From positions 16,244,001 through 16,308,000 of the forward strand of contig OZ116707.1 in NCBI GenBank assembly GCA_964199315.1: DNA of 64,000 nt. The letters are read 5' to 3'. Positions within the stretch are counted from its first letter, which is position 1, and each line of letters begins with the position of its first letter. This DNA comes from Orbicella franksi (Eukaryota). The notes beneath the pieces are model-generated. The model saw only the letters and a program-made list of their open reading frames with translations, ran no database searches and was not told the DNA's origin. A program made the translations under genes and the position numbers. Shown here piece by piece: positions 1 through 64,000 of this stretch.

Positions 1-180
1 TCGAAGCAGTTCATCATACGTCAAGAAACCAGTTTCGTTATTACGCCTTCCATAACTTCCTATAGAATGTGAACATTGTACACCTATTTCTTTACGCTCA
101 ACGGCCGCGCACCCAACTTGTATTCCTATTTTTCTTTTATGAGTCACAGAGTACATTTTCTTCCAATTTTCTCTTTACGC

Positions 181-460
181 TTCTGATAAACGTGCAACGC
201 ATTACAAAATGTCCTTATCCTGTTTTCCGAATGCAAATTGACAACAAATGACCATTAATATTTCCATTCGCTTTCTGTTTCTTACACCGACAATAACTTC
301 ACACGCTTTGTTATAAGACATCTGATAAACGTATAGCGCATTAAAAGATGTCCTTATCCTATTTTTCATATGCAAAATTTACAACAAATGATCAATAATA
401 TTCCTTCCGCTTTCTGTTTATTACACCTACAATATCTTCGCACGCTTTGTCATAAGAGAA
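181..460. repeat. Diverged tandem duplication, ~140-bp unit x2
   Basis: tctgataaacgt...aaatgtccttatcct...acgctttgt(t/c)ataaga at ~182-320, repeated at ~321-460 with scattered substitutions. Confidence 0.8.
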
Positions 461-1038
461 GACATTTGTTACAGCTTCTATTATTCTTCATCAACAAACA
501 ATACCACCAATCCCACTGGGCACAGGCAAAACCCAAACAATAACTTTGCGCTGTAACAATAATTGAAATCAGCCCAGTCAAACAACCAAAGACAATATTT
601 TATGGTTTAGATAGCTTTCCTTTTGTTATATTCATTTACCCCCACACGAACTCACGGTAATATTATTAAACGTACGTTCTTATACAATTCAACTTTCTCT
701 TTAACTTTATCGCACCTCGGTAATTCAATAGCACGGAAACCTCCTACAAATAAAACATATAAATATGACCTTGTTTCCATACCTTTTTACTCTAATTCCT
801 CTTTATGTTTTCAAATTCATTATCTGTAATTATTAACAATTTTTCATTTTTGGTGTCAAAAAAAAAAAAATGACATGTTTCGCACATTTATGACACAATA
901 AGCCCCTATAGCGTTTCAACAATAGAAACAACAAAGCAAATGATACGCTAACATGCCGACAAATAAATCCTACACAACGTTCTCTCGCCCATAGTCAAGC
1001 TGCACTGGCAATACTAACAACTACTTGATCTTGTAAAG

Positions 1039-3357
1039 ATGTCTTCTTCTCGTCTTGCGAAGTTGCGAAAACAACCAGACAGCACCTGGGCACTACTTCA
1101 AAAACGTTTAATCGCGCTCCCGGATCCGTTCGAAAAACTTTTTCTGCCTAATGTTTGGAACTTCATCGTCAACAAGTCTCATTCCTTGAGCACTAATCCA
1201 GGATACGTATCCACAAGTCTTATCACCACGACAACTTTCATTGCTGGATCAGCAAGTACACTTGTCACTGGCACACAAGAGATGCCTCTAAACATCTATT
1301 CAATCTTCGTTGGTCCACCGACGACAGGGAAATCACAAGCCATTAAAGAATGTGCTGTTTCTCCGATGGTTGCAGTGGTCAGGGAAACAGATTCCTCATC
1401 TCCAGTAATTCAAAAGTGCACATCCTCAGGACTTATAAAGACAATCGCTGACAACAAAAAGGGATTCCTCTTGTCCGGTGAGATTTACGATGTCTTATTT
1501 AAATTACTGAAGTCCGACGAAGAGAACGCCACTGGAGACGTGCAAGTTCTGTGTCAGCTATTTTCTGGAGAGGAAGCTTCATACAGGTACGCCACAGAAA
1601 GAACGCGCGAGATTGCATCAAACACGCCTTTTTCCATACTTGGTGCTACACAAGTTCCGTTTGCCGCCCGCCTTGTCACGCTATTAGACCAGGGACACGG
1701 TCTTATTGACCGATTTTTAATAACATTTCCAAAATGCCTCAGGCCATCCCCACAAGAAACGAACCAAGCAGTGGAAGCATTAAAGGAAAGTGCCCTTTCA
1801 AATTGTGAAGATATATTCATAGAAATCGCTAGATTGCATACATCGCGCTCAAGCTACACACTGACGCAAGAGGCAAATGACACTGTCAACGGTCTCAATG
1901 AAGAGTTCATTGCAGAAGTCAATGAAGCCATTACAGAAGGCAGGACCCCGCCAAAGACAAAAAAGATCGACGTAATTCTGTGCGTAGCTGCCGCACTCCA
2001 TATCTTCAACCATGTCGCTTCGCAACTTCTCGAGCATACACAACCCACACCGTCAGCAGACAAGATTGAAAGATCAACACTCCTCAGTGCCATTGATTAC
2101 GTTACTTGGGCCGAATCACAGAAAGAAATATTTGTTGAGGTAAGCATTGTACATAGTATTTCACTTCCCCTCATCCTATCTCTCTGAGATACAAAACATG
2201 TAAACAAAACACAGTTCTTCCTTTATAATACAACGTGATAACATCCAAAAACGCGCAGCCGAATAGCCATAGTCACGTAAGTAGCGAAGTGTCAATTTCT
2301 CGTTCTAAAAACGTGAAAAAAGAAAGTAATACACAAACTGTGTAGTCGCGTAGCAAGGCTTAAAGATTTGTTTATAGTTCGAGTGGCCGGGTATTCTGCA
2401 ATTTCTCCCCCACGTACATACCCTGCCATACACACGAATTACCACGAGACCGCTTACGCCGTACCCAGTCGGTAACTAATTTGAAATGCACGTAATTTTA
2501 AATAATGTCACAATGGCGTACCTATGCATTGTGCTTGCTACACCGTACGCAGTGTTGTCTTTTAACGACTACTTTACCAAGGGAAAATAATAACCCGTAA
2601 CATGGAGAGTACATTCTACGTTCTTTTAAGAGTCAGAGCCCAACAGAGCTAAACAGAATGTATGTTTTCCGTTTTAAAAATGATAGTTTACGTAAAATAA
2701 GCTAAAATAGCACATTTCACAAAGAATTTCCAACCGATTTTGTGCTTCGAAAAAAATTACCCTAAGATCACACAGCGAAGAACCTAAGAGCGCGCCTAGC
2801 AATAAAAAATGTGAATACAAATCATTCGTTCTTTAAAACAACGACCACGCTTTCCAATTCATACGAGTATAATAGCGCACATCTGTATTTTTTTGACCAC
2901 AAAAACAAACATGTCCCCCTTTTTTATGTGATATTTTTAGTTCCTGGGCGAGTTGATAACACCAACACTGGACGACGAAAAACCGCAGCCGACAGCATTA
3001 GCAGTGAAGACCGCCTGCATCCTATTCTCCGGACCTGTCTTCACCTTCAGGGCATTCAAGCAGAGCGCCACTCGAAAGTTGCGTGGGATTGCGGAAGCAG
3101 AATTTCGAGATGCCATAGTCAGTTTGGAAAACTCTGGAATGGGAAAAATCTTTTCCTTCAGGATCCCGCGAACCACAAACCCTGTCACAGTTTTTGTGAA
3201 GAATAACCCAGATTCAATAACATGGCCGAGTGATCTGTGCTCACAAACAGAGTTTCGGCAAAGATACCAGTTACCAACGCATCGCAGTGTCACTCCTGCC
3301 ATCAAGAGAGGGTTAGAATCAAGAGGCCATGTACCCTCAGGCTTTTTCAGTGATTAA
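1039..3357 (+). CDS. Two-exon P-loop NTPase, DUF3987/YfjI-like (helicase-type) with possible C-terminal winged helix; exons 1039-2139 and 2941-3357, ~505 aa
   Basis: Walker A IFVGPPTTGKS; Walker-B-like GFLLSGEIYD; ILGATQ and GLIDRF motifs as in DUF3987-type ATPases. Donor GAG|gtaagc at 2139/2140 and acceptor ttttag|TTC at 2940/2941 join in phase 0 (EIFVE-FLGELITPTLDD); no stop or frameshift in either exon. The exon structure is seen; the family name is motif-based inference. Confidence 0.7.
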
Positions 3358-3635
3358 CGACGATCATACGAACTATGTACAACACATTCCCATATCTTTT
3401 TGAACTAATTTTGTCGTAAATGATATTCTGGTTCCATCGGTTAAGAACATTTTCCAATCAATATAAACTATGTAAAATATTTTCACATATAGTTTTCGAA
3501 AAAGTTTTCATTAGTTAATGTGATTATTACATTTCAGATTGGCGTGCTACAGTCAAAATGGTTTTAAATATTAAACATTTTAAACATTTTACACTTCATG
3601 GATCAAAGTATCTTCGTCCATTAATACTTCGAATC

Positions 3636-3930
3636 TTGGATTATTTCTAAGGGAGGGCTGGTGTTCGCCACCACGTATCCACGTATCCGCGTATCCACTT
3701 CAATATACACTTGGATTATTTCTAGGGGAGGGGTGCTCTTCCCAACCACGTATCCACGTATCCGCGTATCCACTTCAATATACACTTGGATCATTTCTAG
3801 GGGAGGGGTGGTCTTCGCCACCACGTATACACGTATCCGCGTATCCACTTCCATATACACTTGGATTATATTTAGGAGAGGGGTGGTGTTCGCCACTACG
3901 TATCCATGTATCCGCAGTCTTCAAGGAAGC
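3636..3930. repeat. Minisatellite, 75-bp unit x ~3.7
   Basis: ttggat(t/c)at starts recur at 3636, 3711, 3786 and 3861; each unit has a G-rich tract and cgtatccacgtatccgcgtatccac. Confidence 0.95.
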
Positions 3931-4016
3931 AGCTTTGAAATGGCAGGGTATTCTGCAGTTACTCCCCTTTTTGTTTTGCTTTAAACTGGAAAGCTTCAGA
4001 GGAAAGGCTCAAAAAG

Positions 4017-4480
4017 TTGGAGGGTAACAACCAGTCAAATTCTGTATCCCTGGCTCTCCAAACTCTTCACAGGAAAATAGAAACGACGCATTCTGATCCT
4101 GAGGATGCTATCCTTGACCTGAAGGCTCTCGTTAAGGTTGTGAAGATTAATAATCATGACAAGGCAAGAGAGTACGAGTGTGTCCTTGATGAAGTCATGA
4201 TCCTGTCAAGAGTAAAGTCCTTGAGAAAACCAACAAGCTCTTGAAGCAAATGCAGCCTGATCAGAGGCCCTCCTCATCTCAGGGCTGGAGGCGTTTTAAT
4301 GCTAATCAGTTTGGTAATCCAGGCAACTCTCGTCGTGGTGGGAGTTTCTCGGTTTCCCGATGTAGTGCACCTTATCCTAATGCCCGTGTTCCTTCTACTT
4401 TGTGTCATTTTTGTGGCTCCAGTGAGCATCTTTAGAGAAGTTGTTCTGCTTTCCAGGATGCAAAATCTGCTACTATGCAG
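4017..4480 (+). pseudogene. Degraded gag/ORF1-like fragment with CCHC zinc knuckle
   Basis: CHFCGSSEHL*RSC fits CX2CX4HX4C, after an R/G/S-rich stretch; broken by a frameshift near 4241 and a stop; no RT follows. Confidence 0.5.
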
Positions 4481-5632
4481 AATAAGCGTTCCCTATAGTG
4501 TTGTTAAACCATGCCTTTTTGGGCCATACTAAAGTTTTGTGTTGTCTATTTTTTTTCTCCTTTCTTATTGTGGTCAATTGGAATTGCGGTCGCTTCGCCC
4601 GATGGCCCATTCGCCCGAAGACGTTTCGGCCGATCTCAGAGTCGATTCGCCCGAAAAAAAAGTTGATTCGCCCGGACCAAGAGTCGATTCGCCCGGACTA
4701 ATAAAATCCTGGATAATCCTTATGTTTTGTTGGCTTAACTTATCAAACATAAAGCATTTAACATTTCCTAATCTTTGGCGATGCCAGTTAACTGTTGAGT
4801 TCAATTTGTCACGCGTTTATTGTAAACGAACGCTGCCCATGGATACATCTATTTATCATGCCGCCAATAGACACTTCGTTTCTTGCAAACAAACTCTTTC
4901 CATAGATACATCCGTTATTTGTTTTCCCTTTTTGGCGTCTGTAGTATACATAAGCTGAATCGTCTTAGTTGGGATACGAAAGAGCATTGTTGCATTTAGC
5001 GCGTGCAGCACATTCTCATGTAAACACTGGATCGGCATGAGAAGTTGATATGATTTCACCTCAGTGCAAAGTCTTTAGTGTATTGCTTCTGTTTGTTTGT
5101 TTTGGTTCTCGGGGGATGTCCTTTTTTCGGTTTTGTTCTCATTTTATCTTCTTGTTCTTCTATCTAAGGTGAGCCTATGGAAGAATTTGTAATGGACGTG
5201 GACCCACATATTGCCGACCAAACGTCAGAAGACGCCTCCGAAAATGGAACGACTTCAGGTTAATTTTTTTTATGGTTTTGTCTGATTACACTTTTATCGC
5301 TACTTATTTAGAGCAGTTTAAGTTACCGACTTTTTCAAATGAAATTTTGCTGTTTAAATGCGTTCTTTCTCTTGTGTATAATAACGGTTCGCCATTTTTA
5401 AATAATTCTACTGTTGAGTTTACTTTAAGTTTAGTTCAAGAGACTTGATCATTAGGTTTTCGTAAAAACTATTACTTTTAGTCAGAGAGTTCACAGTTTG
5501 CCTTTGTTTCAGTTACAGTACAATTAAACAACGTTTTGTTGCCTTCGTCTTTTCCCGCTACACAATTCTCACGTCCCGCTGCCTGATCCAGTCGAAGAGT
5601 CGTCTCTTCAAGACCCCAGTGTTCTGTCTCCA

Positions 5633-6155
5633 ATGGTTGAGGGTCCTGTTCACGTAACTTACGAAATTGTAGCAGATGGAACCAAGAGACGGCGAGAAAA
5701 ATTAGTTGATAGCCTCGGGTACGCCTACAATGTTAAAGAAAGGGGAAAGGTGACTACTTACTGGCAATGTACCGTTGGCAATGTTACGACAATAGACTAT
5801 GAAATCTCGAAACTAAGCTCAAGAATACCCGAATATTGTGTGAGACTATTAACTGTAAGAATTTATTTTATTTTTAGGTTCAAGAGCTGGGACTAGCAAC
5901 AATCGACACGCCGGGGGCAAGGTACACATCCCGTTTTACATCCTAGTATAGCACTTGCACAAAGAAGCGAAGTTGTGCGCCTTGCAGATTAGGTTTGTGT
6001 CTGATGGAAAATTGATGCGAATTCAAAGGCAAACCTACCGCCGCCTTCAAGGCAAGATATTTGAACTCTGGGACCAATATACGTCCAAAGATAAAACAGC
6101 AGAGCAGTTGCTTAGAGCCTGCAGTCAACTTTATGGACCAGTTCGGTCAACTTAG
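5633..6155 (+). pseudogene. MULE transposase remnants: FLYWCH-like N-terminal piece and C-terminal piece
   Basis: ORFs 5633-5896 and 5955-6155 carry the two ends of the protein; the DDE domain is missing. Confidence 0.6.
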
Positions 6156-6159
6156 GTTA

Positions 6160-6415
6160 GAATCTTTCTTAAAAAGATGTTGGTGTATAAGGTCCTACAA
6201 ATCGAGCTTGAAATTGTTAGTTGTTCGCTTCACTTGAATACGTAGATTTCTTTTTGATGTAGGTTAGTGTATAGGTTAGGATAATATCTTAATAAGATGT
6301 TGGTGTATAAGCTCGGATAGGGTTCCAAATGGAAATATCTGTTCCTACAAATCGTGCTTGCAGTTGTTAGTTGTTCGCTTCACTTGAATACGTAGATTTC
6401 TTTTTGCTGTAGGTT
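6160..6415. repeat. Local direct duplication (~100 bp) inside the MULE
   Basis: aagatgttggtgtataag...cctacaaatcg...gttagttgttcgcttcacttgaatacgtagatttcttttt occurs twice (~6174-6262 and ~6293-6412). Confidence 0.85.
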
Positions 6416-7053
6416 TGACGTAAATATTTATTTGCTGTATATATTTCATTGTCAATAGGGTTCATATAGGTTCATATAGGTTAGGATACTATCATGTAAA
6501 TAGGATTTTAAAATCATATCCAATAAAATATGGTGTTACTTAAATCATAGCGTGGTTTCTTGCATTTTTAGTAGACATTTGCATATCGCAATCGATAACG
6601 CAATACGGTAGAATGTGATCGTGAAAAGTTCTGGTAAACATATCCAAAATAAGACGGTTAAATATACTACAAACAACAAAAGGGAATACGAACAACGTAT
6701 CTATGGACAGAGTTTGTTTGCAAGAAACGCGTGATAAGTCGAAGTGTCTGGCGTGAAAAATAGATGTATCCATGGGCAGCGTTTGTTTACAATAAACGCT
6801 AAATTGAACTTAACAATTTACTGGCAGCGCCAAAGATTAGGAAACATTAAATGCTATATGTTTGATTAAGTTAAGCCAACAAAACATACTTGATTAACCT
6901 GGATTTTATTAGTCTGGGCGAATCGACTCTTAGTCCGGGTGAATCGACTCTTGGTCCGGGCGAATCGACTTTTTCTTCGGGCGAATCGACTCAGAAATCG
7001 GGCGAAACGTCTTGGGGCGAATGGGTCATCGGGCGAAACGACCTGATACCAAG

Positions 7054-7775
7054 TACGGTGGCCCAGATCTGCAAACACAACAAACAGTTCTTGAAACACA
7101 ACACAATATTTTTGAAACACAAGTCAATATTTGTGAAACACAACACAAAATTACTGAAACACAAGTCAATATTTGTGAAACACAACAAAAAATTATCAAA
7201 ACAACACAAAATTATTGAAACACAACACAAGATTATCGAAATGCAACACAAAATTGAGAGAGAATTGATGGGCTGCTATACAACACATAAACCCATTCTT
7301 ACTCAACCGCTGATACGTTATGCGCCTTACAAACTCCCGCTATTTTTCGTCACCATTTTTGCTTTTGCAAAATGTTTTGCGCTAACTGTGGAGCTGTTTT
7401 AAAACACTGCTCTAAATTTTGTCATGCTTGTGGACAAAAGGTAGAAAACGACATTGTTGGTGGGAATGAAATGGATAAAGGCGCAACAAAATGCTCGAGA
7501 TTCAAAAGCTATGCTGCAAGAGGTCTACCCATTTTCGATCTAGTGGCTCGCAGAAGGCGCAGAAGAGGAAAGAAGAAGATCCCTTCACATTAATCACTGG
7601 ATGTTACAAGGATGTTGAAGAGACGGCAGTTGGAATAACTTTTAGTGATATATTTTTTTTTGTCATGGCATATGCATGTGAGTTGATGCTACCAGTGGTC
7701 CATCAACCATATGATGAGTTCAAAAAAGATGTGACATTTGCATTTCTAAACACAAGGGGCTATGGATATGTATGA
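7054..7775 (+). mobile_element. 5' end of a probable IS3EU-like DNA transposon, with a 21-bp subterminal array and a zinc-ribbon ORF fragment
   Basis: Starts TACGGTGGCCC; ~9 copies of a 21-bp gaaacacaac unit; ORF 7372 begins MFCANCGAVLKHCSKFCHACGQKV. Superfamily inferred from the TAY terminus only; the other end was not found. Confidence 0.35.
7083..7260. repeat. 21-bp tandem array with 42-bp higher-order alternation
   Basis: gaaacacaaca and gaaacacaagt units alternate, each followed by caa(t/a)att. Confidence 0.9.
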
Positions 7776-8126
7776 AGTGCCTCAAGTTCCTTAGTCTCTT
7801 TTGCAGCTGTAGCTGCCAAGACTTCATGTGTATTTAGTTACAATGTAAGGTTTAAAATCGAGTAAACTATTCCTGATGTCATAGTAGTAGTGATAGTAGT
7901 TTTGAAACCATTTTCTCCTCTTTTTTGAAAACTGAGGTCCTGATACATGTAGTTACATGTAAGGTTCATGTTCAAGTGAAATATAGATTTTGGTGTATTG
8001 TTTCTCATTTCTTCATGTTGATAAGCAGAACTTACTGTTACTTACTTACGGCTAGCAAAGGCAAATTAAACCATCATTTGAAATTAAGAACATGTTAAAT
8101 TTTTGTTTGGAACCAATTTGGCAAAT

Positions 8127-8296
8127 CGTGTCTCAAAATCTGAGACCGAAGACCCCTTCTGAATCTCAAAATCTAAAACCCAAGACTCTCCTTCAAATCC
8201 CAAGAACTAAGAGCTTTTTGAGATTTAAGGTCTTAGGTCTTAGTTTTTGAGATTCGTATGGGGTCTTAGGTCTTAGACCTTAGTTTTTTAGATACC
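8127..8296. mobile_element. 170-bp MITE, Mutator-like, with ~10-bp TSD
   Basis: Inverted ends (gtgtctcaaaatctgagacc / ggtcttagttttttagatacc); flanks tttggcaaat (8117-8126) and tctggcaaat (8297-8306). Confidence 0.7.
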
Positions 8297-8624
8297 TCTG
8301 GCAAATCTCATTCCAACTTAGAAACTAAAGATTGCATTCCATTTATTCCATGAAAGAAATAGAATTAATTGCACCCAGCCACTTTCCCATTGTAATATTG
8401 AGTTGTTTCAAAATTTCTTCTGAATTACTGTTATAGCTATTGTGCCACTTGCATCAGAAGTTGGAACAGTGCTAATGTTTCCCCCCAGTGTGTTGGATGG
8501 TGCAAATTCAGATTCTCCAACACATAATTAAAATACTCCGGAAAAATATTCTCGTCTTCCACTGACCTACAGTACACAGCCATATCATCAAGTTGTTGTC
8601 CTGTAACAGCCCTTGCAGGAATTC

Positions 8625-8850
8625 AGTATATTTGAAGCATACTTCAAATGGCCGTCAAAGACACAAAAAAGTATACTTCATTTGTACTTAAAGTATACTT
8701 TAAGTATACTTACAGAAGTATACTTAAAGTACAGTACTTTTGGTCACATAAAAAGTATACTTGAAGTATACTTCAAAAGCAGTACACTTCAAATATGCTT
8801 CACATTAAGTAAACTTCAAGTATACTTTAAATATACTTCTTGCATATGAA
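8625..8850. repeat. Left subterminal array of palindromic AAGTATACTT motifs (EnSpm)
   Basis: Many exact and near copies of aagtatactt. Confidence 0.9.
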
Positions 8851-9799
8851 TGAATACAGTCTTACTCAGATGCCTACAGTAGTAAAAATCTGTATTTATT
8901 AGGTGAATGCCAAGTAAAGTGTATAAAATGTAGAAAATTACAAAAATTTGTAAACAAAGAAGTTAAAATATAAAAAAGTTACAAGCTGTCTTCACAGCTG
9001 TTTTTCTCTTGGACTTGGCTTCCAGGCACATAATTTTATTTCTTAAACTGATCTTGATGATGCTGTCAGAACTCTCTGGAAATTTTTTCCTTGTGTAGCC
9101 TAGAAATCAAAGAGACATGTTTAAGTTTTTAAAATCATTTCCACCTCTATACATGTAGGCTTATAAGTGGGTGAGCATATAACTGGGACTTTTTTTTGTA
9201 AAAAGTACATAACTAATTATTAACATGTAGAGGGACTTAACAACAACTGAGCTACTAGACGCTGTTAAAAGTTCTTGTTATATGGCTGAACTGGTCCGTG
9301 ATGAAAAGGATAATTCTGATTGGTTCCCTCAGCGATGCAAATTTTGGAAAACAAACCGCAGATGGACCGCTCACGAATTAATTTCTGCAAATTGCTTTAT
9401 CAGTTCATTGCACAAAATAAACAGTTTTTTGGTAAGTACAAATCTTTTTACCTTCATGTTTGGAGGACAATTTCGGTTAAATGTTCACAAAAGCAGCATG
9501 AGAAACCTAAATAAGCTTACCCTTCACAAGCACATTTACCAAAAATGGATGGCGTAGATGTATTAATTTGGCAGGAGATTGAAAGAGTCATTGTAATAAA
9601 TTCTTTATTGAACTAGCTTGTTTGCATGGTCCATATACCGGTATTGGAGAATATTGGTCTTGTTCTTTTTTTTGCAAGTCTATGAACCCAGCCACAGGCG
9701 AGGTCCATAAACCTGCAAGAAAAAGAGAACTGGACCAATATTCCTTTAGTATGGACCTCATATTAGTTCAGTAACATATATATGTTCCTGCAGAGTAAT

Positions 9800-9995
9800 A
9801 AATAAACAATAGCCTCCATATGGCGTGGAAATATGCTCGGATTTTTGTCCGCTGACATTGTCTGTTCCGAGAAGTGAACAGTTTTCCGAGCGTAGCTCGA
9901 GGAAAACTGTGAGCTTTGAGGAACAGATAATGTCCAAGGACAAATCAATATCCGACCATATTTTCACACCAAACGGAGGCTGTTGTGTGCATTAT
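9800..9995. repeat. Imperfect palindromic (foldback/MITE-like) element in a BEN-gene intron
   Basis: aatagcctcc...ggacattgtctgttcc...aacagttttccgag / ctcgaggaaaactgt...ggaacagataatgtcc...ggaggctgtt arms are reverse complements. Confidence 0.55.
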
Positions 9996-12408
9996 CCTTC
10001 AAAAATTTTTCGGAACACATGCATTTTCAAAATTAGGGAATAACACTTGGATATTCTCCAGTTTTAACTGGGCAATATTTAGTCACATGATGCGTTTAGA
10101 CCAATTGCGTGTGTGCAAAAATAGTTGATGGATTATAATGTTGAATATACATGTAAGTGTTTAATAACCCTTACTCATAATACTGTCCAGGATGTCTGCA
10201 TCAATGCATCCTTTCCCATTCTTTCCAGTTAGACTTTTTCCAATAAGTTCACCATCCTGATAGAAACAGCTGAGCAAAAAGCAGGCAGTTGCCGTGGCTG
10301 TTTTTTTGGAAAACGCCTTTGTGATGTGGCTCTCATAGACGTAGACCCGTTTTCCAGGGAACAATTCTATCATCTGCAAACATTGAAATGTTTGGTAATT
10401 TTTAGAAAGACAGCAATATTAAAAACTCTCTCACCCACTCAGCCATCACCATATTACCTTCTATTCAAAATGTGATAAACAATTAGCTAGAAATTTCCTG
10501 CCACAAAAAAAAAGAATGGCACGATTTGACTGGAGTTCTTTGAGTAGACCATCTACACCATATGTAAGCATAATATCAATCAATCAATCAATCAAATCAA
10601 TCATATCTTTATTTAAACTCAGATTTTTGAGTAGCACACAAAGTGTTGGTATCTCCGACTCATTCTTAAAATTACACTACTTAATACAAATTACACTACT
10701 CAATATTAAAAAAATTATTCTTACCTGATGATTCTCGGCAATTGCCCTGGAAACTTTTCCTGGCCTTGGAGCTTCACCCTGTTGAATTGCATTTGCTCCT
10801 TCCAACCTGCACAGATTGAGTTGCTCTGTGAGTAAGGCATTAGATTGTTTGAATTCTTTTTTCTCTGCCAGAAGATGGTGGCATCTGGCACAGTCTGGCT
10901 CACTCTGTAATCTAGGGCACTTGTTCGATGTTGAACTATGCAGAGGTTTTGTCCTTGGCCTTTTCATCCCAACAGTTGGTCTGTCAAATGTGTGAGGCAT
11001 TGGTCTAACATAGGTGGCTGCTTCTTCGACATCAATATCACTTGTCAAGTCTACACCACTATCATCAAGGTCTGAGAAAAAGGAACACAAAAACTAATTT
11101 TATCAACATGTGAAAACACATTTTTGTTTTTTGTTGCACCAGTTCTGCTAAAGTATACAGAAAAGTCTTAACTTACTATTACTAAAATCTTCCTCCGCAT
11201 AGTCCTCGCCATCTTCATCATCACTCCTGTTTGAGGTTCCTGCTGCCATTCTTCTCAATTTGTCAAAGAGTAAATCATCAGTTGTTCTACTTTTGACTCT
11301 CTTGTTTTGCTGCTTCTCCTTATTGGCCACTTCTTCCCTGTTCTGAATTTCTTTCTCCCTTCTCTCTGGTTCAAGCTTTTTCCTCTGCAGCTCCTTTTCT
11401 TTCTCCTCCAATTCTCTCCCTTGCTCATCAAGTATGACAACTGACTTGTTCAGTTGTGATAACTGACCCAGAAGATTGAAGTCCCTTTCCATCAACTGCT
11501 TTCTTCTTCTGCAGCTTTTCTTTTTTTTTCTCTCTCTCCTCTCTTTCCCTATTGTCTGCTTGTTTTTGTTCTTTGGTTTTACCTTTGGTTGTCACAGGGG
11601 TTTTTTCCTTCTTTTTCCTTGTCTACTTACTGCTCTTGTCTTTTTGGAGTGATACTGATGATGCCCCCCCCCCTTTTTTTTGAACTCCTATCCATTGCAT
11701 TTTTGGTTTTAATCAGCTGCTCTTTTTCTTCTATTCCAAAAAGGAAAGAGACCACAGGCTCAGTACATAATTGGTCACTATTAATTTTCCATTTTGATTA
11801 CTTTTATAGAAAAAGTGCAATATAAGTAATAAATATTGTTATTATTATTATCATCATTATTATTATTATTATTATTTTGTGTTTAAAGAGATGCCTACCG
11901 GTAAATACAAGTCAGGTTAAATCAAGTCATTATATCAAGTTTGCTAACTGAAATTTTGGCATTACTGTAAATAGACCATTTTAATCGTTAATTATTGTGA
12001 GTTTTTTTATTTGCTGTCATACATTTGCAGATTAATTTTGATGAATAGGCCATTTTACAGTTGTGTGCCCAGTTTCCCGGCCTATGAATGCAAGCAAGGT
12101 TGGAGGTGACCTTGCCTTGATACAAACCTCTCTGCTTTTCTCATTTAAATGCAAACTATAGTTAGCATTGGAACAACTTGATTATGACAACAAAAGCAGT
12201 GAGGTCTGAAAATTTACTTTTCTACAGACTGCACAAAACAGTTACTTAATGTTGAGGTGGACCATTACTTCCCAACATATGTTTCTCCTTGTATTGACAA
12301 AACTTTAGGCACAAAATGAAAAAAAACTTACCACTCTCACTAAGTATTACACAGGGGTAGTACTGCTTGTCACTGTACATAGCTTTAGTTGCACCACTGT
12401 CTTCCTTT

Positions 12409-12543
12409 TGTAAAGAGAGGGACGCACACACTTCTGAGTGTAGGTTGAAATGCGTTTTACTCTAATCACGAGACCCTAGATATATCGGTATCTCACAATC
12501 ATTTAAGTGTGAATCAAGTCCATCAGCAGCGTATATTGTAACA
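12409..12543 (-). repeat. 3' LTR (135 bp, TG...CA)
   Basis: Minus strand reads tgttacaatatacg...ccctctctttaca; PPT immediately upstream at 12544-12555. Confidence 0.9.
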
Positions 12544-12736
12544 TCTCCCCTTTTATAACGAGCTTAATTAGAACTTAATTTTCCACTGTGGTATAGCAAT
12601 CGATATAAAACGGTAAAAAATTATATATATATATAAAAAAATCAAAGTCACTGTTCTGAGCCTAGTATGCGAACTCTAAAGTCCTTGAATTGAGTGTTCA
12701 CGTTTGTAAGACTAGTTTGCGAACTTTAGAGTGTCT

Positions 12737-15700
12737 TTAGCACATGTAATCCTGAAACTGTACAGGTTTCTTAATGGTCCTGGAGCTTGTTCTTGCTGCT
12801 GGTGCAATTGTGCTGGCTGCAAGGTCTGTGCTTGCTGACAACGTGGAAGTTTGTGGTACTGCACTTTCAGTTTTAGGGCTGTCTTGCTCTGCTACGTGCT
12901 CAGACTGAGATGGTTTGATTGCCTGTCTATTGCGGCGTAGCACTTCCCCTCCACTTGTTTCTACTAGGTAAGACCTGTCTGAGAGTTTCTGCAGACAAGT
13001 CCCTGCCTCCCATGTCTTGCCTCTGTGAGTAGGCGCAATACGCACTTCTTGGCCAATGTCGAGGTCTGGGAGTTCTTTGGCATTCTTGTCGTGGTAGCTC
13101 TTGGCCTTCTGGCGTTTCTGGTGTATCTTTTCTGCTACTCCTTCAGTAACTTCAGGATATAGCAGGTTGGTTGCTATGGGGACCAACGTCTTCGTTCTTC
13201 TTGACATGAGCCTTTGCACTGGACTTGAATGTATACCAGCTGTGGGGGTATTTCTGTAATCCAGCAAACTTAACCAGGGGTCTTTCTTGTCTTTCAGGGC
13301 TTTCTTGAAGAGTCCTTTGACAACTTTTACAGCTGACTCTGCTTTGCCATTGGACTTGGGATGATAAGGTGACGAAGTGACATGTAGAAACTCCCACTGT
13401 TTCGCGAACTCTGCAAATTCTTTACCGGCGCACTGCGGTCCATCATCTGTGACCAAAACATCTGGAATGCAGTGCCAGCTGAATTGCACTCTCATGAACT
13501 TGATAATGGCTGCAGATGTTGTCTCCCCGAGAGGGCTGACTTCGGAGTCGGAGTAATAGTCCACTAGGACGATGTAGTCTTTGGACTTAAGAGTGAATAA
13601 GTCTGCTGCCAGTCTACTCCATGGCCTGTCAGGAATCTTGTGAGTCTGCAGTGGCTGTTGGGGGTTGCTGGCTTGAAATTCAGCACACACTTGGCACTTA
13701 GTAACAGCCTCTTTGATATCACTGTTCATGGCTGGCCAGTAAGACACGATCTCTCGCCTTTGTCAAGCAAGCTTCTATTCCAAGATGGCTGGAGTGTAAT
13801 CGTGATATCACCTCAGGTCTTAGTGCACGAGGAATGATAACATGTTGACTCTTAAAGAGTATCCCATTGTGCAATGTAAGATCTTCGCGAAAGTTCCAGT
13901 AGTCCCTGATGGAAAAAGGAACTTGTTCCCTTGTGTCAGGCCATCCCACCAGTATGGTGCTCTTGAGGGTCTGCATTACAGGATCTTGTTCAGTGGCTTT
14001 CTGTACCTGGGCTAGTCTTTCGCTGGTAATCTTGACTGTGTCTAATGGGTTGATTTGTTCCAGTTCTAGAGCAAACATCTGGAATTCATCATGAGACTGG
14101 TCGCCTTGATCTTTGAGGTAGGCTCTTGACAGGTGGTCTGCGACATACATTTGGGAACCTGGCTTGTACTGCACGTCGAGGTTGTACCGTTGAAGTCATA
14201 ACAACATTCTCTGTAGTCTGCTTGGGGCTGCTAGCAGAGACTTCTTAAAGATGGATTGCAGTGGCTTATGATCAGACTCAACAGTGATCTTCTCTCTTCG
14301 TGTGATGTACTGACTGAACTTTGAGCAGGCAAAGATGATGGCTAGGCATTTCTTCTCAATCTGGGTGTACTGCTGTTCCACTTGTGAGAGAGTTCTGGAT
14401 GCAGATGCAACTGGTTGGCCATTCTGCAACAGGGTGGCTCCAAGACCCTTCTCGCTAGCATCACATTGTATGGTTACTTCTGAATTCATATCATAGTATT
14501 TCAGCATGGGGTGTCTTGTAACCAGTTTCTTGATCTCTTCAAAGGAGTCATCGTGCTGTTTTGTCCCGATAAACTTTGCATCTTTGACGGTCAGTTGACG
14601 TATTGGCTGAGCAATCTCTGACAACCGTGGGAGGAACTTGGCCAGGTAATTGACGAATCCAAGGAGACTGAGTGCTTGTTGTTTGCTGGTAGGTTTGGGC
14701 ATCTCACTTACAGCGGTCACTTTGTTTGGGTCAGGTTTGAGGCCTTCACTGGAGAGGACATGTCCCATGTACTTGACTTCGGGTTTTCTGAGGTTCAGCT
14801 TCTTGCTGTTAAACTTTAGGTTGACATCATGCACACGTTTCAGTAGTTTCAGCAAATTCTCGTTATGCTCTAAGGTAGCTTCATCCAAAGTATCACTGGA
14901 GCCTATCACTAGAATGTCATCTCGTAAGACTTCCACACCCTGCAAGTCATTTAGGTGTTCATGTACCTTGCATTCAAACTCTTCCGGTGCTGCATTAACG
15001 CCAAAGGGCATGCGGAGGTATCTGTACCAGCCGAAGGGTGTCCAAAAGGTGGTAAGCTTGCTGCTTTTCTCGTCTAAGCTTATCTGATAGAACCCATCTT
15101 TGGTATCTAGGGTGGTGAAAACCTTGGCCTTGCTTAGCTTTGGGAGTACTTCCTCCAAAGAGGGCATTTGGTATTTCGGGCGTTTTACAGCTTTGTTGAG
15201 ATCTTTGGGATCTAGACAGATTCTGATCTTTCTAGACTTAACAACAACAACCATGCTGCTAATCCAATCGGTCAGTTCTGTTTCTTTCACTAGGATGTTT
15301 TTCTTCTCTAGTTCTTCTAGTTTTGCTTTCACCTCTTTGTGTAGCGTGACTGCAATTCGTCTGGGTGCATGATGCACTGGCATGACGCCTGGGTCAACTG
15401 TGAAGCTTGTTTTTCCAATGTGACCGAGGCCTTCAAAAACGTCTTTGAAGTCATTGAGAATCTTTTCTTTGGTGAGCTTGGGCTTGTTTTCTTGAATAGT
15501 GTTGACTTGTGCCACCGGGTCACAGTTTATCTTCAACAAACCCAGGGTTTCACAGGTTTCTGCGGACAATAGCGGCTTGCTTTCTCCTTCTACAACTTGA
15601 AACTTGAGCGTGTACTGTTGTTTGTATTCGTGGCGAACTTTGAGTGTCACTTCGCCGAGTGGTTTCATCATGGAACCATTAAACAATCAGAGCCTCACTT

Positions 15701-15950
15701 TGCTTGTTTGCAGAGCTGGATTGCCATCTTGATTGATGGCTGACAGATCATGATGAGATAGCACATTGCATGTTGCTCCTGTGTCAAGCTGACATTCCAA
15801 GGTCGTCTTGAAACGATCAGTCACGTCTGTAAATTCGAGCGCAGCAAAAAGCTGTTTCCCTTTGGCTTGCACTGATGAAACTTCTTCGACTTTGAAGAAA
15901 AATTCATCAGATTCTGTTTCCGACGTTTCTGCTTCCGACGAGTCTGAAAT
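12737..15950 (-). pseudogene. pol: Gypsy pol (protease, RT, RNase H, integrase) with two in-frame TGA stops and one frameshift
   Basis: LDTGATC protease; YLRMPFG and LRDDILV RT; QCDASEKG RNase H; HLGIEAC and LAADLF...HVTSSPYHPKSNGKAESAV integrase; stops at 15687-15689 and 14196-14198; frameshift near 13750. Confidence 0.93.
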
Positions 15951-15955
15951 CAAGA

Positions 15956-16093
15956 TGTTACAATATACGCCGCTTCCGATGGATTTGATTGACACTTAAA
16001 TGATTGTGAGATACCGATATATCTAGGGTCTCGTGATTAGAGTAAAACGCATTTCAACCTACACTCAGAAGTGTGTGCGTCCCTCTCTTTACG
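15956..16093 (+). repeat. 5' LTR copy, in inverted orientation (138 bp)
   Basis: Reverse complement of 12409-12543 apart from a 3-bp indel and a few substitutions; terminal CA changed to CG. Confidence 0.9.
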
Positions 16094-16105
16094 TGGTGTC
16101 AGAAG
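16094..16105 (+). promoter_or_regulatory. Primer-binding site (tRNA-Leu type)
   Basis: TGGTGTCAGAAG directly after the LTR; complementary to the 3' end of tRNA-Leu(CAA). Confidence 0.8.
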
Positions 16106-16195
16106 AGTAAAGTACGACAAGCTCTAGCTAACCACCTCCTTAGGCACGAAAGTTGTAGTACCACTACACAAGTCACAAGAAGGCCGTTCGCCGAA

Positions 16196-17044
16196 ATGCC
16201 TGATCCGCCTGCAATGTCCGGCACCACCACACGTGCTCTCATGTTCACATTGAATTTCCCAGTACCTGCCCCGATGAATGTCAAGGGTGATCCAGTGAAC
16301 AACTGAGAATTCTTTAGGTAGCAATGGACAGACTATGAAGTCGCCACTGGCCTTGACCAACAGGAGCAGAAGATACGACTTGCCACATTCCGCTCTGTGA
16401 CTTGACGCTGAACAAGGTAACACCGAAGCGTGTATTCAAGCCTTAGAGGCATACTTTAAGCCTAAGAGAAATGTGGTTTACGAGCGGTATCAGTTTAACA
16501 TGTGCACCCAGTCGCCCGAAGAAACCATAGATAGCTTCGTGAACTGATTGCGAAAGGCGGCTTCTACTTGTCAGTTTGGAACACTGACAGAAGAGTTAAT
16601 TAGAGATCGGCCTCAAGGATCACTCCACCAAATTACGACTCTTGAAAGAGGAAAGCTTATATCTAAACAAGGCGCTCAATATCTGCTGTTCAAACGAAGC
16701 TGCAAACCAGCAGTTGGAAGCTATGAAGCCAGATGAAAGGAAAGCCACAGAGGAAGTTTGCGTTGTCAAGAATCGCAACGATAAGGATCGTCACAAACAG
16801 AAGCAAGCCACGCCTACCACCTAATGGCAAGAAGAAAACCAGAAACGACACGAAACGATAAGATGACGTGGCCAAACAAAAGAATTATCAGTGCTTTAAC
16901 TGTGGAAGCAAACAGAAACACAAGCTTGAAAGTTGTCCTGCCTTTGGAAAAGTATGCAAAACATGCAATAAACAAAACCACTTCGCGTCAGTCTGCAGAT
17001 CAGTATCACGCACATCGCAAGTTAAACAGATGGCATCGATTTCA
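16196..17044 (+). pseudogene. gag: Gypsy gag (degraded) with two zinc knuckles
   Basis: MPDPPAM...NFPVPAPMNVKGD..QWTDYEVATGL; CFNCGSKQKHKLESCPAFGKVCKTCNKQNHFASVC; several stops and frameshifts. Confidence 0.85.
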
Positions 17045-17760
17045 AATCCATCAGAAGCGGCATATATTGTAACACCTTTGTTACCTGGTTTTCCTTCACT
17101 ACAGTCTTTATATTATCCTCGATGAACTGGACCAGAAAATATCCTTCAAATGGATATCCATATCTTAGTACAAAAAGTTTCAAATAGTTTACAATGCTAT
17201 ATCACAGTGGAAGCATGCAGTTACATAAGCTTATGTTTGAACAGTAGAAAAACAGTCACAGCCAGTCCTCTTTCATCTTTCAGCATATGGTGGTAGTTCC
17301 CCACAATCAAATGCTGAAAATTTGGCTTTCTTATTTACTGATCTTACATGGAATTTTAATACAACAGAGCAAACTAATTTGTAGGCTAAAGTACTTCATA
17401 AACGTTCTGGCTGCATGGTGTTAGGGGATTTGAAAACTACTTGGTTTTGTATAGAACACAATTATATAACGAAATAACTTACTTGCTTCGCCATACTTAA
17501 GTGATGGGGCTGTTTTCCTTTTGTCTTTCCCTGTAGCACTCATATTCTACACAATAACTCAAGCATAAAATACACGTATTGTTCTTGCAAACAGTCTTGA
17601 ACAACTTTGAGTGCTCGAGCAATGACCCAAAGTTCCCGCCTAAACCAGAAACCTGACCAAATAAGGCAACACATAAAATCCCGTATGTTGTGCAACCATG
17701 CAAAGATCAGTGGTAAATCTAGCAAAGTGACATGCGCTAACCAATCAAAAGATCTGAAAG

Positions 17761-20700
17761 ATGGTGGAAGGCCAAGATATCTACGATGAAAGTAAGGAAA
17801 GTCCTTCCACTTCTGTGGCTAGTTCTTGTAAAAAAAACGGGCCTTACAACCAGTATCTTTCTTAGCCAGGAGCGAAGATTCCGCAGACAACTTTGAAGAA
17901 ATGGCCAGAAAAAAGCTTTGCGACTACTTCTACATCAGAGGATGATGCAAGCTTAGTAACGATATCAAATTCAAACGCTACCTGCAGGAGGAGCTCTTCA
18001 ATTGCTATCGACTACATGGAAACAGCTTCTGCTGCACCAGACTGATCTTTCTTCCGAAAGAGCTTTCTCTGAATTTCCTTTCAACGAATACGAGGCAGAT
18101 GATGATGACAACGAACAGACCTTTGACTTCGAGACTCATGATTGAAGTGATCAATCCAACCTTCTAGAAAGTGAAGAAATTATAATGCCCACGGAGTCAG
18201 AGCAAGGCACTATATGCGCAGGTGAAGATGGACAGGACAGCGTTGAAGAATATCTTGACGCTCTTATTTCTGGTGAAAGTGCCAACGACCAAAACACTGA
18301 CCAAGAGGAGAAAAAGTTTGCAGATGTTCCCTTGTCTGATGGGGCACCCATTAGTGTGGCATTCAGCATGTTGCTAATTGTTACCTTCGCAATTCAACAC
18401 AGTTTAACCAGACTTGCGATTGTTGATTTGTTAACGCTTGTGAGCCTCCATTGTGCCTTGCCAAATCAATGTGCTTCTTCAATGGACCTTCTTCAGAAAT
18501 TTTTCATGAGATTAAAGAATCCCATCCAGTTTCACTACTATTGTACTTTTTGTATGGAATATCAAGGATTGTCAATACCAGAAGATAAATTGTGTAGAAA
18601 CAGATGCTGTTTGAAAGACCTAAGCAAGAAAGAGGATAATTCTTACTTCATTATTATTCCACTTATGTGCCAGTTGAGGGATCTAATTCAAAGTTAGTGA
18701 TGCTAATTTATCAGCAGTGTAACTTTGTTTTAGTATTTTAAATATTTTGAGTATTGTAAGTGTTTGCAAATACACTTAAAATACTAATTATTCTCTCTGA
18801 CTCTTTGACTCCATTTCTGTCTCTCTCCTTCTATCTTGTATGCATTTCAAAGGCTCTGGTTATAATATTAGCTTACATTGTATATAGTTGTCCTCTAACC
18901 TTGCTGCAATTGTGGCATACATTGTTGTTTAGAGGCTGACATTCTTGATCTACTTAAATATCCAGTCACAAGAAAGAAGAGCCATTCAGATTGCATTGAG
19001 GATGTCCAGGATGGACTGCTGTAAAGAAAGCATTTTGTAAGTGATGGTTTTTTCAAGGGTGCTTCTGATGACAAAAAGAAGAACAAACTCCACATAAGCT
19101 TTCAGATCAACACTGATGGGGTAGCTCTTTTCAGGTCTTCTAAGTACAGCATTTGGCTTGTTGTGAATGAGCTTCCACCAAACTGCAGGTACAAGTACAT
19201 GCAACTTTGGTTGAAACTATATTTTTAAGAGTAAGTTTACAGTTATACCTACCCTGCAATTTTGGATTCACCTCTTTACAAATAGAGCAACTTTATTGGT
19301 CTTATGCCTTTTGCTTACAATTTCATTGTCATTTGTCTGTATTTCTTCATGTACTGTTAATAGATTTGCGGGAAATCAAACACTTTAACTTCAGGATTGA
19401 TGCAAATGGCAGGTCAAATATGATAACATTCAAATGTCCACTAACACACTTGTCTCCTCCCACAAGCAGACACCAAACCATGGTCCTAGCAATTTCTTAT
19501 CTTAAACACAACATTTTTAACCTCCTGTAACCAGAAACAGACAACTTTTTTAGGCTAGTCAGGGGATACAATAACCTCCCATGAGAGATGGTAAAACAAT
19601 ATCAAGATACTACAGAAAATTATTTTTATCATAACCTTCTTGTTAACAATACACATATATTATTTGTTTGGAAGGTTTGCAAGATCCAATAGCATTTTTC
19701 TTGGATTGTGGTTTGGTTATAAGAAACCAGATTTCTTGACATTTCTGCAGCTCTTGAGCAAAGAATTCCAAGATATTTACTCTAAAGGTACGTTTGGTAT
19801 ATCACTGTTCACTGGTCTGTATATCATTGTTCTTCTTTTCTTTTAATGTCTAAATACATGGACTTCCTCAAGAATGGGTAAGAGGTTACAAAATTTTACC
19901 CAACTGAGTGCTCAAGAAATTGTCTCTTGATGAGATATTCTTGATTGTAAGAGACATGTTGCTTCAAGTTCAGTTGATAATATATAATCAATCCTTTTTC
20001 ACAATGACTCTTGGAAAAAAAGTCTTTTCAGAATAGGTTTTAAGGGTTACATTTGCGAAAGTTGGATTGATTTTTCACTTCCGAGGTGGTTACCAAAAAA
20101 ATTGTACAACAGAAACAGGTAAAAGCAGTTTCAGTAGTGGCAATGCCTTGATAATTCATCAAAGTTGCCAAAGCTATGACGTTATTCCCTAGTTTCTTAA
20201 ACTTTGGGCATTTTACATTTTACAGGTGTCAGTTTATTATTCTATTAGATTTTAACTTTATGTGAATAGACTAATTCATTTCATAAATTTAAATTTATCA
20301 TGAGGTTTTGGACACTATCAATGCGATCATCAAAATTTATGCCCAGTGGCACATACATAGCACAGTGTGGGGTGAAATTTGTTATTTTTATTCTACATCT
20401 AGTCTTGTTATTCTTGCAGGTATGGCGATTACCAACAACGAAGGGAAAGACCTCACAGCAAGAGGAATTTTGTTATGTGCTACGATGGATGCACCAGCTA
20501 AGTGCTTAATGCAAAATTTTGTGCGGTACAATGGTTTTAGTGGGTGTCCTTATTGCTTGGAGCAGGGAACTAGTGTGAAGACAAGTGCAAAAGTTCACAC
20601 ACATGCATATCCATTTAACAGAAAAAGTCTGCATCAGGGTTATGATGCAGACCGCAGTCATGAAAACACTCTGCAGCACGCATATGAGGCCCATAAGTCA

Positions 20701-22004
20701 AAACTAGAGGGGAAGTATTCACCAGTTTGTGGTGTCAAAGGGTATTCGTGGTTTATGTTTATCCCTGAATTTGACATTATCAAAGGCATTGCAGTGGATT
20801 ATATGCATTGTGTTCTATTGGGAGTTACCAAGATGCTTATGACATTGTGGTTTGACAAATCACATGCAACAGAATGTTGGAGCATAAGCAAACAAGAGGA
20901 AGAGGTTGACAGGCGGTTGTTAAATATTACCCTACCAAATTGTATTTCAAGGGTACCTAGGAACATCACAAAAGATTTTGCTCATTGGAAAACTTCAGAG
21001 TTTAGATCCTTTCTTTTTTTTTTACAGTATCCCATGCCTGTGGAACATTCTACTAGACGAATACTTCCAACATTTTATTTTGTTTGTTGAAGCAATTTAG
21101 TTATTAGATCAAAGCTCGATCTCACCACAGTGTTTGAAGAAAGCTGGTAATTTGTTGCGTCACTTCTGTTTAAGAATTGAAGCCTTATATGGACGCTGTT
21201 ATGAGACATTTAATGTTCATTCTCTTATACATTTGCAAGATTGTGTCAAGAATATAGGTCCTTTGTGGGCTTGTTCTTGCTTCTGGTTTGAAGATTACAA
21301 TGGTGATTTGAGAAAGTTATTTCATGGAACACAGAAGGTGGAACTGCAGATTGCATTTTCTGTTTGTAGACAGCAGAAGATCCCAAAACTAATACCTCTA
21401 CTACCGTACGGCTCATCCAGTAAAGAGTTTTATGAGAGCATGACATGTGGTCAGCACTTATTATAGTGCAAACATGAGGAAGTATCTCACAATTTATTTG
21501 CACTTGGTGTGATGTCTCCTGCTGTGTTGAATGCAACCTTAACAAGTTCCATTGAAAGCAAATTAGGCCAAATATCCAATGTTTTCATATTTAAGCGAAT
21601 TCAGATTAATAAAGATGTCATTCATAGTAAACTCTATCTAAACATTTCATGAAGGAACAGTTACACTGTTTATGTGACTGATGCTGGATTTGTCGAAGTG
21701 AAATTTTGTTAAGTTAGATATTAAGTGTCCAAATAGTTTATTCTGCTCTGATGCTTACACCTGCAAGGTCCCACATTATTATGGCATTGCGGATTCCTGT
21801 TTTAAACCAGCTATGGACATTATAATGTCCTCTGATCAGTTCATGGACTGTAAGCTGTGTCACATTATTCCAGTAAGGAGGGTAGAGTGCAATAATGTGT
21901 TATTTCCAATAACAAGTGTAGAAGCTCTATGTGTCCTTGTGGATTGCAGTCATAGCCAATGCATGTTTGTCTGCAAATTACCAAACAGGTATGAGAAGGA
22001 CTGA
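17761..22004 (+). pseudogene. EnSpm/CACTA (Tnp2-like) transposase, multi-exon, degraded
   Basis: GPYNQYL..IPQTTLKKW; FHYYCTFC; TDGVALFRSSKYSIW; LCATMDAPAKCLMQNFVRYNGFSGCPYC; DYMHCVLLGV; AHWKTSEFRSF; FNVHSLIHL..IGPLWACSCFWFEDYNG; numerous stops. Confidence 0.88.
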
Positions 22005-22614
22005 ACTTTCATGAAAAGTAATAATTACAGTGACAGCAGGGACCGAAATTGACTTTTGATTTGCAGTTGTATTTTGAAAGGAACCCAGGTGTGGTCTGCT
22101 TTGTGTCTCTTAGTCAGTTGTATTATGGTATCGTTATTAATAGTTAAAATCGAAAAAAAAAGAAAACATTAATAAGTGAAGCGAATAATGAGTTGCTTGT
22201 TAAAACATTTGACAAGAAAGATGGACAGTGTTGTACTGGTAATTTGACGTTTCAATGCATCAACCATCATTCTCAAGACTGGGGTCATTAATGCTAATGT
22301 CAAAGTTGTTATTTACGAGTTGAGTTTGAAATAGATTGCATTCCAGTATGCGTGGATTATGTAAATGCACTAATCATCAGAGAATAGCTTCGCGCAGACA
22401 GAATCAGACTGCACATTGAGTGATGGTTTTAGTTTTTTATGAATAGTATTTATTTATTAGGCAGTCTAATTGATTGCTTAATTGAAGTAATTGCTACAAC
22501 TTATTTTGTAAGTGTTGATGAAACATATTAAATGTTAATTAATTGCCTCTTTATATATATACTTAATCAGCTGTGCTTATTGGTTTGAAAAATTTCTTTT
22601 CTTCATGTTTTATG

Positions 22615-22835
22615 AAGAAGTATACTAAAAGTATACTTCACTTCGAAAAAAAAAAGTTTGAAGTACACTGAAAGTATACTTCCCTTGAATCGCATAAAAA
22701 AGGGAATATACTTCATTTGCACTTTTTTATTTTGGAGTGTAAATGAAGTATACCTCTAGTGTACTTTTTCAGTGGGAAGTACAAATGAGGCATACTTGAA
22801 GTATACTCAAAGTATACTTTAGTGTACTAATTTTC
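22615..22835. repeat. Right subterminal AAGTATACTT-type array (EnSpm)
   Basis: aagtatact motif repeated up to the GGG terminus. Confidence 0.85.
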
Positions 22836-22962
22836 TGTGAGGGAGGACATTTGAAATCTTCAAACCCACCGTTTTCAGGAAGGTAGAAAAGCTCATCACA
22901 CTCCAGCCCGGTTACCAAGACTAAACATATTCAACTATGCATGACCCCACGCGGTTTCACAC

Positions 22963-23902
22963 GTGTTCAACATAGTGTCGTGCGAAGTTCAAATCAGCTC
23001 GAATTTGAAGCGATTTTGCTCGGAAACTCAGATGATAAGCCAGTTGATTGACTGCTTGCTTGAATATAAATCAAAAATGGAGTATAGAAGCCTTGCCTTG
23101 GACAAACAAATCCAGTATCAAGAGCTGCGAGTGGGGATGGCAAAAATTTATGCGGACGACGATGCATCTCCGTTTGGTCCTGTAGCAAGCATAGTACTGC
23201 CGGATAATTTCAACATCCTTTCAAAGGAAGAGAAAAACAAAGCCAAAAATCGTGTAAAAGAGTCAAAAGATTTGATAACCAAAGGTCAGAAGAGAGTAAT
23301 GGAAAAAGTGAAAGAAAACAGACAGAATTTCTCAAAAGCTGTAGTTTCTGGTAGTAGGAGTGGCAGTGGGAAAATTGTTTATGAATTCTACGATAAATAA
23401 AGTTAATAGCTTGGATTTGGAAAATGCAGGTTCGTCAGCAAGTTCAAGTGAGCTTGGTACTAGTGGTAGTAATGAAAATGACAGTGTGGCCCATACTAGG
23501 AAACAGAAAGTTAGCTGTGTGCCTAAGCTAATCGACAGCAAAAGGAAGCACTTAGAAAAGAAGTTGTCTGCAGCCCAGAGGGGCAAGTTACTTATTAAAG
23601 AAGCTAAGGAAGATGCCCTATTTCGGAAGGAACTGCCTGAGGCAATGCAGGAATCCACAGAAAGTTTTTCCTGAAGTATTGAAAGTGTCAGTAAGGCTAT
23701 GACTGATCTTGGTACTGGAGTTTGTAGATCAATTGAGATGCTTTCACAAGCATTGCAACCTACAGTATGGGCACCTGTAAATAATTTAATCTATCAAAAC
23801 CCAGTACAAGTTACACCTCAGGAAGCTGAATGTGTATATACCCAGTTCTATAGCCCACAAAGCCAGCCAGAACCAAGTGGAAACTTTTATCACCAACAAT
23901 AG
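22963..23902 (+). pseudogene. Harbinger accessory Myb/SANT-like DNA-binding protein
   Basis: MISQLIDCLLEYKSKMEYR...QYQELRVGMAKIY; AVVSGSRSGSGKIVYEFYDK; KVSCVPKLIDSKRKHLEKKLSAAQR; broken by frameshift and stops. Confidence 0.6.
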
Positions 23903-24144
23903 GTGTCACAAGTAATCAGTCTAGTGATTAGTCTACAAACACAACTTCAACCCACCAAATGCAATAAACACCAGTTTTTGAACTCTCAGCTGGACAACAA
24001 AGTTGAACAGAAATTTCAATACTCATTGTACTGCTGTTATTTATATTCTTTGTTTATGTTATTGTAGTAATTCAGAGATAAATCTTATTTAGTTGAAATT
24101 TACTTTTTTTATCACAATATGGAACTATTAAGCTGGAAATTTCT

Positions 24145-25142
24145 TAACCTGTTCACTCCTGAGATCTAAAAGCTAATTCTCCTAACTGATGACCATACTG
24201 TTATGGTTTCTGTTTTGTTTACTTTTGCTTTCATTTCTGATATTCCATTTGGTTACTGTTATTTCATCCTTTTGTTGTGCATTTATAATCACATCACATT
24301 TATAATCGTTCAGGGTAGGATTGTGTTTTGTTTGTACAGTCAATAGGTTTTGTAAGGAGGTTTATCATCGTTGTTCTGAGGTCTAGCAAGTCTTCTTAAA
24401 GGCTTTACTGCGTGGGTTAGATATGTAAGTACACAATCTTTCAGTTTATTGTTGTTTCGCTCGTTTCACTTCTCTTTTAAGAAACCAATTTAAGTTGTGT
24501 TAGCTTCCCTCGGGACCACGTGCTTATGTTCTTTAGGAGCATTCTAGTGTGTCTTATGTTATAAATCTTTCATTAGTTTCAAGTATATTGGTCCCAAGTC
24601 GTTTAGCATTATTAATGAGCATTGATACTAGGATTATTTGTTACCTTTATGTTGTTTTTATGAGGAATATGCATTTTCTTTCTTCGTGTTGTATATGTGG
24701 GTTCTGCACCCAGTATGAATTTTGTAAGGGTTTTTTTTGTAAATCGTTGTTGTTTCCTCATATTATCCTGCATTTCATAGTAATTACTTGTAGTTATTCC
24801 TTTTACATGTTCATAGTAGTTCTTTTAGCTATGCAATTATTTTTAGTTTATGAGAATCATCGACATTGGCATGAAATACATGTAAACAATCGATCAGTAC
24901 TTGTGATTGGAACTTTCATCACCTCCAGTGTTGGTTTTTATGTAAAATATGACCATCTGAGCCTTTACGCTTTGCTGATTTATCTCGATTGTCATAGCTT
25001 CAACCACACATACCTTTGCTTCTCATGAAAATTTGGTATTATATGACAATATCCACTAGATGATGGCCCATCTACTTGACAATGTATCCAAATTCTAAGG
25101 AAAATTGATCAAGTGATCACTCCTGGGAGTGAAAGGGTTATC
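24145..25142. mobile_element. Possible TTAA-type (piggyBac-like) non-autonomous insertion between the Harbinger genes
   Basis: ttaacctgttcactcc at the left and ggagtgaaagggttat at the right; the interior is degenerate and may hold a LINE remnant on minus. Confidence 0.3.
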
Positions 25143-25299
25143 CAGTTCACATTTGATTTGTTTTAGATTTGTTCAAGAATATTAACTAGGTCAGCACCTT
25201 GTAGCCTGTGTGTAGCCATACCCTCCCGCTTTCCCGGATGAAACAGGAGGATAATCCCTCCTGCCATTTCCAGTGCTCTTTGAGGCTGGGCATGATATT

Positions 25300-26665
25300 G
25301 CTGTCAGTGACATCTTATTTAGTTTAAACTTACGTGTTGCAACAAGCAAGTTAAAGTTTGAGTTCCAAGTCTACTACTCATTACTAGGTCTGTGAGAATT
25401 CTCCTGACAAGAATCCCTTCTCTCGTATCACAAGAGTAAACTGGATCAGAAATGTTCTTAAACTGCATTCCATTCTCCTTCATAAGTTCAATTTGAGTCC
25501 TGACTAAATCCTCATCAATGTTTACATTATGTTTCTCACAATAATTGTGCAATACAAAACATGTATAAATAATTGTTGGGAGAGCCTAAAGCTCGAAGTC
25601 CATTTTTGTAGTGAGAATAAACCATCTTACCTTGAGTCCCCCAAAAGCACATTTAATTTGGTTTCTGGCGGAACGCAGCATGTTAAAATGACTTTTTCGT
25701 TGCTGGTACAAGCATCATACTCTTTCATGCAGAAAGAAAGCAGTGGATATGGTGGATCACCAATGAGATAATTTGGTATTTTAACACTTCCCTCAACTGG
25801 AGTTTGGAATGTACTTGGCAATTTACTGCTCCTTAGTTTGGCATGGATAGAGGAATTAGCAAAACCTTTTGCATCATGCACACTTCCTGGCCACCTGCTT
25901 TCAACATCTATAAAGGAACCTTTGTAGTCACACACAGCCTGTACACTTAATGAAAAGAATTGTTTGTAGCAAAAAAAATCTTGTGAGTTCTCTGATGGGC
26001 ATTCGATTGGAATACGCATCTCATCAATGGAACCAAAAGCTTGTGTCATTCCAAATTTTGCTTCAAACTCAGCTACTTTCTCCCTCATGCTTTCTTCATT
26101 CTTTGGAAGATGGAGATATTTTAGGCCAAGATAGTTTGAAATAGCCTGACAAACTTCACTTACAAGAGCTGATGCAGTGTTGGGTGCTATTCCAAAACTG
26201 GTTCCTGTCATTCTCAGAGAGCCTGTGTCTTTTAAAAAATACAATGCAATTACTACCTTTTCTTCCACACTCTGCCCTGTGGTTGGGTGATTTTGGATTA
26301 GCTGAAATGTACATGTAAAGCCTCAGCTCAGATACTAGGTTCAGAAAACAAGCCCTCGACATTGGAAAGTTTTCTTTCCAACACTCTTCTGGTGCTAGTC
26401 CGGTCCACACATTTTTCCACCACAAATCAGTTCAACCAGGTTTATGCCAACAACTTTGCTTACTTCAGTTTAAATGCATCTGCTTACTTCGCTTCAAATT
26501 TCAAAAAAGATAGGTTCGCTTTTGCAATAAAGAGGACTGGATTGCAAGATTGACCCTTGCCTGCTGTATTTTCCACAGCAGAAGAAAGCCATTCAGCTGT
26601 AGCAACATAGCAACGATAGCTGACAATGCTATACGTACGAACAATACAACTGTAGGTGGCGCCAT
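25300..26665 (-). pseudogene. Harbinger DDE transposase (DDE_Tnp_4-like)
   Basis: WKENFPMSRACF; EEKVVIALYFLKDTGS; QAFGSIDEMRIPI; FFCYKQFFSLSVQAVCD; WPGSVHDA; LIGDPPYPL; intron near 25550-25630. Confidence 0.85.
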
Positions 26666-27864
26666 GTTTGTTTACTGATAGCTGATTTGAATTTTGCACT
26701 GACACTCGTTCCCAAAGTCTTAAGGCTGCGCTGGCTTCTCATGGCTATCTTTGTGGGCTGCTGTACATTCTTTCATCTCGGTAACTGGGATGAAATTTCC
26801 CATATGAACACGAGACAAAATCCGTCCCAGTTACCGGGCCAGCCCAGTCACCGCACTCATATGAAGAGGCCTTAAGAAAGAATAATAAAAATGATTAATT
26901 ACAATGTCTTGTCTTTCTGAATAAGGTAGGAAAGAACAAGAAATGCCACCAAAAAGTACAGAAGACAGTTCTGTTATGTGATCAAGATTTTTGGTGGCTT
27001 CCCAGATATCCTTGAAATCATGGCTCTATATTTCATAATCACACCATCTTACACCTCAACCTACTGATGTAATCCTAGTTCCAGCTGAAACTATTGAATC
27101 ATTCGCAATTTACCTCACATACATTTTGGATTATTCTCATTAGTAACAACATTCCAAAAAATAACTGAGGAGCTATGCTTTTAGGCTTGGCTAAATCTAT
27201 ATATTATGTGTCTGTTGCATTTCGATATGGTGCGACCATCATTTTTGTTTACAAAGTCTACACTTGCTTGTTGTTTTTAAAGCTCCAGATGTGTAGCAGC
27301 TCTCATAAGCTTGTAATTCTCTTCATTGTTAGCAGCTGTTATTGTTTTAGGGCTAGGGTCATTGTCTCTGTTGTTTGTTCTATTGTTCTCTCAAAGGGTA
27401 TCAAGCCATTCATGTGAGACCTTACGAGAGCTGCTACATCACCCTAAAGCTCTTTCAATTACTTGCGTGACACTAAATTCAATAGGTTTGATAAGTGACG
27501 CAATATAAGGCAACACACGGATGTAACTGGAAACAAGTTGGCATCAAATTCTGCATTTTTCCGCATTCCTTCACAACCTGCTGTGTATTTACTGTTTACC
27601 ATGCATCTGTGTTTACTGGCGCTCTAGGCGATAAGCAAACTACATGTAGCTGAGAGTTCAGAAGATTGATCAGTGTGTTATGGAAGATGTAAGTTGCTGT
27701 ATTCACGTGTGTTTGATGAAAACTTAAGCTGTGATTAGCTGAGTTGAAGTTCCTGCCTCTCGCTCTGTCTCTTCCACATCACTGACTAGTCAGAAGTTTC
27801 GTGAGACAAGGTAAACTTCGGTAAGCTTATGTTTTGATGATCAAAGGTTTTAAGTTCATTTTAA

Positions 27865-30800
27865 GAGCTTCTGCCTGAGAGACCGGGGCAGACTTGGAAA
27901 TGAAGGTTGGCCGATTTCGCTTAAAATTGGTACACAAAGTCGTTATGTGGACTTACGCAATATGCCAAAGTTTCAGCTTCAATGACGTTCTTTTAGTCGA
28001 GTTCTGGATATCAGCCCCTCAAGGGTCCCCAGAGGCTGATTTTCAGTGCAATTCTGGCCACTTTTCAATCTCTCTTTTTGCAACGTACAATTAATTTCAG
28101 ACAAAAACAAAACCATTTTTGCAATGCCCTATTCTTAGGCTTCTATGGGTAAAAACATTAGCTCGCAGGAATTTTTCGTTAGGTTGTGGCTGTTATCACA
28201 ACTTGGTCCTATTTGAAGGATATGGGAAGCAACCGGAAATGAGCTGTTTTTAAGACCACATATTTTCCACGCCCATGTTTTATATCCTGAAGTTTTAGTA
28301 TCCCTGCAAAGTTCAGCCCTTAGTTTAGTAATATCAAGAAACAAATACTAAGGTTGAGGCCTTTTTACTAAGAAAAAACTTACGAGAAGATGACTAACCA
28401 GTCCACTTCCGGTTAAAGTTTCGACAAAGTGTGTCTGTAAAAATCAGCCATTTAATTTCGATTAATACCTTTTTTTCTTCTAAGTCATGAATTAGAGACT
28501 CTGAAGTTAATTGTAACCAAAAAGAGTTACCATAAATCAGAAATTTTCATGTGACTTTTTTTTCAGACTGATCAGATTTTGGTCCAGCAACGGTTATAAA
28601 GTTTGTGGAAGTCTTGAAAATTACGGATATTGTCCGAGTCGCTGTGGAAAAAAAAATATATACAGATACCTAACAATCCATCTCTTGCCCGTTAATCACA
28701 ATGCACCTTTGCATCTTTTTTGGTCCAAACTGCAATATTAAGTTTATCTTTAACATTCAACTCGTTCAACGAAACAAGTCTGTGGCTCCGAGTAATGAAG
28801 CTCTAATTAAATCAGGTATTAAGCCCCCAAGCTTTGCGGTCCCATTTCGTACCATAACCAGTATAACCCACCTGTCTGGGACTTCTTTTCTGAAGAAAAA
28901 CAACTTATCAGTCACTCTAAATGCAAACCCAACGGGAAATTTCAGACATAATTAGAGCTAATTGTCTAATACAAAATGCAGTCTCACTATTCCAAGTCTA
29001 TATGCAAAGTGTCTGGATAAATTCCCTTACGATAAACACTTACCTGGCTTCAGGTTTACAGGCATACCCCTTTCTTATAATCCCTTAAAAGTGAAGCAAC
29101 ATTAAAAACCTTAGCCCCAGCAATAAATTGGTCGTGAGTGCATTGTTGTGAGTGATGAAAATGCAGGTTGATTCATACCGTACATGGCGAGGTCACGACA
29201 CGCCAATTTATCTGTAGTTTGCCAGCTATTCATTTTTTTCTCGTCTAGATTCGTCTCCTTAATACTGCAGAGAATGATTAGGTATATAACTTACATGAGA
29301 ACCTGAAGAATGAATGAATATGTTACAGAATATTTATTCATACCCAGTCCCCCAGTGCAAATGGCCTTGGTATTATAAATTGAGGACGTCCAAGACGGTC
29401 TGTTTTCCCCACCAAGTTGCTTAATGTCTGACCAAATTGCCAGAAAATTACTCATTAGCACACTTTCTCTTTCTCTATTGGGATTCTCCATTTGTTACGT
29501 TTTCAGTCAGCACAGATCCAGACTAAATCGGTGTACTGCATATATCCAAAGATAGGACAAGGGAGGAGTATATTTTCCTTCAAAGACTACTGCTTATGGC
29601 ACCCCTAACGGTAGAATTGCTGGCCCTTAACTCCGATTTCCATAATAAGAAGTGATAATCCCCAGGAAGACCAGTATGTTTGCTGTAGGTGATATGGTGA
29701 TATGGTATGGTCGTTACAAGGCCCAGTACCCAATACCTGCTGGGGCTTAAATTCATTATTGCTCTTCTTCCCTGAACAGGATGACAATCACCGGCTTTCC
29801 TTTATACATCTGGGCTGAGAGAGGCACTATGAAAGAAAATTGCCTTTTCCAAGACGATGTGGCAACGCTCTAGTAACCAGGAACGTTCGATCCGGAGTCC
29901 AGCCCACTAACCATTAGGGTGTGATCATGCTATGAGCTAGGCAGTTGCTTTTGCATAGAATCTGAATGCGTTACTACGTTACATGTTTACTTAGTCTGTT
30001 GTAAATTGATAAAATGCAACCGCGAAATGAATATATGGCTAGCACGTGGATATCTTGCTGGCTGGATTGTTTATTGACAAGAAAAAAAAACTATCTCGAT
30101 CAATTAATTCAGTCTGTAAGTGAATTTGTTTCATTTGAGTGTGCTTGAAAGGCAGAGGAGTAAAAGTCTGGCTATTATAATTTAGTCCCCTGCAAAACTA
30201 AAAACATGAGCATAGGGTGTCCCTTTTGGAAAGAAGATGACATTTGCGGGGCATGAGATAACAAGACATCAGAGCCTGCTGTGGCTTTCCCATTAGCGAC
30301 GTTAGATCAAGATGTTACCCACCTACTGGTCAGATTTAAGTGGGCTTTGGTGGTAATAAACTGGCCACGTCTCACAGAGTTGACAACTTCCCTGAATGGA
30401 AGTTGAAGTATGAATTAAAGAAGATTGTGATTTGCCCACATCACGGTGGAAAATTCACCTGTTTGCGTGACCAAAGTGCGCCATGTCAACACCCTTTTTT
30501 CCATCAAGGAGAAAGCAGAAATTGAAGAAACCGAAAAAGGTTACCGCTAACGTTTCAGATGGCATATTTGAGGAGTTCGGCATTGTAATACCTATTGCAC
30601 CCCATAAGTATCCTAGGGTAGAGTGACTGCATGCAGGTTCATCTGACATAAATTTATTTTGCACGTTCAAAGAGGTTTTTTTTACATGCTTTAATGTCTT
30701 TAATTCGTTCCACTGGTTCAAGGATTGTTGTTCCATCATCATCTGCATACACATTTGAACAAAGTATCTTTACCTTAAATTGTCTACCCACACACAATTC

Positions 30801-30930
30801 AATTGCTAACATTTTTGACGCCATATTGGATGATGTTTCACTTGAAGAGTCGAAAGGGCTTGGAGATGAATTAAGTAGTTTCACATGCCCAATATTAAAT
30901 AACAGAGGAGACGCTTCGCGTGTCATGCGA
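27865..30930 (-). mobile_element. Possible Sola3-like relic (one terminus plus fragmented transposase N-terminus)
   Basis: TTAA|GAG terminus at 27861-27867. Broken minus-strand peptides YSKHTGLPGDYHFLLWKSEL, IYNTKAI and ILQFGPKK recall Sola3-type transposases (from memory). Second end not found. Confidence 0.3.
29867..29918 (-). mobile_element. tRNA-derived SINE head fragment
   Basis: Minus strand cctaatggttagtgggctggactccggatcgaacgttcctgg is a tRNA-like A-box region; no acceptor stem. Confidence 0.45.
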
Positions 30931-31989
30931 AAAAATTTAATCTCCGGGCCCTCTGTTGTATTACGAGGCTTACTTACTTACATTTTCTATCGTAACGATG
31001 GTATTCGTATTTAGAATCGATACCAAAGAGGAGCAAAGATTGAAGCTTGAAGGAAAGCGCCTCTGGGTGTGTCGCAATTAAGTCGGAAATTGCAGTACAA
31101 CTAGTCACACAAGGTATTTGTGGCAGGGGGAAGGAGAAAAAAACTCACGGCTTAAAATTCTAATAGTGAATGGTCAGCTATGAAGGCACGTGACATCAGA
31201 ATGTCATAAATTCCAAAACATCCGTCATACTGAATCCACTAGTCCTAATTCATGACTATTCCATGAAGTCAAAATATCGTTTTTGCCAATTACAACAAAC
31301 TTAAAAGAGAAGAGAAAGGTTACTAAAGGAATGAAAAGGTGAAAAAAACTATGTTTGTCCCAAGAAACTTGAAAACGTCAATAAAAAACAGAGAATTAGA
31401 TTAGAAAACTCAAACATTGGGTAATTATGCCTGACAAAGCAAGGTTGCCATGGAAACAAGGCAGAGTCCCATAAATAAGGCTTTTGGTGTGTGCATTTTT
31501 GCTCAGCTTTTCCTACCTACCTTATACACTCAGTAAACAGCTTGTTTCATTGTATTTTGATTACTTTTCTTGTTATCAACGTATAAAGTTTCCCCTCACC
31601 TTCCAGTCACCTGGGTACAGGGTACAAATTTAGTTTCTAAATCCGTCAGTAGGAAAATTAATTTCTAGTTTACGATTTGGAAATATATATTTCCTTTAAA
31701 TAATTTACTTTGGGATCATTGATTGGTTGTTAATATCTTGTTATTTGAGTGCAGTTTAAGGTGGCTGAACACAGTTTTTGATACCTGTGTTTCATTCACC
31801 TTTTTCTCTAAAACCCTTGATCCTTCGCTCGTAGAAAATGGCAGCAAATGAAAAACACAAACTTTGGTTTTTTGATGGTTAAGCTGACGTATGTGCCATT
31901 GCCATGGCAACATGAATAAATAAAAACAGGCCTCTAAAATCGGTTTTGCTTATTTGTGACCGTGAACGGGAAAACGTACCTTAACGCTT

Positions 31990-32280
31990 ATCCGTTAGAC
32001 GGGCAAAAGCGTTAAGCATCCGTTAGTCATCCGTTAGAACGTTTTCTTAAAAACATTAGAGGCGTTAGCCCAACTGTTAGACGTTAACATCAGGCCGTTA
32101 GAACGGAGTGCAACCGTTAGCAAGAGACATGTATCTGTTAGCCGTTAGCATCAGACCGTTAGACGGGCCAGCATAACCGTTAGCAAAAACTCTGTATCCG
32201 TTAGCACGGCTAGAGAAGCCGTTAGGATCCATTAGAATAAACTAGCATCCGTTAAATGGGTAACGATTCCGTTAGAATGG
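31990..32280 (+). repeat. Left subterminal CCGTTAG array
   Basis: More than a dozen exact or CpG-decayed copies (ccgttag, ccattag, ctgttag). Confidence 0.9.
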
Positions 32281-32893
32281 CATGACATGCATTGAAGTAG
32301 AATGTGGTAGCCTAACATAGTGTGAAACGAGAGCAGCTCTTGGCTTCCATTTAGTTCAAAACAATCATGAGAGATAACTATCTTTCGCCGAGAAGTTTGG
32401 CGATTATTATTTTTTGATGCCCTGATTGATAAATACAACTCGAATGAAATTCAATAAAGCCTTCATGCTATAATTGTTATACACGATCCAAAACAAAACA
32501 CGTTTGCCGCTTCCACAAACAGCCTGACGACATGTAAAATCCTAACTACGATCGTCATTATATGAACTGTTTTATTTATTTGGCAAAGTCCGGTTGTTTC
32601 GAGAGCTTGTAATTTGTTACTGTAATGAACAAACGAAAGTTAAAAATACTTTACAAATGCCATAAACGGACGAAACAAACACGGAGAAAACTCAACCAAA
32701 ATGGCCATGCGATGGATAAAGATGTTCTACGAAGTAAACACTGATCACGTGTCAAGAACTTGTGCTCATGTGTCGTCACGCAACACTGGTCGTCGAAATG
32801 CTAATTTCTCGATTACTATGACGACGGCAAACTGTTGTGACGACGGACAAAACTTTGCTTTTCAGTTATTACTAAAACAGTTAAGTCAACGCT

Positions 32894-34636
32894 ATGGCTG
32901 AGACAGATCGACCTGAAATGGAAAACGAAAAAGCCTTTGAAAAAGTTAAGAAATTCCTAAAGGATGGTTGTGGTTGTGCTCTTGGTGCAAAAGGCAGTCC
33001 ATGTTCTGGACAGTTAACGGAAACTGTTGTACTTTTCAACCTAAATAATTGCTTGGAACTGTCAAATGACGAACTCGATTTGGTGGTCCTTGCAAGCATA
33101 CAGGCTTCCACTCACCGTGAGTCCACTGGTACCAAAAGAAGCAGGAGTCCTCGATGCACCTTTTATTTTCAGTCAATACCTATCTGCAAGGAGATGTTTC
33201 TTCACTTACACGGACTGAGTGATTCACGATTTCAATGGCTGAAGGAACACTATCAAACTTATGGTATTTGTCCCAGAATTCACGGTAACACTAAACGATT
33301 ACCCGAAAACACACTATCTCAGGCTACGGTAGAAGGAGTCTGCACATTCCTGACCAACTACGTTGAGGAAAACGCCATCTCCCTCCCGGGAAGAATACCT
33401 GGCTTCAAAAGTGATGACATCAAAGTCCTGTCATCATCCGAATCAAAGATCGACGTTTGGCGAGTCTATGAAGCAGCGTGCGTAGCTTCAGATGTACGAG
33501 CAGTGAGCTACAAGAAATTCTTACAGCTGTGGGACCAGTTTCATCCTAACGTGGTCATTTCAAAACCAGCAACTGATCTCTGTTTTACCTGTCAGCAAAA
33601 TACAAACAAACTTCAAAGAGCTGCAAACCTCTCCGACAGAGAAAAGACGGAATGTGTAAAAGCCCATCAGGATCATCTAAACTGTGCTCAGTCTGAAAGA
33701 GAATACTATAGGAACTCATGTATCAACTCCGAGAATGCTCTTGAACCGATTGACACTGAAACAGTACTTGACCGTGAAAGCCACGAAGCCTGTTCTTTAA
33801 ATGTCACGGTGCACTATTCATTTGATTATGCCCAGCAGGTCCACATCCCCAGCAATCCCATGCAACCTGGGCCAATCTACTTCAAGACTCCTCGGAAGTG
33901 TGGAATATTTGGAGTTATGTGCGAGGGCCTACCAAGACAAGTCAATTTCCTCATAGATGAGGCCGCTTCTGCTGGGAAAGGGGCAAACGCAACAATCAGT
34001 TACGTCCACTACTATTTTGGACACCATGGATTGGGAGAGACAGACGCGCAACTTAACGCTGACAACTGCACGGGTCAAAATAAAAACAATTGCTTTTTAT
34101 GGTACTTAGCATGGAGAACTCTAATGAAACTGCATCATTCCATCACATACTCTTTCCTTATTGCTGGTCACACCAAGTTTGCTCCGGACCGTTCTTTCGG
34201 ATTGATAAAGAAAGCCTTCAAAGTCACGTACGTTTCGTCGCTCTACGAATTTGTGTGACTGGTAGAGACCTCCAGCACTACTGGATTTAACAAAGCACAA
34301 CTTGTTGGCACGCACGACGGGCGAGTGGTTGTTCCTGTGTACGACTGGAGTACGTTTCTCGGGCAATACTTCAAAAAGTTGCCGAACATTAAGAAGTTTC
34401 ATCATTTTCGGTTTTCAAACGAAAACCCTGGCATGGTCTTCTACAAAGAATTTGTTTCTAGCCCAGAACATTCGTTTATGTTGTTGAAGAATAATGGTAT
34501 TCTTCTGCCACCTTCGATCCTTCCTGACGTAGTCAATCTAGAAGGACTGTCCAAGGAACGCAGGAACTATCTTTTCTGTGAAATCAGACAGTTTTGTAAA
34601 TCAGGAACGGAAGATATCGTAGCTCTGGCTCCATGA
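32894..34636 (+). pseudogene. Sola1-type DDD transposase, intronless, 580 codons, one in-frame TGA (34256-34258)
   Basis: HYSFDYAQQVHIPSNPMQPGPIYFKTPRK; LNADNCTGQNKN; FLIAGHTKFAPDRSFG; ORFs 32894-34258 and 34325-34636 share a frame (EFV*LVETSS). Confidence 0.85.
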
Positions 34637-34952
34637 AATTAAGTTACAACAGCCCATGCAGGAAAACAATAGAACAATTAGATTTCTTTATCTTCCTGTT
34701 TGCATTATTTACATGTCTCACAGTAGAAAAGGTTTAAGTTAGGAAATGGATTACTCATTGAATGTTGCATTTGAAAGATTTTACGAATTAGTGTTTGTTG
34801 TATTAACATTTCTTTACATACGAACGAAAACATGTAAACAGGTTTTTAGTCGTATTTAAAATAAAAATTGGAGTTGTCATGGTTTCTTGCTTGAAAGGGA
34901 TTTGCAGCATACTTCACACTTTTCACACCGTATCAAATGTTGATTACCGACT

Positions 34953-35200
34953 TAGAATAGAATAGAATAGAAAGCCTTAATTTTAACGCGATAAGTCTTA
35001 AAGCTGAAAGCTTGTGGGGTTGTGTATAACACAAAAGAAAAACCTAATAACAATTTAATAATAAGTAAAAATCAATTCGTCATGTCTACGTAGATTTTAC
35101 GTTTGGGCTTGAAATAGAGGTTCGTTTTTAAAATTGACTTCAGGCAGTACGGTTGAAGCAATCACCACACGCAACGTTAATTAACGCTGCCACTGCTCCG
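34953..35200 (-). mobile_element. Short LINE/SINE-type 3' end with (TTCTA)n tail
   Basis: tagaatagaatagaatagaa run adjoining a short hairpin-like segment. Confidence 0.35.
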
Positions 35201-36004
35201 GTCTAAGCAAAAACAACTTTCTCTTTTGTCAGACTCGAACCTACTCTTCTCTTAAGCCTACCCTGACTATTTTTAGTTTTTGAAACGTCGTGAAGTACGT
35301 ATTAATTTTATTTGAAGTTTGTGTCACTTCAAGACACCAAAATATAAAACAAACTGGAAGTTGTTGTCATGACAGAATGCCGTGCCAAAAATTAACAAAA
35401 CAATAAAATAGGTTTATCCAACGGAAGCGCATGGGTTTCGATCTTTTTATTAGAAATGCAGGCATTGTAGGGATTTAAGCATGCAGATGTAAATATCTGC
35501 TGACAATAAAATTACATCCCTCCAATAAACGAGCGGGATTTTCGATGCACCTGCTTTTAGCAGTTGGGTATAAAAGGACTTTGACTTTTTTCTTGGCACT
35601 TGTACCTTAACCCTCTAAGTGTTCAGCGTATGTGACTTCTATTATCGTGCAATGGTGTTGAGAAAGTTATGCAAAGACACGAAGAAGCGTCCTCTTAAGG
35701 CTTTGTTCTTTTTCCCTGACGAAAATTTAACTGGGATAGCCCCAACAAGGCTCATTGTCGAGAAGGACAGCGATCTAACAGAAGGGATGAAGGTGAAAGT
35801 GAATTGGCAGGGAAAAAGAGTCCACGCTGAAATATTGGTCTTGAATGGTAAGTTTACATGTCATAACTTTCTGAAACGATTTTACCACAAGTTTACACTT
35901 ACTTCACCGCTCGGTTTACTTCGTATCGACTTAACTAGGTCTAGGTCCTTGAGGATGGGTGTTTTTGTAAACTGACACAGTTTAATTTGTTTTCGGATGA
36001 AAAT

Positions 36005-36649
36005 GGTATCCGGTCACTTTGCCCCATGGTCATTTCGCCCCCAGTCACTTTGCCCCAACCAAAAGTCAGTTCGCTCCATAGTTGAAGTCAATTGTAACCT
36101 TGTAGAGTATGAACAGCATGTGAAAACCTTTTTGTAAAACATGTTCGCAGTCAAAGGACTTAAAAAGCGACTGAGATCTTGGCGTAGTTAAAGTGCGATT
36201 GCTTCTAAATATCTTTGTTTAATTACGCGCATTGTTTAGCATTCACCTGTTGCACTTTCATAGCAACAAAGTCAAACAAAGTCTGTTGATCGATTGATGG
36301 CTGATCGACTGTGAAAAACTTTGAAAACCATCCATGGCTTTACGCTCGTTGTTTAGTAAACTGCCCTCAAAACCTTTTTTATTGAGTGAAAATGTATTTG
36401 ATTTATTGCGCGTGTAGTTTCTGTTCATGAAGACTGTATTGTTGTTTTCTTGCCACACGTACCCACGCGTAATGTGTGAACTTATGTTAATTCAAGGTGA
36501 GACTTTTTTCTTCCGGCACTGCACGCCGACCTTTCAAAGACTTGTTGATTTGAAAATTCGAACTACGACCTTAACCTCAACTATTTGAGCTATCTTAAAA
36601 ACTATTTTGTTTGGGGCGAAATGACCATGGGGCGAAGGGACCGTGAACC
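36005..36649. mobile_element. Mutator-like MITE in intron 1 of the BEN gene
   Basis: TIRs ggtatccggtcactttgccccatggtcatttcgcccc / ggggcgaaatgaccatggggcgaagggaccgtgaacc; atgaaaat on both sides (right copy offset by 9 bp). Confidence 0.7.
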
Positions 36650-37268
36650 GTCACCACCATGAAAATTGTTGTTTTTGTTTTTGTTTGATGCCACAATCAG
36701 TGCTAATAATTACTATTATTTAAACTTACGATTTGCTATTGCAGATGACGAGAGCGTGCTGAATTCAAAAGACATCAAGTGGAGCAACAAAAACCTGCTA
36801 GAGATGTCCAGCTTGGAAGAAGAGAGCATTGAGCCGCCAAGGAAGGTGATGCAGCCCGATAAGGTAGCTACCATTATGATATCACTTAATTATTATTATT
36901 AATTCGCACCCATAAACCCACCGCAGTTTCGCAGTTAAGCCAGTTATCACTTTCAAGTTATTGATTTGAACATGCTCAATTAAGGCCGGTTTACTTGGTA
37001 TGATTTGTCGACCCGATTTGGCTCCAGCAAATTTACTCTCTGTGATTTGACGGCCCGATTTTCTTTTCCTCATTTGAAATACGAATTTTAAAAAATCTAA
37101 AATGTCATTGCACGGGACTTGTAAGTGAAAAAAACTCTTCTAATTATTGATTGATTACTTCATAGAGATAAATTGTTAGTAACCTGTGGGAAAAAGAACG
37201 CCTAATTGCAGTTTCATTGAAAGAAGCTGTTTATACTGAGAATTAATCTCATTGCTAAATGAGATTAA

Positions 37269-37614
37269 GGTGGCTTACCACAGTTTTTCTGAGACTCAGT
37301 AGCGCACGCTGATTGCCTGCCAGACGTCAGTATTAATCGCACGTGCAAAATGACGCAAGTAACCCTAAGAAGAAACGAAAACCACTTCAGCACTTGAAGA
37401 AATTGAAATTTTCACAGTTTTTGTAAGGGTGAATCACGTTTAGAGCCAAAATTTTAAAAAATATTTAAGACAGATTTTGAGCTATTTTTGATTTCACATT
37501 TTCTTAGTTTACAAAAAATCTTTCTCATAGATTTTTATTCTACTTTGCATGAAACATTTTTCAAAAGAGTTAGAAGTTGGCTGTTATAATCCATCAAAAC
37601 TGTAGTAAGCCACC
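37269..37614. mobile_element. TTAA-flanked MITE (Kolobok-like) in intron 2 of the BEN gene
   Basis: ttaa|ggtggcttaccacagttt ... aaactgtagtaagccacc|ttca. Confidence 0.6.
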
Positions 37615-40288
37615 TTCAAAGCGACTTAGCATTCTGACTGAATCGTAACCTGGAATTTAGATGGGGGGAAGGTGTAAGTTGTCGCAATCAATATGTAGGC
37701 AATAGTATTGATAAATTGTATCTTCTTGATTTCTAGAGGAAACCTGGAGCGGAAAAATCTTCGACAACAGGTCGGAGTCAGCCATCAACCCCTAAAGTCA
37801 GCCCTCAGTCAACCCCTGAAGTCAGCCTTCAGTCAGCCAAAAAATATCCATACCAGACGTTTTTGGTGGAAGAACAAAATAGGGACGGGAAGTGGTCTGC
37901 TAACCGCGAAGCTTCCAGAGTTAAGAAAACAAATGTTACTTCTGACGAGACCCGCGACGAGATCAGCGTCTTAAAGCAGCAACTTCAAGCAAAAGACCGA
38001 GAGTGCGCTCTGCTGAGGGACCGGCTCTGGGGTCAGGAAAGACTCTGTAAGGTAAATACATGCATTAGTAATGTTTCAGCAAGTAACGTTCTAACTCGGT
38101 TCAATTCTAGAAAATGCTGACTGCAAGGGCTGTTTGTTTGTATGTACATATGTAAAATATATTTTACCTTTTTTTGCAGATGATGGAAAGATTCGAAGAT
38201 TCACTCGCCGCAATGGAGGGAAACACGGCGCAGAGATTGTCAAGGATCGAGAAGCGACTAGAATCCTTAGAGACCGTGGTAAGTGTTCTTTTTTATTATG
38301 CATGTGTTTGCGTGGCTCTGTTCAGTCTTGTTTTAAAATACCGTAATTTCTCTTCTCGCTCAACAAACTATGAGAAAGAGAGACAATTATTATTGTTATC
38401 GCAGTGGCTATCCATGTCATACGGCGTCCATTCGTAGGAAAGGCGGAAGATTTCATTGAATTTCTCAGGTGCAATTAGTGATTCCTAGAAATCCAACATT
38501 ATATTTCCCTTGATAAGAACAAAGCAATTCTAGTAAGCGCTAGCTAGCGTTGTTTCTTTGGGGCAAATTTATCCTGAAATCCTGTTCGTAAATTTTCATC
38601 GTAAAGTGTTCCCTCGCTTCGTAATTTGGTAAATCTGAGAAACGAAGGTTGTGTGACAGTCGCCGTTCGGGTGCCATACAGAAAATTTCTTATTATTTTT
38701 ATAATTTTTTTCATTCTGCTCTTTTTTTTTCACAGTATCCAAGCCCACTAAACATAGACCCGTTATCAGTCAGTTTGTCTGCGAGTGTTTCGCCACTTGA
38801 TGACCTGTTGACAATTGACATAGACACTTTCGAAAGTTTGAGCGCCGAAGTCGACGCTAGCTTTTAGGTGGATTCGTCAGCTCCTACACTGGAAACTTCT
38901 GCTTCTCCTACACTGGAAACTCCTGCTGCTCCTACACCAGCAACTCTTGCCAGGACCGTCAGTTCCAACAGTGCCATAGACAGCACCATTGAAATCCCAG
39001 TTGCAGAAGATGTTATTCGGACATGTGTAACCCCAAGGAAAGTACATCAGGTTTGGGAAGCACTCCAAAAAGAAGTAAACAGGCACAGATGCACAGTTAC
39101 CCTTCTTCCCTTCTTTTTCACGAAGGAAGAAATCATGAATTGTAACACCAATGGTTCTCACGGCAAACAATGCCTGGACAGCAATAAGTTAAATTCATTA
39201 AAAGTTTTAGTTTTTAGCCAGTTTCCTGTAGAATCTGCGACCGAAAAGGATAAACAGTGGGCATTTATGAAAACCAAAATAAATGCCGGGTGTCGCGCTA
39301 TTAAGTACGCAAATACCACGCGGGCACAGTAACGAATAAGTGAAAGCACCTGTTGTAAGCATTTTAGTTTTCCTAGAAAACTGCCCGTAGTTTTTATTTT
39401 TCTCAGTTTAGGGGCAATGTTTGTAAGTCAATAAGAATGTATTTTAATAAAATTAGTAGATCATTTTTGAAACTGAAGGACTTCATTCATAGTTATAATT
39501 TTTAAATAAAGTGCTACGAACTAAAAAACTAAAGGAGAATAATTGAATGGCTTACTGCAAGACTGACGTAAGTGACTTTTTCGGGTGAAAAATGATTTTT
39601 TCGTTCAAAAGCGCCCAAATTTTTGCATGTGGTCTCCAACGTAATAGGAAAACATTGCCCTGTGTTTGTATTCCTTGTTTTTTTCACCTGATGTACAAAA
39701 CAAAGTGGAAAGTTTACTCGCTCAAAGACGGGATCTGGAAATGAATTTCTTCAACTACGTTGTGACGTAAGCTTGCGTTTGCATTATTTTGGCGCGCAAG
39801 ACAACGTCAAGCTTTCGATCAGACAAGTTGAAACCTCACCTGTTGCATGAAGTCCGCTTATTTGACTCATATTTGCACCCGCCTGGCGGTGAAAGGACTT
39901 CATTAAGTCCGGAAACCCGTAAGTCACTAGCATATCTCAAAGAAGCGAGATGTGTTGCTGTTCCAAGATCACTAAGCGGTCGAAGGCACACTGAAGCCAG
40001 GCGAGGAGTTTGAAAGCACTTCTCATGCCAAAAAATGAGTCGATGGCGAGAAGTGGCCCATTTGCCAAATGTTGCTGTGCAGAACGTTTGGAAATAAAGA
40101 AGTGCTTTTAGACTCTAAAAAAATCTGTTTAGTCGGCCCGTAGGCCTTGCCGTGTTGAAGTTGCTCAGGGATATCCCATAATAAGCTTTAATGCATCTCG
40201 ATAGGTCTTGTCAGTCGATCTCAGTCGGCAATGGAAAACGTGACAAACTTACATTTCGCTCAGCCAACGGAATATTAATTGAAACAGA

Positions 40289-41361
40289 TGTGACCAGGTT
40301 CACAAAAACATGACAATGCATTTTTAGCACAAATTTAGAATTTCAGTTTGGTAGAAACTATTTCCTTTCTTTATCAAATCAACCCACATAACCTAACCAC
40401 ACAGGATTTACATCATGAATTTCCTATATGTCACACCACCACACCTTGTACTAGAATCATGAGAATTTCCTTCTATTGTTTGTTTCCTAATAAAAGAAGT
40501 GCAGTTAGTTAGTTTAATTCAGTGGTTCACAGTGTTCAAGACCTGCACTTTCAAGTTGAGGACCCCTTGGTCAAGTACTGTTCCTTGTGACCTAAGTTAG
40601 TGATTCGTTTCACTCAGGATTTTGGTATGTCACATTTAACCTTGTTATTATGTCTAAAGTTTAGGTTTTAAGTTCAAAACTACAGTCAACTTGTACTTAT
40701 CTTAAACCAATTGTTTAATCTTTGCTTGAATCCTCTGTTGATTCATGTCCAAATTGTATCTAGGATTCATTGTATGTGTAGTTTCCAAAACATTGTATTT
40801 GTCTCTACATAAGACTCATTTTAGTGCTGAGTTCATTGTTGAAATTAGATATTTCACTGTTAGTCTAGCTTTGTTTAACCCAGCTATGATGACAGATGTT
40901 GTCCTGACACAAAGTAACAAGTTTACAGTTTTCTTAGTTTTATGTCGGACAATTATTCAAATTGCTAGCAAGATCAGTTTATTTCATTGTTTTGCTGTTT
41001 TGAGCTATTATTTGGTTTATGTTTCACTTGTTTTCAGTTAATTCACATTTAGTTCTAAGAATAGCTTTTTATTAGTGCCAGATAAGAGGATTAATATTTT
41101 ACTCAGTGTCATGCAATGCTTTGTAGGAATTTAGTGAATGCTCATTGTAACACTCAAGTTTTACTATTATTTCTGTATTATATTTTGATTATGTTATTGT
41201 AATATTTTTAGTGATTTGCTATTTTAATTTATTCTTTTCAGTTTGCAATCACCCTTTTTTTCCTTTTGTATAATTTCTGTATTCCTGCATAAATAAATTT
41301 TATTGTGGCTACAAGTCTGTTTCGTTGTTCACTAACAACACCAGAACCTGCCTCGGTCACA
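40289..41361 (+). repeat. 5' LTR (1073 bp)
   Basis: tgtgaccagg...cctcggtcaca. Confidence 0.97.
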
Positions 41362-41363
41362 TT

Positions 41364-41379
41364 TGGCGCTGCGAGCAGG
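41364..41379 (+). promoter_or_regulatory. Primer-binding site (tRNA-Ser type)
   Basis: TGGCGCTGCGAGCAGG; near-complement of a tRNA-Ser(CGA)-like 3' end. Confidence 0.7.
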
Positions 41380-41459
41380 ATGCAAAAAAAAGAAATCGAA
41401 AAAAGTCAGCAATTTTATAAAAAGGGTGGTTGCAATAATAGCACAAGGATCAAATCACC

Positions 41460-42491
41460 ATGACTACAGAGGAGCTATCAACAAAAGTGGATGAATTGAC
41501 CCCGATGTACAAGGAGGCAATGGAAGAACTAAAAGCCCTGAAGGAATCCACCAATCCGACTCAAGTGTCATCCTCAGTACCAGCAACAACAAATGGTGCA
41601 AAGCAAATTGTTGTCTTTCCCCGCGACAAGATAAAGAACTTCACTGGGAAGAAAACAGAAGGTGACCAACCAGTTGAAGACTTTATAGAAGAACTGAAGA
41701 CAACATTTGAGGCACGAGAAATGACCCCACCCGAGAAAGTGGACTTCATAATGTCTCACCTGGATGGACCAGCAAAAGAAGAGGTACGAATGTACAGCGA
41801 AAAGGAGCGAAGTAACCCAAGCTTCCTTCTGGATGTTCTCGCACGAGCATTTGGAGAGAAACGTTCCAGCTCTCAACTCCTGAAGATGTTCTACGAGCGT
41901 AAGCAGAAAGAAAATGAAACACTTCGAGGGTACTCGTACAGCTTGAATTAACTACTCAAGCGCGTCACCAAAGCAGATCCAAAGGCAGTCCCTGACCCAG
42001 AGAAGACTCTACGGGACCAATTTGCAGACAATGTAAGGGACCCCTTTCTTAGAAAGGAACTGAAGAAGTTCATCCGAGAGCATCAGCCCGCATTCTTAGA
42101 TTTAAGGGAGGAAGCCTTACGCTGGTCAGAAGAGGAGGAAAGACCACAGCGTGCAAGGCCCCCATTATCACAGGAAGTAGCAGCTGACATCCCAGATGAG
42201 AGTTCTCAGTGTAGTGCTGCTAGCTCCGTCGTCACCCCCATGGATAAGGTATTGGAGGTCCTGCTCAAGCAGCAGAAGTCCTTAGAAGAACTGACGAGTT
42301 CAATTAGAGACCTCAAGCAGCCAAGGACCCAAATCCCGCCCAAGGAATGGAGTAGACAGCGCCCTAATATTGTTTGCTTCAAATGCAACAAGAATGGACA
42401 CATTGCCAGGAACTGCAGGGTAAATGATGACCGCCTTGTCAGGAAGGGACCACCACAAGGTAGACAGCGCCCTGACAAGCCGTCAAACTAA
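41460..42491 (+). pseudogene. gag: Gypsy gag (PNMA/Arc-like capsid, CCHC knuckle) with one in-frame TAA at 41949-41951
   Basis: KIKNFTGKK...VEDFIEE; MSHLDGPAKEEVR; the frame continues after the stop (LLKRVTK...LRDQFADNVRD) to CFKCNKNGHIARNC and PSN*. Confidence 0.9.
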
Positions 42492-42514
42492 CTCCCTCTG
42501 CCACAAGGAGCCAA

Positions 42515-45500
42515 GTGACAGTAGGGGACAACAGTGGCTCAAATATGGATGTGTCAAGAATGTATGAGAAGGCAGTTGGAGAGTGCCCAGTGGCGACAGT
42601 ACGACTGGGTGAAGTGGACGTACCTTGCCTCTTGGACTCAGGATCTGAAGTATCCACAATTACAGAAGAGTTTTTCAATGAACACTTTCGCCCTCAAGGG
42701 AAAACACTTTTACCTACCGGCGATTGGTTAAGACTTACAGCAGCAAATGGACTAGAGATACCATATGTCGGATACCTAGAACTGGATATTGAAGCCCTGG
42801 GAGTCATGATCCCACAAAGGGGAATTTTAGTCGTTAAGAGTCCAGCGAGTGAAGAGGCCAGGCAACGTAAGAGGATAACCCCTGGATTAATTGGAATGAA
42901 CATTATTACCCAACTGCAAGAACCTTACAAAAATGGAAAAACGGACATTTTACCTGAATGGAGTGAAGTGTTGAAGATTGTTTCAAGTGCCAAATCTATT
43001 TCAGCACGTGGTTTTGCAAAAGTAGCCGGTAAGACCAAGGTTAGAATTCCGGCTGGATCTGTTTCTGTTGTCAAAATAACTGGATGGCATGGACCTCAAA
43101 CAAGTAACACTGCTGCTCTTGTGGAACCATTAAGTGGACAGACTCCGGGAAACCTGATTGTCATAAATACAGTTACCGGTGTAGTTAATGGACAGCTTCA
43201 TGTAAGAGTTGCGAACATTACTGATGAAGATGTCTGGCTTCAACCCCATACAAGAATAGGAGTACTTCACGAGATTAATAATGTTATGGATACTAAAAAC
43301 ACTGTTGACTTCAAGAGAGTTTCAGTCAATGAAGAGATGGTGTTTGTCAGAGAATCCACAACAGAAGAAGACCAAACACAACCTTTGGCATATCCAATTG
43401 ATCTATCAGCCGTAGAATGTACACCTGAGCAAAGAGAGAAGCTTGAGACTCTCTTCCAGAAACATGCCAGCGTCTTTACAGAGAATGAGAATGACCTTGG
43501 ATACACAGAAACAGTCAAGCACAAGATCCCAACTATCGATCAAGTACCAGTTGCACAGCCTTACAGAAGAATCCCACCAAACCAGTTTCAAGAGGCAAAG
43601 GATCACATACGAAAACTCCTGGATGGTGGCATCATTCGAGAAAGCCATAGCCCTTACGCCGCACCTATTGTGCTTGTCAGAAAAAAGGATGGATCCCTGA
43701 GACTATGCGTTGATTACAGACGTCTTAACTCCAAGACAGTAAGAGACCAGTTCCCTTTACCAAGAATTGAGGAATCTATTGATGCCATTGGAGGTGCAAG
43801 ATGGTTTTCAACGATGGACCTCGCAAGTGGGTTCAACCAGGTTGCCATGGACGATGAAGACAGGCACAAGACTGCCTTCACAACGCCGTTCGGAATCTTC
43901 GAGTACAACAGAATGCCGATGGGTTTGACCAACAGTCCCGCGACCTTTCAGAGGCTTATGCAAACCTGTTTGAACGATTACATCTTTCAGATACTGCTTG
44001 TGTACCTGGATGACATCATCGTGTATTCCAATACCTTTGATGAGCACATAGAGAGACTTGACAGAGTCTTTACACGACTCCGAGAACATGGATTAAAACT
44101 CAAACCAGAGAAGTGTCACTTCCTTAGACGTAAAGTCACATATGTTGGTCATCAGATCTCTTCTGATGGTATCACAACGGATCCTGAGAAGACTCAAGCT
44201 GTATCAGAATGGAAACTGCCAACAACTGTTAAAGAACTGAGATCATTCCTTGGATTCTGCAGTTACTATCGCAGATTCGTCAAAGACTTTGCAAGGATTG
44301 CTGGACCATTACACCAACTAGTTAACAACTGCCTGCATGAGCTGAAAGTGGAGAAGAAACTTAAAGTCCCATTTGTGAAAAGGTGGAATCCAGAATGTCA
44401 GACTGCATTTGATGCATTGAAGAAAAAATTGACTCATCCCCCAATACTTGGATTTGCAGACTACAGCAAGCCATTCATCGTAGAAACAGATGCCAGTCAT
44501 GTGGGACTTGGAGCAGTCTTATCACAAGATCAGGATGGCCAGCGCAAAGTCATTGCTTATGCCAGTAGAAGATTGAGGCCAAGTGAAAGGAACCCAAGAA
44601 ATTACAGCTCCATGAAGCTTGAACTGTTGGCATTGAAGTGGGCAGTAACTGAGAAATTCAGAACCTATCTCCTTGGTTCAAAATTCGAAGTTTACACCGA
44701 CAACAACCCCTTAAAGTACTTACAGACCACTGCCAAGCTTGGTGCCTTGGAACAGCGATGGGCAGCTCAGTTGGCTTTATTCGACTTCTCAATCAGCTAC
44801 AGAAGTGGACAATCTAATGCAAATGCTGATGCCTTATCACGCCAGCCTCATGAATCATTGACACCAGAGGTAGACGATTCAAAGGAAGATGAATTATTAC
44901 ACATTGAGTCTATAGTTACTCTAGCAACTCCTGTACCTCCTGACCTGAGCCATGCTATTGTGAAGACGCCTATCCCAATTGAAGTAAGACGAATGGCAGC
45001 ATATGAACCAGACCATGATTTAACAGCAACTGATCAGACAACTAATGATGCTAATAAGAAAGCAACAACAGATGAGCCAGTAATTGCCACTACATCATTC
45101 CCCACTCACACAAAGGAAGAACTTATCAACATGCAGAAGGCTGATCCCACAATTAAAGAATTCCTAAAGTTCTGGGAGAGGGATAAGAAACCCACCTTTG
45201 CAGAGAGAAAGCAGCTTTCCCACGAGTGTGTCACCCTGTTGCGACAGTGGGATAAAGTTGCCAGAGAACAAGGCCTAATGTACAGAATTGTTCAGGATCC
45301 CAAACTTGGAGAACTGAAACAGCTTCTGTTACCAGCCACTCTGAAGAACAAAGTTATCACTAGCCTGCATGATGATATGGGACATCAAGGATTAGAAAGA
45401 AGTCTTCAGCTGACACGTGAACGATGTTATTGGCCCAGAATGTACTCAGATGTGGAGAGTTGGATCAAGAACTGTGAAAGGTGTACCTTATCAAAGATGC

Positions 45501-46831
45501 CAAACCCGAGAATCAGACCACCTATGGGAAATCTATTGGCGACGAAGCCACTTGAAATACTAGCAATAGATTTTACAGTCCTTGAACCAGGGACTGACGG
45601 AAGAGAGAATGTTCTTGTTATGACTGATGTCTTCACAAAGTTTACTTGTGCAGTCCCAACAAGAGACCAGAAAGCTATTACAACAGCTAAAGTTCTAGTG
45701 AAAGAATGGTTCTTCAAATATGGAATTCCCCTAAGAATTCACTCAGACCAAGGAAGAAACTTCGAAAGTGAAGTTATTGCAGAACTTTGCAGACTTTATG
45801 GGATCAAGAAATCTCGCACTACACCCTATCACCCCCAAGGTAATGCACAATGTGAGAGGTTCAACAGAATGCATGATCTGCTAAGAACCCTCCCTCCGTC
45901 TAAGAAGCGCAAGTGGCCTGAATACCTACCAGAGTTATTGTACGTTTACAATGCCACACCACATTCATCAACGATGTACAGCCCCCATTATCTAATGTTT
46001 GGAAGAGAAGCTCGACTTCCAATTGATTTACTTCTTGGAGAGGGTGAAGATGTTGAAGAAAGTTCAATTGATTGGTTAGCAGCTCATCAAACAAGGTTAA
46101 GAGATGCTTACCAAAGAGCAGGGGAGCATCTCCAGCTCCAAGCCAAGAGACGACGAGAACACCACAATGGAAAAGAGTTTGACATCCCGATCCAGAAAGA
46201 TCAGATAGTGTACTTACAAAACCATGTACATGGACGCAACAAGATACAGGACGCCTGGGATTCTACCCCGTATAAAGTTGTTCATGTTCCAACAGACCTC
46301 TACGGTTCAGTCTACACGGTGGAACCTATCAATGATCCTGGCCAGACCAGAAATGTGCACAGAAGCAATCTAAGATTGAGTGTGACCAATCCAGATGTGG
46401 AACAGGACCCAGGACCCAAACCTGTTAGAAAATCTAAATCCTTAGATCCTAGTAGTGAAGCAGATGAGGAGGATAATTCAGATGAGGAGCTTGTGTTAAT
46501 TCTACCCAAAGAATGCACAAAGGTAGCCCCAGAACCCTCTAATGGACCAGGACCTACAGGCCAGACAAGTGCAGACCCAGCCTGTTCAGAGGAGAGAGTA
46601 CCTACCGTTGAAAATGATACAGAATCTGTACCTTCAGCAGAAGCCCCTGTTCCAGAAACTACATCTCCTATACCACCTAGACGAACAAAGAGGAAAACCG
46701 CTGGAAAACACAAGAACAGGTTTAAGCAACCAAAAACTGCAGTAACAAGTTCCATAACTATTACAGTCAATGAACTCTCGATTTATTTAGTTATATCGAC
46801 TTTATTAATTTTGTATGGACTCTATGTCTAG
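42515..46831 (+). CDS. pol: Gypsy pol polyprotein, 1438 aa uninterrupted (protease, dUTPase-like spacer, RT, RNase H, integrase, hydrophobic C-terminal tail), in the -1 frame relative to gag
   Basis: LLDSGSEVS; RLCVDYRRLN; YNRMPMGL; VYLDDII; ETDASHVG; HDDMGHQG...CERC; LAIDF...HSDQGRNFES...YHPQGNAQCERFN. Confidence 0.97.
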   Translation: MTVGDNSGSNMDVSRMYEKAVGECPVATVRLGEVDVPCLLDSGSEVSTITEEFFNEHFRPQGKTLLPTGDWLRLTAANGLEIPYVGYLELDIEALGVMIPQRGILVVKSPASEEARQRKRITPGLIGMNIITQLQEPYKNGKTDILPEWSEVLKIVSSAKSISARGFAKVAGKTKVRIPAGSVSVVKITGWHGPQTSNTAALVEPLSGQTPGNLIVINTVTGVVNGQLHVRVANITDEDVWLQPHTRIGVLHEINNVMDTKNTVDFKRVSVNEEMVFVRESTTEEDQTQPLAYPIDLSAVECTPEQREKLETLFQKHASVFTENENDLGYTETVKHKIPTIDQVPVAQPYRRIPPNQFQEAKDHIRKLLDGGIIRESHSPYAAPIVLVRKKDGSLRLCVDYRRLNSKTVRDQFPLPRIEESIDAIGGARWFSTMDLASGFNQVAMDDEDRHKTAFTTPFGIFEYNRMPMGLTNSPATFQRLMQTCLNDYIFQILLVYLDDIIVYSNTFDEHIERLDRVFTRLREHGLKLKPEKCHFLRRKVTYVGHQISSDGITTDPEKTQAVSEWKLPTTVKELRSFLGFCSYYRRFVKDFARIAGPLHQLVNNCLHELKVEKKLKVPFVKRWNPECQTAFDALKKKLTHPPILGFADYSKPFIVETDASHVGLGAVLSQDQDGQRKVIAYASRRLRPSERNPRNYSSMKLELLALKWAVTEKFRTYLLGSKFEVYTDNNPLKYLQTTAKLGALEQRWAAQLALFDFSISYRSGQSNANADALSRQPHESLTPEVDDSKEDELLHIESIVTLATPVPPDLSHAIVKTPIPIEVRRMAAYEPDHDLTATDQTTNDANKKATTDEPVIATTSFPTHTKEELINMQKADPTIKEFLKFWERDKKPTFAERKQLSHECVTLLRQWDKVAREQGLMYRIVQDPKLGELKQLLLPATLKNKVITSLHDDMGHQGLERSLQLTRERCYWPRMYSDVESWIKNCERCTLSKMPNPRIRPPMGNLLATKPLEILAIDFTVLEPGTDGRENVLVMTDVFTKFTCAVPTRDQKAITTAKVLVKEWFFKYGIPLRIHSDQGRNFESEVIAELCRLYGIKKSRTTPYHPQGNAQCERFNRMHDLLRTLPPSKKRKWPEYLPELLYVYNATPHSSTMYSPHYLMFGREARLPIDLLLGEGEDVEESSIDWLAAHQTRLRDAYQRAGEHLQLQAKRRREHHNGKEFDIPIQKDQIVYLQNHVHGRNKIQDAWDSTPYKVVHVPTDLYGSVYTVEPINDPGQTRNVHRSNLRLSVTNPDVEQDPGPKPVRKSKSLDPSSEADEEDNSDEELVLILPKECTKVAPEPSNGPGPTGQTSADPACSEERVPTVENDTESVPSAEAPVPETTSPIPPRRTKRKTAGKHKNRFKQPKTAVTSSITITVNELSIYLVISTLLILYGLYV

Positions 46832-46886
46832 AATTTAGTAACTATTAATACACATGTCGTGGACGACAGTGTTAAGCAGGGGAGTG

Positions 46887-47959
46887 TGTGACCAGGTTCA
46901 CAAAAACATGACAATGCATTTTTAGCACAAATTTAGAATTTCAGTTTGGTAGAAACTATTTCCTTTCTTTATCAAATCAACCCACATAACCTAACCACAC
47001 AGGATTTACATCATGAATTTCCTATATGTCACACCACCACACCTTGTACTAGAATCATGAGAATTTCCTTCTATTGTTTGTTTCCTAATAAAAGAAGTGC
47101 AGTTAGTTAGTTTAATTCAGTGGTTCACAGTGTTCAAGACCTGCACTTTCAAGTTGAGGACCCCTTGGTCAAGTACTGTTCCTTGTGACCTAAGTTAGTG
47201 ATTCGTTTCACTCAGGATTTTGGTATGTCACATTTAACCTTGTTATTATGTCTAAAGTTTAGGTTTTAAGTTCAAAACTACAGTCAACTTGTACTTATCT
47301 TAAACCAATTGTTTAATCTTTGCTTGAATCCTCTGTTGATTCATGTCCAAATTGTATCTAGGATTCATTGTATGTGTAGTTTCCAAAACATTGTATTTGT
47401 CTCTACATAAGACTCATTTTAGTGCTGAGTTCATTGTTGAAATTAGATATTTCACTGTTAGTCTAGCTTTGTTTAACCCAGCTATGATGACAGATGTTGT
47501 CCTGACACAAAGTAACAAGTTTACAGTTTTCTTAGTTTTATGTCGGACAATTATTCAAATTGCTAGCAAGATCAGTTTATTTCATTGTTTTGCTGTTTTG
47601 AGCTATTATTTGGTTTATGTTTCACTTGTTTTCAGTTAATTCACATTTAGTTCTAAGAATAGCTTTTTATTAGTGCCAGATAAGAGGATTAATATTTTAC
47701 TCAGTGTCATGCAATGCTTTGTAGGAATTTAGTGAATGCTCATTGTAACACTCAAGTTTTACTATTATTTCTGTATTATATTTTGATTATGTTATTGTAA
47801 TATTTTTAGTGATTTGCTATTTTAATTTATTCTTTTCAGTTTGCAATCACCCTTTTTTTCCTTTTGTATAATTTCTGTATTCCTGCATAAATAAATTTTA
47901 TTGTGGCTACAAGTCTGTTTCGTTGTTCACTAACAACACCAGAACCTGCCTCGGTCACA
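46887..47959 (+). repeat. 3' LTR (1073 bp)
   Basis: Same sequence as 40289-41361. Confidence 0.97.
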
Positions 47960-59104: not shown

Positions 59105-62100
59105 ATGGAATCGACCGAAGCGACTGATGGCGGTCGCCATCTTGGCCATTTGGATTCAGCTCGTACTGTGAGTACTAACATTGTTACTTTAAAAAACAAA
59201 CGGGCAGCCGTCAAAAGAAGGATCACGAACACGTTGAAGAAATTAGAGTCCACCATTGAACAGTATGGTCGAAAAGCGATTATACGTGGATATGTCAACA
59301 ACTTGCAGGAATATCTTAACGAAGCGAAAGGCCTCAATGATGAACTCGTCTCAGTGATCCCAGAGAACGAGCACGAAGCCGCAATAGATTGGTATGAAGA
59401 ACAACTCAATAGAGTCGAAGACGCTAAACTTCAGGCCAACGCACATCTTGACGAGAGGGCAGAGGAAAGTTCTAGCGGATTAAGCTCGGTGAAATCATGG
59501 AAAACTTCTTCGACAAGAAATGTCTCCCAAGCGGCCGAAATTCGCGCCAAAATTACTTCAGCAGAAATTAAAGCAAAACAACTTGCCTTGGAGGAACAGC
59601 GAAGAAGAGAGGAGATCGAAAAACAACTGGAGGTTAAAAGGAAACTTGAACTTGTCCAAGATGAAGCTCAAAGGCTAAAATTCATGGCTGAAGAAAGAAG
59701 AAAGACTCAGGAAGCCAAGGACGAGGCTGCACACCTTGCAGCAGAAGCAGCAGTGTTACAAAAGGTACAAAATGAAGTTAATGATCCGGAAGCTTTGTCT
59801 AATCGATTGCTTGATTTTGAGGATGATTCATTGAAATTTGTTCCATCATCTAATCATGATGAACCGTTAACAATAATTCCTCCACTACTCCCTGGTTCGT
59901 TGCAAGGAACTGGAGCAAATCATGGAACTGCATTGCCACCTGACAACCCTACAAAAGTTGTTACACCTTCACCTTTGTTACAACAGCCAAAGTCAGCTGT
60001 TTCATTTATTGCACCTCAGGGCACGAAAAAACCTAATGAAACATTGCCTTTGTATCACTCGTGGATTGGAGATTTACAAAGTGGAGTACAGCATCCAGCT
60101 TTAACTAGTACGGACAACCGAAAAACAACCATTTGTGGTCATTCTACTCGTGACTCTCTTCCAAAGTTACGCCTAAGTAAGTTTGATGGTGACCCTTTAC
60201 ACTGGTCTGATTGGTCCTCAATGTTTAAATCAATTGTTCATGATGCTAATCTGTCCCTTAATGGCAAAATGCAACATCTTCAGAACTCTGTTATTGGTAA
60301 AGCTAAGTCTGCAATTGAAGGATATGGATACAGTGGAGATTCCTACTATGAAGCACTGAAAGAACTGGAATCCAGATTTGGCAAACCTTCCCTTGTTGTG
60401 AAAGTCACACTTGACAAACTGAAAAAAACAGCTCGATTACAAAATGACAAACCTCAAGAAGTGAGAAATCTGTCAGATGTTGTGTCAACTACTGTGTGGA
60501 CATTTAAGAAGTTTGGATATGAAAGTGATCTGAAAGCAGAAGCTAATGTTTCCCTTGCCGTTGACAAACTGTCCCAGGAGCTCAAAATCAAATGGAAGGA
60601 CAACACCAAAGCTACCAAACTGGAACGTCCTAGTCTTGATGACTTCAGTGTGTGGTTAAAAGGTCAGGCAGATATTTATGATGATTGTTGTTACCCAAAA
60701 ATGTCAAGTAAGTTTCCATTCCAATCTCATAAGAAACCTCGGTCTGGTGGATCAAATGGAATGACTGAAAAACAGAACACTTTCTCAAGTAACATTTCAC
60801 CTCGCCCCAGGCCAACAAAGTCCTCTTGCATTATGGGTGATGGGCAGGAACACAAGTTATCTTCTTGTCCCAAGTTTAAGGCTCTAAGTGTGGAAGAACG
60901 CCTAAATGAAGTACAGAAACATAAGTTGTGCTTTTGTTGCCTCAGTCCTCGACATTGGCTTAGCAATTGTTCAAATCAAAAACAGTGTGGTGTAAATGGG
61001 TGTACGCGATCACACAATGCTCTGTTGCACAACTTGAGAAATGTTTCGGTGGAAAGCAGTGATGCAGTGTCTGCTATTAACCCAGTAGCACAAGCCGAAG
61101 TTGGTTCGTCTACTGAACATTCTAACACATCTCACAGAAGCAGTCACACCTCTGTTCTGTTACAAGTAGTACCAGTAACCCTCTATGGTCCAAAGGGATA
61201 TTTCAACACATATGCTATGCTGGACACCGGAAGCACTTGCAGCTTGCTGTTAGTAGATGTTGCTGGAAGACTTGGTTTGGATGGTCCTTTGGAAAGTGTG
61301 GTCTTAAATGGAATTCAGAAAACATCTGAGCTTATGACAAAGCGTGTTAATGTACAAGTCAGCCGATTGAATGACTTTGGTACCCAATTTGATGTGAATG
61401 GAGTTCTTGTAGTTGATCACCTGAATGTGCCAGAGAAGAAAGTGAAACTTGATGAGCTACAAGAAAGATGGCCACACCTATCAGACTTGGAGCTGACTGA
61501 AGTCGCTGGGACTCAAGTCACTTTGCTCCTTGGTAGTGATGTCCCGGAACTTATTGTTCCCCTGGAAACTCGACATGGTCCAAAGGGTTCCCCTGTTGGT
61601 GTTCGCACTAGGATTGGATGGACTGTTACTGGTCGCTTACCTGGCCATATTCAAGAATGTGAATCTGTTTGTAAAGTTCATGTGGCGACTCCGGATGAGG
61701 AACTCAATGACACCGTAAAAACTTGGTGGCGAACAGAGAACTTTGGTTGTCGTTATGACAATGATACCCAGCGCTCAGTTGAAGATGAAAGAGTCATGAA
61801 ATTCTTGAATGAAAGTACACGTAAGGTGGATGGTCGTTATGAGGTTCCTTTGATTTGGCGTGATGACAAAGTCAAACTTACTGACAATTTTGCTGCAGCT
61901 GCTCAACGTCTGAATTTTCTGGAGAAGAAGCTTAATCGTAATCCCGAGTTGGCAGAAAGATACAGGAAAACTATTGACATGGATATGGAAAAGGGATACA
62001 TCAAAAAGCTTACTAAGGAGAAAGCAACTGCACCAGCCATGCGCAAATGGTACCTTCCTCACCACCCTGTTCTGAACCCCAAGAAACCTGAGAAGGTTCG

Positions 62101-64000
62101 TCGAGTATGTGATGCCACTGCAAAGTTTCAAGGCTCATCATTAAACAGCCAACTTCTTAGTGGCCCAGATTTGCTGAACAACCTTGTTGGAATTTTCATG
62201 AGGTTTCGAGAAGAAAAGGTTGCGCTTTCAGGAGACATTGAAGCGATGTTTAACCAAGTTGCTGTCCCAGAAGAAGATCAAGCTTCCCTTCGATTTCTGT
62301 GGCGTCAATCTCCTGAATCATTGACAGAAGTCTACCAGTATGTGCGTCACATATTTGGAGCCAAATGTGCGCCAACCTGTGCTAACTATGCTCTATTGAG
62401 AAGTGCAGAAGATAATGAGAAGCAGTTTCCGAATGCTGCCTTTGCCATAAAGCGAAACTTTTACATGGATGACCTTTTCAAGTCTGTTAAATCAAGTGAT
62501 CAAGCTCTGGAACTGCAACAAGAACTTGTTGAAATGCTAAACAAAGCAGCTTTTCACTTGACCAAGTGGATCTCTAATGAGACAGAAGTGATAGAGCGAA
62601 TACCAGAATCGGAAAGAGCGCCCTCTATCAAGGTTGTGGAGGAAAGCATCGTAATGCCTATGGAACGTGCTCTTGGTGTCGTTTGGGATACCAGCTCAGA
62701 TTGTTTTGTCTATGAAGTGGTGAAGAGAGACATTGCGGACACGCGTCGGAAGATTCTGAGCTTGATAGCATCCCTCTTTGATCCGATTGGATTTCTAGCT
62801 CCATTTCTGGTCAGAGCAAAAATCTTCCTCCAGCATGTGTGGCAGTTAGGTATTGGATGGGATGATGCACTGCCACCAGAGTTTCTAAAGGAGTGGTCCA
62901 AATGGCAGGAAGAGCTGGATGGAATTGCACAGTTTCACATTCCCCGTTTCTATCGTCACATACCAGACAACCCGTCTGTTATTGACCTTCACATCTTTGG
63001 AGATGCCAGTGAACAAGCATTTTGCGCAGTGGCTTATTTCAGATTCTGCTATGTCAGTGGGGCAGTGCGATGTGCATTTGTTACAGCGAAGACTCGGGTA
63101 GCCCCGAAGAAACCCTTGAGCATCCCAAGGCTTGAACTGCAGGCTGCTGTTTTGGGTGCAAGATTGGCTGCTGTAGTGATTAAGGAACATGATTACATCA
63201 TTGATTCCACCTATTATTGGACAGACAGCAGTACTGTGTTTCAGTGGATTCGTGGAGTGTCTAAGCGCCACCCCGCCTTTATTGCTAATAGAATTGGAGA
63301 GATCCTGGACAGCACCGAACCCAACCAATGGAACCACTGTCCTGGACAGATAAATCCTGCAGATGATGGCAGCAGGGGACTTCCAGTGAGCTCTATTACT
63401 TCTGGGAGTCGTTGGGTAAATGGCCCTGCCTTCTTACACTTACCTGAAGAGAGATGGCCAAAGGAAAATGCAAAGCTTGAAATTCCCAAGCCGTCCAATG
63501 ATGACCCACAAGCCCAAGAAATGGCCATTACTTGGACTGGTGTGGTGAAAGGTTCAAAGAACGATTTCTTATCTCCAGCGAAATACTCATCTCTAACAAA
63601 GCTTCTCAGAGTAACTGCTTACCTGAAACAGTTTATATATAACTGTAAGCACCCCAAATCTGAACGTCACATTGGTTCTTTGTTGGTTGAAGAGATGGAG
63701 CAAGCTCGAAAGTTTTGGATCTGCATTGCCCAAGCAGAATCCTTTCCTCAAGAAGTTGCAGTTCTCAAGTCGAAACAGCATGTTTCAAGCAAGAGCAAAC
63801 TGGTATCTCTCTCACCATTCCTTGATGGGCATGGAATCATTCGTGCAGGTGGTCGAATTGAGAGAGCCGATATTCCATTTTACAGTCGTCACTCTGTGGT
63901 ACTAGCACCAGATCATGAGTTGACCCGTCTCATCATCATGAACTGTCACGAGAAATTGAAACATGGAGTGGACCAAGTACGAAATGAGTTGAGACAACAG
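59105..64000 (+). CDS. BEL/Pao gag-pol polyprotein, 3'-incomplete (>1630 codons); absent from the ORF track, consistent with no stop in the window
   Basis: MESTEATDGG...; LPKLRLSKFDGDPLHWSDW (DUF1759-like); CFCCLSPRHWLSNC and CGVNGCTRSHNALLH knuckles; MLDTGSTCS protease; FYMDDL RT; HIFGDASEQAF RNase H; last codons CHEKLKHGVDQVRNELRQQ are in the same frame as the ATG. Confidence 0.88.
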   Translation, partial: MESTEATDGGRHLGHLDSARTVSTNIVTLKNKRAAVKRRITNTLKKLESTIEQYGRKAIIRGYVNNLQEYLNEAKGLNDELVSVIPENEHEAAIDWYEEQLNRVEDAKLQANAHLDERAEESSSGLSSVKSWKTSSTRNVSQAAEIRAKITSAEIKAKQLALEEQRRREEIEKQLEVKRKLELVQDEAQRLKFMAEERRKTQEAKDEAAHLAAEAAVLQKVQNEVNDPEALSNRLLDFEDDSLKFVPSSNHDEPLTIIPPLLPGSLQGTGANHGTALPPDNPTKVVTPSPLLQQPKSAVSFIAPQGTKKPNETLPLYHSWIGDLQSGVQHPALTSTDNRKTTICGHSTRDSLPKLRLSKFDGDPLHWSDWSSMFKSIVHDANLSLNGKMQHLQNSVIGKAKSAIEGYGYSGDSYYEALKELESRFGKPSLVVKVTLDKLKKTARLQNDKPQEVRNLSDVVSTTVWTFKKFGYESDLKAEANVSLAVDKLSQELKIKWKDNTKATKLERPSLDDFSVWLKGQADIYDDCCYPKMSSKFPFQSHKKPRSGGSNGMTEKQNTFSSNISPRPRPTKSSCIMGDGQEHKLSSCPKFKALSVEERLNEVQKHKLCFCCLSPRHWLSNCSNQKQCGVNGCTRSHNALLHNLRNVSVESSDAVSAINPVAQAEVGSSTEHSNTSHRSSHTSVLLQVVPVTLYGPKGYFNTYAMLDTGSTCSLLLVDVAGRLGLDGPLESVVLNGIQKTSELMTKRVNVQVSRLNDFGTQFDVNGVLVVDHLNVPEKKVKLDELQERWPHLSDLELTEVAGTQVTLLLGSDVPELIVPLETRHGPKGSPVGVRTRIGWTVTGRLPGHIQECESVCKVHVATPDEELNDTVKTWWRTENFGCRYDNDTQRSVEDERVMKFLNESTRKVDGRYEVPLIWRDDKVKLTDNFAAAAQRLNFLEKKLNRNPELAERYRKTIDMDMEKGYIKKLTKEKATAPAMRKWYLPHHPVLNPKKPEKVRRVCDATAKFQGSSLNSQLLSGPDLLNNLVGIFMRFREEKVALSGDIEAMFNQVAVPEEDQASLRFLWRQSPESLTEVYQYVRHIFGAKCAPTCANYALLRSAEDNEKQFPNAAFAIKRNFYMDDLFKSVKSSDQALELQQELVEMLNKAAFHLTKWISNETEVIERIPESERAPSIKVVEESIVMPMERALGVVWDTSSDCFVYEVVKRDIADTRRKILSLIASLFDPIGFLAPFLVRAKIFLQHVWQLGIGWDDALPPEFLKEWSKWQEELDGIAQFHIPRFYRHIPDNPSVIDLHIFGDASEQAFCAVAYFRFCYVSGAVRCAFVTAKTRVAPKKPLSIPRLELQAAVLGARLAAVVIKEHDYIIDSTYYWTDSSTVFQWIRGVSKRHPAFIANRIGEILDSTEPNQWNHCPGQINPADDGSRGLPVSSITSGSRWVNGPAFLHLPEERWPKENAKLEIPKPSNDDPQAQEMAITWTGVVKGSKNDFLSPAKYSSLTKLLRVTAYLKQFIYNCKHPKSERHIGSLLVEEMEQARKFWICIAQAESFPQEVAVLKSKQHVSSKSKLVSLSPFLDGHGIIRAGGRIERADIPFYSRHSVVLAPDHELTRLIIMNCHEKLKHGVDQVRNELRQQ

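Follow-up and report, generated by a model that had tools for sequence, protein, structure and literature searches.

A two-gene Merlin transposon of Orbicella franksi carries a DUF3987-family ATPase gene

What does an intron-containing gene for a DUF3987-type ATPase do among the transposons of Orbicella franksi, when SF6 helicases are otherwise described as serving replication in cells, in phages and in the mobile elements of bacteria? We addressed this question for a gene near the start of a 64,000-nucleotide stretch of contig OZ116707.1 (assembly GCA_964199315.1, positions 16,244,001 to 16,308,000), termed the window. The original prediction held that two exons join in phase to encode an uninterrupted ATPase of about 505 amino acids, and this gene model was confirmed: the spliced frame comprises 505 residues (367 + 138 codons, phase 0), the intron has GT-AG borders, and a GT/AG pair lies at the identical codon in all 10 relatives examined, which were taken from 15 loci containing both exons. 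The assignment to DUF3987 proved equally sound, exon 1 matching the Pfam family (PF13148) with an E-value of 1.4e-18 and 67.7 bits against a cut-off of 27. Intron length across the relatives ranged from 168 to 801 nt, the position being conserved but not the sequence, as the introns of three pairs tested have at most 31 bases in common, located at the 3′ end. Predicted database gene models of 502–506 aa join at the same point as 2139/2941, and models from Acropora, which is also the source of the closest named proteins, as well as from Exaiptasia, Paramuricea, Hydractinia, Patiria and Holothuria run into the same C-terminal domain. Two raw-read RNA runs yielded no reads from this region, and two contig runs contained no 2139–2941 joint; in the latter, intron depth equalled exon depth, with an even cover over the intron, the spacer and the element ends, as expected from DNA carry-over. 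The intron is thus called from the comparison among relatives rather than from reads.

Aligning 20–40 kb around each copy revealed a Merlin (IS1595-type) cut-and-paste transposon of 5,206 bp with two genes, of which DUF3987 is the second; the element starts 1,240 bp ahead of the window and ends at position 3965 (Table 1). The gene is present in eight near-identical copies on six chromosome-scale contigs, the element copies being about 98–99.7% identical. Five of these retain both ends in normal orientation, three of which, the window copy included, are flanked by different 8-bp duplications, with such a duplication absent at the other two; of the eight copies, two further ones lack the left end and have a common flank, and one is rearranged. 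The 29-bp inverted repeats show GG at both ends and fit the Merlin size range. For the transposase, a sibling copy matched PF12762 (DDE_Tnp_IS1595; E 8e-20, 71.8 bits, cut-off 27); residues D190 and D251 align, as does the Glu block at the C-terminus. The transposase frame is open in five of the eight copies and frameshifted in the window copy. Transposase and DUF3987 gene lie head to head on opposite strands. A six-frame listing of the whole element yielded the transposase and the two DUF3987 exons as the only long coding frames, and no primase or polymerase frame. A 14-bp motif of the 75-bp array recurs in inverted form four times near the left end, and the layout with a subterminal array is the same in the relatives L093 and L097; the array likely comprises transposase-binding sites.

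Table 1 Features of the Merlin element in and next to the window, and further DUF3987 carriers in the genome
Feature	Position	Strand	Description
Left inverted repeat	G000:C10:16242760, 1,240 bp before window	.	element end
Merlin transposase gene, 5′ part	1..156	-	ATG at 156; about 340 aa; extends to ~860 bp before window
139-bp two-copy repeat	182..457	.	spacer between divergent genes; also in sibling copies
Exon 1	1039..2139	+	ATG at 1039; 367 codons; ends GAG/GTAAGC at 2139/2140
Intron	2140..2940	+	801 nt, GT-AG, phase 0; pyrimidine tract then AG at 3′ end
Exon 2	2941..3357	+	138 codons + stop; likely winged-helix domain
75-bp array, 3.7 copies	3635..3915	.	subterminal, 50 bp inside right end
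Right terminal inverted repeat	3937..3965	.	26/29 bases match left repeat; GG...CC ends
8-bp target-site duplication	3966..3973	.	identical to 8 bases preceding left end
KDZ element, about 8.1 kb	G000:C8:17228760-17236888, C10:17963694-17971896, C10:5987830 onward (L065-L070)		CxC5 + KDZ transposase
Mutator-like element, 8.7 kb	G000:C8:29217411-29226098, C9:29.176-29.184 Mb, C15:7.595-7.615 Mb (L071-L074, L081, L082, L142)		

The original prediction of a eukaryotic mobile element gene is thereby substantiated by a 5,206-bp transposon with shared ends in eight copies, and the alignment of copy flanks that it had proposed indeed brought out these ends, 8-bp target-site duplications and a co-occurring transposase. 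Its 75-bp array does mark an element end, being subterminal to the right repeat. The element can, in turn, no longer be termed unclassified, as it is a Merlin DDE transposon, with most of its transposase gene situated immediately ahead of the window. Elsewhere in the window we observed fragments of DDE_Tnp_4 (25627–26322), DUF7869 (32885–34636) and BEN (38868–39332) type, along with two uninterrupted retrotransposon frames, one Gypsy-type of 1451 aa (42476–46831) and one BEL/Pao-type of at least 1650 aa (59051–64000), so that describing nearly every neighbouring gene as broken was an overstatement.

In copy D (G000:C15:9.19 Mb; L030–L031), a single 8-bp target within the transposase gene adjoins both element ends and is duplicated in inverted form, which is a mark of self-insertion; copies D and F, 42 kb apart, have private changes in common. 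Two miniature derivatives, 187 and 76 bp long and consisting of both ends, are located at G000:C2:11921048–11921234 and 11927186–11927261, and pattern searches across the genome returned 16 left-end and 28 right-end matches.

Structure prediction, one of the checks suggested initially, resulted in a model of exon 1 with a pLDDT of 93.6, for which the top Foldseek and VIA-align matches were MCM proteins. The best of these, to MCM2-7 and MCM8/9 (Z 15.5, rmsd 4.2, 275 aligned), were followed by those to BrxL and SCCmec Cch; TnsC and DnaA scored Z 6. The product is accordingly a predicted MCM-like (SF6) AAA+ ATPase. Exon 2, modelled with a pLDDT of 82, likely forms a winged-helix domain, nearly all of its top rows being winged-helix proteins at a middling score (Z 6.5–7.0, rmsd about 3.5, 77–92 aligned). 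The Walker A motif reads GPPTTGKS, and among 56 aligned homologues its Lys98 (56/56), the catalytic Glu148 (55/56), the sensor Gln205 (56/56), the arginine finger R225 (55/56) and a second arginine, Arg315 (51/56), are conserved. The Walker B motif, LLSGE, is devoid of its aspartate, which is missing from the Merlin-linked clade as a whole: the glutamate is kept in 55/56, no aspartate is found among the five commonest residues preceding it (54/56 rows), and a serine two places ahead is conserved in 54/56. The Asp-Glu pair persists in the KDZ- and Mutator-linked relatives. Owing to the clade-wide loss in the Merlin-linked proteins, ATP hydrolysis may be weak there. The window copy alone carries a cysteine at position 315, where the five of five sibling copies compared have arginine, and its product is likely impaired; the gene is therefore intact, as claimed at the outset, with respect to its open frame and not to this conserved arginine. 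Judged from its frameshifted transposase and the substituted arginine, the window copy is probably crippled and non-autonomous, having been moved by an active sibling or having decayed afterwards.

The pairing of both genes is an old one and was also observed in other families. A second Merlin family in the genome has the same gene layout, with transposases 55–63% and ATPases 42–49% identical, and its C6 copy exhibits related ends and an 8-bp duplication. Among 33 metagenome loci, many of them near-duplicates and together representing roughly 6–7 independent families, a head-to-head transposase lies upstream in 20, including 19 out of 19 with at least 1.2 kb of upstream sequence; the 13 loci devoid of a transposase all have less than 1 kb upstream. 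The calculated dN/dS was 0.05 for exon 1 (two pairs, with dS saturated in four more), 0.19–0.25 for exon 2 (four pairs, saturated in four) and 0.08–0.16 for the transposase, ratios that place both exons and the transposase under purifying selection. The element moved recently, and its second gene is kept under selection. Identities between families were found to be mosaic in L087, L093 and P0290, amounting in L093 to 92% for the transposase, 71% for exon 1 and 83% for exon 2, and in L087 to 69, 79 and 45%, respectively. These mosaic identities point to recombination in the spacer and the intron.

A control is provided by a one-gene Merlin family of 2.1 kb, at least as numerous as the two-gene element and with a transposase 38–39% identical, in which DUF3987 was absent from all seven copies examined (10-kb stretch). 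As these one-gene Merlins move without DUF3987, Merlin transposition does not depend on the gene, which is optional in the superfamily. Transposases paired with DUF3987 (window 1–156 on the minus strand, L087, L093 and L099) possess an amino-terminal extension of 40 aa that the one-gene family lacks. This extension carries two short Gln-centred motifs, which may resemble sites for the dynein light chain LC8.

By Pfam search, further DUF3987 genes were detected in the genome, three loci lying in KDZ and three in Mutator-like elements. Where their two ends are preserved, these elements have inverted repeats of their own together with 8-bp duplications. The DUF3987 gene of the KDZ element is intronless, encodes 523 aa with a canonical Walker B motif and is arranged head to head with the transposase; a long tandem array lies close to one terminus of this element, and two of its copies show 8-bp duplications. 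The Mutator-like element encodes a DUF6729-type protein of 760 aa, a CXC/TCR frame and an intron-split DUF3987 gene with a winged-helix-like last exon, its duplications being 8 bp at two copies and matching in 7/8 bases at a third. The same three genes are found in a third, diverged Mutator-like element. Pfam gave no name for the transposase-like 760-aa protein, and the label Mutator-like is based on its Atlas look-alikes (DUF6729 0.93–0.96; Mutator 0.82, a lead only), the ends and the duplications, together with a presumed D...H motif. No match to the three transposase queries was found near the DUF3987 loci at C2:27.0, C3:13.05, C5:15.18, C10:6.83 and C10:6.85 Mb, nor near the pair at C3:9.76/C5:12.73 Mb; one of these seven loci has a transposon-like, unclassified neighbour. 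Unrelated transposases have kept DUF3987 repeatedly, which is consistent with a function in mobility.

A profile search returned 192 clusters at an E-value of 1e-30 or better. The closest plasmid and phage proteins are 22–26% identical, the best plasmid match to the window protein reaching 22%. Phage genomes gave no match to the window protein and a single one, of 25%, to the KDZ-linked protein, and PHROG helicase and primase matches were found for the family. Viral contigs contained no relative of either query protein. Fused longer forms (883–2520 aa) were absent among 7,994 candidates, which weighs lightly. Scanning prokaryotic genomes yielded two loci, and both were rejected as bacterial copies: L149, from a bacterial genome bin, is 99% identical to the entire element, intron included, and represents host DNA in the bin, and the second is a chance match in the wrong frame. 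A tree of 42 rows (one half-length row omitted; LG+G4 without mixture; 11 outgroup rows chosen mostly by likeness to the KDZ type) resolved separate Merlin-linked and KDZ-linked clades, each with 100/100 support, and placed one Mutator-linked and one unplaced row as sister to the Merlin-linked clade. One and several captures from prokaryotes fitted this tree without distinction (p-AU 0.425).

Based on the observed element ends, duplications, copies, gene layout, fold and purifying selection, we infer a mode of action in which the DUF3987 product serves as an optional ATP-driven DNA motor or remodeller aiding the element's own transposase, a reading to which we assign about an even chance. The spliced ATPase would oligomerise into a ring, and its likely winged helix would engage DNA at the transposase-bound ends or at the target. 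ATP could then be used to unwind or clear the product, by removing the transposase, or by opening either the gaps of 8 nt or the break in the donor, whereupon host repair would complete the insertion or refill the donor site. The outcome would be a higher yield of finished insertions. A bacterial DUF3987 protein is described as an oligomeric 5′-3′ helicase that binds primase (PMC11724360); the bacterial family works with primase in replication and not in transposition (PMC4889955, PMC11724360), which counts against a helper of transposition. A broader version, in which the SF6 ring helicase is a swappable motor module common to animal Merlin, KDZ and Mutator-like transposons and lets them replicate or process excised DNA, appears unlikely.

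Several other explanations were weighed against a helper of transposition. The protein could be a true replicative helicase that copies an excised or circular element with the host primase and polymerase, so that copies are gained. The family comprises replicative SF6 helicases in phages and integrative elements (PMC4889955, PMC11724360), its PHROG matches agree with this, the architecture of AAA+ plus a likely winged helix is kept, and the arrays near the ends could be loading sites; copy D, moreover, resembles more than one unit of a self-insertion circle, which is a hint only and also derivable from sister-chromatid transposition or recombination. Yet the absence of a primase or polymerase frame from the 5.2-kb element leaves the replication gene or origin of the original prediction unsupported, the ends and duplications are those of a plain Merlin, and the copy number of eight is low, making this account rather improbable. 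The product might instead bind ATP and DNA but be a poor hydrolase, serving as a switch or scaffold that helps to capture targets or limits transposition, or as a decoy directed at host silencing or the host's MCM. The clade-wide loss of the Walker B aspartate with its serine conserved in 54/56 is in line with such a function, and the 40-aa extension of the paired transposases is a possible docking site. The models for a switch would be IstB, MuB and TnsC, transposon-encoded AAA+ partners of DDE transposases that have an initiator-type fold and are essential; the present ATPase resembles them as an AAA+ partner of a DDE transposase, and differs in being MCM-like and optional. Its MCM-like fold, scoring far above DnaA/TnsC-like ATPases (Z 15 vs 6), the Asp-Glu pair of the KDZ- and Mutator-linked relatives and the retention of all other catalytic residues speak against a switch or decoy, which we consider a minority possibility.

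It is also conceivable, and in our view quite improbable, that the gene is cargo without a part in transposition, kept for a benefit to the host cell or the element lineage. One-gene Merlins do move without it, several DUF3987 loci have no transposase nearby, and the discordant identities of exon 1, exon 2 and transposase between families indicate that the gene is swapped as a module. Cargo genes, however, usually decay, and this gene is maintained by purifying selection in multi-copy elements belonging to three superfamilies; no conserved single-copy locus was found in the genome. A single-copy, horizontally acquired host gene with a gained intron, as the original prediction had considered, or a bacterial contaminant would be suggested by the otherwise prokaryotic family and by the gene on a contig of a bacterial bin. 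This is refuted by the eight near-identical copies on six chromosome-scale contigs, lying between transposon ends, and is extremely improbable also because that contig has the entire element including the intron, with no phage match and a best plasmid match of 22%.

How does this element relate to known systems? Merlin/IS1595 elements are characterized by a DDE_Tnp_IS1595 transposase, inverted repeats of 24–462 bp starting with GG and 8- or 9-bp duplications (PMC8101967, citing Feschotte 2004); Merlins often contain internal tandem repeats, and IS1595 members usually, not strictly, consist of a single transposase gene (PMC8101967). The present element conforms in its transposase, GG-starting repeats, 8-bp duplications and internal tandem repeats, and departs from this description by a second gene, intron-containing and divergently oriented; the accessible text of PMC8101967 does not mention 'helicase', 'second ORF' or 'additional ORF'. 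Phage DUF3987 proteins are reported as SF6 replicative helicases with an MCM-like AAA+ module and a C-terminal winged helix, in a source that describes SF6 helicases from phages and haloviruses and not from eukaryotic viruses (PMC4889955). With such DUF3987/YfjI helicases, for example AgaPH, the element's protein has in common the fold, the likely winged helix, the Walker A motif, arginine finger and second arginine (PMC4889955, PMC11724360). At about 22–26% identity, it differs by having no primase partner or fusion, by its intron, by the lost Walker B aspartate and by its location inside a DDE transposon. AcademH and KolobokH likewise are eukaryotic DDE transposons with an accessory helicase (PMC9587614, PMC10045372, PMC10799480); theirs is a RecQ (SF2) helicase and the elements belong to other superfamilies, whereas the element described here encodes a ring-type SF6 ATPase. 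Merlin elements and helicase-bearing DDE transposons are known; our search of openly readable papers turned up no Merlin whose second gene is of SF6 type, and such families may stand unnamed in Repbase, subscription journals or supplements. Within the texts covered, no paper on DUF3987 concerned eukaryotic transposons.

Our analysis contributes a complete element with its ends, duplications and copies, a control family with a single gene, and three superfamilies of carriers within the same genome. This two-gene Merlin is small, has moved recently and has defined ends, and it allows a direct test of what accessory helicases do in eukaryotic cut-and-paste transposition, with the one-gene Merlin of that genome as the control. 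If the motor module were indeed common to these transposons and let them replicate or process excised DNA, they would gain copies in a way so far undescribed for DDE transposons of eukaryotes. The occurrence of DUF3987 in three transposase superfamilies of a single genome suggests a general helper module, and many 'uncharacterized' gene models of corals, anemones, hydrozoans and echinoderms are likely transposon genes.
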